64,000 nt of DNA. It comes from Candidatus Entotheonellaceae bacterium. GTDB lineage: Bacteria; Tectomicrobia; Entotheonellia; Entotheonellales; Entotheonellaceae. The translations under genes were made by a program, and so were the position numbers. The stretch's first letter is position 1, and the number at the start of each line of letters is the position of its first letter. This document shows positions 1 through 64,000 of this stretch, piece by piece. The notes beneath the pieces were generated by a model. It saw nothing but the letters and a program-made list of their open reading frames with translations, was not told where the DNA came from and searched no databases. The stretch spans positions 960,001 through 1,024,000 of the forward strand of contig OZ250173.1 of assembly GCA_965238075.1 (NCBI GenBank). Reading direction: 5' to 3'.

Positions 1-1187
1 AATTTGTTGCGCGAGTCGTCGATGGACCAGGAGCAGTTCGTCCGCATCAAAATGCCGCGCTGCATGGCGGCGATCATGGCGTCGAGGCTAGCGTCGCCCG
101 GCTCGAGGTTGAGGTTCGCCATGCGGTCAATCGGCGGCCGGTTCCAGCTACAGGCGCGGGAAGTCGCCACCCCCGGCACATCGGCGCGCACCTGCGAGGT
201 GAGGCCGCCGAGGGCACGCTGCAGGATGCCATTTCGGATGAGGTAGGCGTGCTGCGCCGGCTGGCCGTCGTCGTCGAAGCCGTAACTGGCGAACGCTTCC
301 GGCTGCGTGGGATCGAAGGTGACGTTCAGGAGGTCGGAGCCGTAGCGGTAAGTGCCAAACATGTCGGGGGTGACGAAGCTGGTGCCGGCGTAGTTTCTCT
401 CGTCGCCGAGGATGCGGTCGAGTTCCAGCGGGTGACCGATCGACTCGTGGATTTGCAGAATCATCTGGTCAGGCGCCAGCAGCACGTCCATGGTACCGGA
501 GGGGCAATTGGGCGCCAGAAGGAGTTGGATGGCTTCCTCGGCAATACGCGGCGCGGCTTGACGGAAGCCGAGATGGTCGAGGACCTCAAGGCCGCCCTGG
601 CGGCAATAGCCGCGTCCGCCGAAGGTGCGGGTCTGCGTTTCCGGGCCGTCATTGGCGGTGGCGCTGAGCGACGGCACGAGGGTGCGGAACGATTGGTGCA
701 CGCGCCCGCCGTCGGCAGTGAGGTAAAGGGTATCAACGTCGGTGTGCCACAGCGAAGCGTCCCAATCGACAATGCGCGGGTCGATGTTAAGGCGGGCACA
801 TTCGCGTTGCAGCAGGTCGATCTTGTCCGCCAACGGGACGTTTTGCCAAGGTTCGACCTCCGGGCTGGCGTAGTCGCCCTTGGGCGGCTCCATGACAATT
901 TTCGAAAAGTCCACCACGCTGTGGGCGGCACTTTCGCGGGCCCACTGACGCGCCTCGTCAACCGCCTGGCGCAGGCCGCTCGGGCTCAGATCGCTGGTGG
1001 CGGCGTAGCCCATACCGCCGCCGTCCCACACGGTGAGCATGGCGCCGCGGTCCTCAGAAGTGACGACCGGCTGCAGCACGTCCTGCCGCACCGCGAGAAG
1101 CTCGGAGCGCTCGCTGACCAGGCGCAAGGAGCAGAAATCAACGGCCGGAACGACCTGACGAAAGTGCGCTTCGATGGGATCGGACAT
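1..1187 (-). CDS. TldD/PmbA family metalloprotease (3' end runs off the window)
   Basis: Manual translation from ATG 1187 (RBS GAGGAG): MSDPIEAHFRQVV...QMILQIHESIGHPLELDRILGDERNYAGTSF...RTNCSWSIDDSRNK, with the TldD HExxGH motif. Not in the ORF track because there is no stop in the window. Confidence 0.9.
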   Translation of the reverse strand, partial: MSDPIEAHFRQVVPAVDFCSLRLVSERSELLAVRQDVLQPVVTSEDRGAMLTVWDGGGMGYAATSDLSPSGLRQAVDEARQWARESAAHSVVDFSKIVMEPPKGDYASPEVEPWQNVPLADKIDLLQRECARLNIDPRIVDWDASLWHTDVDTLYLTADGGRVHQSFRTLVPSLSATANDGPETQTRTFGGRGYCRQGGLEVLDHLGFRQAAPRIAEEAIQLLLAPNCPSGTMDVLLAPDQMILQIHESIGHPLELDRILGDERNYAGTSFVTPDMFGTYRYGSDLLNVTFDPTQPEAFASYGFDDDGQPAQHAYLIRNGILQRALGGLTSQVRADVPGVATSRACSWNRPPIDRMANLNLEPGDASLDAMIAAMQRGILMRTNCSWSIDDSRNK

Positions 1188-1286
1188 GACACAACTCCTC
1201 TGCGGCGCAGGGTTCAGCTTGTCCGCCGGTGCGGCGCCTAGTAGACTGGGTGCAGGTCAACACCTTGAATTAGAAACCATTGTAGC

Positions 1287-2852
1287 ATGCAAACAAGCTC
1301 CCGAGCAGTTGTTCCACCCACCACCGAAAACGCCCCGCCTTATCCTCCCGGCTACGTTTTCTGGTCCATGACGTCCATCGTCCTGGGCGGCTATATCAGT
1401 GTCCTCAATGTGCACGTGATCAACATCGTCATCCCCAACATGATGAGCGATTTGAGCACCGACGTGGTGACCATCCGCTGGGTGGTCACGGCATTCATGC
1501 TGGCCAACGCGGTGGTAATTCCGCTCGTTGGCTGGATCAGCCGGACGCTGGGCACCCGCGAATTGTACATCGTCGGGCTGGCGATATTCACCGGCAGCGC
1601 GGTGCTGTGCAGCCTGGTGGGCAACGTCTGGGTACTGGTCGGCCTGCGCGTCGTGCAGGGGCTCGGCGGCGGCGTCATCATGCCGGTAACCATGCTATTG
1701 ATGCTGGACATCTTCCCAGCGGAAAAGCGCGGCCTGGGCACGGCCATCTGGGGCATGGGGGCGTCGTGCGGCGCGCTCACGGGCATTCCGCTGGGGGGCT
1801 TCGTCACCGACTGGCTGAGCTGGCGCGCCGCGTTCTTCATCAACCTGCCGGCGGGAATTGTGGCGCTGCTGATCGCCATCTTCATCATGCGCCGGTCGCC
1901 GCGCCAGTCGGGCGTACCGCTTGACTGGTGGGGATTTCTGACGCTGTCCACCGCCCTGGTAACCCTGCTCCTGGCGCTGAGTGACGGCCAGCGCCTGGGA
2001 TGGGACAGTATTCGGATCGTCACGTTGTTCGGCATCTGCGGCCTGGCTTCGCTGGCGTTTTTACTGCTTGAGTCGTACGTCAGCGTGCCGTTGATCGACC
2101 TCAGCACGTTTCGCAGCCGGCCCTACGCCATCGCGATTGTCCTCAGCCTGATTGCCGGCGCGATGTTCAACGGCGGACCGTTTCTGCTGTCGCTGTTCCT
2201 GCAGCAGGCGTACGACCTGTCGGTGTGGCACACGGCGTTGATCATGTTCCCCAGCTCGGCGTCCATGGTCCTGTTTACCTCGGTCACCGGCTGGGCCAGC
2301 GACCGCATTGACACGCGTGTACTGATGGTGCTGGGCTACCTGTGCTACGGCACCTTCGGAGCGCTGATGATGTTCGCCGATCTGAGGTTGTCGCTGCTGG
2401 CCATCTTGCTGATTTACTTTGGCCGCGGACTGGGGCTGGGGCTGTCCTATCCGGTGCTCTATCCGGTCGGCATCAGCGGCCTGCCGGCGGCGCAGGCGAA
2501 AACGGCGACCACGATCCTCAACCTGTGCATCGTGCTCGGCGGCGCGCTGGTGGTGTCGCTGCTGGCGGCTCTGCTGGATCAGCGGCATCAGATCCACCAA
2601 GCAATGTTGGCCGAGACGCAGGCATTGCCGGCGGTCGGGACGCAACACGGGCTGCGGGTGTTTGAAATGCTCGCCGCGCAACTCGACGGCGCGGCGGCGC
2701 CGGCAACCCAAGCCAAATTCCTGCTGGGCCGTTTCGTCAACCAGGAGGCGCTGTTGTTGGCCTTCAACGATTGCTTCTCGGTGTTCGTGGTGATTTCGCT
2801 GGCCGGTATTGTGTTGGCGCTATTCTTCCGGCGGGCGTCACAGCGGTTTTGA
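1287..2852 (+). CDS. DHA2 (EmrB/QacA) MFS efflux transporter
   Basis: About 14 hydrophobic segments; motifs WVVTAFMLA, RVVQGLGGG, WRAAFFINLP; C-terminal 'AFNDCF'. Confidence 0.9.
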   Translation: MQTSSRAVVPPTTENAPPYPPGYVFWSMTSIVLGGYISVLNVHVINIVIPNMMSDLSTDVVTIRWVVTAFMLANAVVIPLVGWISRTLGTRELYIVGLAIFTGSAVLCSLVGNVWVLVGLRVVQGLGGGVIMPVTMLLMLDIFPAEKRGLGTAIWGMGASCGALTGIPLGGFVTDWLSWRAAFFINLPAGIVALLIAIFIMRRSPRQSGVPLDWWGFLTLSTALVTLLLALSDGQRLGWDSIRIVTLFGICGLASLAFLLLESYVSVPLIDLSTFRSRPYAIAIVLSLIAGAMFNGGPFLLSLFLQQAYDLSVWHTALIMFPSSASMVLFTSVTGWASDRIDTRVLMVLGYLCYGTFGALMMFADLRLSLLAILLIYFGRGLGLGLSYPVLYPVGISGLPAAQAKTATTILNLCIVLGGALVVSLLAALLDQRHQIHQAMLAETQALPAVGTQHGLRVFEMLAAQLDGAAAPATQAKFLLGRFVNQEALLLAFNDCFSVFVVISLAGIVLALFFRRASQRF

Positions 2853-4628
2853 GGCGTTCCCGCAAGCAGGGAACGGCTCCGCCGGCCCCGCCAGCCAGGC
2901 AGCCCTGCGAGCCAACTGAGCGTCGCCAGCGTCGGGATGCGGCTCCAGTTTCCAGACATTCGGCGGTTCGGCTTCAAGGACAATATCGAGCCGCCGCAGG
3001 CGGTCGCGGCGGGCGATGAGCACGGACACGCGGATGCCGGATTGGTACTGCTTGAGCCGTGCTTTCCACTGGTCCGGCAGTACACGATCGTCGTCAACGG
3101 CCAGGATTTCGTCGTCAACGTTAAAGCCGGCGTGCCAGCCTGGCGTTTCGCGCCGCACCTGCGAAACCAGCAGGCGGCCCCGAACGACGCGCGTCTCCAG
3201 GCCGGTCCAGCCTCCCGCTACGCAAGACGCCTTATCCGAGGCGAAGCGCAGCCCCAGCCAATTCAAGGCCTCCGTGTAGTCCAATTCCGCCGTGGTTTCC
3301 AACGTGCTGACGAACCAATCCTGCAGGGATATTTTCGCCACCTCTTGCGCCACGGCGCGGAATTCTTCACGGGTAAAACCCCGTACCCCCGAATAACGCG
3401 TGTAAGCCAGTCGCAGCACGTCGTCGAGGTTGTTGGCATCGTCCGTGGCGGCGCGGATTTTGGCGTCCAGCAGGAAGGCGACGACGGCACCCTTGGTGTA
3501 GTAACTGATGGTGGTGTTGGGGGAATTCTCGTCACTGCGATAGAGCTTGACCCAGGCGTCGTACGAGGCCATCTCCAAGGGGTGGACGAGCCGCCCGGGG
3601 GTGGTCTGCAAGCGCCGGGTCAGGCCGGAAAGGCCGTCGAGGAATTCCGCATCGCTGCACAGCCCGGCGCGCCGCACGCCCAGCCCGGTGTAGTAGGCCG
3701 TAACGCCTTCGGCGATCCACAGGTTTTTGGTATATACTTCGCGCTCATAATCAAAAGGCCCTAATTCCACCGGACGCAGCCGCTTGACGTTCCAGACATG
3801 GAAGTATTCGTGGCTCACCAATCGCAGCCAATCGAGATAGGGCTCGCGACCGCGGGTGTTCCAGCGATTGGTCATCAGTACGGTGGAATTATGGTGTTCG
3901 AGACCGCCGCCGGCCTGCGTGAGCAAATTCAGGAAGAGGTATTGGTCATAAGGCAGGCGCCCGCCCCACATGCGCCAATGGGCGTGCACGATTTTTTCCG
4001 TGTCCGTGGCCGAACACGGGCCGTCCCATACACCGGCTTCGCCCTCGTTGACCAGATAGTGCGGCTTGCCGTCAACCTCGAACGTGTGAACGGCAGGGTT
4101 GCCGGCGAGGATGGGCGTATCGACGAGCGTGTCGAAATCGGTAGCTCGGTAGCCGTGCTCACCGAGTTCGTGCCTGGCGGGCAGGCCGGTCATGATCGTT
4201 GCCCAGTTTGGCGGCGGGATCACTTGCACGTCATGGGGTCTGGGCCCGTCCTCCACGAGGGTCAGGAACGTCGGGGCGCCATTGAGCAGGGCGAAATCGG
4301 CCTCGACCCAGTTGGTGCGAACGGACATTTCGCGGCAGTAGACGCGGTAGGTCACGCGCACCGGATCGGCGGCGCCAGTGTCGACGCGCCAGCGGTTCTT
4401 GCTGATTTTCTCAACGGACAGCGGTTGGCCGTCAACGGCCTCGGCTTCCACGGCTTCGACGTGGCGGGCGTATTCCCGAACAAGATAGGAGCCGGGCGTC
4501 CACACGGCCATGCGGAGGTCGACGGTGGGCCGCCCGCCCGTGGGAATCGTCATGGCCACCTCGACGTAGTGGGTATGCGGGGCCGGGAATTGCAACGTAT
4601 AGTGCAGTGGTTCGGGTGCGTTGAGCAT
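2838..4628 (-). CDS. M61 family metallo-aminopeptidase with PDZ domain
   Basis: WTPGSY, GGLEH, HEYFHVWNVKR, YYTKG motifs and a C-terminal PDZ; start moved to ATG 4628. Confidence 0.92.
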   Translation of the reverse strand: MLNAPEPLHYTLQFPAPHTHYVEVAMTIPTGGRPTVDLRMAVWTPGSYLVREYARHVEAVEAEAVDGQPLSVEKISKNRWRVDTGAADPVRVTYRVYCREMSVRTNWVEADFALLNGAPTFLTLVEDGPRPHDVQVIPPPNWATIMTGLPARHELGEHGYRATDFDTLVDTPILAGNPAVHTFEVDGKPHYLVNEGEAGVWDGPCSATDTEKIVHAHWRMWGGRLPYDQYLFLNLLTQAGGGLEHHNSTVLMTNRWNTRGREPYLDWLRLVSHEYFHVWNVKRLRPVELGPFDYEREVYTKNLWIAEGVTAYYTGLGVRRAGLCSDAEFLDGLSGLTRRLQTTPGRLVHPLEMASYDAWVKLYRSDENSPNTTISYYTKGAVVAFLLDAKIRAATDDANNLDDVLRLAYTRYSGVRGFTREEFRAVAQEVAKISLQDWFVSTLETTAELDYTEALNWLGLRFASDKASCVAGGWTGLETRVVRGRLLVSQVRRETPGWHAGFNVDDEILAVDDDRVLPDQWKARLKQYQSGIRVSVLIARRDRLRRLDIVLEAEPPNVWKLEPHPDAGDAQLARRAAWLAGPAEPFPACGNASKPL

Positions 4629-4786
4629 GGTAACTCCAGCGGTGCGGCGGCCCCCCGGATATGTGCCGAGGGCAAGGTTCCGGGCCGGTTGGTCGTCTCT
4701 GATGGGCAAAGCGGCCTAGCTTACGCCGTGCGGGGCCGGCGCAGCAAGGCCGCGATCGCTATCGGGCCACAGAAAGGTGTGATGAC

Positions 4787-6328
4787 GTGAAGGAATACTG
4801 GATGACAAGGCGCTTCTGGGCGGGACTCGTCGTGATTGCCGCCTGCGTTGGCTTGGCTGGCGACCTGTTGGCGTTCTCGGTCGGAGAAATTGATGTGCAG
4901 AGCGCCGCAAATGAGCCGTTCCGCGCCGAAGTGCCTTTCGTTCTGGAGCCCCACGAACGCGACAGGGACCTCGAAGTACTGATCGGAACGCCACAGGATT
5001 ACCAGCTTGAGAAACTCCCGCGGGCGCCCATCCTCGAACACATGCACGTCATTGTGGCCCCGGACAAGCGGGACACGGTACGTATTTTCTCGAACGTGCC
5101 CATCACGGACGAAGTCTTTGACCTGATCGTGCTGGTGCGCTCGGGAAAGCTGACCTTCGTGCGCCATTACCACGTCGAGCTGACCGAGGCGGCGACCCCA
5201 GAGGCGCAACAGACCACCGTCGTGGGGCCGGTCGTCCGCCAGGCTAACGTTGACCCAATCCCGTCCCCGCAGCCCACCGCTCCTTCCCCACCGCCTGCAA
5301 CGGCGCCCGAACCCGTCACGCCGCCTACGCTGCCGCGCGTTGAAGCGCAAGCCGATTTGCCCGATCTCTACGGACCGATCCGGCAGGGCGAAACGATGTA
5401 CAACATCGTCAGCAAGCTCGACGTGCCCAAGGACCAGATCTGGCAAGCGGTCGTGCTGCTCTGGTCTTTCAATCACGGGGAGTTTGTGCGCGGAAACCTG
5501 CATGGTTTGCGGCTCGGAGCCTACCTGGAAATACCGGGGGATCTTGCCGAGCGGCTGGGCGGTATGAATAAGGAAGCGTCCCAGCAAATCATTCATGGCC
5601 AGTGGCAGGCTTGGCGGCGACGACGCGGGACCACCGCCGCGCAGGTGCTCGCTATGACGGCGGAACTAGCCGTAGAGAAACCAGAACCTGCTGCGGAGAC
5701 TCATGAAGAACCCGTCGACGCCCAGGTCCCGCAATCCGTTGCAACAACCCAGGTAGCCGAGGCGGAAATCCCGCCCGAGGAGCCCGCCCCCGACGACAGC
5801 GCCGCTTCCATTGCACCCCAGCAAGCCCCCGCGATGCCCCCAGTGGCTGAAGTGGCTCCCCCGCCCGAGGAACCCGTTCCCGATGACAGCACCGCCGCGG
5901 TTGCACCCCCGCAAGTCGTGCGGCTGCCCACGGATGAGGGATCGTCTTTTGTCAGCACGCAGGAGTTGAAATTGCTCCTGGGAAATCTGGAAAATCGCCT
6001 GTTGCGCCGTCTGGCGCCCGTGCAGGAACCCCGCGGAACGGCCCCGTTCGTGAGTCCGATGGAGCTTCAAGTATCGCTGCAGGATTTGGAGAGCCGTCTC
6101 ACTCGACGGGTTGAGCAGATGGTCACCCAAGGGGGAGCGCCGCCATACCGCGAACCGTCCGCACAACCGAGCCCGGCGCCCATGCCGCCCGGCAGCTTCG
6201 AGTTTATCGCCGGTATACAGATGCCGCCCGTGGCTTACCTTCTAACCCTGATCAACGTGGTTCTGCTGGTGTTCGGCTTGACCCTGGGCTGGCGCTGGTG
6301 GAAGCAGAACGCCAAGGGCGAGGCGTAG
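4787..6328 (+). CDS. FimV/HubP-like polar landmark protein (signal peptide, LysM-like domain, Pro-rich linker, C-terminal TM)
   Basis: FimV-type N-terminus (VGEIDVQSAANEPFRAEV); LysM-like YGPIRQGETMYNI...GNLHGLRLGAYLEIP; TM near the C-terminus. Confidence 0.7.
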   Translation: MKEYWMTRRFWAGLVVIAACVGLAGDLLAFSVGEIDVQSAANEPFRAEVPFVLEPHERDRDLEVLIGTPQDYQLEKLPRAPILEHMHVIVAPDKRDTVRIFSNVPITDEVFDLIVLVRSGKLTFVRHYHVELTEAATPEAQQTTVVGPVVRQANVDPIPSPQPTAPSPPPATAPEPVTPPTLPRVEAQADLPDLYGPIRQGETMYNIVSKLDVPKDQIWQAVVLLWSFNHGEFVRGNLHGLRLGAYLEIPGDLAERLGGMNKEASQQIIHGQWQAWRRRRGTTAAQVLAMTAELAVEKPEPAAETHEEPVDAQVPQSVATTQVAEAEIPPEEPAPDDSAASIAPQQAPAMPPVAEVAPPPEEPVPDDSTAAVAPPQVVRLPTDEGSSFVSTQELKLLLGNLENRLLRRLAPVQEPRGTAPFVSPMELQVSLQDLESRLTRRVEQMVTQGGAPPYREPSAQPSPAPMPPGSFEFIAGIQMPPVAYLLTLINVVLLVFGLTLGWRWWKQNAKGEA

Positions 6329-6353
6329 GGCGCTTGTCGCCGGTACGCTCGGA

Positions 6354-7712
6354 TTACGGGGTGGGACTGCCGGAAAGCAGATCAAGCAGGCCGGTTTCAT
6401 CCAGTTGCTGCTGCATGCCGGAAGCCAGATGCTTCAGGGTGTATTTCTGCTGGGCGAGTTCATCGGAACCGATGATCAGCGCGTAGGGTATCTGCAAGTC
6501 GTCCACCGTGGCGAGTTGGCGGCCCAACTTGGATTGTTCCGGATACAATTCAACCCTGACGCCACCCTGGCGCAGCCGCGAAGCCAGCCCGACAACGGGT
6601 GCTAACGGCGTCTCGGGCAATGGGCAGATCATGACTTCGGCGGACATGGGCAAGGCCGGAAACAGGCCCTTTTCGTCCATGAGCAGAAGGATGCGCTCGA
6701 GGCCGAGTGAGAAGCCGACCGCCGGGACCTGCTTGCCGCTGAACATGCCAACCAGATTGTCGTATCGCCCGCCGCCGCCCAGCGAGCCGCTGAAGTCGCT
6801 GGAAACGACTTCGAAGATGGGCCCCGTGTAATAGCTCAAACCACGCGCCAATCCCGGCATCAACCGCAGCAGGGGGGCGCTGGGTGCTTCGGCGGTGAGA
6901 CAGAAGAGGTTTTCCAAGTCATCGAGGGCCTGTTGGGCGGGCGTCAAGGGGAGAAGATCGCGCAACGCCTTGAGCCGCTGGGCATTGTCGCTTCCCTCGG
7001 ACACGACGGTACAATCCAGCAGGTGGCGCGCTGCCGGCGCCGGAATGCCGCGCTCGACGAGTTCATCCTGCACCCCGTCCACGCCGATTTTGTCCAGCTT
7101 GTCGATGGCCACCAAGGCGGTTTCTTCCTGATCCGGCGCCAATCCAGCGACCTCAATCATGCTGCGTAACAGAACCCGGTGGTTGATGGCGATCGTGCAG
7201 TTGCGAAAGCCAAGGTCCTGCAGCACGTCGCTGATGGCGTTCAGCACCTCGGCTTCGGCGATCAGGGACCGGGTGCCAGTGACGTCCACGTCACACTGAT
7301 AAAACTCACGGAAACGGCCCTTGGCGGGCCGGTCGGCACGCCACACCGGCTGGATTTGGTAGCGTTTGAAGAAGCGGGGAAGCTGGTGCCCGTATTGGGC
7401 CACGACCCGCGCCAGCGGCACGGTCAGGTCGTAGCGCAATCCCAACTCCGCCAGGTCGGCCTGCTGCACCCCATCTTGGGCCAGGGCGCGGTTCAGCTTG
7501 TCGCCGCGATGCAGAATGCGGTACAGCAACTGGTCGCCCTCGTCTCCGTACTTGCCGATCAGCGTCGTCAGATTCTCCATTGTGGGGGTTTCCAGGGGTA
7601 GGAATCCGTACCGCTGGAAGATCCGTTCGGCCTTTGCCATGACATAACGACGCTTGCGGACGACTTCAGGCAGATAATCCCGCATGCCGCTTGGCGGCTT
7701 GGTGCTGACCAT
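6354..7712 (-). CDS. hisS: Histidine--tRNA ligase
   Basis: GMRDYLP, LRYDLTVPLAR, GRFREFYQCD, RGLSYYTG, GGGRYD motifs. Confidence 0.97.
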   Translation of the reverse strand: MVSTKPPSGMRDYLPEVVRKRRYVMAKAERIFQRYGFLPLETPTMENLTTLIGKYGDEGDQLLYRILHRGDKLNRALAQDGVQQADLAELGLRYDLTVPLARVVAQYGHQLPRFFKRYQIQPVWRADRPAKGRFREFYQCDVDVTGTRSLIAEAEVLNAISDVLQDLGFRNCTIAINHRVLLRSMIEVAGLAPDQEETALVAIDKLDKIGVDGVQDELVERGIPAPAARHLLDCTVVSEGSDNAQRLKALRDLLPLTPAQQALDDLENLFCLTAEAPSAPLLRLMPGLARGLSYYTGPIFEVVSSDFSGSLGGGGRYDNLVGMFSGKQVPAVGFSLGLERILLLMDEKGLFPALPMSAEVMICPLPETPLAPVVGLASRLRQGGVRVELYPEQSKLGRQLATVDDLQIPYALIIGSDELAQQKYTLKHLASGMQQQLDETGLLDLLSGSPTP

Positions 7713-7865
7713 GAATTTTCCCTTTTGGATTGGACGGCTGGACTTGGTTGGCAAGGCTGCATTATAAGGCATCAAAGCTTGCTAGCCAGCAGCGTTTGCA
7801 TAAGCGCCGGTGTTTAGGATATATACAGAATCTTCGCTTCAGGGCACGTTAAAGGAGGCCCGATC

Positions 7866-8345
7866 ATGCTGGGAAGACAGCCTGGGCTGGTATTCACAGT
7901 GGCGGTCGTCTTTTTGGCTTTGTTCACTGCGCCATCGGCACAGTCAACAAGCCACGGCGCGTTTCCCGGCCCCGAGTACGGCCCGACAGAGGTTGTCCGC
8001 ATACAGGTTCAAGCCCTTGCCAACAACGACACGCCGTACCCGAACGCCGGTATCGAGGTGGCGTTCCGGTTTGCTTCCCCGGCAAACAAGCGGGTTACCG
8101 GCCCCCTGTGGCGCTTCATCCGGCTACTTTATGACCCCACGTACCGACCGTTTTTGCACCACAAAGTCGCACACTTCGGGCAGGTTGATATCCAGGGTTC
8201 TGAGGCGACCCAAACCGTGATTCTGACAACGGCCGAGGGCCAGCGGGTGGGCTACGTCTTCCGCCTTTCCAAGCAGCGGGGAGCCCCGTGTAAAGCGTGC
8301 TGGATGACGGACGGCGTGTGGCGCATAGACTTGCAGGAAGCGTAG
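7866..8345 (+). CDS. DUF4864-like secreted protein
   Basis: Signal peptide, then EVVRIQVQALANND...AFRFASP...CWMTDGV. Confidence 0.7.
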   Translation: MLGRQPGLVFTVAVVFLALFTAPSAQSTSHGAFPGPEYGPTEVVRIQVQALANNDTPYPNAGIEVAFRFASPANKRVTGPLWRFIRLLYDPTYRPFLHHKVAHFGQVDIQGSEATQTVILTTAEGQRVGYVFRLSKQRGAPCKACWMTDGVWRIDLQEA

Positions 8346-8366
8346 GCGCAGGAGAAAGGGGCCATC

Positions 8367-8806
8367 ATGAAATACCTGGTGCTGTTCGCTTTGGTTTTGG
8401 CAGCCGCGCGGCCTTGGCCGCCGACGGCTTTACCCAGCAGGATCGGGACCTGTTGATCGAATTGAAGGCACGCGTTGATCAATTCGAAAAGCGGATGGAT
8501 GAGCGTTTTGAAAAAGTCGACAAGCGCTTCGAGCAGGTCGACAAACGCTTTGAACAGGTCAACAATCGTTTCGGTGACATGTTCAACTACTTCTATATCC
8601 TGACCGGCATCTTTACGACCATCATGGTGGCGAACATCGGTTTCGCCTTCTGGGATCGGCGTACCATCATCCGGCAGGCGCGGCAGGAAGCAATCGAATT
8701 CATCGAGCGGGAAGTGTTATCGCGCCGACTGCTCGAAACCCTCCGCACGGTGGCTCAGGAGGATGCCAACTTAGCCGAAGCCATGCGCCGCTTTAATCTG
8801 CTCTAG
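8367..8806 (+). pseudogene. Secreted/membrane coiled-coil protein (DKRFEQV heptads) with an apparent 1-nt frameshift near 8403-8410
   Basis: RBS and ATG 8367 give the signal peptide MKYLVLFALVLAAA. The continuation ALAADGFTQQDRDLLIELK...RFEQVDKRFEQV...TM lies in the -1 frame. Confidence 0.65.
8501..8572 (+). repeat. 21-bp degenerate tandem repeat encoding RFE(K/Q)VDK heptads
   Basis: gagcgttttgaaaaagtcgac / aagcgcttcgagcaggtcgac / aaacgctttgaacaggtcaac. Confidence 0.8.
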
Positions 8807-8875
8807 GCGCGGCCGTGAACCGCCGCCCCGCTCGACCGCGCGAAAGCCCTGCCGAGTGCCCTCTCGTCCCCCTGT

Positions 8876-10018
8876 CTAGACGTCGAAACCGAACATCCTG
8901 ACGGCATTATCGGCGGTGATCTTGCGCCGCACCTCGTCGGGCGCATCGGCAAAGATGCGGTCGAGAAACTGCTGCGAGCGCGGCCACGTGGACTCCGCGT
9001 GCGGAAAGTCATTGCCCCACAGCATGTTGTCCGTGCCGATCAGGTCGCGCAGCCGAATGCCGATCTCGTCCTCCATGAACTCCACAAACATGTTGCGCTG
9101 CCAGTAATCGCTGGGCAGCATGCCCTCGCGTGAGCGCCAGCGCTGGTTGATGAGGGGCCGTTCGCGGTAGGTAAAATCCATTTGCTGCAGCCAGTGGGGC
9201 ACCCAGGCGGTTTCGTGTTCCACCGAGCCGACCTTCAGGCGCGGGTAGCGTTCGAAAACGCCCGCGAAGATCATGGCCGTTAGCGAGTAACGCACCCAAT
9301 GGTCCATGGTCGCAAACCCCGCCGCCGTGAGCGCGTTGATGTCGATGGTGAATTCGCAGCCGGGAATGCCGCCCCGGTTGGTGCCGATATGCAGCATCAA
9401 AGGCAGGTTGACGTCCTGCGCGGTCCACCACAGGCGGTCGTAAATGGCGTGCCGGTACGGCCGATCCGGCAGCGGATAAACGGGGATAAAGGCGCCGACC
9501 AGGCCCATTTTGGCGCAGCGCTCCAACTCGTAACAGGCTTCGTCGACGTCGTCGACGTTTAGCATGGCGATGCCCTTGAGGCGTTTGGGATCGGCGTTAC
9601 AAAAGTCGACTATCCAGTTGTTGTAAGCGCTGCACAAAGCCGTCAGCAGGGTACTGTCCTCGATGCGGTACCAGAAGAGTCCCTGACTCGGTTGCAGGCA
9701 GGCACCCCACACGCCGTCCACTTCCAATTCCTCGATCATCGCGTGGGGCTCGTAAGCCGCCTTCTTCACGTCCTCCCATATACCGAGGAAGTCCAGCGAG
9801 CCGGGTTCCTCGAAGCGCTTGCCGGCCTGAATGACGGAGCCGACCGTGCCGCAGCGCATGCCGTCGAGATACCAGGCGTCGTATTCCCGGCCCTGGCGCG
9901 TGCGATGCCGCTCCAGACGCGGGGCGGCGTCTCTGAATTTCGGCTCGATCCGGGTGGCGTAAAGATCGGGCGGCTCAACGATATGGGAATCGGCTGAAAT
10001 GACACTGTAAGCGGCCAT
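8876..10018 (-). CDS. Amidohydrolase_2 family protein
   Basis: ISADSHIVEP, LMLHIG, WGNDFPHAES motifs; start at ATG 10018. Confidence 0.9.
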   Translation of the reverse strand: MAAYSVISADSHIVEPPDLYATRIEPKFRDAAPRLERHRTRQGREYDAWYLDGMRCGTVGSVIQAGKRFEEPGSLDFLGIWEDVKKAAYEPHAMIEELEVDGVWGACLQPSQGLFWYRIEDSTLLTALCSAYNNWIVDFCNADPKRLKGIAMLNVDDVDEACYELERCAKMGLVGAFIPVYPLPDRPYRHAIYDRLWWTAQDVNLPLMLHIGTNRGGIPGCEFTIDINALTAAGFATMDHWVRYSLTAMIFAGVFERYPRLKVGSVEHETAWVPHWLQQMDFTYRERPLINQRWRSREGMLPSDYWQRNMFVEFMEDEIGIRLRDLIGTDNMLWGNDFPHAESTWPRSQQFLDRIFADAPDEVRRKITADNAVRMFGFDV

Positions 10019-10212
10019 CGCTCTCTCCTGTGCGCACAAGTAACTGCCGGGCCGGCCTTCCACAGGTCGGCGTCCAAGGCCTCGGGTTTCAAAAAACTGG
10101 CGAGGTATGGTAAACAATGCCCGGCAGGCAGTCAACGCGGCGTCGCGGTGAGCAGCAAGGCGAATGATGCAACGCCCAAAAGCGTCATTCCTTAGCAGGA
10201 AAGGAGTATGTC

Positions 10213-11115
10213 ATGTCTGATGCGATCGGCATCGTCGCTCTTGGCAACGCGGGTTCGGCCATGGCCGCAGCCCTGTCGGGAAAATTGCCGCTGATTGGCT
10301 ACGACCGCGACCCGAACCGCCGCCAAGCGGTGGCTGGATTGGCCATCGAGTGCGTCGACTCGGTGGCAGAGGTGGCGGCCCGCGCCAGGCGGGTCATCCT
10401 GTCGCTGCCGGCGTCGGATATTTCCCAGGCCGTGGTGACCGACCTCCTCGCAGGCGAACGGATTCCCGAGCTCATCATCGAAACGAGCACGGTCACGCCC
10501 AAGGTAGCGCAGACCCTGGACGGTTTGTGCCGCGCGCGCCAAGTGCGCTTCGTGGACGCAGCGATCGCCAGCGGTGTGGCGGCGATGGCGGCGGGGCAGG
10601 TCACCTTCCTGGTAGGCGGCGAGCCGGCGGATGTGGAGCAGGCGCGGCCCGTGCTCACGCCCATGGCCAAGAAGATCATGCACCTGGGTCCGGTCGGCGC
10701 CGGCATGGGCGCCAAGGTGGTGAACAACGCCGTCATGCACGCCGTCATGGTGGTGTTGATCGAAGCCGCTGCCCTGGCCGCCAAGCTGGACATCCCCATG
10801 CCCACCCTGGTCGATCTGCTGGCAGGCGAGGAGGGACTGAAGCGCCCGCTGACCCACCGGGTCTGCGAGCGCATGATGCAAGGCCACTACGACGGCGGCA
10901 TGTCCGTCCTCAATGCCCGTAAGGATTCCACCTTGGCGCTGGAAATCGCCCAGCAGTTGGGCGTGCCGCTTTACGCCATTCAGGCGTCGCACACGCCGTA
11001 CGAGATCGCCGCCGCCAGCGGCTTGGAGAACCTGGATTACGCTGCCCTGGCCACGCTGTGGGAGCAGTGGTGCGGCGTTCGTTTTGTTGACCATTCTCCG
11101 ACCCAAGAGGAATGA
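10213..11115 (+). CDS. NAD(P)-dependent 3-hydroxyisobutyrate / 6-phosphogluconate dehydrogenase family oxidoreductase
   Basis: Rossmann-like IGIVALGNAG, VDAAIASG, GAGMGAKVVNN. Confidence 0.85.
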   Translation: MSDAIGIVALGNAGSAMAAALSGKLPLIGYDRDPNRRQAVAGLAIECVDSVAEVAARARRVILSLPASDISQAVVTDLLAGERIPELIIETSTVTPKVAQTLDGLCRARQVRFVDAAIASGVAAMAAGQVTFLVGGEPADVEQARPVLTPMAKKIMHLGPVGAGMGAKVVNNAVMHAVMVVLIEAAALAAKLDIPMPTLVDLLAGEEGLKRPLTHRVCERMMQGHYDGGMSVLNARKDSTLALEIAQQLGVPLYAIQASHTPYEIAAASGLENLDYAALATLWEQWCGVRFVDHSPTQEE

Positions 11116-11470
11116 CGTTGAGATGAAGAATACTCTGGGCGGACTCGTCTTGACTCGTCCGCGTTACGCCGTAGCACAGAACGCTCACTGATGCGCGAAG
11201 TACAAGTAGGCCGCTATACTCCAACCGAGTCTCTCATAGCAGACCTGCCCGCTCGACTTTACGAACGACACCACTCTCGGCAACCTGTAACGGGGCGATG
11301 GTCAGACGGGGTATAACTACTGATCTGCGGTAGGAAGAAGTTTTGGAACTCAACGAACGAAAGCGAATGCAGTTGTCGCTGTAAGAACCGACAAACCAAA
11401 AAATAGTGGTAAGGCCAGGAGCGAGCCTTCTGGCTTCTACGGAACGGCGCTCGGATTGTCCATTCTCGGC

Positions 11471-11617
11471 CTAGGGCCTGTTGACATTCATATAGTCCAT
11501 CGTCTGTAATTGGCGGGAATTCAACCCCCAATCCCCGATCAGCCAAGTGGAGGTGGGCGCATGGTGCGAAGAATCCTCAGCGACTCGCAATGGGCGCGTG
11601 TGGCGCCAGGATATTGA
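11471..11617 (+). mobile_element. Truncated IS5-family element: left end plus first codons of the transposase
   Basis: CTAG followed by GGCCTGTTGACATT (IS5-like terminal IR), then RBS GGAGG and ATG 11561 MVRRILSDSQWARVAP (IS5/DUF4096 'LSDxQWxRI' start), stopping after 18 codons. Confidence 0.6.
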
Positions 11618-11855
11618 CGAAAAGAATCTTGCGATAGTCGTCAACAGGCAGCACCCTCACTGGCGAATGCTTGAAGGCGAGAATTCGATAGAAAACTACT
11701 TGCCGCACTGCGTCTACAATGGTGTCGCAGAGCATCGGGCGGCGCGGAAAAAGAGACTTGAGTCAGACACGGTGAAGAGACTCAAGGACAACTATCTGAG
11801 GGTTGTGTTTGAATTGCTGCAGAGCGCTGAAGATGAAGAGAATGGAACAGGGTAA
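11610..11855 (+). pseudogene. Orphan C-terminal gene fragment
   Basis: AT-richer open frame DIDEKNLAIVVNRQHPHW...LRVVFELLQ with no credible start of its own; abuts the IS remnant. Confidence 0.4.
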
Positions 11856-11914
11856 ATTGGTAATGCCTGCACGTTCATAAATGGCCATGGTGAACCCCAA
11901 AGAAAGGTTGTCGG

Positions 11915-12130
11915 ATGAAGAACGAATTCACAGCAATTATTGAGCAGGACGGGGAATGGTTCATTGCCTACTGTCCCGAAATTCCGGGGGCAAACGGTCA
12001 GGACAAAACCAAGGACGAGGCACGTGAAAGTTTGGCTGAGGCGATAGCGCTTATCCTCGAGGACCGTAGGGAGGAAGGGTTGCGTGGTGTGCCGCCAGAG
12101 GCCATCCGAGAGACGGTCACCGTCTCGTGA
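11915..12130 (+). CDS. hicB: Type II TA antitoxin HicB (short form, no DNA-binding domain)
   Basis: FTAIIEQDGEWFIAYCPEIPGANGQ.KT..EARESL.EAI, the HicB fold signature. Confidence 0.9.
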   Translation: MKNEFTAIIEQDGEWFIAYCPEIPGANGQDKTKDEARESLAEAIALILEDRREEGLRGVPPEAIRETVTVS

Positions 12131-12313
12131 AACGGAGCAGCTTGCTCCGACATCTTCGGAGGCACGGCTGCCGCCTCAAACGCGAAGGACGTTCTCATTC
12201 GCTGTGATTCAATCCAACCAACGGCGCCGTCGAAACGGTTCCACGTCATGCTGAAATATCCAGCCGCTTAACTCGCAAGATCTGTCGTAGTCTTTCGGTG
12301 CCGGAGGTCGGAG
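12127..12313 (+). pseudogene. hicA: HicA mRNA interferase toxin with premature TGA (12205-12207); 3' end approximate
   Basis: GTG overlaps the hicB stop; translation MKRSSLLRHLRRHGCRLKREGRSHSL*FNPTNGAVETVPRHAEISSRLTRKICRSLSVP. Confidence 0.85.
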
Positions 12314-12374
12314 TATGCGACCTGCAGATTGACGTGCATTTGGGTTTGTTGAGCAGTGAATCCAGAGATTTGTC

Positions 12375-13067
12375 TCACGGCATCGGCTGCGGGCGGGCAA
12401 CCAGCAGGCCATTATCGCGGGTGACGGGAATGGCAAAAGGATAGCGGTCGATGTGCAGGGCGAGGTCTTTGTCCTGGGGATGGAATTGCGGTTGGGTTGG
12501 GTCGTCGTACTTCTGGGCTTCGTGGCCCACGAGTACCAGTTGGCGAACCGCATCGGGGTCGGGTTGTCGGCCCTGCAAGCAGTTGCGCAGGTACAGAGCG
12601 CACTGCTCATCTTCATCGGCGCGCTGCTTGGAGGCATAACCCATCGCGACGATGCTGACCAGGGCCGGCTGCTGCTGCTGAATGGTCCGCACGGTCGCCG
12701 CGGCGGTGACGAACGATCCCAGGTAAAGTTTCTCGGCCGCCGATGCCGCGGTGGCGCCGACGGTGCCGGCGCGGGTCGATTGAATGACTGTTTTGCCCGT
12801 CAGATCAACGTTTTCGAGTTCGTAGGGTGAATTGCCGTAGTCGAAAGCGTCAGGTTTGACGCCGGCGACCTCGCCCATACAGAGATGTCCGACACCCTGG
12901 CGCCGCAAGGCCAGGGCTTCCTCGACCTCAGCCACCAGGACAATTTTCTCGGCCCCGCGCGCAAAAGCCACCGCCGCGGTCGTAAAGGCGCGGAACACGT
13001 CAATGATAATCGTGGTCCCCACGGCTTCCCGGGCGCCGCGCAACAGGCTGCCGATGCGAATTTCCAC
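12375..13067 (-). CDS. comB: 2-phosphosulfolactate phosphatase family
   Basis: IIIDVFRAFTT, GE..G, FDYGNSP, STRAGT, EDEQCA motifs. Confidence 0.85.
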   Translation of the reverse strand: MEIRIGSLLRGAREAVGTTIIIDVFRAFTTAAVAFARGAEKIVLVAEVEEALALRRQGVGHLCMGEVAGVKPDAFDYGNSPYELENVDLTGKTVIQSTRAGTVGATAASAAEKLYLGSFVTAAATVRTIQQQQPALVSIVAMGYASKQRADEDEQCALYLRNCLQGRQPDPDAVRQLVLVGHEAQKYDDPTQPQFHPQDKDLALHIDRYPFAIPVTRDNGLLVARPQPMP

Positions 13068-13091
13068 CTTGTGGCACCTCCCCCAGGGCTT

Positions 13092-14081
13092 TTACAAGCT
13101 GCGTACAGCTTCCATGAAGGCTGGCAGCACCGCCTGCCAATCCGCAACCACACCGTAGCGCGCTTCCCGAAAGATCGGCGCCTCGGCGTCCGTGTTGATC
13201 GCCACAATCACCTTGGCGCCCGAGCATCCCGCCATGTGCTGGCTGGCGCCTGAAATGCCGACCGTGATGTAGAGTTCCGGGGCAATCGTGGTGCCCGTGA
13301 GGCCGATCTGCCAGTAGCCGGGAACCCAGCCGGCGTCCACGGCAGCGCGCGAGGCGCCAACCGCTGCCCCGAGCGTGCCGGCCAGTTCTTCCAAGTCGCG
13401 GAAGGGCTCCGGGCCGCCCAACCCGCGGCCCCCGGAAATGACGACGCGGGCTTCCGTCAGGCTGACGCCGGAATGCTCGTGCCGGATACGCCGCATCACC
13501 CGCGCGCGCGCCTGCGAGGCATCGAGGGCTACTGGTACGGCTACGATCTCGCCTTGCCGGTCTGGGTCCGGTTTCAGCGGCTCGTATGCCTGTGAACGGA
13601 GGACCGCTATCTGCGGCGAGACGGTGCACCGCACACGGGCCAGAAAATTGCCGCCGTACACTGGCCGCAGCGCCGTCAAGCGCCCACTGTCGGGTTCGAA
13701 GCTGACTTCCAGGCAGTCCTGCAGCAGGCCGACGCCCAATCGGCCCGCCAAGCTCGGCGCCCACTCACGCCCCCAGGCCGAGCGGGCAAAAAGAATGACG
13801 TCCGGCGTGACGGCCTGACAAAGGCCGGCCAGCCCGCTCAAGCACAAATCAGCCGGCAAGTCCTGCAACAGCGCGTCATCCACGGTATAGACCCGTTCGG
13901 CACCGGCTTGTATTGCCGTCTCGGCGGCCATCGCCAAGTTGTGCCCGACCAGTCCAACCGTCAGCTCGCCTTCGAGGTCCCGCAGTAATGCTCGGCCAGC
14001 CGCCAGGAGTTCAGCCGTCGTCGGACCGAGGCCCCCGTTGCTGGCTTCCCCAACAATCAGCACCTGTCGTCCCGCCTGCAT
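13092..14081 (-). CDS. etfA: Electron transfer flavoprotein alpha subunit
   Basis: [32 protein letters not shown] motifs. Confidence 0.95.
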
Positions 14082-14104
14082 GCGCGTTACCCCTTTGCGG
14101 TCAC

Positions 14105-14905
14105 TCAGATGAGGCCGGCCTCGTGAAGCGTCGCGGCCAGCTTTTCCCCTGCGGCGGCGCCATCTTCAGCAGCGATGAATTCGCATGCCTGGGAGCGCTG
14201 CGGCAACAGCAGCTCAACGACCTCCACGCAAGCGGACAGAGCGACCGCATCCAGGCTCAAATCGGCGCGCGTCCACACCACGGGGCGCTTGCGCTTTGCC
14301 GCCATCAGGTTCCGCATGTTCGGATAGCGCGGCGCACCGAGCTCGTTGCTCACCGTCACCAGGGCCGGCAGCGCAGCTTCAACCACGTCATAACCATCGG
14401 CTACCAACTGCTCGACGACCACGCGGTCCTGTTCGACTTCCACCTTCTGCGCCAACGGGATACAAGGAACATCAAGCATTTCGGCGAGCAGCAGGGGTAC
14501 CTGGGCGTTGTCCCAGTCCGAGGCTTGGCGGCCGCACAGCAGCAGGTCAAAGGCACCGATCTTGCGGACCGCCGCCGCCAGCACCCGGGCGGTGACCATA
14601 CTGTCCGACAGGTTGGCGAAGGCCGTGTCCTGGCACAAAATCAGCGTGTCGGCTCCCATGCCCAGGGGTTTCTTAATGATGTCCAGACTGAATTGCCCAC
14701 CCACGGAGACCACGGTGACCTTGGCGCCGCAGTTGTCCTTGAGCCGCAGCGCCGCCTCCACGGCAACCTCGTCAAAGCCGTTCACCACCGGGGGCAGCGT
14801 GGCGGGCGTCACCACCTTCCGGGCGTCGTCGCCAATGCGCATGGCCGACAACGGCATGTCCGGATCGATCACCTGTTTGGCCGTCACGATCACGTGCAGC
14901 GCCAT
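14105..14905 (-). CDS. etfB: Electron transfer flavoprotein beta subunit
   Basis: KQVIDP, NGFDEVAVEAA, CGRQASDWDNAQV, PRYP; start at ATG 14905. Confidence 0.93.
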   Translation of the reverse strand: MALHVIVTAKQVIDPDMPLSAMRIGDDARKVVTPATLPPVVNGFDEVAVEAALRLKDNCGAKVTVVSVGGQFSLDIIKKPLGMGADTLILCQDTAFANLSDSMVTARVLAAAVRKIGAFDLLLCGRQASDWDNAQVPLLLAEMLDVPCIPLAQKVEVEQDRVVVEQLVADGYDVVEAALPALVTVSNELGAPRYPNMRNLMAAKRKRPVVWTRADLSLDAVALSACVEVVELLLPQRSQACEFIAAEDGAAAGEKLAATLHEAGLI

Positions 14906-14910
14906 ACCCC

Positions 14911-16398
14911 TTACTCCCCACCAGCGACGTCCGCAGCGGCGCTGGCGCCCGCCAGGCGGCCGAACACGGCGCCGGACGTCAGCCCGGAGCCGCCGGGGTA
15001 GTTGTGATAAAAGACGCCGCCGACCAGCTCGCCGGCGGCGTACAGGTTGGCAATGGGATTGCCTTCGGTGTCGATCACCTGCCCGCGCGTGTCGATCCGC
15101 AGCCCGCCGAAGGTGAAGGTGATGCCGCACGTCACCGCGTAGCCGACGAATGGCGGCGTGTCGATGGGCAAGGCCCAGTTCGACTTGGGCGGCGTAATGC
15201 CCCGGGTCGCCTTGCCGTCGAGTTCGGTCGGATTGTAGTCGCCCGGCTGCACCGCGGCGTTGAACGCCGCGACGGTCTGCTCCAACCCGTCGCGGTCGAT
15301 GCCCAATTGATCCGCCAGGTCCGCCACCGTGGCGGCCTCCGCTTTGGACACCTGAGCGATATGGTACTCGTCCCGTAGCAGGTGTTTGACCTTGTCGTCG
15401 AAGATCTGAACCGCCATGCCCAGCGGTTGGTGCAGGATTTCGCGTCCGTATTTGGCATACGTGTAGTTGCGAAAATCCGCGCCCTCATCGACGAAGCGCT
15501 GGCCCTCGGCGTTGACGATGATGCCGAACGGGTAGGAATGCTTCTGATACAGCTCGGTAATGGTGCGGTCGCCGGTTGGCGGCGCGTTCAGGTCCCAGGC
15601 CACGGCGTGGCAGCCGCTCCAGTGGCCGTACGGCTGGGCGCCGATGTCCAGCGCCATGCGAATGCCGTCGCCGGTGTTGTAGGGGATGCCCCGCACCTTG
15701 GCCAACTCCCAGCCGGGGCCGAGGTAGCGCGTGCGCATCTCGGCGTTGGACTCGAAGCCGCCGCAGGCCAGGATGACGGCCTTGGCGTGCAGGTCCTCAA
15801 ACCCCTGCGGTCCCTGCACCGTCGCGCCGATCACCCTGGCCTGTTGATCCTGCAGCAGCCGCACGCCTTTGGTGGCGTAGCGGGTTTCGACGCCCATGCG
15901 CTCCGCCACGGCGAATTGCTGATCCGACAGACCCTTGCCCGCCCCCACCGCTTCCACCAGCAGGCCGCCCCAGAAGTGGTATTTGTCGCCGCGCTTGAAC
16001 GCCTGGCGCCCAAAGGCGAGCACAAACCGCACACCGTGTTCTTGCAACCACTTGAGGGTCGGGAACGACTCGCTTACCAGAATCTGCGCCAGCTCGGGAT
16101 CGGCGAGACCGTTGGAAACCCGCATCAGATCGTCGTAAAAATCGTCTTCGGTGTACTGTCCGACCTCGACCGAGGCTTCCTCCTGCGGCGACATGTCGGG
16201 AATGAGCTGCTTGAGGTCGTCGAGGCCGTTGTAAGCGCAGCGGATGATGCCGCCGGTGAAGTAGGTGTTACCGCCGCGAAAGTACTCGGGCGCCTTTTCC
16301 AGGGCCAAAACGCTGGCGCCCTGCTCACGCGCCGCGATGGCCGCGCACAGGGCGGCGTTGCCGGCGCCAATGATGATGATATCGTGTTGCTTGCTCAC
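14911..16398 (-). CDS. tcuA: FAD-dependent tricarballylate dehydrogenase TcuA-like flavoprotein
   Basis: GAGNAALCAA, RGGN, ACGGFESN, GITFTFGGL, NYPGGSGLTSGAVFG; GTG start after GAGGAG. Confidence 0.85.
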   Translation of the reverse strand: MSKQHDIIIIGAGNAALCAAIAAREQGASVLALEKAPEYFRGGNTYFTGGIIRCAYNGLDDLKQLIPDMSPQEEASVEVGQYTEDDFYDDLMRVSNGLADPELAQILVSESFPTLKWLQEHGVRFVLAFGRQAFKRGDKYHFWGGLLVEAVGAGKGLSDQQFAVAERMGVETRYATKGVRLLQDQQARVIGATVQGPQGFEDLHAKAVILACGGFESNAEMRTRYLGPGWELAKVRGIPYNTGDGIRMALDIGAQPYGHWSGCHAVAWDLNAPPTGDRTITELYQKHSYPFGIIVNAEGQRFVDEGADFRNYTYAKYGREILHQPLGMAVQIFDDKVKHLLRDEYHIAQVSKAEAATVADLADQLGIDRDGLEQTVAAFNAAVQPGDYNPTELDGKATRGITPPKSNWALPIDTPPFVGYAVTCGITFTFGGLRIDTRGQVIDTEGNPIANLYAAGELVGGVFYHNYPGGSGLTSGAVFGRLAGASAAADVAGGE

Positions 16399-16457
16399 GG
16401 CACTCCTCGTCATGAACGGTGTTTCTGTGAAAATAGCCGGCGCAACGCCCCCGACCG

Positions 16458-16790
16458 TCGCAGGGGCACCCCTTGCGGGTGCCCATTGTCACCGTACAGG
16501 CGGGAATCCACAGGGCGGGCACGAGGCCCGCCGGGGGGGAATGTAACCCCCCAACCCCCCCTTGTCAGGGGGCGGTCGACCCGGAATCCATCCAACCCTC
16601 CTTGTCAGGGGGGCGGCGGTCGACCCGGAATCCAGCGACCTTTTGCCCCGGAAGCCTGCCGGATTCCGCCGGAGTGACGGGACTCGAACGCAAGCCAGAA
16701 TCCAGAGTAGAGGCACCACTCCGGAAACCATTTTCATCACCCTTATACGGCCTTAGCAAAGCCTGCCCCCGTGTTTGAACGGGGGGCCAT
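16458..16790. repeat. Mosaic of REP-like palindromes with a ~40-bp direct repeat
   Basis: GGGCACCCTTGCGGGTGCCC and GGCGGGCACGAGGCCCGCC hairpins; two copies of CCAACCC(C/T)CCTTGTCAGGGGG..GGTCGACCCGGAATCCA (16551-16590, 16592-16634); recurring GGAATCCA/GGATTCC; CCCCCGT...ACGGGGG. Confidence 0.7.
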
Positions 16791-16803
16791 CGTGATTCCG
16801 GGG

Positions 16804-17769
16804 TTATGAGGACGGCGCGACGATCCAGGGCAGCCGCTCCAGGTCGACGTTGCCGCCGGTCAGCATGACGCCGACGCGCTTGCCGGACACCTCCAGGCGG
16901 TTGTCGAGCAGGGCGGCGACAGGCACCGCGGACGACGGCTCAATGATGATCTTCATGCGCTCCCAGACGTAGCGCATCGCCGCAACGATGGCTTCCTCGT
17001 CCACGGTGACGATCTGCGCGACATGGCGTTGCAGAATGGCGAAGGTGAGTTCGCCGAGCGAGGTGCGCAAACCGTCGGCGATCGTGGTCGGATCATTCGC
17101 CGGCAGAATCTTGCCGGCCGCCAGCGACCGGCAGGCATCATCCGCCGCCGCGGGCTCTGCCCCGATTACTTGGGTGCCGGGGGTGCGCGCCGCCGCGGTC
17201 AGCGCCGTGCCGCTGAGCAAGCCGCCGCCGCCTACGGGCGCCAGAATCACGTCGAGTTCCGGTACCTCGGCGCAAAGCTCCAGGGCCGCGGTGCCTTGGC
17301 CGGCAATGACCTTGGCATTGTCGTAAGGATGGACGAAGGCGGCGCCGGTCTCACGCACCACGGCTTCCAGGGTAGCCTCCCTCGCCTCCTGGGTCGGTTC
17401 GCAATACACAATCGTGCCGCCATAACCGGCCACTGCCGCCTTCTTGCTCGCCGGCGCATTGGTGGGCATCACGATGCGGGCCGACATACCGCGCAAGCGC
17501 GCAGCCAAGGCCAGGGCGGCGCCGTGGTTGCCCGACGAATGCGTGGCGACGCCTCGCTTCGCCTCAGCGTCCGACAGTGACATGACGGCATTGCACGCGC
17601 CGCGGAACTTGAAGGCGCCCGCCTTCTGGAAATTTTCGCACTTGCAGAAGATCCGCGCGCCGACCCGGTCGTCCAGGCTGGAACAGGTCAGCACCGGGGT
17701 GTGGTGCACGAGCCCCTCAACACGGGCTACGGCTTCTTGAACGTCGTCAAATGTTGGGACGGCTGTCAT
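16804..17769 (-). CDS. PLP-dependent serine racemase / threonine dehydratase family
   Basis: KCENFQKAGAFKFRGA, SSGNHG, VGGGGL, EPSSA motifs. Confidence 0.92.
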   Translation of the reverse strand: MTAVPTFDDVQEAVARVEGLVHHTPVLTCSSLDDRVGARIFCKCENFQKAGAFKFRGACNAVMSLSDAEAKRGVATHSSGNHGAALALAARLRGMSARIVMPTNAPASKKAAVAGYGGTIVYCEPTQEAREATLEAVVRETGAAFVHPYDNAKVIAGQGTAALELCAEVPELDVILAPVGGGGLLSGTALTAAARTPGTQVIGAEPAAADDACRSLAAGKILPANDPTTIADGLRTSLGELTFAILQRHVAQIVTVDEEAIVAAMRYVWERMKIIIEPSSAVPVAALLDNRLEVSGKRVGVMLTGGNVDLERLPWIVAPSS

Positions 17770-17903
17770 CTGTTATCTCCAAGCACGGCATGGTTTGCGC
17801 GCCGAAAACCACGCGGTATACAATGCCACCACACGCTGGCCGCATCCTTGCGGAAACCGCCCTCAGCACGGATTTTCCCCCAAATTCAAGGACGATCCCA
17901 TAA

Positions 17904-18617
17904 ATGGCAGACTTCAAAACCCATCTGTCGGTGGCCGGAACCCTCAGCGGCGTCCTGGTGATAGGATGCTTGCAGACCAACCTTGCCGAGCCGAAAGACG
18001 CGCTGTTGTTCTTCACCATGGGAACGGTCGGCGGCATCCTGCCCGACATCGATTCCGACCACTCCGTTCCCGTCAACATCCTGTTCAGTTGCCTGGCTAC
18101 CCTGGCGGCGTTCTTCAGCGTCTTCAGCAAAATCGGCGTCTACTCGATAGCCGAATCGATTCTTCTGTGGATCGTCGTGTTCGTCATCGTGCGCTATCTC
18201 GTCTTCCAGTTATTCAAACGATTCACCGTACACCGCGGCGTCTTTCACTCCCTGCTCGCGGCGGTGTTCTTTTGCTTTCTGAGCACCATTGTGTTGCACG
18301 ATGTCTTTGCGCTGCCCGGCGCTCTGGCGTGGCTCTCAGGCTGTTTCATTGTGGTCGGCTATTTGATTCACTTGCTTCTCGATGAGCTGTACAGCGTGGA
18401 CATGATGGGAGTCCGTTTGAAGAAGTCGTTTGGCACGGCGCTGAAACCGATCAGTTTCAGGTATCTGAAGGCATCCATCGCGCTCATCACCGCCACGCTC
18501 GTGCTGTACTTCTTCGTACCGGAGGTGGCGAGTTTTATCCAGGAGGTAGGCGATGTCAAGCTGTACGACACCCTCAGACAAAACCTGCTGCCGCAAGAGG
18601 GGTGGTTCGGTTTCTGA
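17904..18617 (+). CDS. YdjM-like membrane metal-dependent hydrolase
   Basis: FKTH, LPDID, HRGVFHS, HLLLD motifs with TM helices. Confidence 0.85.
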   Translation: MADFKTHLSVAGTLSGVLVIGCLQTNLAEPKDALLFFTMGTVGGILPDIDSDHSVPVNILFSCLATLAAFFSVFSKIGVYSIAESILLWIVVFVIVRYLVFQLFKRFTVHRGVFHSLLAAVFFCFLSTIVLHDVFALPGALAWLSGCFIVVGYLIHLLLDELYSVDMMGVRLKKSFGTALKPISFRYLKASIALITATLVLYFFVPEVASFIQEVGDVKLYDTLRQNLLPQEGWFGF

Positions 18618-18683
18618 CCGACCGGTTTTGATCGCAGGAAAACTTGGCCGAGCGGGGACGTTATCAAAACAAGGAGAAATCGT

Positions 18684-19319
18684 GTGCAGCACATCCTGAT
18701 TTACGCCGATTCACTCTCGTGGGGCATCATTCCGCTGACGCGCCAGCGGCTGGCGTTTGAAGCGCGCTGGCCGGGGGTGATGGAGACCATTTTGAACGCC
18801 GAAGGCTGCAAGGTGCGGGTGCACGAGGACTGTCTCAACGGACGGCGCACGGTGTGGGAGGACCCGTACAAACCGGGGCGCAACGGCTTGCAGGGGCTGG
18901 CGCAGCGCATTGAAATCCACTCGCCCTTGGCCTTGGTGATCCTGATGCTGGGCACCAACGATTTTCAGTCCATGCACCCGCACAATGCCTGGCACTCGGC
19001 CCAGGGGATTGCGGCCCTGATCACCGCCATTCGCCAAGCCCCCATCGAGCCGGGCATGCCGGTGCCGCCGGTGTTGGTGGCGACACCGCCGCCCATTCGC
19101 ACGCCCCAGGGGCCTATCGCCGGCAAATTCGTGGGCGGTGACGAAAAATGTGCGGGCCTGGCCGGGGCGTACCGTGAGGTTGCCGACAGCCTTGACTGCG
19201 CTTTCTTCGACGCCGCCACCGTGACCACCTCCAGCCAGGTGGACGGCGTTCATCTCGACGCCGACCAGCACGCGACGCTCGGCGAGGCCATGGCCAAGGC
19301 GGCAGACCCGCTGCTCTAG
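18684..19319 (+). CDS. SGNH/GDSL hydrolase
   Basis: ADSLSWG, LNGR, LGTND, DGVH blocks. Confidence 0.9.
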   Translation: MQHILIYADSLSWGIIPLTRQRLAFEARWPGVMETILNAEGCKVRVHEDCLNGRRTVWEDPYKPGRNGLQGLAQRIEIHSPLALVILMLGTNDFQSMHPHNAWHSAQGIAALITAIRQAPIEPGMPVPPVLVATPPPIRTPQGPIAGKFVGGDEKCAGLAGAYREVADSLDCAFFDAATVTTSSQVDGVHLDADQHATLGEAMAKAADPLL

Positions 19320-19339
19320 TCGCGTGTTGACACCCCAGC

Positions 19340-20875
<1,536 letters not shown>

Positions 20876-21100
20876 GTTGGCGGGTTCCTCGGTTCGGTGC
20901 CGCCCGGCGTCGACCGGAGAGCGGCAGCCGGCGCCGGGTAATCGAATGCGACTTTTTGATTGCGTTAATGGAGCAAGTTGTATGCCAGCATCCGAAAAAT
21001 CGCGCAACATGTGCTGCGGCCAACGTAAACCCGCGACCCTTGAAGACCCACATACCCAACCACCTGTTCCTGCCAGCGATCAATCAGCGACAAAAAGCCG

Positions 21101-21152
21101 AACATTGTTGTGCCCGGACACAACAATGTTGTCTTTCCGACAAAACTGTCGG
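21101..21152. promoter_or_regulatory. Upstream activator sequences for the amtB sigma-54 promoter
   Basis: Perfect IR AACATTGTTGTG-N6-CACAACAATGTT (21101-21130); CCGACA-N4-TGTCGG (21137-21152); NifA-type TGT-N10-ACA (21127-21142). Confidence 0.75.
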
Positions 21153-21260
21153 TCATGACTGGCCGGGCCGGCCTCGCACGGTTTCGATTCGACATACGGA
21201 AGCACATAAATCATTGACTCCGCGTCGCTTCAGCGATCCGATGGCCGGACCCGCGCCGGC

Positions 21261-21276
21261 TGGCATAAGAATTGCT
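21261..21276 (+). promoter_or_regulatory. Sigma-54 -24/-12 promoter of amtB
   Basis: TGGCATAAGAATTGCT = GG-N10-GC consensus; IHF-like site at about 21205-21219. Confidence 0.88.
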
Positions 21277-21346
21277 CTACCACGGAACAGCCAACTCCGA
21301 GGACGGCATCTCAACCTGACACGATCCACCTGTACAGGAGGTAATC

Positions 21347-22741
21347 ATGTACACCCTACGCGCTCCGAAATGGCTTCCAACCTTGTTGCTTCTCGTCGCG
21401 TTCGCGGTCGCGTTCACGACGGCAGTGGCGCTGGCCCAAGACACCGCACCGGCGCCGGAGGCCACTGAGTCCGTCGCCGCCGAGGCAGCGGCACCGGCCG
21501 AGGACACCGTGTCCATGGGCGTTTTCACGGCCAACAACCTGTGGATGATGCTCTGCACCGGCTTGGTCTTCCTCATGCACCTGGGCTTCGCCACGCTGGA
21601 AAGCGGGCTGACGCAGCAGAAAAACACGGTCAACATCCTGTTCAAGAACACGTTTATCATCTGTTTCGGAATTATCAGTTACGCCTATATCGGCTTTAAC
21701 CTGATGTATCCGGGGGATGGATTTAATGGCTTCCTGGGCTTCGCGGGATTCGGGTTGGGCACCGACGCGGCGGGCGTCACGCAGGCTTACAACGTGGGCT
21801 ACACGTATTGGACGGACTTCCTGTTCCAGGCCATGTTTGCGGCGACCGCGGCTACCATCGTTTCCGGCGCCGTGGCCGAACGCATCAAGCTGAGCTCGTT
21901 CATGATCTTCACGGTGCTATACGTGAGCTTAATATACCCCTGGGCCGGCTCCTGGAAATGGGGCGGCGGTTGGCTGGATGCCATGGGCTTCTACGACTTC
22001 GCCGGTTCCACGCTGGTGCACAGCGTCGGCGGCTGGGCTGCCCTCATCGGCACCATCATGCTGGGCGCCCGGCGCGGCAAATATGTGGGCGACAGGATTC
22101 GCGCCCTCCCCGGCCACAACATGCCGCTGGCCACCATTGGCGTCTTTCTGCTGTGGCTCGGCTGGTTCGGGTTTAACGGCGGCTCCGTCCTGAGCGCCGA
22201 TCCGGCAGCCACCTCGCTGACCCTGATGACCACGTGCATCGCCGCCGCTGCCGGTGGCCTGGGCGCCATGTACACCTCCTGGATTTTCTCCAAGAAGCCG
22301 GACCTGTCCATGGGCTTGAACGGCATTCTGGCCGGACTGGTAGGCATCACCGCCGGCGCCGATCTCATGGGCCTGCACTCGGCCTTCTTCATCGGCTTGA
22401 TCGCCGGTGTGATCGTGTATTTCTCGGTCGTCCTTTTCGACCGCATCCGGGTGGATGATCCGGTGGGCGCCGTGTCCGTCCACCTCGTCTGCGGCATCTG
22501 GGGCACCCTGGCGGTCGGCATCTTCGGCGCCAAGGCCGGTGCCGGACAATTCGTCACGCAGATCATCGGCGTCGTCTCCTACGGCGTTGTCTGCGTGGTC
22601 GCCTCCCTGGTGTTCTTCAGCATTATCAAGTCCGTAATCGGTCTGCGGGTGTCGGAAGAAGAGGAAGTGGAAGGGCTGGATCAAGGCGAGCACGGCATGC
22701 CGGCGTACAGCGATTTCGTTTCCGCCACCAATCCCCGCTAA
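21347..22741 (+). CDS. amtB: Ammonium transporter
   Basis: FQAMFA, SGAVAER, DFAGSTLVH, WFGFNGGS, DDPVGAVSVH; RBS AGGAGG. Confidence 0.97.
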   Translation: MYTLRAPKWLPTLLLLVAFAVAFTTAVALAQDTAPAPEATESVAAEAAAPAEDTVSMGVFTANNLWMMLCTGLVFLMHLGFATLESGLTQQKNTVNILFKNTFIICFGIISYAYIGFNLMYPGDGFNGFLGFAGFGLGTDAAGVTQAYNVGYTYWTDFLFQAMFAATAATIVSGAVAERIKLSSFMIFTVLYVSLIYPWAGSWKWGGGWLDAMGFYDFAGSTLVHSVGGWAALIGTIMLGARRGKYVGDRIRALPGHNMPLATIGVFLLWLGWFGFNGGSVLSADPAATSLTLMTTCIAAAAGGLGAMYTSWIFSKKPDLSMGLNGILAGLVGITAGADLMGLHSAFFIGLIAGVIVYFSVVLFDRIRVDDPVGAVSVHLVCGIWGTLAVGIFGAKAGAGQFVTQIIGVVSYGVVCVVASLVFFSIIKSVIGLRVSEEEEVEGLDQGEHGMPAYSDFVSATNPR

Positions 22742-22827
22742 AGGGGCCATGATGCGTGGCGAGTGGCCGCGGCGCCGGTTCACTCGCCACGGGTCTTCCG
22801 GTGTCCTTCGTTTGTCCCGTAACCCTC

Positions 22828-23886
22828 TTACAGCAAGGCGCCCAGCGCCTCGACAAAACTGGCCATGTCGTCGTCGGTTCCCACCGTCACGCGCAGGGAG
22901 TCGGCGACCAGCGGAGCGGGGAAGTAGCGCACCAGGATGCGGCGCGCTTCGAGGGCTCGATAGACCTCGGCGGCGCGTCCATCCGGGATGCGTGGAAACA
23001 CGAAGTTGCTCCGTGAAGGCGGTACGTGCAGCCCCATGGCCGTCAACGCCTCCAGGACCTTTGTGCGGGTGTCGACGATGCGGCTCGTCGTCTCACGCAG
23101 CCACGCCTGATCCTGCAGCGCCGCGCAACCGGCCACAATCGCCAGGCGGTCGAGGTTGTACGAATCCTTCACCTTCATCATCTGCGCAATGACTTCCCGC
23201 CGCGCGAAACCCAGCCCCAAGCGCATGCCCGCCAGCGCGTACGATTTCGAGAATGTCCGCACCACGATCAAATTGGGAAACTCGGGCAATAGGTCGATGG
23301 CGCTCTCACCGGCAAAATCGGCGTAGGCTTCATCCAGCACCACCATGCTGTCGCTGCGGGCCAGGAAGTCGCGCAGCGCACCGGCCGGATGCAGCACGCC
23401 GGTAGGGGCGTTGGGATTGACGATGAAAACCAGTTTGGCGCCGCAGGCGTCGAGGCCGTCTGGCAGGGTGTAATCGGGGCCCATGGGGATTTCCCGGTAG
23501 TCGGCATCCTGCAACGCCCCGAGCACTTGGTACAGCGAGTAGCTCGGCGCCGGCGTGACAAGCTTGTCCCCGGCGTCCAGAAAGGTACGGAAAATCATCG
23601 TCAGCACGTCGTCGGAACCGTTACCAACGATGACCTCATCCACCGCGCAGCCGTAGTGTCGGGCGGCCTGCTCGCGCAGCGGCGTGGCCAGCGGATCGCT
23701 GTAAAACCGCAGGTCCGCGTTGACCGCCTGCCGCAGCGCCGCGAGTACGGTGGGCGACGGCGGGTAGGGATTTTCGTTGGTGTTCAGCTTGACGTACTGC
23801 CCTTGCGCGGGCTGCTTGCCCGGAACGTACCCGTGCATCGTCCGAATGCAGCCGCGAACCCGCCCGAGCACCGAGTCAATGTGCAT
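22828..23886 (-). CDS. hisC: Histidinol-phosphate aminotransferase
   Basis: KLNTNENPYPP, NPNAPTG, DEAY, RTFSKSYALAGMRLG. Confidence 0.95.
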   Translation of the reverse strand: MHIDSVLGRVRGCIRTMHGYVPGKQPAQGQYVKLNTNENPYPPSPTVLAALRQAVNADLRFYSDPLATPLREQAARHYGCAVDEVIVGNGSDDVLTMIFRTFLDAGDKLVTPAPSYSLYQVLGALQDADYREIPMGPDYTLPDGLDACGAKLVFIVNPNAPTGVLHPAGALRDFLARSDSMVVLDEAYADFAGESAIDLLPEFPNLIVVRTFSKSYALAGMRLGLGFARREVIAQMMKVKDSYNLDRLAIVAGCAALQDQAWLRETTSRIVDTRTKVLEALTAMGLHVPPSRSNFVFPRIPDGRAAEVYRALEARRILVRYFPAPLVADSLRVTVGTDDDMASFVEALGALL

Positions 23887-24090
23887 CTGTCTGTCCTCTT
23901 CTATGAAACCGTCCCAAGCCGCACCGGGCCGCCTGCGTTTGCGCTGGCAGCGTGATTTTTCTTGCTGTTCAGGGCGCGGTATTATAGCAAACGTACGGGA
24001 TTGGCATGCTGCCGTATGGCGTCATCATGCGCCCCGCGTCACGATGGCGTCCATGGGCATAGGGACACAAACGGGGAGAAGGGGAAAGAA

Positions 24091-25725
24091 ATGGGGGCGG
24101 TTGACAAAACCGGCTGGGTACTGGGCACGGTCCTGGCCAAGCAAGGGGCGGCCTTGCGCGACAAGCCGTTTGTGCAGTTCCAGGACAACCCGCCCCATAC
24201 CTTTGGCGACATGGACGCGCGGGCCAACCGGGTGGCCAACGGCTTGGCGGCCATGGGTGTGCAGCGCGACGAACGGGTTTTGCTGATGATGCCCAACAGC
24301 ATCGCCTTCCTCGACGCCTGGTTCGGTATCAACCGCCTGGGCGCCTGCATGGTGCCGATCAACACCGCCTACAAGGGCGGCTTCCTCGAACACGTGATCA
24401 ACAACGCCGCCATCCACGGCAGCGCCCGCGTGATGATCATCGGCCGCGAATTCGTGCCCATGCTGCAAGCCAGCGAGGATCGCGTACCGCATCTCGAAAC
24501 CGTTGTCGTCAGGGACGCCGAGGGTTCGGAGATGGACCTGCCGACCTTCTCACGGCTTCGCGCGGTTTCCTTCGGTACGCTGCTCAACGCCCCGGCCACC
24601 CCCGTGAACGTGCCCGTTGCCTACCACGATATCGGCGCCATCATGTACACCTCCGGCACGACCGGCCCGTCCAAAGGCGTGTTGATGCCCCACGCCCACC
24701 TCTACCTATACGGGCACGCCAAGATCGAAGCCATTCGTCTCACGCCGGACGACGTGTATTACTGCTGCATGCCGCTGTTTCACGCCAACGCCCTGCTCAT
24801 GCAGGTGTACAGCGCCCTGATCGTCGGCTGCCGGCTCGTTCTGGCGCGCTCGTTCAGCGCCAGCCGATGGCTCGACGACGTGCGTCGATGCGGGGCAACC
24901 GTCACCAACACCCTCGGCGTGATGACCGAGTTCATCTACCGGCAGCCCGTCCGCGCCGAGGACTGCGACCACCGCTTGCGCGTCGTCGTCGCTGTGCCGA
25001 TCGCCCCGGAATGGGGGGAGGCGTTCCAACAACGCTTCAACACCAAACTGTTGGAGGTCTACGGCATGACCGAGGTGAACATCCCCACCTACATCCCCTA
25101 CGACGAGGGGCTGCGGGCCAATTCTTGCGGCAAGGTGCTGGACGAGTGGTTCGAGATGGCCATCGTCGATCCCGATACGGATGAGAAGTTGCCGCCCGAT
25201 ACGGTGGGCGAGATGGTCGTACGACCCAAGGAACCGTGGACGTTCATGGCCGGCTACCACGCCATGCCGGAAAAAACGGTGGAGGCCTGGCGCAATTTCT
25301 GGTTCCACACCGGAGACGCCGGAACGCGCGACGCGGAAGGCTATTTCTACTTCGTGGATCGCATGAAGGATTGTATTCGTCGGCGGGGAGAGAACATTTC
25401 ATCCTACGAAATCGAGCAGGTTCTGAACGACCACCCCGCCATTGCCGAGTCTGCCGCCGTTGCGGTCAAGTCCAGCGTTGCCGGCGGCGAAGACGAGGTC
25501 AAAGCCTGCGTGCTGCTGCGCCCCGGCGTACAACTCCAGCCGGAGGAATTGCTCGATTACTGCCAGGAACGCATGCCCTACTTCGCGGTGCCACGATATG
25601 TAGAGTTCATCAGCGACATGCCCAAGACACCTACGGAAAAACTGCGCAAACACATCCTGCGAGAGGCGGGCGTCACTCCGGCGACCTGGGACCGCGAGGT
25701 TGCAGGTTACGTCGTGAAGCGGTGA
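24091..25725 (+). CDS. CaiC-like ATP-dependent acyl-CoA ligase
   Basis: YTSGTTGPSKG, YGMTE, WFHTGD, RRRGENISS, PKTPTEK. Confidence 0.9.
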   Translation: MGAVDKTGWVLGTVLAKQGAALRDKPFVQFQDNPPHTFGDMDARANRVANGLAAMGVQRDERVLLMMPNSIAFLDAWFGINRLGACMVPINTAYKGGFLEHVINNAAIHGSARVMIIGREFVPMLQASEDRVPHLETVVVRDAEGSEMDLPTFSRLRAVSFGTLLNAPATPVNVPVAYHDIGAIMYTSGTTGPSKGVLMPHAHLYLYGHAKIEAIRLTPDDVYYCCMPLFHANALLMQVYSALIVGCRLVLARSFSASRWLDDVRRCGATVTNTLGVMTEFIYRQPVRAEDCDHRLRVVVAVPIAPEWGEAFQQRFNTKLLEVYGMTEVNIPTYIPYDEGLRANSCGKVLDEWFEMAIVDPDTDEKLPPDTVGEMVVRPKEPWTFMAGYHAMPEKTVEAWRNFWFHTGDAGTRDAEGYFYFVDRMKDCIRRRGENISSYEIEQVLNDHPAIAESAAVAVKSSVAGGEDEVKACVLLRPGVQLQPEELLDYCQERMPYFAVPRYVEFISDMPKTPTEKLRKHILREAGVTPATWDREVAGYVVKR

Positions 25726-26147
25726 GAGAGAAGGCGTTTGGAGAAGAGGACCCGATCAGAGGCCACGGCCTTCACGATAGCCCTGGCAAAATTGGGGCTC
25801 TCGGGATTCACGACGAGCGTCCGCGCCGGCGGCGACACCAGCACGTCCATATCCTCCATCGGAACCGCCCCCAGGAGCACTTCACCGCCAAGTACCAATG
25901 CGCCGGTCAGGCATTGTCGGTTTTCGAACTTCACCAGGACAGGCCCCACGTAAGGCGCCAGATGCGTCGCCCCGTCGGCAGTCGTCACTTCGCGTTTTTC
26001 CAGTTCTTGCAGTCCGAGTTGAACCGCGACGTGCACCGGGACGCAAAGCAGAAGCGCCCCGGTGTCCACCAGGGAATCGACGGTCATCGGCTTGATTGTC
26101 GGATTTTTTGCATTTGCCAGTTCGATCTTGGCCCTTACCAGTCCCAC
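25707..26147 (-). CDS. Clan AA aspartic protease (AF_0612-like)
   Basis: GTG start after AAGGAG; MGLVRAKIELAN...LVDTGA...VLLGAVPMEDMD. Confidence 0.85.
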   Translation of the reverse strand: MGLVRAKIELANAKNPTIKPMTVDSLVDTGALLLCVPVHVAVQLGLQELEKREVTTADGATHLAPYVGPVLVKFENRQCLTGALVLGGEVLLGAVPMEDMDVLVSPPARTLVVNPESPNFARAIVKAVASDRVLFSKRLLSHRFTT

Positions 26148-26218
26148 CTCTTTCTCCTTTGGCATTCCGCGCAGCAAGCGAATCGACGGGTCTGATTAGA
26201 AGCTCGTCATCCGCCTGC

Positions 26219-28579
26219 CTACTCCGACATCCATGCCGGCAGGTCCTTGGAAAGGTCGGCCAGTTCCAAGTCGGGGATGGCGTTGCGAATGACGTCGTCG
26301 AACTGCTCGGCCAGAAGAAATTCCATCTCGTCACGTACTGCATCGGGAAGTTTGCGCAGGTCCTTGGCATTGGCCTTGGGCAAGATGACGCGCCGGAAGC
26401 CGGCACGGCGCGCCGCCAGGACCTTTTCCTTCACCCCGCCAACGGGCAACACCAGGCCAGCCAGGGTGATCTCGCCAGTCATGGCGGTATCCGAACGCAC
26501 CGGTGTATGGGTCAGCAGCGACGTCAGCGCGGCAGCCACGGCGATGCCCGCCGAAGGGCCGTCCTTGGGGATGGCGCCGGCGGGCACGTGCACGTGCATG
26601 CCGTTGGTCTCAAAGTTTTTGGCCTGAATGTCCAGGCGTCCGGCGGCGGACCACAGAAGATCGCGGGCGATCTCTGCCGATTCCCGCATCACCTCGCCGA
26701 GCTGCCCGGTCAGCGTCAGCCCCTTACCCCCTGGGAGCAACTGCGCCTCGATGTACAACACGTCTCCCCCTGCCGGGGTAACCGCCAGGCCGGCGGCGAC
26801 GCCGGGCGCCAAGTTCTGGCGGGCTTCCTCCAGCAGGTTTGTCTCCGGCCCCAACAGGTCATCTAGATCGTCCACCTCCAGGCTTTCGCGTAACGTCTCC
26901 TGCACGGCCACTTGGCGAGCGATTTTGCGTGCCACCTGGCCGATCATGCGCTCGAGTTGGCGCACCCCGGCCTCGTGCGTGTAATGGTTGATGATGGTCT
27001 GCAGCGCCGCCTCACTCAGCGGTAACTGCTCAGCCGACAGACCGTTTCGCTCCACCTGCCGCGGCAGGAGGTAGCGCCAGGCGATTTCCAGTTTTTCCTC
27101 GGCGCTGTAGCCCGCCAGCGTCATGCTTTCCAGGCGGTCGATGAGCGCCGCGGGTATTGTTTCCAGGGTATTTGCTGTACAGATGAAAAAAACGTTCGAC
27201 AGGTCAAACGGCAGGTCGAGGTAGTGATCTCGGAACGTGTGATTCTGGGCGGGGTCGAGAATCTCCAGCAGGGCTGCCGCCGGGTCGCCGCGAAAATCTC
27301 GCCCGAGCTTGTCGACTTCATCAAGCATCAGAACCGGATTGCGCACCTCTGAGCGCCGGATGGCCTGCAGGATGCGGCCGGGCAGCGAGCCGATGTAGGT
27401 GCGGCGGTGCCCCCGCAGTTCGGCTTCATCGTGCACGCCGCCGAGAGAAAACCGCTCGAAGCGCCGCCCCAGCGCCCGCGCGATGGAGTGCCCCAGGCTG
27501 GTCTTGCCGACGCCCGGTGGTCCCACGAAGCACAGAATCGGGCTGGGGGCTCCCGGCTTGAGCTGCATCACGGCCAAGTGCTCGATGATGCGATCCTTGA
27601 TGTCGTCCAGCCCGAAGTGGTCTTCGTTCAGAATATTCTGGGCGCGTTTCAGGTCGAGCTGATCAACCGTCGCCGCGGTCCACGGCAATTCCAGAGCAAA
27701 CTCGAGGTAGCTGCGCAGCAACTGGTGATCCGGCGCCATCGGCGTCAACCGCTGCAACCGCGACACCTCACGATCGAGCTCCTTGCGCACCTCGTCCGGA
27801 AGTTCCGTCTCCGCCAGGCGTTCACGCAGCACGTCAACGTCGCCTTGGTCCTCATCCTCCCCGAGTTCCTTCTTGATCTGCCTGAGTTGCTGCCGCAACA
27901 CGTACTCCCGCTGTGCCTTGTCGAGCTCCACTTGCGTCTCGCCGGCAATCTTGCGGCGCAGACTGAGGATTTGCACCTCGCGCGACAGGTGTTCCGCAAT
28001 CTGCTCCAACAGGGGCCGCAGGTTGTCCGTCATCAACAACTCGATTTCCTGCTGGGTGTCGATGTTGAGCACGGTGGCAATCAGGTAAGCCAGCTTGACG
28101 GGTTCCACCGTGTTGATGAGCAGGTTCGCCATGTCCTCGGGAATCGTATCCAGGTACTGGACCGCCTGCCGAACCAAGTCCTGGGTGTTGCGGAACAGGG
28201 CGGTCACTTCGGTGGAATTGTCCTCGGGCTCGGCCAGCGGACGCACGGCAACGCGCATGTAGTCGCTGGATTCGACCTCGTGAAGCAGTTCGACACGCTC
28301 GACGCCTTGCAGGACGAGTTGCAGAACGTTTTCGTGACGCTGGATGACGCGCTTGACCACCGCCAGGGTCGCCGTGGAATACAGGTCCGCGAACTCAGGC
28401 GTCTGAGTCTGGGGTTCGCGTTGCACGGCGGCCACCAACCGCTTGTCTTCCGAGGCCAGGGTGGCTTCGGCAGCGGCTACCGACATGGGCCGACCGACAG
28501 CGACGGGTAGCAGGATGTGGGGAAACAGGACGGTGCTTTTGAGAAGCAATACAGGGTATGTGGGGCTCTCATCCGGCAT
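26219..28579 (-). CDS. lon: Lon protease (endopeptidase La)
   Basis: Lon N-domain, GPPGVGKTS, RGHRRTYIG, PKDGPSAG, GGVKEK; real start at ATG 28579. Confidence 0.96.
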   Translation of the reverse strand: MPDESPTYPVLLLKSTVLFPHILLPVAVGRPMSVAAAEATLASEDKRLVAAVQREPQTQTPEFADLYSTATLAVVKRVIQRHENVLQLVLQGVERVELLHEVESSDYMRVAVRPLAEPEDNSTEVTALFRNTQDLVRQAVQYLDTIPEDMANLLINTVEPVKLAYLIATVLNIDTQQEIELLMTDNLRPLLEQIAEHLSREVQILSLRRKIAGETQVELDKAQREYVLRQQLRQIKKELGEDEDQGDVDVLRERLAETELPDEVRKELDREVSRLQRLTPMAPDHQLLRSYLEFALELPWTAATVDQLDLKRAQNILNEDHFGLDDIKDRIIEHLAVMQLKPGAPSPILCFVGPPGVGKTSLGHSIARALGRRFERFSLGGVHDEAELRGHRRTYIGSLPGRILQAIRRSEVRNPVLMLDEVDKLGRDFRGDPAAALLEILDPAQNHTFRDHYLDLPFDLSNVFFICTANTLETIPAALIDRLESMTLAGYSAEEKLEIAWRYLLPRQVERNGLSAEQLPLSEAALQTIINHYTHEAGVRQLERMIGQVARKIARQVAVQETLRESLEVDDLDDLLGPETNLLEEARQNLAPGVAAGLAVTPAGGDVLYIEAQLLPGGKGLTLTGQLGEVMRESAEIARDLLWSAAGRLDIQAKNFETNGMHVHVPAGAIPKDGPSAGIAVAAALTSLLTHTPVRSDTAMTGEITLAGLVLPVGGVKEKVLAARRAGFRRVILPKANAKDLRKLPDAVRDEMEFLLAEQFDDVIRNAIPDLELADLSKDLPAWMSE

Positions 28580-28673
28580 GCGTGGGTTCTCCCTGAATGC
28601 AGTCACGAATATCAGCGATGCATACGGAGAATAACCCGTCAGTGCGGCCTCCGCATCCCGAATCACTGCACTG

Positions 28674-29768
28674 CTACCAATACAGGAGCGACGCACCCCA
28701 GTTGAAGCCGGTTCCAAAGGCGGCCAGCAGGCACAGGTCGCCGCGTTGGATGCGGCCCTCCTGCAGGGTTTCGTGGAGCAGAATCGGCACGGAAGCGGCA
28801 GAGGTGTTGCCATACTTGCGGATGTTGGTATAGGCCTTTTCAGAGGGAATGCCGAGGCTATCGGCGATGGCGTCGATGATGCGCTGGTTGGCTTGGTGAA
28901 ACAGGAAATGATCAACCTCATCGAGCTGCATCTTGTTGGCTTCCAGGCATTCGCGGATGACCTCCCGGAAGCGCCGCACGGCCTGCGCGAATACAACCCG
29001 CCCCGCCATGCGCGGTCGGGCGCGGTCGGTATCAATGCGGGCCTTGGCCGCGGGCGGGAACGTCGAACTGCCGAAGGTGTCGGCATACAGCTTGTCGAGC
29101 AGCGTGCCGTCGGTGTGTAGATGGTGCGACAACAGGCCGCTGGGCTCGTCGTCCTCGGCCGGCACCAAGATGGCCGCCCCGGCGCCGTCGGCAAACAGCA
29201 CGGACATGTCACGACCGCGGTCGCTGTACTCGAAAAGCGACGACAGCACCTCGGCGCCCAGCACGAGCACCGTGTCATACATGCCGGTCTTGATGTACTG
29301 GTCCGCCATGGACAGCGCATAGACAAACCCGGCGCAGCCCTGGTTGAGGCTGAACGTCGGCGTCGAGGTGAGGCCCAGCTTGTCGGCCAGCACACAGGCG
29401 CTGCCTGGGAAGACGTAATCCGACATCACACTGGTCTGGATGATCAGGTCGAGGTCCTGCGGCTTCATGTTGGCTTGCCGGAGGGCAACCTGAGTGGCGT
29501 TGAAGGCGAGGTCCGCGGTGGACATTTGCGCGCCGATCTTGCCGTCGATGCCGGTGTCGTACAGGGTTTGCAGGTACGCCTCCTTGTCAGGAGCGGCGGC
29601 CAATTGCGTCAGCATCCGGTACGTATCGGGGATGACTCGGCGCTCCTTGATGCCGCTGCGCTGGGTGATCCATTCGTCGCTGGTGTCCATGACCTGAGCG
29701 AGGAGGTCGTTGGTTACCACGTCGTCCGGCACATACATGCCCGTGGCTAGAATCTTGGCCCTGCGCAT
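28674..29768 (-). CDS. fabH: 3-oxoacyl-ACP synthase III family
   Basis: DTSDEWITQRSGI, GCAGF, HQAN, GNTSAAS (Cys-His-Asn triad). Confidence 0.85.
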   Translation of the reverse strand: MRRAKILATGMYVPDDVVTNDLLAQVMDTSDEWITQRSGIKERRVIPDTYRMLTQLAAAPDKEAYLQTLYDTGIDGKIGAQMSTADLAFNATQVALRQANMKPQDLDLIIQTSVMSDYVFPGSACVLADKLGLTSTPTFSLNQGCAGFVYALSMADQYIKTGMYDTVLVLGAEVLSSLFEYSDRGRDMSVLFADGAGAAILVPAEDDEPSGLLSHHLHTDGTLLDKLYADTFGSSTFPPAAKARIDTDRARPRMAGRVVFAQAVRRFREVIRECLEANKMQLDEVDHFLFHQANQRIIDAIADSLGIPSEKAYTNIRKYGNTSAASVPILLHETLQEGRIQRGDLCLLAAFGTGFNWGASLLYW

Positions 29769-29850
29769 CGTTTCCCTTCCTTTAGTGGTTAGTGGATGGT
29801 TCTGCCTTTGCTCTTCACCCCCCACTAACGACGGACCACTGGGTTTTAAC

Positions 29851-31335
29851 CTACGGCAGATTCGTCGTCTTCATCAGATATTCATCGCACGCCCTGGCGG
29901 CGCCGCGTCCTTCGTTGAAGGCCCACACCACCAGGCTTTGCCCGCGGCGCATGTCGCCGGCGCTGAAAACGCCCTCGACGCTGGTGGCATACTTGCCGTA
30001 TTCGGCCTTGACGTTCGAGCGTTCGTCGCGGTCGAGTTCGAGTTCCTCGACGATCTTATCCTCCGGGCCCAGAAAGCCCAGGGCCAACAGCACGAGATCC
30101 GCCGGCCAGGCTTTCTCGGTGCCGGGAACCTTCTGCGGACCGAAGCGACCGTTGGCGTCGGTGCCCCAGGTGACCTGCGCGGTGTGCAACTCCTTGACGT
30201 TGCCGTCCGCATCGCCGACGAATTTCTCCGTCATGATGTCGAACGTGCGCGGGTCATTGCCGAAGCGTGCAGCGGCCTCTTCCTGCCCGTAATCCGCCCG
30301 GTAAATGCGCGGCCATTCCGGCCACGGGTTGTTCGACGGGCGCTCGTCCGGCGGGCGCGACAGGATCTCGAACTGCTCCAGGCTCATGCATTGGTGCCGC
30401 ATTGAAGTACCCACACAGTCCGTGCCGGTGTCGCCGCCGCCGATGACGATGACGTGCTTGTCGCGGGCCGAGATGTAGTTCTGATCGGCGTGGTCGGAAT
30501 CGAGCAGGCTCTTGGTGTTGGCGTGCAGAAACTCCATGGCGAAGTGGATGCCCTTCAGGTCGCGGCCCGGAATCGGCAGGTCGCGCGGTTTTGTCGCGCC
30601 ACAGCACAGCACCATCGCGTCCGAATCCTGGAGGATGGCCGTCGCCGGGATATCGACGCCAACGGCGGTGTTGGTGACAAACGTGATGCCCTCCTGGGCC
30701 AGCAGGTCGACACGACGCTGCACGATGCTCTTGTCGAGCTTCATGTTCGGGATGCCGTACATCAAGAGCCCGCCGATGCGGTCGGCGCGTTCGTGCACTG
30801 TGACCAGATGCCCGGCGCGGTTCAATTGCGCGGCGCACGACAGCCCCGAGGGTCCCGAGCCGATCACCGCAACCCGCTTGCCGGTACGTTTTCCGGGCGG
30901 CTGCGGCGTCACCCAACCTTCTTCGAACCCCTTGTCGATAATCTGGCACTCGATGTTTTTGATCGTCACCGGCGGATCGGTAATCCCCAGCACGCAGGAC
31001 CCCTCGCAGGGCGCCGGGCAGACGCGGCCCGTAAATTCAGGGAAGTTGTTGGTCTTGTGGAGGCGTTCCAGGGCCTCCCGCCACAGGCCGCGGTAAACCA
31101 GGTCGTTCCACTCTGGGATGAGGTTGTTGATCGGACACCCCGACGCCATGCCGCCGATCAGGGTGCCGGTGTGGCAGAAGGGAATGCCGCAATCCATGCA
31201 GCGGCTGGCCTGGTCCTCCAGCTTCCCGATCAGGAAGTGTTCGTGGAATTCCTGCCAATCCTTGACCCGTTCGCGCGGCGAGCGATCCACAGGCAATTCG
31301 CGTTGATATTCCATGAATCCGGTCGGCTTACCCAC
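29851..31335 (-). CDS. gltD: Glutamate synthase small subunit
   Basis: [38 protein letters not shown]. Confidence 0.97.
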
Positions 31336-31367
31336 TACGTCTCCTCCAGCAATCCACTGCCCTGCGC

Positions 31368-34300
31368 TTAATTTCCGCTGACGCGAGCCAAGTCGTTTTT
31401 ATTTGCTTCAAACGCTTCCATGACCGCCGCTTCGCCGCTGAGGCCCTCCGCCTCGGCGCGGCGAATCGCGTCGAGCATACGCTGGTAATCCTTCGGCATG
31501 ACCTTGACGAACTTCGGCGCGTAGTCTTCCCAGGAAGCCAGAATTTTCCAGGCGCGCTCGCTCTTGGTGGCTTCGGCGTGGCGGCGGATCATCGCTTCGA
31601 CCTCAGCGCATTCGTCGGCGTCGTCGAGGCTTTCGAGGGCGACGGTCTCCGTGTTACAGCGGGACTCGAAGTCGCCGGCCTCATCGAGCACATACGCGAC
31701 GCCGCCCGACATGCCGGCGCCGAAGTTGCGGCCGGTGGCGCCGAGCACGACGACCCGTCCGCCCGTCATGTATTCGCAGCCGTGGTCACCAACGGCTTCG
31801 ATGACGGCGCGCGCGCCGCTGTTACGCACGCAGAAGCGCTCGCCCGCCGTGCCGCGGATGTATACCTCGCCGGCGGTCGCCCCGTAAAATGCCACGTTGC
31901 CGACGATGATGCTGTCCTCGGCGGTAAAGGTGGAACCCTTAGGTGGATAGAGGATGAGCTTGCCGCCGGACAGGCCCTTGCCGAAGTAGTCGTTGGCGTC
32001 ACCCTCGAGCTCCAAGGTCATGCCCGGCGGCACGAAGGCGCCGAAACTCTGACCGGCCGAGCCCTGGAAATGCAAATGGATGGTGTCCTCGGGCAGCCCC
32101 TCCGGGCCATAACGGCGGGTTACCTCGCTACCGAGAATGGTGCCGGTGACCCGGTTGGTGTTGTGGATGGGGAGGGTTTTCTTGACCGCTTCGCGGCGTT
32201 CCAGAGCAGGCTTGGCCAAGTCCAGGAGGACTTGGTTGTCGAGGCAGTGGTCCAGGCCGTGGTCTTGAGGGATTTGGCAGTAGCGGCCCACTTCCGGTCC
32301 CACTTCCGGCTGATGCAAGATGCTGGAGTAGTCCAGCCCCCTTGCCTTCCAGTGCTCCAAGGCACGCCGCATTTCGATCTTGTCCGTACGCCCGATCATC
32401 TCGTTGACGGTGCGAAAGCCGAGCTTGGCCATCAACTCACGCATTTCCTGGGCGACAAAGCGCATGAAATTGACGGCGTGCGACGGGTCGCCGGTAAATT
32501 TCTCGCGCAGCGCCGGGTTCTGCGTGGCGACGCCCACCGGGCAGGTATCGAGGTGACACACCCGCATCATGATGCAGCCGAGGGAAACCAGCGCCGTGGT
32601 GGCGAAACCGAATTCTTCGGCGCCGAGCAGGGCGGCAACCACCACGTCGCGCCCGGTTTTCAGTTGCCCATCCGTTTCGACCGCGATGCGGCTGCGCAAG
32701 TCGTTCAGCACTAGCGTCTGGTGCGTCTCGGCGAGCCCAAGTTCCCACGGCAGCCCGGCGTGCTTGATACTGGTCTGCGGGGAGGCGCCGGTGCCGCCGT
32801 CGTGACCGCTGATCAGCACCACGTCGGCGTGTCCCTTGGCAACCCCGGCGGCGATGGTGCCGACCCCCACCTCGGAGACCAGCTTGACGCTGATGCGCGC
32901 GTGATGGTTGGCGTTCTTCAGGTCGTGGATCAGTTGCGCCAGGTCCTCGATAGAATAAATGTCGTGGTGCGGCGGCGGCGAAATCAGACCGACGCCCGGC
33001 GTCGACAGCCGCACCTTGGCGATCCACGGATAGACCTTGCGTCCGGGCAATTCGCCGCCCTCGCCGGGCTTGGCGCCTTGCGCCATTTTGATCTGCAGTT
33101 CTTTGGCCTGCGTCAGGTAGTAGCTGGTCACCCCGAAGCGCCCCGAGGCGACCTGCTTGATGGCGCTGTTACGGGAATCGCCGGAGGCATCCGGCACGTA
33201 GCGCGCCGGGTCCTCGCCGCCTTCGCCGGTGTTGCTCTTGCCGCCGATGCGATTCATGGCAATAGCCAGCGCCTCGTGCGCTTCCTTGCTGATCGAGCCG
33301 TACGACATGGCGCCGGTCTTGAAGCGCCGGACGATTTCTTCCGCCGGCTCGACCTCGTCCAGCGGGATCGGCTCGGCGGCAAACTGCAATTCCATCAGGC
33401 CGCGCAGGGTGGCAAGCTGCTCCGACTGATCATCGATCAGCGCCGTGTAGGACTTGAACACCTCGTAATCCTCGTTGCGGCAGGCCTTTTGCAGCAAGTG
33501 AATGGTCCTGGGATTGAACAGGTGCAACTCGCCGTCCTTGCGGTACTGGTACTGGCCGTGCACGTCCAGCGTGTGGCCGTTGACCGGAATGGCCGGGAAA
33601 GCCTTGGTGTGCTGCCGCTGCGCCTCCAGCGCAACTTGCTCCAGGTCGATACCGCCGACGCGCGACGCCGTCCAGGTGAAATACCGGTCGACGAGTTCCT
33701 GGCTGAGACCGACCGCCTCGAAAATCTGCGCGCCGCAGTAGGACTGGATCGTCGAAATGCCCATCTTGGACATCACCTTGACGACACCCTTGACGGCGCC
33801 CTTGATATAGCCGCTGACCGCTTTTTCGTACGTGATGTCCTTGAGCATGCCCTCACCGATCATGTCGTTGAGGGATTCATAGGCCATGTACGGATTGATC
33901 GCCTGCACGCCATAGCCGAGCAGCAGGCAGAAATGATGCACCTCGCGCGGCTCGCCGGATTCGAGGACCAGTCCGACGCGCCGCCGTGTGCCCTCGCGGA
34001 TCAGGTGGTGATGCAGACCTGCCGACGCCAGCAACGCCGGAATCGGTGCGCGTTCGCGGTCCACATCTTTGTCGGAGAGAATCAACATCGTGGCGCCGTC
34101 TGCGATTGCCTGGTCCGCTGCTTGGTAGAGGGCCTGCAGGACCGCTTCCAGGCCAGCCTTGCCGTCCGCGGCCTTGAAGACGATGGGCAGGGTGGCGGCG
34201 GGAAATCCGATGTCACCGCAGCGGCGCAGTTTCTCCATCTCGCCATTCGTCAGGATGGGGAGCTTGAGGCGAATCTGCCGGCAGTTTTCCGGCTCCGGGC

Positions 34301-35969
34301 GAAGCAGGTTACGCTCCGGGCCGAGGGTCAGCGTCGTGGCGGTGATCAGCTCTTCGCGGATGGGATCGAGCGGCGGGTTGGTAACCTGGGCGAAGAGTTG
34401 CTTAAAGTAGTTGTACAAGAGTTGGGGCTTGTCGGACAGCACGGCCAACGGCGTATCCGTGCCCATCGAGCCCACCGGCTGAATCTGGTTCACCGCCATG
34501 GGTCCGATGTTGATGCGCAGGTCCTCAAAGCTGTAGCCAAACGCCTGCTGCCGCTGCAGCGTCGCCGCGTGGTCGTGCGCGGGCGGCTGTTCGGGCACGT
34601 TGGGCAGCTCGTCAAAGTGCACCAGATGGTCGTCCAGCCATTGGCGGTACGGGTGCTCCATGGCGGCGGTATGCTTGATTTCCTCGTCGCTGATGATGCG
34701 TCCCTGTTCGGTGTCCACCAGGAACATGCGCCCCGGCTGCAGCCGCTGCTTCAGCAAGACGCGCTCCGGCTCCACCTCGAGGACGCCAACTTCGGAGGCC
34801 ATGATGACCAGATCGTCCTTGGTGACGTAATAGCGCGACGGCCGCAGGCCATTACGGTCGAGCACGGCGCCGACCCGCACCCCGTCGGTGAAGGCAATCG
34901 AGGCGGGGCCGTCCCACGGCTCCATCAGGCTGCTGTGGTATTCGTAAAACGCCTTCTTCTCGTCCGGCATGCTTTCATGATTTTCCCACGGCTCCGGGAT
35001 CATCATCATCATGGACTGGGATAGCGGCCGGCCGCCCAAAGCCAGGAATTCCAGGCAATTGTCGAAGATGGCGGAGTCGCTGCCGTCGCCCTGGAGAACC
35101 GGGAAGAGCTTGGGCAGATCGTCACCAAACAGTTCCGAGGCGAGCATGGTCTGGCGGGCGTACATCCAGTTTTCGTTGCCCCGCAGGGTGTTGATTTCGC
35201 CGTTGTGAATCAAGTAGCGGAAGGGCTGCGAGCGCTCCCAGCTTGGAAACGTGTTGGTGCTGAAGCGGGAGTGGACGACCGCCAGGGCGGTTTCGACCCG
35301 CGGGTCGGACAAATCGGGAAAGTATGTCGTCACCTGCCGCGGCGTAAGCATGCCTTTATAAATGAACGTCTTGTAAGAAAGGCTGGCGACGTAGAAGAAA
35401 TCGCCGCCCGGCATGTTGCCGTAGCGGATGGCGTTCTCCGCGCTGCGGCGGATAACGTACAGTTTGCGTTCGAAGACGAGGTCATCTGAGAGGCTTGCGT
35501 CACGGCCAATAAAGATCTGTTTCAAGGCCGGCTCGCACAACCGGGCGGTGGCACCGAGGTCGGCGTTGACGGTGGGCACGTCGCGCCAGCCCAACACCGT
35601 CTGGCCTTCCCGCTCGACAATGCTTTCCAATTGCGCCATGCACTGCCGTTGCTGCTGCGCGTCGGGCGGCAGGAAGATCATGCCGACACCATACTGCCCC
35701 GGCGCCGGCAGCGCCACGCCGATATCGGCACAGGCGTCCCGGAAGAAGGCATGCGGCACTTGCAGCAAAATCCCGGCGCCGTCCCCCGTGTTGGGCTCGC
35801 ATCCGCAGGCGCCGCGATGGTCGAGATTCTCCAACACCGTGAGTGCCTGATCGACGATTTCGTGGGATTTCCTGCCTTTCACGTTGACCACAAAACCGAT
35901 GCCACAAGCGTCATGCTCGTAACGCGGATCGTAAAGCCCTTGCTTGGGAGGAATGCCGGGTTTGGTCAT
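31368..35969 (-). CDS. gltB: Glutamate synthase large subunit
   Basis: [47 protein letters not shown]; start at ATG 35969. Confidence 0.98.
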
Positions 35970-36218
35970 GGGGTTGCCCTTCTTCGGTACGGCAGCGCTA
36001 CGGACCAGCGGAAGCGTTCGTAACGCTATATGGCGCGTGTAATTGGGATTGGGAACCACCTACTCAGGCGGGCTGCGAGGCCATACTGGCTGGCCTCAGA
36101 TTCGATACGTCTTACGCCCTCGTCAGTAAGGATGGAATTTGGCTGGCCGGACCTCTCATGCAGGGGAGGCCGGGGCTTGCGATTAACGTGGCAATAGAGG
36201 GATCAAATTAAGCGCCGT

Positions 36219-36247
36219 ATTATGCGTGCGGGTATATGGGCTGTCAA
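36219..36247 (-). promoter_or_regulatory. Sigma-70-type promoter of gltBD
   Basis: Minus strand TTGACA-N17-CATAAT, about 250 nt upstream of gltB. Confidence 0.7.
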
Positions 36248-36352
36248 GTTGCAAGTAGGCGCTGGACACGGCCCGACAGCGAAGGGTAACATGCCGCTTC
36301 CGTGGCTTCTGGGCTGATTTCCCAGCACCCGTTTGTGCAAGGGAGTGCGAGC

Positions 36353-36859
36353 ATGTTTCGGCAACCTAAAATCGGCCGCTGTATGGCCTTCCTGGGGCTT
36401 TCCGTTCTGTTGTTTGCCAACGTGGTTCAGGGGCAGCAGAACGGAGCGCTTTCCATCACCCACCAGGGCTTCTCCCGGCCTCAGGCACGCGGCAAGCCGC
36501 TGGCCATCGAAGCCACCATTACCGCCGCGGCCGGTATTCGCAAGGCGCAGGTATTCTGCCGCTCTGCGGGCGGTGGCGACTTCATGGCGCTGCCGATGTT
36601 ACCCGTCGAGCGCGACCTGTATCGAGCCGTGGTGCCTGACTGGCTAATGGCCGGCGCAGGTCTGGAGTACTACGTCGAGGTGACCGACAGCAACGGTCAG
36701 GCCGCCTCGCAAGGCTTCAGGGGATTCCCGCTGCAGGTGCTATTGGTCTCCACCCGTCGGTCCTCGCAGGAAGAACGCCTGAAGGCGCTACAGGAAGCCC
36801 TCGACCTCATCCGCGAACAGAATCGGCCGTCTGGAACCACCGATCGGTATAACCGTTAA
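36353..36859 (+). CDS. Hypothetical secreted protein (Ig-like fold suggested)
   Basis: Signal peptide; pattern LSITH...LAIEATI...YRAVVP...GLEYYVEVTD. Confidence 0.65.
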   Translation: MFRQPKIGRCMAFLGLSVLLFANVVQGQQNGALSITHQGFSRPQARGKPLAIEATITAAAGIRKAQVFCRSAGGGDFMALPMLPVERDLYRAVVPDWLMAGAGLEYYVEVTDSNGQAASQGFRGFPLQVLLVSTRRSSQEERLKALQEALDLIREQNRPSGTTDRYNR

Positions 36860-36904
36860 GCAGCGCTGACGGGCGGTATCCTCACCCCATACAAAGAGGT
36901 AAAC

Positions 36905-37417
36905 ATGAGTAGGATAACGGCGTTGATGTTCCTGGTGGCGCTGGCCGTGATAGCAATTGATCCGTTGAACATGGCACCCGCTGCCGCAGCACAGCACCGC
37001 TGCCTGCGCATCGCAGTGCTGACCATTGAGCCCCACGGGCAAACTGCCGAAGACGGCAAGGCAAGCCCTAGCGGCTGGTTTCCGTTGGTCTGCCGGCACG
37101 GGGCTAAATTTACGGCAACCGGGCGGCCCGCCGACGTCGATATCAGCGGCAAAGCACTGGCAGCCAAGGACGACTTCGCGGAAATCTGTGGACTCGGTAC
37201 GGAACTGGGGGGTAGTAGGATAAGCCAGTGGATATTGAACGACGCTCGCCTGAACGATGACACTCCGATGCATGACGAAGACCGCATCTGTCTCGCGCTG
37301 CATCCGATTGGCCTGTACTGCGGCGTCAGGGCGAACATGGCCGAGGTCATGAGCTTCCGCGTGATAAAGGGCGATCTTCCCGTCGCCGTGAATGAGGATT
37401 ATTGCCCGGACCGGTAG
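36905..37417 (+). CDS. Hypothetical secreted protein with six Cys
   Basis: RBS AGAGG, signal peptide, no recognised family. Confidence 0.6.
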   Translation: MSRITALMFLVALAVIAIDPLNMAPAAAAQHRCLRIAVLTIEPHGQTAEDGKASPSGWFPLVCRHGAKFTATGRPADVDISGKALAAKDDFAEICGLGTELGGSRISQWILNDARLNDDTPMHDEDRICLALHPIGLYCGVRANMAEVMSFRVIKGDLPVAVNEDYCPDR

Positions 37418-37469
37418 CCGTGCCGCTCTTGACCCCCCGTTAGGTTGGCCGATTGATAAGGAAGTTGTC

Positions 37470-38780
37470 GTGACCCCCATGGAAGAAATCGCCGGCCGCG
37501 CCAAGGACGCTGCGCTCAGGCTTGCCGGCCTGTCGACGGACGTGAAGAACCGCGCCCTGCAGGGAATGGCGGACTTATTGCGGGACCGGCGCGCGGACAT
37601 TCTGGCGGCTAATCAACAAGACGTACAGCTCGCCACCGAGCTGGTGGTGAGCGGAGCGCTGTCGAAGCCGCTCTTGGATCGCTTGAAGCTGAGCGCAGAC
37701 AAGATACTGGGCATGGCGCAAGGGGTGGAAAGCGTCTCCCAGTTGCCCGATCCGGTGGGGCAGATCTTGTCGGCGGTGGAACTGGATGCCGGCCTGGAAT
37801 TGCGGCAAGTGAGTTGCCCCATCGGCGTTATCGGGGCGATTTTCGAGTCGCGCCCGGACGCGGTGCCGCAAATCGCCTCACTGTGCTGGAAGTCCGGCAA
37901 TGCGGTCATCCTGAAAGGCGGCACCGAGGCGCAGGCATCCAACCGGATGCTGGTGAGTCTGCTGCGCCGCGCCGTCGCCGCCGTCGAGCCCGGCCTGGCA
38001 GACGCAGTGCAGATGATCGAGACGCGTGAGGACGTGCGCGCCCTGCTGCAACTCGAGGACCACATCGACCTGTTCGTGCCGCGCGGCAGCAACGACTTCG
38101 TGCGCTACATCCAGGACAACACCCGCGTGCCGGTGCTCGGGCACGCCGACGGCATCTGCCACGCCTACGTGGACCAACGCGCCGACGTTGCCCAGGCCGT
38201 CGCCGTCTGCTACGACGCCAAGGTGCAGTATCCGGCGGTGTGCAACGCCATCGAAACGGTGCTGGTGCATCGGCAGATTGCGCCGACCTTCCTGCCCCTG
38301 TTGGCCAGGGCTTACGAGCAGGCGGGCGTCGAAATGCGCGGCTGCGACGCCACGCGGATGCTGCTGCCGAACATCGTACCGGCAGCAGACGAGGACTGGG
38401 ATACCGAGTACCTTGACCTGATCGTCTCGATCCGCCTGGTGGACGACCTGGAAGCGGCGATTGCCCACGTCAATCGCCACGGGTCGGGCCACACCGACAC
38501 CATCGTCACGGAGGATCACCAAGCCGCCGAACGCTTCCTCGACGGCGTCGACGCTGCCACCGTCATGCATAACGCCTCCACCCGTTTTGCCGACGGCTTC
38601 CGCTTTGGCAAGGGTGCCGAGATCGGCATCAGCACCAACAAGACCCACGCACGCGGCCCGGTCGGGCTGGAGGGGCTGGTGCTCTATAAATACCGCCTCA
38701 GCGGGCGCGGCCACGTGGTAGCGGACTATGTTGGGCCGCAAGCCAAGCCGTTCACCCACCGCCGCCTGTCCACGGACTGA
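37470..38780 (+). CDS. proA: Gamma-glutamyl phosphate reductase
   Basis: PIGVIGAIFESRP, VCNAIET, NASTRFADG, GAEIGIST, HARGPVGL. Confidence 0.97.
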   Translation: MTPMEEIAGRAKDAALRLAGLSTDVKNRALQGMADLLRDRRADILAANQQDVQLATELVVSGALSKPLLDRLKLSADKILGMAQGVESVSQLPDPVGQILSAVELDAGLELRQVSCPIGVIGAIFESRPDAVPQIASLCWKSGNAVILKGGTEAQASNRMLVSLLRRAVAAVEPGLADAVQMIETREDVRALLQLEDHIDLFVPRGSNDFVRYIQDNTRVPVLGHADGICHAYVDQRADVAQAVAVCYDAKVQYPAVCNAIETVLVHRQIAPTFLPLLARAYEQAGVEMRGCDATRMLLPNIVPAADEDWDTEYLDLIVSIRLVDDLEAAIAHVNRHGSGHTDTIVTEDHQAAERFLDGVDAATVMHNASTRFADGFRFGKGAEIGISTNKTHARGPVGLEGLVLYKYRLSGRGHVVADYVGPQAKPFTHRRLSTD

Positions 38781-38801
38781 CGCTTCCCCTCCTCGCCCGA
38801 C

Positions 38802-39461
38802 TCAATTGAGTTTCGCGCTCCGCATCATGCCCAACACCCGGGTGAGTCGCGCGATCTGTTCCTCGACCGACAGCGTTTGCAGCACCTCCTGCTGCGCGTG
38901 CGGGTCAAGGGGCAGGTGTGAGGCGACGAAGAAGACCATGTCGATCGGGCTGGCGAGTAGCTTCAGTTGGGTGCGAAACTGGTCGGCGGCGACGCCCTTG
39001 CGGTCCAACAGGTCGAGAAATTGCTGCCGCATGGCCTCGGCCTGCTGGGCTAGCAGCGCCTGGTTCTCCAAATCAGGGTTCAGCGTCTGCACCGAGGCGC
39101 GCAAGTAGGCGCGGTCCTCGTGGAAGTCGAGCATCTCGATACGTCCCATGCCCTGGATAACGATGTCCATGCAGTCGTTCGGGCGCCGCACCGCCCGCGT
39201 GATGCGCCCAAATCCCGCAATGGGATAGGGCCGCGGCGTCCCCGACTGCTGCTCCCACCCCTTTTGGAGCAGCGCCACCGACAAATACGGCTCGCCCTCC
39301 AGGCAATCCTGCACCATCTCCTTGTAGCGCTCTTCAAAAATGTACAGGGGCAGACTGGCGTTGGGCATCAGGACGACGTTGGGCAGGGGAAAGATGGGCA
39401 GAGGGTCAGGCAATTGCGATCGATCTTCGAAGATCGGATCGTCTCCCGGGATATCGGCCAT
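38802..39461 (-). CDS. Stand-alone Lon substrate-binding (N-terminal) domain protein
   Basis: LPIFPLPNVVLMP...LYIFEERYKEMV; no ATPase or protease domain. Confidence 0.88.
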   Translation of the reverse strand: MADIPGDDPIFEDRSQLPDPLPIFPLPNVVLMPNASLPLYIFEERYKEMVQDCLEGEPYLSVALLQKGWEQQSGTPRPYPIAGFGRITRAVRRPNDCMDIVIQGMGRIEMLDFHEDRAYLRASVQTLNPDLENQALLAQQAEAMRQQFLDLLDRKGVAADQFRTQLKLLASPIDMVFFVASHLPLDPHAQQEVLQTLSVEEQIARLTRVLGMMRSAKLN

Positions 39462-39777
39462 GGCTGTGTTCCTGTCTCAGTAGAGGTTATGGCAGGACGA
39501 GGCTCGGTCTGGGGATAAAGGCCGTATCGCCTCCCTCGGGGCACCAATGTAAACGCGGCTCCGGCGGGATTCAACCCGCTTCACCCGGCCGCGGGGCGCC
39601 GCTTGGGAACCCTTTCATGCTCGGCGTGCCACCCCCGGCCATGCGCTTTGTTATTGAACATGCTACCATTCCGCCGTCCATGAACCAGTTGCGCAGCGTG
39701 TTTTCCGGTCGATGCCCGACCCCTGCCTTTCCCTAACGAGCCTGCACGGTGCGTCGGCGGCAGAAGGAGTTGACTGC

Positions 39778-41700
39778 ATGTCAAAAACAGTGGGGACCCT
39801 CCCCAGGCCCTGGTCGGTGGCTGATGCGGTCGAGACCTATGGTATCGACGATTGGGGAAGGGGCCACTTCTGCATCAGCGACGCCGGCCACGTATTGGTA
39901 ACGCCGCCGGATCAGGCGGGTCACACCATTGATTTGAAAGCCCTGGTCGATGAGGTTCGGCAACGAGGCGTCGGGCTGCCGCTCCTGCTGCGCTTCTCAG
40001 ACCTCCTGCGTAGCCGCATCGACGAGCTCAACCACGCCTTTCAGAGCGCTATTGAAGAATATGGGTATCAGGGCACGTACCGCGGCGTGTATCCGGTGAA
40101 GGTCAACCCGCAGCGCCAGGTGGTCGAAGAGGTGGTGCGCTTCGGACGGCCCTATCACCACGGCCTCGAAGCGGGCTCGAAGCCGGAGCTGCTGGCCGTG
40201 TTGGCTATGTTGGAAGACGAGGAAGCCCTGATTATTTGCAATGGCTATAAGGACAAGGAATACGTCGAAACCGCCCTGCTCGGCAGCACCATGGGCCGCA
40301 CCATCATTCTGGTGGTGGAAAAGCTCAGCGAATTGCCCCTGATCGCCCGCCTGGCCGCAAAAACGAACGTTCGCCCCCGCATCGGCGTACGCCTGCGGTT
40401 GTCAACCCGCGGCAGCGGCCGCTGGGAGGCGTCGGGCGGGGATCATTCCAAATTCGGCCTTTCGGCGCGCGAACTACTGGAATCCATCGACCTGCTGCGC
40501 CAGCACGATCTTCTTGACACGTTTGAATTGCTTCACTTCCACCTGGGCAGCCAGATCTCGAACATTCGCAACATCAAGGACGGCTTGCGGGAAGCCGGCC
40601 GTTTTTACTGCGAGTTGGTCAGAATGGGCGTGCCGCTGCGCTACCTCGACGTCGGCGGCGGCCTCGGGGTCGATTACGACGGCTCGCAGACGAACTTTCA
40701 TTCCTCCATCAACTACACCCTTCAGGAATACGCCAACGACGTGGTCTACGCCGTCCTGGAAATGTGCGAGGAAGCCTCGGTGCCGACCCCGATTCTGGTC
40801 AGCGAATCCGGCCGCGCCACGGTGGCGCATCATTGCGTGCTGGTCACCGACATCCTCGGGGTCAGCGAATTCGGCACCGCCTCGCTGGCCAGCGAGCCGC
40901 CGGAGGACGCCGCGGCCGTGGTGTGGAACATGTACGACACGTACCGCGAATTGACCCGCAAGAATTTGTTGGAAGCCTACCACGACGCCCTGCAATACAA
41001 GGACGAAACGCTGACCCTGTTCGCCCTCGGTCACTTGCAACTGCAGCAGCGGGTGCTGGCGGAGGAGTATTTCTGGGGCATCTGCCAGAAGATCCTGCGC
41101 TTCATCCGCGATGTGGACGAAATCCCCGAGGAGCTTGAAGCCCTGGAGCGGCTGCTGGCCGACACGTACTTCTGCAATTTCTCGCTGTTTCAGTCGATCC
41201 CCGACTTCTGGGCGGTCAAACAACTCTTCCCCATCATGCCCATCCACCGCCTGCACGAAGAGCCGACGCGCCGCGCCGTGTTGGCGGACATCACGTGTGA
41301 CTCGGACGGCAAAATCGACGAGTTTATTGACCGGCGCGACGTAAAACAGGTGCTCCGATTGCACTCCCCCACAGGCGAAGATTATTACCTCGGCTTCTTT
41401 CTGGTCGGCGCTTATCAGGAAATTCTCGGCGACCTGCACAACCTGTTCGGCGACACCAACACGGTGCACGTCTTCATCGGCCCCAACGGCGAGTATCATC
41501 TGGATCACGTCGTGGCCGGCGATACGGTGACGGACGTGCTGAATTACGCCAACTATTCGCGCGACGACCTTGTTGCCCGCTTGCGCCGGTCGATCGAGCG
41601 CGCCCTTCGGGCCGGGCGCATGCCCCTTGAGGCGTCCCGCCATCTGTTGGGCATCTACGAATCGGGGCTGGCCAGCTACACGTACCTCGAAGCACACTGA
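39778..41700 (+). CDS. speA: Biosynthetic arginine decarboxylase
   Basis: VYPVKVN, GLEAGSKPEL, HFHLGSQ, DVGGGLGVDYDG, DITCDSDG. Confidence 0.97.
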   Translation: MSKTVGTLPRPWSVADAVETYGIDDWGRGHFCISDAGHVLVTPPDQAGHTIDLKALVDEVRQRGVGLPLLLRFSDLLRSRIDELNHAFQSAIEEYGYQGTYRGVYPVKVNPQRQVVEEVVRFGRPYHHGLEAGSKPELLAVLAMLEDEEALIICNGYKDKEYVETALLGSTMGRTIILVVEKLSELPLIARLAAKTNVRPRIGVRLRLSTRGSGRWEASGGDHSKFGLSARELLESIDLLRQHDLLDTFELLHFHLGSQISNIRNIKDGLREAGRFYCELVRMGVPLRYLDVGGGLGVDYDGSQTNFHSSINYTLQEYANDVVYAVLEMCEEASVPTPILVSESGRATVAHHCVLVTDILGVSEFGTASLASEPPEDAAAVVWNMYDTYRELTRKNLLEAYHDALQYKDETLTLFALGHLQLQQRVLAEEYFWGICQKILRFIRDVDEIPEELEALERLLADTYFCNFSLFQSIPDFWAVKQLFPIMPIHRLHEEPTRRAVLADITCDSDGKIDEFIDRRDVKQVLRLHSPTGEDYYLGFFLVGAYQEILGDLHNLFGDTNTVHVFIGPNGEYHLDHVVAGDTVTDVLNYANYSRDDLVARLRRSIERALRAGRMPLEASRHLLGIYESGLASYTYLEAH

Positions 41701-41744
41701 TCCGCGCCGTCCTTCTTCCGGCCCATAACCCACGCACGAGGGAG

Positions 41745-42593
41745 ATGATGAGGCAGCGCCAAAGCCCGTCGATGCTGTGCCCCGGTTGCCGCAAGCTGCT
41801 GAACAGGGAAGCGCCGTTCTGTCCGCACTGCGGCATACAGCGACCGGGTGCCTGGTGGAAGCGCCTCACTCTGCGGGGATGGCTGCGCGACCCTAGTCAA
41901 GTGGTCAAGGTTCTCATCGGCATCAACGCCGGCGTGTACGTCATCTCGCTGCTGATTTCCCCGCGGAATTTCCAGGTCTCGTTCGACCTGCTGACCACGC
42001 TGTCGCCAAGTAACCAGAGCCTGTTGCAACTTGGCGCCACCGGCACCATCCCCATCGACCATCTGCAACGCTGGTGGACGCTGCTGTCGGCCAATTACCT
42101 GCACGGCGGCGTTCTGCACATCCTGTTCAACATGCTCGCATTGCGACAGCTCATACCCTTGGTGGGGCATCTCTACGGTATCAGCCGTTTGATCGTGCTC
42201 TACACGCTGACCGGTGTCGCCGGATTCTGGGTGTCGTACGTGGCGGGCGTTCCGTTCACCATCGGCGCCTCGGCGGCGTTGTGTGGGTTGATCGGGGCAA
42301 CGCTGTATTACGGCAAGAGCCGCGGCGGGCTGTTCGGTGAGGCCATTTACCGCCAGATCGGCGGCTGGGCGATCGGCATTTTCGTCATCGGGCTGCTGAT
42401 TCCCGGCATCAACAACTGGGGGCACGGCGGCGGCATGGCGGCGGGCGCCCTGCTCGGCTTCTTGATGGGCTACCGCGAACGCCGTGACGAGCAGCCTTGG
42501 CATACGACGCTGGCCGTCGTCTGCACGTCGGCGACGGGGCTCGTCCTGGCCTGGATGCTGCTGAGCAGCATTTGGCCCTACGTCCTGGGCTGA
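41745..42593 (+). CDS. Rhomboid intramembrane serine protease with N-terminal Zn-ribbon
   Basis: CPGC...CPHC; HILFNM, GASA, NWGHGGG. Confidence 0.9.
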   Translation: MMRQRQSPSMLCPGCRKLLNREAPFCPHCGIQRPGAWWKRLTLRGWLRDPSQVVKVLIGINAGVYVISLLISPRNFQVSFDLLTTLSPSNQSLLQLGATGTIPIDHLQRWWTLLSANYLHGGVLHILFNMLALRQLIPLVGHLYGISRLIVLYTLTGVAGFWVSYVAGVPFTIGASAALCGLIGATLYYGKSRGGLFGEAIYRQIGGWAIGIFVIGLLIPGINNWGHGGGMAAGALLGFLMGYRERRDEQPWHTTLAVVCTSATGLVLAWMLLSSIWPYVLG

Positions 42594-42676
42594 TCCCTCG
42601 GAAAAGGTTGCGTCGCAGCCAGGCCCTATGCGAATGTGCGCCGCAACCGACAATCGCGTGAGGGGCGTGCACAGCC

Positions 42677-43270
42677 ATGAGCAAAGCGAAAAACGAATCG
42701 GCTTCGCGCGAGCGCGACATCGTCGCCACGGCCGCCCGATTGTTCAAGGAGAAGGGGTATCGGGCGACGACCCTGGAAGATATCGCCGCAGCGGTGGGGA
42801 TGCTCAAAGGGAGTCTGTATTACTACATTCGCAGTAAGGAAGAGTTGCTCTATCTGGTCGTCCGCGACCCCATCCGTGAGGTGTATAGCGAACTCGAAGC
42901 CATTGTCGCCGCCGACCTGCCGTTCACCGAAAAGATCGCCCAGGCCATTACCAACCACATGACGGTTTTCCATCTGCATTACCCGCACATCGCCGTGTAC
43001 CTGCACGACTACCACCATCTCATGGACAAACTGGAGCAGAACGTCATTGAGACCCCCAAGCAGTATCAGCGCTTGTGGGACACCTTGCTGCGCCAGGGCA
43101 TTGCCGCCGGAGAAATACGCGACGACGTCGATGCCACCATGGCCGGCTACGCCCTCCTCGGCATGTGCAACTGGGCTTATCGCTGGTACAGCCCGACCGG
43201 CCGGCTTTCACCTCAGGAAATCGCGGACGTGTTCACCAGAATCGCCCTACATGGTCTCAGCCGTACCTGA
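42677..43270 (+). CDS. TetR family regulator (KstR2-like C-terminus)
   Basis: HTH GYRATTLEDIA...KGSLYYY; GMCNWAYRWY. Confidence 0.92.
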   Translation: MSKAKNESASRERDIVATAARLFKEKGYRATTLEDIAAAVGMLKGSLYYYIRSKEELLYLVVRDPIREVYSELEAIVAADLPFTEKIAQAITNHMTVFHLHYPHIAVYLHDYHHLMDKLEQNVIETPKQYQRLWDTLLRQGIAAGEIRDDVDATMAGYALLGMCNWAYRWYSPTGRLSPQEIADVFTRIALHGLSRT

Positions 43271-43280
43271 TCTGCCCGCC

Positions 43281-44051
43281 TTACGGCGCCATGACCGAAT
43301 AGCCGCCGTCCACCGGCAGCGCCACGCCGGTGATGAAGTCCGACGCCTTGCTAGCCAGAAATACCGCCACCCCCGCCAAATCCTCCGGCTCGCCCCAGCG
43401 CGCTTGCGGGCTGCGCGACAGCACCCGCTCGTGCAGGCCGGGCAGGTCCCGGATGGCCTGATTGGTCAACGTGGTGTACAGCCAGCCCGGCAGAATGGCG
43501 TTCACCTGGATGTTGTCCTTGGCCCACGCCACCGCCAGGCTCTTGGTGAACTGCACCACGCCGCCCTTGCTGGCGCCGTACGCCAATACGTGGCTGCCGC
43601 CGAAGATGGAAAACATCGAGCCGTTGTTGATGATCTTGCCGCCGCCGCCCCGCACCATCGCGTCGTGCACGGCCTGCGAGCACAGGAAGGTGCTGGTCAG
43701 GTTGGTGTCCATGATGGTGCGCCAATCGTCCATGCTGAGTTCCTCGGGCGGCCGGCGAATATTGGTGCCCGCGTTATTGACCAGAATGTCCAGCCTATCG
43801 AACGCCTGCAGCGTCTGCGCCACCATGGCGTGCACGGAGGCTTCGTCGCACACGTCGACCTGCACCTCCAGCACCTCGACGCCATGCGCCTGCCGCAATT
43901 CGGCTGCCGTCTCGGCGGTCTTGGCCTGATCGCGAGCCGCGATCACCAGGTTCGCGCCGGCCGCCGCCAGACCCAGCGCCATGCCACGTCCCAGGCCGCC
44001 GTTGCCCCCCGTCACGATCGCCGCTTTACCGCGCAGATCAAACAAATCCAT
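43281..44051 (-). CDS. SDR oxidoreductase (KduD / gluconate dehydrogenase-like)
   Basis: TGGNGGLG, NNAG, YGASK, VDGGY. Confidence 0.92.
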   Translation of the reverse strand: MDLFDLRGKAAIVTGGNGGLGRGMALGLAAAGANLVIAARDQAKTAETAAELRQAHGVEVLEVQVDVCDEASVHAMVAQTLQAFDRLDILVNNAGTNIRRPPEELSMDDWRTIMDTNLTSTFLCSQAVHDAMVRGGGGKIINNGSMFSIFGGSHVLAYGASKGGVVQFTKSLAVAWAKDNIQVNAILPGWLYTTLTNQAIRDLPGLHERVLSRSPQARWGEPEDLAGVAVFLASKASDFITGVALPVDGGYSVMAP

Positions 44052-44188
44052 CGCCTGCCCTCCCTCTGTCGACACTTGACAACGATGCCAATCTCACCTA
44101 CAACTCACCCCTGCGCAACTCGTCCCCGAGGCGTGAAAATGATGCGCTGAGCCGGGCGGGAAATGGATTGTGGCGGGAGGAGTTGACG

Positions 44189-44995
44189 ATGCTCACCGGT
44201 GAGATTGACGGTTATTTGACATACTACGAAATCGACGACTTCACGGACCCCTGGAAAGAGCCGGAAATGGTGCTACTCTACCACGGTCTGGGACGCACCG
44301 TCGATGTGTGGTACGGCTGGGTGCCCGTCCTGGCAAGACACTATCGCGTGCTGCGAACGGACTACCGCGGGCATGGCCGCTCGGCACCGCCGCGGGTGGG
44401 TTATCCGTGGTCCCTGGAGACCCTGGCGCGCGAGGCCAAGTTGCTGCTCGATCGTCTGGCAGTTCGCCGCATTCACTGGGTGGGAGAGTCGCTGGGGGGA
44501 AACGTGGGGATTCAGTTTGCCCTCGATTATCCGGACCGCTTGGCCAGCCTGACGCTGTGCTCCACGCCGTATCGCTATCCCGGTGCGGTGCAGGACAAGG
44601 TGCGGCAGTGGTCGAAACAACTCCAGCAAATGAGCGTCAAGGAATGGTATTTGTACGACACCACCACGCGGTTCGACCCCGACAAAGACGATCAGCAGAT
44701 GATTCAGTGGTTTGCCGATCTGGTGGGGCGCACGGATGTTGACGTTATCCGTGCCATCTCGCGCTTCCTGCCGAGTGTTAACATGTCAACGAAGTGCCCA
44801 CGAGTGCCGGTGCCGACGCTCATTTTGCATCCCGGCCAGTCGCCGATCGCCCCGGTGGAAGACGCGCGGGCGATGTGCGAGTCCATCCCCAACGGGCGTC
44901 TGGTGGTGTTCTACGACGCCAGCCATCATGTCTTCCTGACTCGCAGCGAAGAATGTGCCCACGAAACCTTGCGCTTCCTCGGCGCCCTCTCCTGA
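44189..44995 (+). CDS. Alpha/beta hydrolase
   Basis: HGLG, DYRGHG, GESLGG nucleophile elbow, C-terminal His. Confidence 0.9.
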   Translation: MLTGEIDGYLTYYEIDDFTDPWKEPEMVLLYHGLGRTVDVWYGWVPVLARHYRVLRTDYRGHGRSAPPRVGYPWSLETLAREAKLLLDRLAVRRIHWVGESLGGNVGIQFALDYPDRLASLTLCSTPYRYPGAVQDKVRQWSKQLQQMSVKEWYLYDTTTRFDPDKDDQQMIQWFADLVGRTDVDVIRAISRFLPSVNMSTKCPRVPVPTLILHPGQSPIAPVEDARAMCESIPNGRLVVFYDASHHVFLTRSEECAHETLRFLGALS

Positions 44996-45027
44996 TCCAA
45001 CGCCCTTCTCGCCGTGCTCCGGCCTGC

Positions 45028-46152
45028 TCAGGCAATAATCGCCTTTTCCAGAACCTGGTCGTCAAACTCCAGCCCAAAGCCGGGCCTGTCCGGCAACTTG
45101 ATGACGCCGTTTTCAGGAATGATCGGGTCCACGAAGAGTTCCGCCACACGCTCGGCGGGGCCGGTGAATTCCTCTGAGAATTCGTGCGGCCTGACGGCGT
45201 TGGTGACGGTGCCGTAGGCATGCAGGCTGGCAACCGAGTTGACGCCGACGTTGGGGCTGTGCGGCATGATGACCTTGTTGCTGGCCACCGCCATGTCGTA
45301 CACCCGCAGCATTTCGGTGAGGCCGCCGACGTTCAGGATGTCCGGCTGCAGGATGTCGGGATTCGCCAAGTCCATCAGGTCCCGGAAGCGCCACGACGAG
45401 GTCTCCTGCTCTCCAGTAGACACGGCGCAGTCCAGCGCGTCCACCACCTGCCGCAAGCCGCGCAGGTCGTATTGCGGCAGCGGCTCCTCAAAGTGCGCCA
45501 CGCCAAACGACTCCAGCCGGCGGCCCTGCTCGATCGCCGTGGGGACGGAATAGCCGTTGTTGGCGTCGAAGCCTAGCGGCACGTCGTCGGGCAGCCACTC
45601 CCGGCAGGTACGGAAAATGGCGAAGTCCTTCATTGGGTTGCCGTCCTGCCGATAATCTCGCCAATCCATGCGCACCTTGAATGCCCGGAAGCCCTTTTCA
45701 AACCCTTCCTGCACCTCCTGCAGCATGGCGCCGGGAGCCTTCTTCCAGCCGTTGCCGCGACTCCAGTACAAAGGGATCTCCCGCCGCTTGAGGCCGCCGA
45801 GCAGCGTGTGCACCGGAAGACCGGCCGCCTTGCCAAGGATGTCCCAGCAACAAATGTCGATGGCGCCGACGACCTGCGGCGGAAACCGCGTCGCGTGTTG
45901 AGCGCCACCCTGCGCCAGCAGTTCCCAGATGCGCTTGGGCTGCAGGGGATTGACGCCAACCAGCAGCGGCTTGATGAGGTCGTCGACATAAGCCCGGAAC
46001 ACACTCAGGTTGCGGGAACCCTCGGCGATGCCCACGATGCCCTCGTCGGTATACACACGCACGATCAACCGGCCACCGGCACCAACGAAGGGGGTTGCTT
46101 CCTTGGGTAAGAAGCTCTTCAACTGGTTCACTGTGATGTCTGTGATCTTCAA
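45028..46152 (-). CDS. Mandelate racemase / muconate lactonizing enzyme family
   Basis: WDILGK, FKVR, DANN, EEP, GEQ, QPD; TTG start. Confidence 0.9.
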   Translation of the reverse strand: MKITDITVNQLKSFLPKEATPFVGAGGRLIVRVYTDEGIVGIAEGSRNLSVFRAYVDDLIKPLLVGVNPLQPKRIWELLAQGGAQHATRFPPQVVGAIDICCWDILGKAAGLPVHTLLGGLKRREIPLYWSRGNGWKKAPGAMLQEVQEGFEKGFRAFKVRMDWRDYRQDGNPMKDFAIFRTCREWLPDDVPLGFDANNGYSVPTAIEQGRRLESFGVAHFEEPLPQYDLRGLRQVVDALDCAVSTGEQETSSWRFRDLMDLANPDILQPDILNVGGLTEMLRVYDMAVASNKVIMPHSPNVGVNSVASLHAYGTVTNAVRPHEFSEEFTGPAERVAELFVDPIIPENGVIKLPDRPGFGLEFDDQVLEKAIIA

Positions 46153-46390
46153 CGTCTCACCTCGCGAACAGCAATGACCATAAACCCAACCCGCCACTCC
46201 ATGCCGGGAGCGCAGCATATGGGCCCCAGATAACATTGTCAATCGGCATCCCACCACCGGCACGTGGCGCCCGCCACCGGCCCCGCAAAGCGCCGCGCCG
46301 TTGTGCTAAGATGCCCGCTCGCTGCTCGCCCGGCGAGCCGTTGTGGCGCCTTGCGACAGAGACGTGACCTGAAAAGGAAAGGAATCTCGA

Positions 46391-46741
46391 ATGAAAGGCA
46401 ACCACGTGCTTTGCGCCGTTGCGGCGGCATGCCTCTTGTTGGCTTCGGCGGTTATCACCGGGGCGCACAACAAGGATCAGAAACACTTCGAGAAGCTCTA
46501 CTACGACTACCTCATACCCGATACGGACTTGTACTACGCCTCCTGTAAAGTCTGCCACATTAACAAGCGGAAACTGAACTCGTACGGCAGGGCGCTGCGG
46601 CGCGCCAAGAAGGCAGGCATGGAACCGGCGGTGGAAATCTATCTCGCCGTCGAGGAAAAGGATTCCGACTACGACGGCGTCTCGAACGGTGAGGAAATCC
46701 GGCTAGGCACCAAGCCGGGCGACGACGAATCCCATCCCTAA
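46391..46741 (+). CDS. Small secreted CxxCH protein with DSDxDG Ca-binding-like tail
   Basis: Signal peptide, SCKVCH, LNSYG, DSDYDGVSNGEEIRLGTKPGD. Confidence 0.75.
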   Translation: MKGNHVLCAVAAACLLLASAVITGAHNKDQKHFEKLYYDYLIPDTDLYYASCKVCHINKRKLNSYGRALRRAKKAGMEPAVEIYLAVEEKDSDYDGVSNGEEIRLGTKPGDDESHP

Positions 46742-46756
46742 CCGACGACTCGGCGT

Positions 46757-47668
46757 TCACAACGGCAGCTTCACCAGCACGGGGGGATGCTCGGAGACGC
46801 CGGCCAGTGGCGGCAAGACCCGCACTCTGGCGTCAGGCCAGCCGCTGCCAAGGAGCACGCCGCCGGCTTCCGGACGCAGGGTTGGTGTAGCGCCCAAGTA
46901 GGCGCAGATTCCATCCGCATCGGACTCGTCAACCCCCGTCATGACGCAACTCGGCATCGCCGCACGACGCACGATGGCCGCCAACTGCTCTTCCTGCCGC
47001 TGGAACCTGCGGGTGCGACGCAACGCCAGATGAGTCTGCATCAACCGTACACCGCGCACGCCGCAACGCATGTCAACCACCTGCACCGCGTCGTGCGGAG
47101 CAAACAACGCCGCCAGCAAGGGAAACGCCCGCGATTGTGGCAGGCGCTGCCAACTGTTGTGCTCTAGCGGTAGGCGGCTGATGACCCCCTGCCCAGCGCG
47201 CACACGACCAGCTTGCCGCCAAGGCACCGGCAAGTACCGGCACTCCCAGGTCGTCACCGTCGCCACATATCCCCAACCTAGTGCCGCGGCCATGTAGTGC
47301 AGTTGCGCAGTGTCATCCGTGCGGCGACTGGCAAAATCGACCGCTTGCAACAGCACCGCGTCGGCCCCGCAAGCCGCGATCGCTTCGATGACGCGGTCCA
47401 GCCGATCATACACCGCCGCGGCCTCCTGCGGCGCCGACCGCCACCCCGCTCCGCCGAGTCCGTAAGCCAAGTTATAAGAAAACAGGGTCAGCAAGTCTGG
47501 TGGCGCGGCGGACGACTCGGGAAGACTCCCGGAAATGGCCTCGACGATGCCGACGCCCTGCGCCTCAAAGACGGTTTTGCCGCCACCGGCCCACAGCACC
47601 GCACCGGTCACTAGGACCAGCAGCACCAGTGCTATCAGCGCCACGCCCATGCGCCTACCTCCATCCAT
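46757..47668 (-). CDS. Membrane-anchored EEP (endonuclease/exonuclease/phosphatase) fold protein with degenerate active site
   Basis: N-terminal TM; SYNLAYG, LQAVD, THL, SEH motifs. Confidence 0.7.
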   Translation of the reverse strand: MDGGRRMGVALIALVLLVLVTGAVLWAGGGKTVFEAQGVGIVEAISGSLPESSAAPPDLLTLFSYNLAYGLGGAGWRSAPQEAAAVYDRLDRVIEAIAACGADAVLLQAVDFASRRTDDTAQLHYMAAALGWGYVATVTTWECRYLPVPWRQAGRVRAGQGVISRLPLEHNSWQRLPQSRAFPLLAALFAPHDAVQVVDMRCGVRGVRLMQTHLALRRTRRFQRQEEQLAAIVRRAAMPSCVMTGVDESDADGICAYLGATPTLRPEAGGVLLGSGWPDARVRVLPPLAGVSEHPPVLVKLPL

Positions 47669-47794
47669 GCCTCATCCACAAGAAAAAACTGGCGACCACT
47701 TGCCGGGTATGTCATTCTCAACTGTCCAGGATGAGCACGCCGAGGCGATTTCGTGGGACAACACCAGATCAGGGTTGGAGGAGAGGCGACACCC

Positions 47795-48085
47795 ATGGCG
47801 ACACGACAAAAGCTATCCGAGGCGGAGGTGGCCGCTCGGCTGCCCGAGTTGCAGGGCTGGGAACTCATTGACGGCAAACTCAGCAAAACGTTCCGATTCG
47901 ACACATTCGTCAACGCTTTCGGGTTCATGGCCAGCGTCGCACTGGCGGCGGAATCGATGAACCACCATCCGGAATGGTCCAACGTTTATAATCGCGTCAC
48001 CATCGCCCTGACCACCCACGACGTCGGCGGCCTCAGCGGCCTGGATTTCACCCTCGCGCAGCGCATCGAAGACATCGCCGCCTGA
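47795..48085 (+). CDS. phhB: Pterin-4-alpha-carbinolamine dehydratase
   Basis: [23 protein letters not shown]. Confidence 0.93.
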
Positions 48086-48117
48086 GGCGCCGCGATCTTG
48101 GAAAGGAGGCTCTGCAA

Positions 48118-48531
48118 ATGGACAAGCCGAGCGACAAGAACATCGCCAAAATGCAGAAATACGCCGAGAAATTTGCCGAAAAGTCAGGTAGTTACCTGCA
48201 CCCGGACCGCAGCGTCACGGAAACCGTTGTCGAGGGTTTGGCGCGGCATATCGAGGAGGTCGGCGTGCCGCTGTGCCCGTGCAACTTCTACCCCGACAAG
48301 CCGGCCGAGGCGAAGCTGCGCCGCTGGCGTTGCGCCTGCGACGAAATGCAGATGTACAAGTACTGTCACTGCCTGTTGTTCGTTAACAAGGAGGGCGTCC
48401 CGATTACCGAGCACCTACCCGAGGATCACGAGGGACGGCAGATATACGGCCTTGTGAAAGACCCACATGCTGATAAAGGACGGGCGATGCGGCACAGGAT
48501 CGGCGCCACCGAGGAGGCGGCGCACGATTAA
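48118..48531 (+). CDS. Ferredoxin:thioredoxin reductase catalytic (beta) subunit
   Basis: GLA...PLCPC...CAC.EM...CHCLLF motif set (4Fe-4S plus disulfide). Confidence 0.9.
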   Translation: MDKPSDKNIAKMQKYAEKFAEKSGSYLHPDRSVTETVVEGLARHIEEVGVPLCPCNFYPDKPAEAKLRRWRCACDEMQMYKYCHCLLFVNKEGVPITEHLPEDHEGRQIYGLVKDPHADKGRAMRHRIGATEEAAHD

Positions 48532-48577
48532 GCGCGCGGCGTCTGTCCTGAGCGGCGGGGCGTTCGCCGCGCGCTTT
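48530..48577. terminator. Putative bidirectional terminator between FTR and the seleno-glutaredoxin
   Basis: AAGCGCGCGGCG...CGCCGCGCGCTT inverted repeat filling the convergent gap. Confidence 0.55.
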
Positions 48578-48578
48578 C

Positions 48579-48812
48579 CTACGAGGCGAGCGCCGCGTCG
48601 ATGGCGGCGGGATTAAATCCGCTGAGCCGCTGCTCGCCGATCACCACCACCGGCAGGGAGCGCAACCCCATGCCGATCAATTCCTGCACGGCGTCGGGAT
48701 CACGGGCGACATTTTTTTCAACAAACGCGACCCCCTTCTGCGATAGATACTCCATCGCTTGGTGACAGGGGCCTCAACCGACGTTGCTGTAGACGATCAC
48801 TTCTTTGTCCAC
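48579..48812 (-). CDS. Glutaredoxin/NrdH-like selenoprotein (UGPC; Sec UGA at 48774-48776)
   Basis: Manual translation MDKEVIVYSNVG-U-GPCHQAMEYLSQKGVAFVEKNVARDPDAVQELIGMGLRSLPVVVIGEQRLSGFNPAAIDAALAS*; RBS AAAGGAAG; absent from the ORF track. Confidence 0.9.
48729..48773 (-). promoter_or_regulatory. Bacterial SECIS-like stem-loop (glutaredoxin gene)
   Basis: Directly after UGA: lower stem GGCCCC/GGGGUC and apical hairpin GCGAUGGA-GUA-UCUAUCGC. Confidence 0.75.
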
Positions 48813-48851
48813 GCTCACTTCCTTTCTCTCAGCCCGCGCCTTGCCGCGGAA

Positions 48852-49199
48852 TTAGCCCAACGTCTCAACCAGTACTTGCTCATTGTAGCCGACGACGAGG
48901 GTGCGTCCGACGCGCAGGGTGGGGGCTCGCAGGTTGCCGGTGGGCCCCAGCATCAGCTTGGCCACCGCGTTATCAGTCGGCGGCTCGGCGCCCAGATCGA
49001 GCTCCGTCAGCTTCTTGCCCTTCGCGACAACCAGGCGGTCGGCCTGCTCCACCAATGCCAACGCATCGCTCAGCCCGAGCTTCCTACTCGCCGGAATCGT
49101 GTCTTGCACCGTCACGTCATGGGTCTCCAAAAACCTGGAAACCTTGGCGCAGGTGGTTCAACCCTTGCGGTGATAGTACCAATCCACTTGCCGGCTCAT
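48852..49199 (-). CDS. ArsC/Spx-like selenoprotein (UTTC; Sec UGA at 49158-49160)
   Basis: Manual translation MSRQVDWYYHRKG-U-TTCAKVSRFLETHDV...LMLGPTGNLRAPTLRVGRTLVVGYNE; RBS GAAGGAG; the ORF track shows only the post-UGA part. Confidence 0.9.
49122..49157 (-). promoter_or_regulatory. Bacterial SECIS-like stem-loop (ArsC-like gene)
   Basis: Hairpin GGUUUCCAG-GUUU-UUGGAGACC beginning 14 nt after the UGA. Confidence 0.75.
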
Positions 49200-49226
49200 G
49201 TGCACTCCTTCGCGGGTCTTGCGCCT

Positions 49227-49526
49227 CTACTCGTCCGCCGTTTCCCCAACGGTGATGCGGTCCTTGATGTTTTCAAAGGTCTTCTCGCCAATTCCCGAGA
49301 CCTTCATGATGTCTTCGATGGTTTCGAAGGACTGTGCCTCCCGGTACTCGATAATGGCCTTAGCTTTTGCTTCACCGATGCCCTTCAACATCATCAACTC
49401 GACCTCGTCGGCCGTGTTGATGTTGATGGGCGTGCCCTCGTCCTGCGCCGTACCCAAACCCAGGCCGCCGACCAGAAGGGCAATCGTCAGGGCAGCGGCT
49501 GCCAAGCGCCGCCTATCGAATTTCAT
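49227..49526 (-). CDS. comEA: ComEA-like helix-hairpin-helix DNA-binding protein
   Basis: Signal peptide; ININTA..EL..LKGIGEAKAKAIIEYR...VSGIGEKTFE. Confidence 0.9.
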   Translation of the reverse strand: MKFDRRRLAAAALTIALLVGGLGLGTAQDEGTPININTADEVELMMLKGIGEAKAKAIIEYREAQSFETIEDIMKVSGIGEKTFENIKDRITVGETADE

Positions 49527-49754
49527 AGGGGGCTCCTTCTCCGTTGAGTGGGCCGAACACGAACAAGAACCGACCTCCCGGAGTCTGTCCGGGAAGTCAG
49601 AAACCGAGGCGGCAGGTTACGGACTGGCACCGGCGAAGTCAAGCCATTCTCGGCTTGACAAACCGTGCGGGGTTTTGCCACCGTACCGGAGCCGAAAACA
49701 CGCGCTCCTTTGGCCAGGAACGTTTGAGACAGTCATCAAACACGGGGATGCGGC

Positions 49755-50606
49755 ATGCGCTTCACCAAGATGCACGGGCTTGGTAACGATTACATATACG
49801 TCAACGGCTTCGACGAACAGGTCGACGACCCCGCCGCGGTGGCGCGGGCGGTGAGCGACCGGCATTTCGGCATCGGCGCCGACGGCCTGATTCTCATCCT
49901 GCCCTCCGACAAAGCCGATTGCCGCATGCGCATGTTCAACGCCGACGGCAGCGAAGCGCAGATGTGCGGCAATGGCATCCGCTGCGTGGCCAAATACGTC
50001 TACGACCACGATATTGCCCGCCGCACTGCCCTGAACGTGGAAACCCTGGTGGGTGTTCTGAATCTGGACTTGTTTGTCGCCGACGGCGTGGTCGACAGGG
50101 TGCGCGTCAAGATGGGCGAGCCTCGCCTGCAGCGGGCGCAGATTCCCATGCAAGGGGCATCGGGCGAAGTGATCAACGAGCCGCTGCCTGTCAATGGCGC
50201 CACCTTCGACGTCACCGCGGTATCGATGGGCAACCCGCATTGCGTGGTGTTCGTGGAAGACGTTGCCAGCTTCGACGTGGCCGGCTGGGGCCCGCACTTT
50301 GAGCACCACGCCGCCTTCCCGGAGGGGGTCAACACCGAGTTCATCCAGGTGCGCGACCGGGAATCGTTCAGCATGCGCGTCTGGGAACGCGGCTCGGGCG
50401 AAACGCTTGCCTGCGGCACCGGCGCCTCGGCCGCCGCGGTGGCGTGCCACCTCACCGGGCGCGCGGACCGGCGGGTCACCGCGCACCTGTTGGGTGGTCC
50501 CCTGGAATTGGAATGGCAGGCCAGCGATAATCAGGTCTTGATGACCGGCCCGGCCGTGGAGGTGTTCAGCGGCGAATGGCAGCAGCAGGAGGAAGCGCGC
50601 TCATGA
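49755..50606 (+). CDS. dapF: Diaminopimelate epimerase
   Basis: [40 protein letters not shown]. Confidence 0.97.
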
Positions 50607-51643
50607 TCGATCTACGCAGCGATACCGTCAGTAAACCGTCCCCGGAGATGCGCCGCGTCATGGCCGAGGCCGAGGTCGGCGACGACGTGTTTGGCGAGGA
50701 TCCGTCCGTCAACCGGTTACAGGAGCTCGCCGCGCAAGTGCTGGGCAAGGAGGCCGCCCTGTACGTGCCCTCCGGCACCATGGCCAATCAGATCTGCATC
50801 AAGGTGCATACGCAGCCCGGCGACGAGATTATCATGGAGCGCACCAGCCACCCGTTCAACAGCGAGTCTGGCGGCTTGGCGGCGCTGTCCGGCGTGCAGG
50901 TCAACCTGCTGGACGGCCAGCGCGGCCTTCTGTCTGCCGAGCAGGTGGCGCGCGTGATTCGCCACGACAACGACGTGCATAACGCTCCGACCCGCCTGGT
51001 ATCGCTGGAAAATACCCACAACCGCGGCGGCGGCACCGTCTATCCCTTGGACCGCATCAAGGAAATCCACGACGTGGCCCGCGCCGAAGGGCTCGCCATG
51101 CACCTCGACGGCGCCCGCCTGATGAACGCCACCGTGGCTTCCGGCCTGCAGGCCATCGAGATCACCCGGTACTTCGATTCGTGCACGCTGTGCCTGTCCA
51201 AGGGCCTGGGCGCGCCGGTCGGCTCCGTCATTGCCGCCAGCGAGGACTTCATCCGCCGGGCGCAGCGCTACCGCAAGATGTTCGGCGGCGGCATGCGGCA
51301 AGCCGGCATCCTGGCCGCCGCCGGCATTTACGCACTGGAGAACAACGTCGAACGCTTGGCCGACGACCATCTGAACGCCAAGCTGCTCGCCGAGCGCATC
51401 AGCGGCGCCCCCGGCCTGCGGGTCGAGCCGTCCAACGTCGAAACCAACATCATCTACCTGCAACTCGACCCGGACGAGGCGCGCGTGGACGCGCCCGGCT
51501 TGGCAGCGGCGATGTGGCAACGGGGTGTCATGGCCCTCGTCATGGGGCGCTACGGCATGCGCCTGGTCATACACCTCGACGTCAGCCGCGACGAGGTGGA
51601 ACGGGCCGCCGAAATCATGTGCAGCATTCTGGAGGTTCGGTAA
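50603..51643 (+). CDS. ltaE: Low-specificity L-threonine aldolase
   Basis: [36 protein letters not shown]. Confidence 0.95.
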
Positions 51644-51674
51644 TTCAATTCGTCAATCAGACAAGGAGCAACGT

Positions 51675-52670
51675 ATGGCGCGGCGGCTGTCCGTAGGCTT
51701 TAACTGGCAGGGGCCATTCGATTGGGAGCAGGGCATTGCGCGGGTGCGCGCGGCCGATGACGCAGGAGTGGATACGGTGTGGGTGCCGGAGGCGTGGGGC
51801 CGCGATTGCTTCACCATGCTGGCGGTGCTGGCGCGCGAGACGAAGCGCATCACGCTCGGCAGCGGCATCGTCAACACCTACTCGCGCACCCCGTCGGCCC
51901 TCGCGCAGCACTTCGCCACCCTCGACGAACTGAGCGGCGGGCGTATGCTGATCGGCCTCGGCACCAGCGGTCGCCGCGTCATCGAGCACTGGCACGGGGT
52001 GCCCTTCCAGCCGTCCCTGACGCGGCTGCGCGAATACATCGAGATTATCCGCATCATCCTCGCCCACGAGCCGCTGCACTACGAGGGCAAGGTGTTCACG
52101 CTGCAGCGCGGCTTCCGGCTGCGCTTCGAGCCGTTGCGCGCCAACATCCCGATTTTCATCGCCTCGCTGACGCCCAAGAGCGTGGCCCAGACCGCCCGGT
52201 TGGCTGACGGCTGGATGCCGGTTCTCATTCCGTTGGGACAACTCGGGCAGGAGGTGAAGGCGTTCCGCCAGCAGGTGTCGGCGGCAGGCCGCGACCCCGG
52301 CAGCGTCGCCGTGCGCAGCCCGGGCAGCGTCACCGTGACCGCCAACATCGAGGCCTACCGGCAGGAAGGCAAGAGTCACATCGCGTTTTACGTCACCAAC
52401 ATGGGCGATTACTATCGCGAGCAACTCACCCGCCTGGGTCATGGCGACGCCGTCCAGACCATTCGCGCCGCCTGGGACAAGGGCGGCCGCGTCGCCGGAA
52501 CCGCCGCGGTGCCCGACGACCTCGTCGACAGCCTGTTTTTCGCCGGATCGCTGGAAGCCTGCCTGGACCGCCTGGCGGCGCAATCGGAAGCGGGAATCGA
52601 CATGCACACCGTGCAGGTGGACGCGCCGCCGGACGAAACCGCTCGCATCCTGCGGCGCTTGGTCGGATGA
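51675..52670 (+). CDS. LLM-class (luciferase-like / F420-dependent) oxidoreductase
   Basis: WVPEAWGRD, TLDELSGGR, ADGW motifs. Confidence 0.9.
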   Translation: MARRLSVGFNWQGPFDWEQGIARVRAADDAGVDTVWVPEAWGRDCFTMLAVLARETKRITLGSGIVNTYSRTPSALAQHFATLDELSGGRMLIGLGTSGRRVIEHWHGVPFQPSLTRLREYIEIIRIILAHEPLHYEGKVFTLQRGFRLRFEPLRANIPIFIASLTPKSVAQTARLADGWMPVLIPLGQLGQEVKAFRQQVSAAGRDPGSVAVRSPGSVTVTANIEAYRQEGKSHIAFYVTNMGDYYREQLTRLGHGDAVQTIRAAWDKGGRVAGTAAVPDDLVDSLFFAGSLEACLDRLAAQSEAGIDMHTVQVDAPPDETARILRRLVG

Positions 52671-52678
52671 CGAAAGCT

Positions 52679-52754
52679 GCGGGTCGAATTGGCGGAGCGT
52701 AATCCGTCCGCAGGCTGCTGCCGTCGGGCTGCGCCTATGGCTGACCGGACCTAC
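52679..52754. repeat. Degenerate REP (REPIN-like) doublet
   Basis: GCGGGTCGAATTGGCGGAGCGTAATCCGTC facing GTCGGGCTGCGCCTATGGCTGACCGGACCTAC (GTAG-type REP ends), between convergent genes. Confidence 0.5.
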
Positions 52755-52838
52755 TTGAAGCCGCCAGTCCACACACCATTCAATCCGACCCGGACCGGCA
52801 ATCCTGAACAATTGTTTCTGATTCATACCCCCGGCTTC

Positions 52839-53942
52839 TCACTTTCCGAAAGCGTGGCGCTCCGGGGTCCGCTTGAGCGGCAGATTCACGGTCTCGCCCG
52901 ACAACGCCGAGGCATAAATCCCCAGAATGATTTCCACGGACTTGCGCGCTTCGACGCCGTCGACGAGCAGCGGCGCCTTGCCCCTCAGATGGCGCACGAA
53001 ATTCTCAAACTGCAACTGGTGCCCCTCGGTGCCGATGGAGGTGGGGCTGCCCGCGCCCCAACGCGAGGTCTTTTGCGACTGTGGCCCCAGTGTGCGGCGA
53101 ATGCGCGCATCAGTGGATTTCTTGTCCACGAAATCCCAGTGCACCAACTCCCCGCCGCGCAGGCACACCGAGCCGCCCGTTCCCACCATGTGAATCTCAT
53201 TGGGCCAGCCCGGCCACACCGCGGTGGAGCCGATGATGGTGCCCAGGGCACCCGACCTGTAACGCACCACCGCCACCGCGGTGTCCTCGACGTCGATGCG
53301 TTTGTGCGCCAAGTTACCCGCCAGGGCGTGCACGGAGCGGATTGGCCCCGCCAGCCACTGTAGCAGGTCGATGGTGTGGATGGACTGATTCATCAAAGCG
53401 CCGCCGCCGTCCAGTTCCCAGGTGCCGCGCCAGGCGCCCGAATCGTAATACGTCTGGCTGCGGTGCCAAGGGATGATGGCATTGCAGACCGTCAGGTTGC
53501 CGAACCGCCCCGCGTCAAGCGCCTTCTTGATGGCTTGCACCGCTGCCCCGGTGCGGCTTTGGAAAATACCGCCCAACAGCACGCCGGCCCGCTTGCAGGC
53601 GCGAATCATCTGCGAACAGCGCTCCAGTGTTATCTCCAACGGCTTTTCGCAGACGACGTGCTTGCCGGCCTTGGCAGCGGCTACCACCGGCTCCAGATGG
53701 ACGCCGGACGGCGTGGCAATGACCACAACGTCAAGATCCGGGTGCTGAAGAAAAGCATCATAGTCGCCAGCATACAACTCGCCGCCGCAGCGCCGAGCCA
53801 GCGCTTTGGCGTTGTTGCCGCCGCTGTTGGAAAAAAGGCAGGCGAGATGCCCGCCGCGCATGTCCTGAATGGCACGGGCATGAAAGTCGGCGATGACACC
53901 GAGGCCGACGACGCCGAAACCAAAACTCCGAGAACTCGCCAT
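52839..53942 (-). CDS. Gfo/Idh/MocA oxidoreductase
   Basis: GVVGLG, CEKPL, GGGALMNQSIHTID. Confidence 0.93.
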   Translation of the reverse strand: MASSRSFGFGVVGLGVIADFHARAIQDMRGGHLACLFSNSGGNNAKALARRCGGELYAGDYDAFLQHPDLDVVVIATPSGVHLEPVVAAAKAGKHVVCEKPLEITLERCSQMIRACKRAGVLLGGIFQSRTGAAVQAIKKALDAGRFGNLTVCNAIIPWHRSQTYYDSGAWRGTWELDGGGALMNQSIHTIDLLQWLAGPIRSVHALAGNLAHKRIDVEDTAVAVVRYRSGALGTIIGSTAVWPGWPNEIHMVGTGGSVCLRGGELVHWDFVDKKSTDARIRRTLGPQSQKTSRWGAGSPTSIGTEGHQLQFENFVRHLRGKAPLLVDGVEARKSVEIILGIYASALSGETVNLPLKRTPERHAFGK

Positions 53943-53981
53943 AGGTAAGGCTCCTCTGCCGATAGCTCCTGAATGCCGCGT

Positions 53982-55265
53982 TTACCCTTGCCGCCGTTCG
54001 ATACGCGCTCCGAGGGCCTGCAGGCGCTTTTCGAGGTGCTCGTAGCCGCGGTCGATCTGGCTGATGTTGTGGATGCTGCTGACGCCGTCGGCCGCCAGCG
54101 CGGCGATGACCAACGCCATGCCGGCGCGAATGTCCGGCGAAATGAGGGGTTCGCCATGCAGGCGGGAGGGGCCAATCACCACGCAGCGATGCGGGTCGCA
54201 CAGCACGATGTTGGCGCCCATTTCGATAAGGCGGTCGACGAACACCAGGCGGCGGTCGAACATCTTCTGGTGAATCAGCACGGTGCCGCGCGCTTGCGTG
54301 GCGACGACCAGGGCGATACTGATCAGATCGGGCGGAAAACCCGGCCACGGCATGTCGTCGATTTTCGGCATGGCGCCGTCAAACTCACTGCGCACGTACA
54401 GATCCTGATCCGCGGGGATGACAATGTCGTCCCCGTCGTCGTGCCACATCGCTCCCAGGCGGGCGAAAACGATGCGGGTCATACGATGCTCGCGCGGGCG
54501 CGCCTGGCGGACACGAAGTTCCGAGCCGGTCATCGCCGCCAGCGCAATCAGGGAACCGACTTCCATGTAATCGGGCCCGATGGCGTACGTCGTCCCCCGC
54601 AGGTTGCCGACGCCGCGAATCACCAGGCTGTTGCTGCCGATGCCCTCGATGTCGGCGCCCATGGCGTTCAGGCAATGACACACGTCCTGCACGTGCGGCT
54701 CGCAGGCGGCGTTGCCCAGGAGCGTGGTGCCCTCGGCGAGCACCGCGGCCAGGAGCGCCTGCTCGGTGCCGGTGACGCTCATTTCGTCCAGAAAAATGTC
54801 GGCGCCGCGCAGCCGCTTGGCCTTCAGGATGAAGCGGTCCGTGGTGACCTCGATATCGGCGCCCAAGGCTTGCAGGGCGAGCAGGTGGGTATCGAGACGC
54901 CGCCGCCCGATGCGGTCGCCGCCCGGTCGCCCGATGGTCACAAAACCGCGCCGTGCCAGCAGCGGACCGGCGAACAATGGCGCCGTGCGGATCTGGCGGC
55001 ACAGGTCGAGGTCGGGCTGGTTATCGCCTACGGTGCAGGCCTGGAGGATGCAGTGCCCGTCGGAACTCAGGTGCGTATCGACCCCCAGGCGGTTGAGAAG
55101 GGTGATCTTGGTGCGGACATCGCCAATGTTGGGGACATTGTTCAGGTGCAGCGGCTCGTGAGTCAGCAGGCTAGCCGCCATCAGGGGAAGGGCGGCATTC
55201 TTGTTCCCCGCAGGGGTGATGGTGCCCCCGAGCCGATGCCCGCCCTCGATGTGGAAGTATTCCAT
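53982..55265 (-). CDS. murA: UDP-N-acetylglucosamine 1-carboxyvinyltransferase
   Basis: GNKNAALP, PGGDRIGRR, PWPGFPPDL, PDIRAG, IDRGYE. Confidence 0.95.
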   Translation of the reverse strand: MEYFHIEGGHRLGGTITPAGNKNAALPLMAASLLTHEPLHLNNVPNIGDVRTKITLLNRLGVDTHLSSDGHCILQACTVGDNQPDLDLCRQIRTAPLFAGPLLARRGFVTIGRPGGDRIGRRRLDTHLLALQALGADIEVTTDRFILKAKRLRGADIFLDEMSVTGTEQALLAAVLAEGTTLLGNAACEPHVQDVCHCLNAMGADIEGIGSNSLVIRGVGNLRGTTYAIGPDYMEVGSLIALAAMTGSELRVRQARPREHRMTRIVFARLGAMWHDDGDDIVIPADQDLYVRSEFDGAMPKIDDMPWPGFPPDLISIALVVATQARGTVLIHQKMFDRRLVFVDRLIEMGANIVLCDPHRCVVIGPSRLHGEPLISPDIRAGMALVIAALAADGVSSIHNISQIDRGYEHLEKRLQALGARIERRQG

Positions 55266-55379
55266 GGCGTTCCTGTCGGCCTGCCGCCGACCACGGGGTG
55301 AAGGGGTTGGATTACGGATTTTGCGGGGCGCCGGCCCGGATCGGCGGATGCTAACCGTTTTGTAGCCGGCGCCTGTTCA

Positions 55380-58300
55380 CTATTGGGAAAGGACGTCGAC
55401 TCGCTGGCCCAGGGTGTCGATTTGTCCCTGCATGACGTTGATGCGCTGGAGCTGGGCCATTTCCTCGGCCTGCAGCGTTTCGTTACTAGCGGCAAAGGTC
55501 GCGGCCTGCTGGCTCAGGCCGTCGATCTGCTGCGCCAAGGCGGCCAGTCTAGCGCTCTGGGCGTCTTCCTCAGTGGTCAGCCGTTCGGCGGCCTCGGCCA
55601 ACCGCTGTGACACGGCGGCCACGGACTCCGTGCTGGCAAAGGAAGCGGTCTGCTGGCTCAGGGTGTCGATTTGTCCCTGCATGACGTTGATGCGCTGGAG
55701 CTGGGCCATTTCCTCGGCCTGCAGCGTTTCGTTATTAGCGGCAAAGGTCGCGGCCTGCTGGCTCAGGCCGTCGATCTGCTGCGCCAAGGCGGCCAGTCTA
55801 GCGCTCTGGGCGTCTTCCTCAGTGGTCAGCCGTTCGGCGGCCTCGGCCAACCGCTGTGACACGGCGGCCACGGACTCCGTGCTGGCAAAGGAAGCGGTCT
55901 GCTGGCTCAGGGTGTCGATTTGTCCCTGCATGACGTTGATGCGCTGGAGCTGGGCCGTTTCCTCAGCCTGCAGCGTTTCGTTATTAGCGGCAAAGGTCGC
56001 GGCCTGCTGGCCCAGGCCGTCGATCTGCTGCGCCAAGGCGGCCAGTCTAGCGCTCTGGGCGTCTTCCTCAGTGGTCAGCCGTTCGGCGGCCTCGGCCAAC
56101 CGCTGTGACACGGCGGCCACGGACTCCGTGCTGGCAAAGGAGCCGATCTGCTGGCTCAGGGTGTCGATTTGTCCCTGCATGACGTTGATGCGCTGGAGCT
56201 GGGCCATTTCCTCGGCCTGCAGCGTTTCGTTATTAACGGCAAAGGTCGCGGCCTGCTGGCTCAGGCCGTCGATCTGCTGCGCCAAGGCGGCCAGTCTAGC
56301 GCTCTGGGCGTCTTCCTCAGTGGTCAGCCGTTCGGCGGCCTCGGCCAACCGCTGTGACACGGCGGCCACGGACTCCGTGCTGGCAAAGGAGCCGATCTGC
56401 TGGCTCAGGGTGTCGATTTGTCCCTGCATGACGTTGATGCGCTGGAGCTGGGCCATTTCCTCGGCCTGCAGCGTTTCGTTATTAGCGGCAAAGGTCGCGG
56501 CCTGCTGGCCCAGGTCGTCGATCTGCTGCGCCAAGGCGGCCAGTCTAGCGCCCTGGGCGTCTTCCTCAGTGGTCAGCCGTTCGGCGGCCTCGGCCAACCG
56601 CTGTGACACGGCGGCCACGGACTCCGTGCTGGCAAAGGAAGCGGTCTGCTGGCTCAGGGTGTCGATTTGTCCCTGCATGACGTTGATGCGCTGGAGCTGG
56701 GCCATTTCCTCGGCCTGCAGCGTTTCGTTATTAGCGGCAAAGGTTGCAGCCTGTTGGCTCAGGTCGTCGATCTGCTGCGCCACGTCGGCCAGTTGGGCGT
56801 CCTGGTCGGCTTCATCTTCGGCAGTCGCAAAGGTTCCCATCTGCGCTTCCAGAGCGGCCAGATCGTCACGGGCGGCAAAGGTCCCCAACTGGGCTGCCAG
56901 GGCATCCAGGTCTTCCATACTCGCCTCATCGGCGCTGGCGAATTCGTCGGCTCGACCGCTCAGGGAAACAAGCTGCTCCTGAATATCGGCAATCTGCTTG
57001 CCCCGGGCGGCTTCCTCGGCCTGCAGCGTTTCGTTATTAGCGGCAAAGGTTGCAGCCTGCTGGCTCAGGTCGTCGATCTGCTGCGCCACGTCAGCCAGTT
57101 GGGCGTCCTGGTCGGCTTCATCTTCGGCAGTCGCAAAGGTTCCCATCTGCGTTTCCAGAGCGGCCAGATCGTCACGGGCGGCAAAGGTCCCCAACTGGGC
57201 TGCCAGGGCATCCAGGTCTTCCATACTCGCCTCATCGGCGCTAGCGAATTCGTCGGCTCGACCGCTCAGGGAAACAAGCTGCTCCTGAATATCGGCAATC
57301 TGCTTGCCCTGGGCGGCTTCCTCGGCCTGCAGCGTTTCGTTATTAGCGGCAAAGGTTGCAGCCTGCTGGCTCAGGCCGTCGATCTGCTGCGCCACGTCGG
57401 CCAGTTGGGCGTCCTGGTCGGCTTCATCTTCGGCAGTCGCAAAGGTTCCCATCTGCGCTTCCAGAGCGGCCAGATCGTCACGGGCGGCAAAGGTCCCCAA
57501 CTGGGCTGCCAGGGCATCCAGGTCTTCCATACTCGCCTCATCGGCGCTGGCGAATTCGTCGGCTCGACCGCTCAGGGAAACAAGCTGCTCCTGAATATCG
57601 GCAATCTGCTTGCCCCGGGCGGCTTCCTCGGCCTGCAGCGTTTCGTTATTAGCGGCAAAGGTTGCAGCCTGCTGGCTCAGGTCGTCGATCTGCTGCGCCA
57701 CGTCGGCCAGTTGGGCGTCCTGGTCGGCTTCATCTTCGGCAGTCGCAAAGGTTCCCATCTGCGTTTCCAGAGCGGCCAGATCGTCACGGGCGGCAAAGGT
57801 CCCCAACTGGGCTGCCAGGGCATCCAGGTCTTCCATACTCGCCTCATCGGCGCTGGCGAATTCGTCGGCTCGCCCGCTCAGGGAAACGAGCTGCTCCTGA
57901 ATATCGGCAATCTGCTTGCCCTGGGCGGCTTCCTCGGCCTGCAGCGTTTCGTTATTAGCGGCAAAGGCTGCAGCCTGTTGGCTCAGGCCGTCGATCTGCT
58001 GCGCCACGTCGGCCAGTTGGGCGTCCTGGTCGGCTTCATCTTCGGCCGATGCAAAGGCCCCCATCTGGGATTCCAAGGCGGCCAAGTCGTCATGGGTAGC
58101 AAAGGTATCCAACTGGGCTGCCAGCGCATCCAGGTCTTCCACACTCGCGTCATCGGCGCTGGCGAATTCGTCGGCTCGCCCGCTCAGGGAAACAAGCTGC
58201 TCCTGAATATCGGCAATCTGCTTGCCCTGGGCGGCTTCGTCAGCCTGTGCCGCTTCATCATTGGCGGTAATGGTCGCGGCCTGCTGATTGAGGCCCTCGA

Positions 58301-58622
58301 TCTGCTGCGTCAGAACGGCCACCTGCTGACTCAGACGCCCCTCGAGGCCGGCGAGCTTGTCGGCCTGCTCGGTCACGCTTGCCGCCGTCGCCAGGCCGGC
58401 CACCTGCTCGCTGGTGGCGGCTTTTCTGAAGCCGTCCGACAGTTCCGCCATACGCACCTGATTCGCGTCCATGCTGGAAGCGTTCTGACTGAAGCGCCGC
58501 TCGATCGTAATGACGTAGATAGCCAGGAAAACCACAATGGCAACGAGAGCCAACGAGACGGCCCGATTGAACATCGGTTCCAAGAAGGACGACAACTGCG
58601 AACTACCTTTCTCCTGCGTCAT
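55380..58622 (-). CDS. Large membrane-anchored acidic coiled-coil tandem-repeat protein
   Basis: N-terminal TM (AVSLALVAIVVFLAIYVITI), then about 5 x 102-aa and about 5 x 83-aa repeats rich in A/Q/E/D; RBS AGGAG before ATG 58622 (alternative ATG 58643). Confidence 0.85.
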   Translation of the reverse strand: MTQEKGSSQLSSFLEPMFNRAVSLALVAIVVFLAIYVITIERRFSQNASSMDANQVRMAELSDGFRKAATSEQVAGLATAASVTEQADKLAGLEGRLSQQVAVLTQQIEGLNQQAATITANDEAAQADEAAQGKQIADIQEQLVSLSGRADEFASADDASVEDLDALAAQLDTFATHDDLAALESQMGAFASAEDEADQDAQLADVAQQIDGLSQQAAAFAANNETLQAEEAAQGKQIADIQEQLVSLSGRADEFASADEASMEDLDALAAQLGTFAARDDLAALETQMGTFATAEDEADQDAQLADVAQQIDDLSQQAATFAANNETLQAEEAARGKQIADIQEQLVSLSGRADEFASADEASMEDLDALAAQLGTFAARDDLAALEAQMGTFATAEDEADQDAQLADVAQQIDGLSQQAATFAANNETLQAEEAAQGKQIADIQEQLVSLSGRADEFASADEASMEDLDALAAQLGTFAARDDLAALETQMGTFATAEDEADQDAQLADVAQQIDDLSQQAATFAANNETLQAEEAARGKQIADIQEQLVSLSGRADEFASADEASMEDLDALAAQLGTFAARDDLAALEAQMGTFATAEDEADQDAQLADVAQQIDDLSQQAATFAANNETLQAEEMAQLQRINVMQGQIDTLSQQTASFASTESVAAVSQRLAEAAERLTTEEDAQGARLAALAQQIDDLGQQAATFAANNETLQAEEMAQLQRINVMQGQIDTLSQQIGSFASTESVAAVSQRLAEAAERLTTEEDAQSARLAALAQQIDGLSQQAATFAVNNETLQAEEMAQLQRINVMQGQIDTLSQQIGSFASTESVAAVSQRLAEAAERLTTEEDAQSARLAALAQQIDGLGQQAATFAANNETLQAEETAQLQRINVMQGQIDTLSQQTASFASTESVAAVSQRLAEAAERLTTEEDAQSARLAALAQQIDGLSQQAATFAANNETLQAEEMAQLQRINVMQGQIDTLSQQTASFASTESVAAVSQRLAEAAERLTTEEDAQSARLAALAQQIDGLSQQAATFAASNETLQAEEMAQLQRINVMQGQIDTLGQRVDVLSQ
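55405..56710. repeat. Tandem array, 249-bp unit, about 5.3 copies
   Basis: Unit recurs at 55422, 55671, 55920, 56169, 56418, 56667 with few substitutions. Confidence 0.95.
56705..58240. repeat. Tandem array, 306-bp unit, 5 copies
   Basis: Unit recurs at 56998, 57304, 57610, 57916, 58222; the N-terminal-most copy is the most diverged. Confidence 0.95.
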
Positions 58623-58770
58623 ATCTGTTCTCCTTTGCGCCATGAAGCGTGAGAATCGCCGTCGTTTCGTCGCGGCGGGAAAGACCGCCGCACCGCCGGG
58701 ATGACGGCCATCAGAATTACCAGGAAAGCCAGAGCCGTAAAGAAGGTGCGCATGCCGGTCCGGGGCTCCC

Positions 58771-59904
58771 CTAGTTGAGGTTCAGGCAGCCGAGCTTTTC
58801 ATACGTGCCGTTGACGATCGGCTTGGCCTCGACCGCCATCCAGTCTTCCAGAATCTCCGTGTATACGGAGCGGAAATCGAGGTTGAAGGCTAAGTCGCCC
58901 TCGACCAGCTTGTCGTCGTCGAGGGAAGGATACTCGCCGTAGTGCCCGCCCTTGACGCGGTCGCCGATGAGGAACGCCACGCCGCCGGAACCATGGTCGG
59001 TGCCATTGCCGTTGTCTTTCACCCGGCGGCCGAACTCCGAGAACACGAAGATCAGCACGTCGTCGCTGGCGTCGTGCGTTTTCAGATCGGTGTACAGGTC
59101 GCGAATGCCACCCGCTACGTCGTCCCACAGCTTGGCTTGCAGCGCCACCTCGTTGGTGTGCGAGTCGAAGCTGCCGTGCTGCGTGTAGCAAATGCGCGTG
59201 CCGACATCGGCCAGCAGCACCTGCGCGGCGCCCTTGGCGCTCCGGGCGAAGGGGTTGCTGCCGTATTCAACCGTCGAAGCGTATTTCTGCGGCACGGAAC
59301 CGAGGATGTCGGCGCCGCGCAGGGCGTCCAGGCCGGTTTTGCTCAGGTAATCCGTCACCGGCCCGCTGCCGAGCGCGCGGCTGTACATGTCGCGGAAGGC
59401 TTCCAGCGCCTGTGAGCGTTGCGGCGCTGTGTCGATGTGATTGAGCAGTCCGTAGCTCTCCAGATGAGTCACCGAGGCCACCGGCGCGCCCAGGGTGACC
59501 AGCGCCCGCGGCAGCGCGGCGGCGAAGTTCACGGCGATGACGACATTATCGCCGTCCGGCGTCATGTCCTTGATCGCCTGCCCCAGCCAGCCCTTGTCGC
59601 CCACCTTGGTCGGCTCGGCGGTGTGCCAGATATCCATGGAGCGGAAGTGCGACCGGCTGGGCTGCGGATAACCGACGCCGTGGAGTATCGCCACCTTGCC
59701 CGCGTCGTACAGGTCCTTGATGGGCTGCATGGCGGGGTTGAGGCCGTAGCCGTTGTCGAGCGGGATGATCTGATCTTCCGACAGGCGGACGTTCGGCCGG
59801 TTGTCGATGTAGCGCGGATTCGCGTACGGTACGACGCAGTTGAGGTAATCATTGCCGCCGGAGAGTTGCACAACCACCAGCTTGCGGTTCTTTTCGTCAC
59901 CCAT
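58771..59904 (-). CDS. DUF1501 family protein
   Basis: LVVVQLSGGND, RSHFRSMDIW, FDSH, SEFGRR, GTDHG, DFRSVY. Confidence 0.92.
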   Translation of the reverse strand: MGDEKNRKLVVVQLSGGNDYLNCVVPYANPRYIDNRPNVRLSEDQIIPLDNGYGLNPAMQPIKDLYDAGKVAILHGVGYPQPSRSHFRSMDIWHTAEPTKVGDKGWLGQAIKDMTPDGDNVVIAVNFAAALPRALVTLGAPVASVTHLESYGLLNHIDTAPQRSQALEAFRDMYSRALGSGPVTDYLSKTGLDALRGADILGSVPQKYASTVEYGSNPFARSAKGAAQVLLADVGTRICYTQHGSFDSHTNEVALQAKLWDDVAGGIRDLYTDLKTHDASDDVLIFVFSEFGRRVKDNGNGTDHGSGGVAFLIGDRVKGGHYGEYPSLDDDKLVEGDLAFNLDFRSVYTEILEDWMAVEAKPIVNGTYEKLGCLNLN

Positions 59905-59983
59905 GATGGCCTTCCTTCTTGATCGTTTCAATCCTCGCCGGCCCGTTAAGACCGGTGCTCCGTGATCGCGAAATGTTGCTGCC

Positions 59984-60991
59984 TCACACCTTTTCGTAGA
60001 CCTGGAAGCGATGCCGGCTGGTCTCCAGGACGTAAACGCGCTCGTCGTCATCCAGCACGACGTCGACCGGGTCCCAGAAGTACGGTTCGATACGCGCCGA
60101 CACCTCGCTGGCATCATTGGTATCGACGTCGAACACCGGCACGAACGTGGCGCGCGCCGCCAACTCGTCGGCGTTGGCGTTGAGGTATTCCTGTGCCCAC
60201 GGCGACAGCTTGCCCTCGCCCCTGAGTTGCAACAGGTTGTTGCCGGCGGCATCGAGCACCTGCACCCGCTGGTTGCCCCAGTCGGCGACGTAGAGATTGC
60301 CATCGGCGTCCACGGCCAGGCCGGAGGGCCGGTGAAACTGCCCGTCACCGTCACCCGGCGTGCCGAACTTGGCCACGAACTCGCCGTCCGGCGTGAACTT
60401 CTGGATGCGGTCGTTGCGCCAATCGGCCACGTACAGGAAGCCCTCGCGGTCCTGCGTGATACCCCACGGCAGGTTCAATTGCCCGTCACCGCCGCCGTAG
60501 GCGCCCCAGGTGCCGAGGCTCTGCCCGTCCCGGGTGAATTTCTGGATGCGATGGTTGCGGTGATCCACCATCAACAGGTTGTCATCGGCGTCAAACAGTA
60601 GGCCGGAGGGCCCGTCGAACTCGCCGACGGCGCTGCCCTTGGTGCCCCAAGTGTCTTGCACGGCGCCGTCGCGGTCGTACACCGTGACCCGTTGCAGGTA
60701 ATCGTCGGCAAGATATAGATGGTCGTTGCGGTCCAGCGCCAGGGCGGTCGGCCAGATCATGTTGCCCGGCTGCTGGCCGTAGGCGCCGATTTGCCCGAAG
60801 AATTCGTGCCCCAGGCTGACCATCTGAATCCCGACGATGTCCAGCGCCTGTGTGTTGCTGCGGCTGACCACGAAGATGCGGCCGTCGCCGCGAATGACCA
60901 TCGACATCGGCAAATGAAAGCCGCGCCCGCCCTGATCAGCGACGAAGCCGATGGTCTCGGTGCATTGCAGTCGAAACGTTGCGGTTGTCAT
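59984..60991 (-). CDS. NHL-repeat beta-propeller protein
   Basis: Repeated G.G.G.F..P.G....G.LYVADW.N.R.Q units. Confidence 0.92.
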   Translation of the reverse strand: MTTATFRLQCTETIGFVADQGGRGFHLPMSMVIRGDGRIFVVSRSNTQALDIVGIQMVSLGHEFFGQIGAYGQQPGNMIWPTALALDRNDHLYLADDYLQRVTVYDRDGAVQDTWGTKGSAVGEFDGPSGLLFDADDNLLMVDHRNHRIQKFTRDGQSLGTWGAYGGGDGQLNLPWGITQDREGFLYVADWRNDRIQKFTPDGEFVAKFGTPGDGDGQFHRPSGLAVDADGNLYVADWGNQRVQVLDAAGNNLLQLRGEGKLSPWAQEYLNANADELAARATFVPVFDVDTNDASEVSARIEPYFWDPVDVVLDDDERVYVLETSRHRFQVYEKV

Positions 60992-61054
60992 GCCCTGTGT
61001 GCTCCCTGGCCTAAAGCGATAGGTCGGATTCGCGGCGCGCAATCCGGCATTCCA

Positions 61055-62509
61055 CTACACCATCTGGTATTCCTGCGTGGTAACGATCAACTGCAGCAGC
61101 GCCACGATGGTGCGCTCCGCCTCGGCGGTCGCCGCGGCGTCGGCGAAACTGACGTCGCCCCAGGAGCGGGCGTAGTTGACGAGCCCGTCGCGGGTACTGT
61201 CCGGCACCTCCAGCGGGCCGACGATGTGCAGACAGGCGTCGACCAGTTCCTCGCCCGACATGCCGCGACCATTGGCGAGGTCGCGAATGCGTCCGATCAT
61301 GGCCCGCATGCCCGGCTTATTCGGATCGCTGAGGATGCGGCTGGCGAAATTGACCCGCTGCACATAGGCGCCGGTGTTGATCCACTCGCTGCCGCCCTGC
61401 CAGCCCTCGACGCTGGGCGGGTTCATCGGGGACTGCCCCATGGCGGCGCACGCCCCGACGGCGGCGTACGTATCGGTCGACGGCAATTCCAGGCCGCCGG
61501 CCATGCGCAGGGTGCCGACCACCATCTCCACCGGGCTCTTGATGCGGGCGAAGCGCGACGCCGCCGACTTGAAGAAGTCGGCGTTGAACAGGACCCGCAG
61601 CATGGCGGAGATCGCGTAATCGGAAGCGAAATAGGCTTGGCACATCAGGTCGATGGCCTGCGGATCGCGCGGCGCGGTGTGCGGCCATTGCGGCACGGGC
61701 ACCTCGTCGGCGACGAAGAAGTGGTACAGATGGCGGGCGATAAAGCGCGGCGTGGCTTCCTGCCGGCAGATGATGGCGATCGCGTCCTCGCCATTGAAAT
61801 CCCCTGCCTCGCCGAGGAATGTCTTGTCGCCGTGGTCGTGGTCCGTGTCGTCATATTCGAACTGCCAGGCGATATAGCCGTAGGGCCGCGCGGTGTTGTT
61901 GCGCATTTTGATGGACATGTAATCGGGGTTGACCACCCGCCAGCCGGTGAAGGCGCGGGCGCATTCCTTGATGTCGTCCTCGGTGTAATTGCCCACGCCC
62001 ATCGAGAACAGTTCCAGAATTTCCCGCCCGTAGTTCTCGTTGATCGAGTCCTTGTGGTTGTCCTGGTTGTCCAGCCACATCATCATGGCGGGGTCGCGCG
62101 ACAGCCGCAGCAGCAATTCCTGGAAGCTGCCCAGGCCGTGGTTGCGGAACATGTCGAGCTGGCTCGCCACCATGCGCGCCTGGATGAGCTTGGTGGCGGC
62201 GGTGGCAAAGACGCGGTGCCAGAACAGGCACATCTTTTCGCGCAGCGGCGCCGGCGTTTGCACCATGCGGTAAATCCAGTAAGCGGCGCCGGCGGCATGG
62301 TTGCGCAGGTCGGACTGATCGACATGGTAGCGGCGGATCAGGTCTTCCGGCACGGCGTCCGGCGCCGGCGGGCTCAGCAGCGCCTCTACGGTGGCCTCGT
62401 AACCCTGCTCGAGGCAGTGGTCGAGTTCTTGCAGGGTGGCGCCAAACCCCGCTCGCCTGAGCAGGTGCGCCATCAGCGCGACATCTTGCTTCGAATGCAC
62501 GGTGGGCAT
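61055..62509 (-). CDS. DUF1800 family protein
   Basis: HLLRRAGFG, LREKMCLFWH, NENYGREILELFSMG, PPSVEGW. Confidence 0.92.
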   Translation of the reverse strand: MPTVHSKQDVALMAHLLRRAGFGATLQELDHCLEQGYEATVEALLSPPAPDAVPEDLIRRYHVDQSDLRNHAAGAAYWIYRMVQTPAPLREKMCLFWHRVFATAATKLIQARMVASQLDMFRNHGLGSFQELLLRLSRDPAMMMWLDNQDNHKDSINENYGREILELFSMGVGNYTEDDIKECARAFTGWRVVNPDYMSIKMRNNTARPYGYIAWQFEYDDTDHDHGDKTFLGEAGDFNGEDAIAIICRQEATPRFIARHLYHFFVADEVPVPQWPHTAPRDPQAIDLMCQAYFASDYAISAMLRVLFNADFFKSAASRFARIKSPVEMVVGTLRMAGGLELPSTDTYAAVGACAAMGQSPMNPPSVEGWQGGSEWINTGAYVQRVNFASRILSDPNKPGMRAMIGRIRDLANGRGMSGEELVDACLHIVGPLEVPDSTRDGLVNYARSWGDVSFADAAATAEAERTIVALLQLIVTTQEYQMV

Positions 62510-62698
62510 GCCAGCTTCCTTCTCGAAGGGGGGTCGTCTCAAATCGCTTCTTGGCGTGAGGCGCGAATTATATCAGACAATCCCCGCCCGTGTAGGGGTG
62601 ATTTGCGGCCCTGCGGTGCGCCCGTTGCCCCACCGCAGGTGATGGAGTATCCTACCGCTTTCGCCGCGTCACACCGCACAAATCGGGGAGGAAACAGG

Positions 62699-64000
62699 AT
62701 GAACACGCTGCAAGCCGTAGCGCGACTTTTGAAGGTAGAAGGCGTCGAGTGGGTGGCATGCTTTCCGTCCAATAATCTCATCGAAGAGGTGGCCAACGAA
62801 GGCATCCGTCCCATCATGTTTCGGCAGGAGCGCGGCGCCATGATGGCCGCCGACGGATACAGCCGCATGCACGACCGCAGGAAGTTCGGCGTGGTCATCA
62901 CCCAGGGCGGCCCCGGCTCCGAGAACTCCATGGGCGGCTTGGCCCAGGCGTTCGGCGACAACGTGCCCATCCTCTACCTGCCCGGCGGCCCAGCGGTGAA
63001 CCAGCACGACATCCGGCCCAATTTTTCCCCGGTGCGGACGTACCAGTCGGTGTGCAAATACGGCGAGGTGATCTGGAAACCGGACATGGTCGGCAGCGTC
63101 ATGCGGCGCGCTTTTCACCACCTGCGCAACGGGCGTTCAGGTCCGGTGATCGTCGAGATCCCCGGTGATGTCGGCACCGGCGAGGTACCCGATGCCGTGG
63201 TGCAGAACTACCAGCCGCCCAAGCGCCACCTGCAGGCGCCGTCGGCGGGCGACGTGAAGGACGCCGTCAAGTTGTTATTGGGCGCCCGCAAGCCGCTCAT
63301 CTGGTCCGGCATGGGCACGTTGATGGCGGAAGGCACTGAGGAGTTGCGGGAATTGGCCGAGCTGACGGAAGTGCCGGTCTACTGCACCATGCCCGGCAAG
63401 TCCGGCTTCGACGAGCGCCACCCGCTGGCCCTGGGCTCCGGCAGCGGCGCCACCGGCCTGCACGCGCGGCGCTGGATTCAGGAATCCGACGTGCTGCTCG
63501 CCCTCGGCTCCAGCATGACCCGTACCACCTACGGCCAGCCCATCCCGGACGGCAAGACGATCCTCCACAACACCGAGAGCATCGAGGACATCAACAAGGA
63601 CTTTTCCGCTGCCGTCGGCCTGCCCGGCGATGCCCGCCTCGCCATCCGCATGCTCATCGACGAGGTGAAGGGGCAACTTGGGGAGAACGGCCGCAAGGGG
63701 CAGACCCAAGTCGCCGCGGAGATCGCCGAAGTGAAGCAGCAATGGATGTCCGAGTGGACCGACACCCTGCGCTCCGACGAGGTGCCGGTGACCGCCTACC
63801 GCATCATTGGCGAGCTGGAACGCAACCTCGACAAGGACAACAGTATCGTCACCCACGACGCCGGCACGCCGCGCGACACCATCATGCCGTTCTACACGGC
63901 CACCGTGCCCCACAGCTACGTCGGCTGGGGCAAGACCACCCACCTCGGCTACGGCATCCCGCTGATGATCGGTGCGAAGCTCGCCAAGCCCGACAAGTTC
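62699..64000 (+). CDS. Thiamine pyrophosphate-dependent enzyme (acetolactate synthase superfamily), truncated by the window end
   Basis: Manual translation MNTLQAVARLLKVEGVEWVACFP...RQERGAMMAADGYSR...QGGPG...THDAGTPRD...GWGKTTHLGYG; RBS GGAGG. Confidence 0.9.
   Translation, partial: MNTLQAVARLLKVEGVEWVACFPSNNLIEEVANEGIRPIMFRQERGAMMAADGYSRMHDRRKFGVVITQGGPGSENSMGGLAQAFGDNVPILYLPGGPAVNQHDIRPNFSPVRTYQSVCKYGEVIWKPDMVGSVMRRAFHHLRNGRSGPVIVEIPGDVGTGEVPDAVVQNYQPPKRHLQAPSAGDVKDAVKLLLGARKPLIWSGMGTLMAEGTEELRELAELTEVPVYCTMPGKSGFDERHPLALGSGSGATGLHARRWIQESDVLLALGSSMTRTTYGQPIPDGKTILHNTESIEDINKDFSAAVGLPGDARLAIRMLIDEVKGQLGENGRKGQTQVAAEIAEVKQQWMSEWTDTLRSDEVPVTAYRIIGELERNLDKDNSIVTHDAGTPRDTIMPFYTATVPHSYVGWGKTTHLGYGIPLMIGAKLAKPDKF

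Follow-up and report, generated by a model that had tools for sequence, protein, structure and literature searches.

Our analysis indicates that two neighbouring minus-strand genes, which we call gene A and gene B, are both UGA-recoded, working selenoprotein genes, a reading to which we assign a probability of roughly 93%. They lie in a window of 64,000 nucleotides (the whole stretch of DNA that was analysed) from a Candidatus Entotheonellaceae bacterium. SelB with Sec-tRNA(Sec) would decode each UGA as selenocysteine, guided by a downstream hairpin, and the products would be two small thioredoxin-fold selenol/thiol oxidoreductases. A preliminary description of the locus, made from the letters of the DNA, had proposed that both genes encode UGA-recoded selenoproteins, and the selenocysteine machinery of the genome, the conservation of the TGA codons, the cysteines of homologues and the hairpins all agree with that proposal, as far as comparative sequence analysis can tell.

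Results

Gene A (48852..49199, minus strand) encodes an ArsC/Spx-fold selenoprotein of 115 aa, a member of the family NF041106, with the site U14-T-T-C17. As read from the sequence, it starts with the ATG at 49199, 5 nt downstream of the ribosome-binding site GAAGGAG (49205..49211, minus strand), and stops with the TAA at 48852-48854; its sole in-frame TGA, in the context YHRKG-U-TTC, is codon 14 (49158..49160, minus strand). Gene B (48579..48812, minus strand) encodes an NrdH/YruB-like glutaredoxin-fold selenoprotein of 77 aa with the site U13-G-P-C16. Its stop is the TAG at 48579-48581, and its sole in-frame TGA (48774..48776, minus strand) stands in the context YSNVG-U-GPC. An alternative start for gene B, the GTG at 48818, would give a product of 79 aa; the GTG at 48812 seems the likelier start, because an AGGA lies 7 nt ahead of it, as against 1 nt for 48818, and because most orthologues show ATG at the codon of 48812. 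The two genes are on the same strand with a spacing of 39 nt.

Much of the preliminary description of the coding region stands. It had placed two minus-strand genes, each with a ribosome-binding site and a start, in the span 48579-49199, and had put an in-frame TGA at the first position of each UxxC motif; the coordinates are confirmed, as is the single TGA per gene. The motifs LRAP and SLP that it had pointed out are present, with R91 and P93 invariant in 88 sequences and P54 conserved at 90% or more. It had also described the genes as hidden from ORF calling. The ORF list made with table 11 indeed holds only the pieces 3' of each TGA, 92 aa for A and 58 aa for B, and most database relatives are such post-TGA ORFs as well (87-92 aa for A, 58 aa for B); since gene calls hold only truncated ORFs, the complete genes escape them.

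Upstream of gene A, and 27 nt before it, lies a ComEA-like helix-hairpin-helix gene (49227..49526, minus strand), which may belong to the same transcription unit as gene A; its presence upstream of gene A is conserved within the genus only. In a scan of 48000-49800 we found no promoter-like sites, and no terminator-like sites between the ComEA-like gene, A and B, all of the terminator-like sites in this interval being upstream of the ComEA-like gene. Between gene B and the convergent gene on its other side there is a GC-rich inverted repeat; it has no T run and we do not call it a terminator.

The preliminary description had suggested searching the genome for the selenocysteine machinery, asking whether homologues carry cysteine at the TGA column, and looking for TGC or TGT in the read data. 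Our machinery search covered the whole genome, which is one contig of 3.35 Mb, and all four components are present: selA (606.7 bits), selB (357.7 bits) and selD (318.8 bits) score above their curated cut-offs, and tRNA-Sec, for which ARAGORN gives the anticodon TCA, scores above its own (73.9 bits). selB and selA lie 1.5-4.8 kb beyond the end of the window. At the Sec column, full-length homologues of A have cysteine in 18 of 23 cases and tryptophan in the other 5, and full-length homologues of B have cysteine in 19 of 21, with one tryptophan and one serine. The five tryptophans in the A homologues are probably TGA codons read under code 4. Four public runs, each from a different study, have contigs over the locus; strain differences do appear near the TGAs, but among the differences listed none falls on either TGA.

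The TGA codons are conserved well beyond this genome. Among 61 related genomes we found 13 orthologues of gene A, each with one TGA within the match (13/13). A scan of one genome per species gave at least 599 loci with relatives of A, and in the best 80 of these, which come from Gammaproteobacteria, Myxococcota, Acidobacteriota, Planctomycetota and other phyla, a TGA stands at the identical column in 80/80 (79 recognised by pattern and one by reading). The 16 best orthologues of gene B retain the TGA, apart from one Cys form; it is seen in the 13 best matches and in two sister-family genomes, and TGA-bearing orthologues of B come from three families altogether. A paralogous copy of B (G009:C151, 74% identity) has no stop. 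That nonsense mutations should strike the catalytic position twice independently had been judged very unlikely in the preliminary description, and a column kept in every one of the related orthologues and of the best A loci bears this judgement out.

Moreover, the sequence on either side of each TGA behaves as coding sequence. In 12 orthologous pairs, residues 8Y, 9Y, 11R, 12K and 13G of gene A, all 5' of the TGA, are invariant while their codons vary synonymously, and the same holds for residues 3K, 5V, 7V, 8Y and 10N of gene B; 3' of the TGA, both genes likewise show invariant amino acids with synonymous codon change in these pairs. Synonymous change at invariant residues on both flanks shows purifying selection, and it means that the two sides of each TGA are translated in one frame.

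A putative SECIS-like hairpin follows each UGA. In gene A it is GGUUUCCAG-GUUU-UUGGAGACC (49123..49142, minus strand), at +19..+38 from the U of UGA, and in gene B it is GCGAUGGA-GUA-UCUAUCGC (48740..48758, minus strand), at +19..+37; both start 15 nt 3' of the UGA. A stem-loop 3' of the UGA with a GU in its apical loop, by which a bacterial SECIS is recognised, is predicted in A and B alike, and the loop GU is invariant at +27/+28 from the U of UGA in the alignments of both genes. Since the spacing and the loop GU are common to the two hairpins, they are likely the recognition target of this organism's SelB. For gene A, a fixed 7-bp helix is paired in 83.5% of cells across 84 family members, whereas sliding the partner 3' arm as a control lowers the pairing to 26-46%. 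The covariation score of this helix is 0.228 against 0.112 when shuffled, a value reached by 0 of 500 shuffles, and at pair 21:36 we find GC (n = 27), CG (n = 18) and GU/UG/AU (n = 10). As this helix lies over conserved coding sequence, the protein accounts for some of its pairing, but not for the two-sided changes.

For gene B, the hairpin is invariant in 15 orthologues, and the argument comes from the codons. Across 12 orthologues there are 45 degenerate codons with an invariant amino acid, of which 38 vary synonymously; the hairpin codons A19, E21, Y22, L23 and S24, which are consecutive, make up five of the 7 without variation. Synonymous sites are thus frozen in 5/5 cases within the hairpin as against 2/40 elsewhere in the gene (hypergeometric p ~2e-5, calculated by hand on codons picked after the fold had been seen). 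In two distant Sec-homologues of B, the stem is kept through an exchange of U-A for A-U. The fold energies of the single sequences (z of -1.28 for the A hairpin and -2.04 for the B hairpin) are not significant alone, and the case for the predicted hairpins is carried by comparison between sequences rather than by single-sequence folding. Rfam gave no match over 48400-49400 at E <= 1; to our knowledge Rfam has no general bacterial SECIS family, so this null result says little.

Could the TGAs instead be true stops, or marks of pseudogenes, with the downstream ORFs of 92 and 58 aa as the real genes? Gene callers do list exactly such truncated ORFs in many genomes. However, both truncated products would lose their active-site motif together with the fold's first strand; the 13 (A) and 12 (B) codons that precede the TGAs are conserved as protein, with synonymous change and with ribosome-binding sites of their own; and the position of the TGA is held across phyla. 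The comparative data already contradict this reading, and we regard it as scarcely credible. Nor do we give any real weight to the idea that an altered genetic code or a near-cognate tRNA makes UGA stand for Trp, Gly or Cys here. Some database entries do show W at the Sec column, as code-4 calls print TGA, but the Sec machinery of the genome is complete, a conserved hairpin lies 3' of each UGA, and homologues show a redox-active Cys at that very position. Moreover, the neighbouring frames, when read with TGA as sense, become long and hold many TGAs (17 in one and 9 in another), whereas A and B hold one each.

Having argued that genes A and B encode selenoproteins, we turn to what these are. 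Protein A scores 122.7 bits against the NCBIfam model NF041106, "ArsC family (seleno)protein" (ArsC_rel_Se_1; cut-off 85), the match spanning its residues 5-109 and positions 1-106 of the 107 in the model, and 26.1 bits against Pfam ArsC (cut-off 24). NF041106 is defined by a U/C-x-x-C active site, with TGA in the Sec forms, and in protein A this site is U14-T-T-C17. The Sec column is U or C in 88/88 aligned members of the family, in which Y9, R11, U/C14, C17, A37, G61, G85-P-T-G-N89, R91, P93 and G104 are invariant (n = 88); gene A has in common with the family both the invariant GPTGNLRAP block and the UxxC with its in-frame TGA, and differs from members elsewhere in its neighbours only, in that a second selenoprotein gene follows it. 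Protein A belongs to the widespread NF041106 family, with its UxxC site placed on a fold of ArsC/Spx type, and its kind of selenoprotein is already catalogued and has a curated annotation model. An "Arsenate reductase-like protein, UxxC" appears in the table of a 2026 review (PMC13188914), and an "ArsC-like" selenoprotein in Table 1 of Zhang et al. 2006 (PMC1794560). An AlphaFold2 model of protein A, built with 88 sequences, has a pLDDT of 93.0 and a pTM of 0.84, and shows a beta hairpin at residues 55-68.

Protein B passes the threshold of Pfam Glutaredoxin PF00462 (48.6 bits against 22.9, over residues 7-63). It reaches none of the NCBIfam thresholds: it falls below those of YruB TIGR02196 (71.1 bits against 88.55) and NrdH TIGR02194 (58.5 bits against 85.75), and it also stays under the cut-offs of 66 to 100 of the Uxx-star models NF041212, NF041114, NF041211 and NF047338 (42.6, 25.7, 35.1 and 36.3 bits, respectively, the 42.6 being set against 66). 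Its best PDB sequence matches are the small dithiol glutaredoxin cGrx1 (7c10, E 1e-11) and E. coli NrdH (1h75, E 3e-9), both equal to B in length and fold; the stretch SGFRP of NrdH aligns with SGFNP at the C-terminus of B. The active sites differ, being CVQC in NrdH, CPHC in cGrx1 and UGPC in B, and compared with the CPYC of glutaredoxin the site of B is of the thioredoxin type; we take UGPC to be the thioredoxin active-site motif with Sec at its first place. From these comparisons, protein B is best described as a predicted NrdH/YruB-like glutaredoxin-fold redoxin with a thioredoxin-type UGPC. It has in common with Sec-containing glutaredoxins (PF00462, UxxC) the U at the first active-site position and the cis-Pro, and it belongs to a kind of selenoprotein already in the literature: PMC13188914 counts the selenocysteine-containing glutaredoxin among the selenoproteins with experimental verification, and a Sec glutaredoxin is also in the table of Zhang et al. 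2006 (PMC1794560). The statement in the preliminary description that UxxC glutaredoxin-like and ArsC-like selenoproteins exist in bacteria agrees with these two tabulations.

What protein A does is a separate matter. A could be an Spx-like redox-sensing regulator that binds RNA polymerase, non-catalytic and with Sec in place of the first Cys of its CxxC switch. Bacillus subtilis Spx (1z3e, 3gfk, 6ghb, 7f75) is indeed its closest solved relative in sequence and fold: the best PDB sequence matches of A are Spx proteins (7f75_G, E 5e-5), a fold search with the A model puts Spx, YffB and "ArsC-related" structures first, at a TM of about 0.55, with a Foldseek top 8 that is all Spx or Spx-like, and the CxxC of Spx aligns with U14 and C17, the motifs LRxP and VGYNE being common to both. 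Yet the score of 31.2 bits against TIGR01617 (Spx/MgsR) is far below the cut-off of 75.05, the TM of the top structures is just 0.52-0.55 with an rmsd of 6-7 A, the model has the beta hairpin at residues 55-68, and A, with 115 aa against about 131 for Spx, ends where the C-terminal tail of Spx begins. We therefore consider a regulatory role of this sort improbable. At the other end stands the scheme of the preliminary description, in which A is an ArsC-like arsenate reductase that the glutaredoxin B regenerates, as glutaredoxin does for ArsC, the two forming a dedicated Sec-Sec redox pair. The short spacing of A and B on one strand, with no terminator-like site between them, speaks for such a pair, as does the tandem itself, which related genomes retain at 12 of their 13 loci with A (the remaining one being a 2-kb contig), and there is a published precedent for a Sec-glutaredoxin serving a Sec-enzyme, reportedly described by Kim et al. 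in 2011 as "Tandem use of selenocysteine". However, protein A has no match to TIGR00014, the glutaredoxin-coupled arsenate reductase, at E <= 0.1, and its PDB sequence matches at E <= 1 include no R773-type ArsC; the fold search reaches a true arsenate reductase, V. cholerae ArsC, no earlier than rank 13. In R773 ArsC, an arginine triad, R60, R94 and R107, surrounds the catalytic Cys, and R91 of the LRAP motif in A may correspond to one of these three arginines. The genomes that have the tandem all belong to one taxonomic family. Outside it, an HMM scan found no B-like gene within 3 kb of A in any of 78 loci from other phyla, with the reservation that a very distant glutaredoxin might have been missed since the HMM was built from close relatives of B only. 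A B orthologue is likewise found in 0/5 other Sec-A genomes, where the nearest matches to B, present in 3 of these genomes, are Cys glutaredoxin-like proteins with 29-33% identity, and two sister-family genomes have B with A undetected. Finally, a search of the genome for gshB did not find it, the best score being 21.6 bits for glutathione synthetase TIGR01380, against a cut-off of 299; this result and the NrdH-like character of B argue against coupling to glutathione in the manner of ArsC. The proposal of the preliminary description that B reduces A as glutaredoxin reduces ArsC is therefore not supported by these results, and we hold the dedicated pair to be unlikely.

A looser version, in which B passes electrons to A among other targets, we regard as doubtful. 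The evidence for pairing A with B is their adjacency and nothing further, and on gene context the pairing is unlikely to be general across the A family. Since the tandem is confined to one family and A and B are also found apart, we view them as separable modules with a lineage-specific adjacency. The 78 loci of other phyla have no recurrent neighbour of A; beside A itself and shadow ORFs, the largest neighbour cluster is a dehydrogenase-like ORF in 7 of the 78. At the sister-family locus G015, as read by eye, B stands beside PdxS/PdxT-like and integrase-like ORFs.

Discussion

If B is a redoxin, what keeps it reduced? The reductant of NrdH is thioredoxin reductase. A search with TIGR01292 did not find this enzyme in the genome: the best score, 46.4 bits, stays far under the cut-off of 343.45, which 13/14 control genomes pass. 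Convergent with gene B lies a gene for a ferredoxin-thioredoxin reductase catalytic subunit (FTRc; 48118..48531, plus strand), which scores 81.4 bits against PF02943 (cut-off 22); the genome has no second gene of this Pfam family. Its product aligns with 1dj7_A at E 1e-25, the six Cys and the His of the pattern CPC-x16-CAC-x8-CHC being aligned. FTRc and B are neighbours at 10 of the family's 13 loci; at the other three (G006, G012 and G013), as at two sister-family loci, FTRc was not found in the 1.5-kb flanks of B. Could this adjacent single-copy FTRc keep B reduced? We regard this as a tentative possibility, somewhat below even odds. In the known system of FTR with thioredoxin (Synechocystis 1dj7, 2puk), the clients have a site of CGPC type, which the UGPC of B matches. 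Wei et al. in 2015 also reportedly described an NrdH-like redoxin that is served by a ferredoxin disulfide reductase, and a natural fusion of a glutaredoxin with a ferredoxin-disulfide reductase has been solved (7pwe in the PDB). The present case differs from the known FTR system in that the variable subunit (PF02941) was not found in the genome and the genes are convergent and form no operon; the client here would be a glutaredoxin-fold selenoprotein. That FTRc is convergent with B and not co-transcribed with it counts against the link, and synteny inside one family is weak evidence for it. Moreover, a canonical thioredoxin is encoded elsewhere in the genome and could be the client of FTRc instead. 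Even so, FTRc as the reductant of B is a better-supported lead than the pairing of A with B.

It is tempting to join these steps into one ferredoxin-driven selenol relay in sponge-associated Entotheonella relatives, with electrons passing from ferredoxin to FTRc, then to B and on to A. We consider the complete chain quite unlikely. If it were true, a disulfide-reducing chain of two selenoproteins would do the work that NADPH systems usually do, and NF041106, a widespread family, would have a physiological reductant for the first time. More generally, because a candidate reductant, B, and a candidate reductase, FTRc, adjoin gene A, the locus is a compact and testable setting for NF041106. We do not see a new kind of system here; the local feature, two selenoprotein genes beside the sole FTRc of the genome, is modestly interesting.

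As to the wider setting, the closest named loci of A (94% and 93% identity) are from "uncultured Candidatus Entotheonella sp.", and a literature search, judged by title and the start of the abstract, listed no paper on an Entotheonella selenoproteome. Several of the runs containing the stretch carry the label sponge metagenome. Contigs from RNA libraries (X12, X17) span the locus; we do not take them as expression, because contigs cannot show transcription, strand or operon structure. For annotation, the consequence is that most public calls give A and B only as truncated ORFs without their active sites. The pair of hairpins could help to find further selenoproteins of this organism. Two further selenoprotein candidates were also noticed.

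Discussion

Two genes of the selenocysteine (Sec) machinery lie on the same contig as the two selenoprotein genes, A (ArsC-like, UxxC) and B (glutaredoxin-fold, UGPC). On the organism's own contig selB and selA are adjacent to each other on the minus strand (G000:C1:1025501-1028793), 1.5-4.8 kb beyond base 64000 of the window and ~17 kb from A and B. Immediately upstream of the ComEA-like gene that precedes A we find, on the minus strand, a terminator-like hairpin of 13 bp followed by a T-rich tail (window 49570..49600), and therefore the ComEA-like gene, A and B may form a single transcription unit beginning past this hairpin. At the other end, where B and the gene for the ferredoxin-thioredoxin reductase (FTR) catalytic subunit converge, the stretch separating their stop codons holds a GC-rich inverted repeat, GCGCGCGGCG ... 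CGCCGCGCGC (window 48532..48578), which may serve both genes as a common terminator lacking a T run; our terminator scan did not call it.

The FTR catalytic-subunit gene itself (window 48118..48531, plus strand) is present in a single copy in the genome. Searches of the same genome found neither the FTR variable subunit (PF02941) nor, with TIGR01292, an NADPH thioredoxin reductase (top match 46 bits versus 343), and disulfide reduction in this organism may rely on ferredoxin.

Outside the window there is a third selenoprotein candidate (G000:C1 ~26.0-26.9 kb, minus strand; ~480-1220 of locus L142), in which an N-terminal glutaredoxin domain with VG-U-SSC is joined to DinB_2 (Pfam 33.2 and 28.8 bits); most of the related genomes have the same frame, TGA included. 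A thioredoxin-like match (PF00085, ~23-25 bits; G000:C1:83177-83305, plus strand) sits in a 222-aa frame with one in-frame TGA and may represent another selenoprotein.

Among full-length homologues in the public protein collection, P0037, P0062, P0076, P0089, P0111 and P0139 have W in the alignment column of Sec, most likely because the metagenome contigs that encode them were gene-called under a code that reads TGA as Trp; these selenoproteins would then be mis-translated rather than truncated. In the B orthologue of one related genome (G007, locus L029, ~1918-1956), the codon matching the usual start is CTG, and the sole nearby in-frame ATG directly precedes a second TGA.
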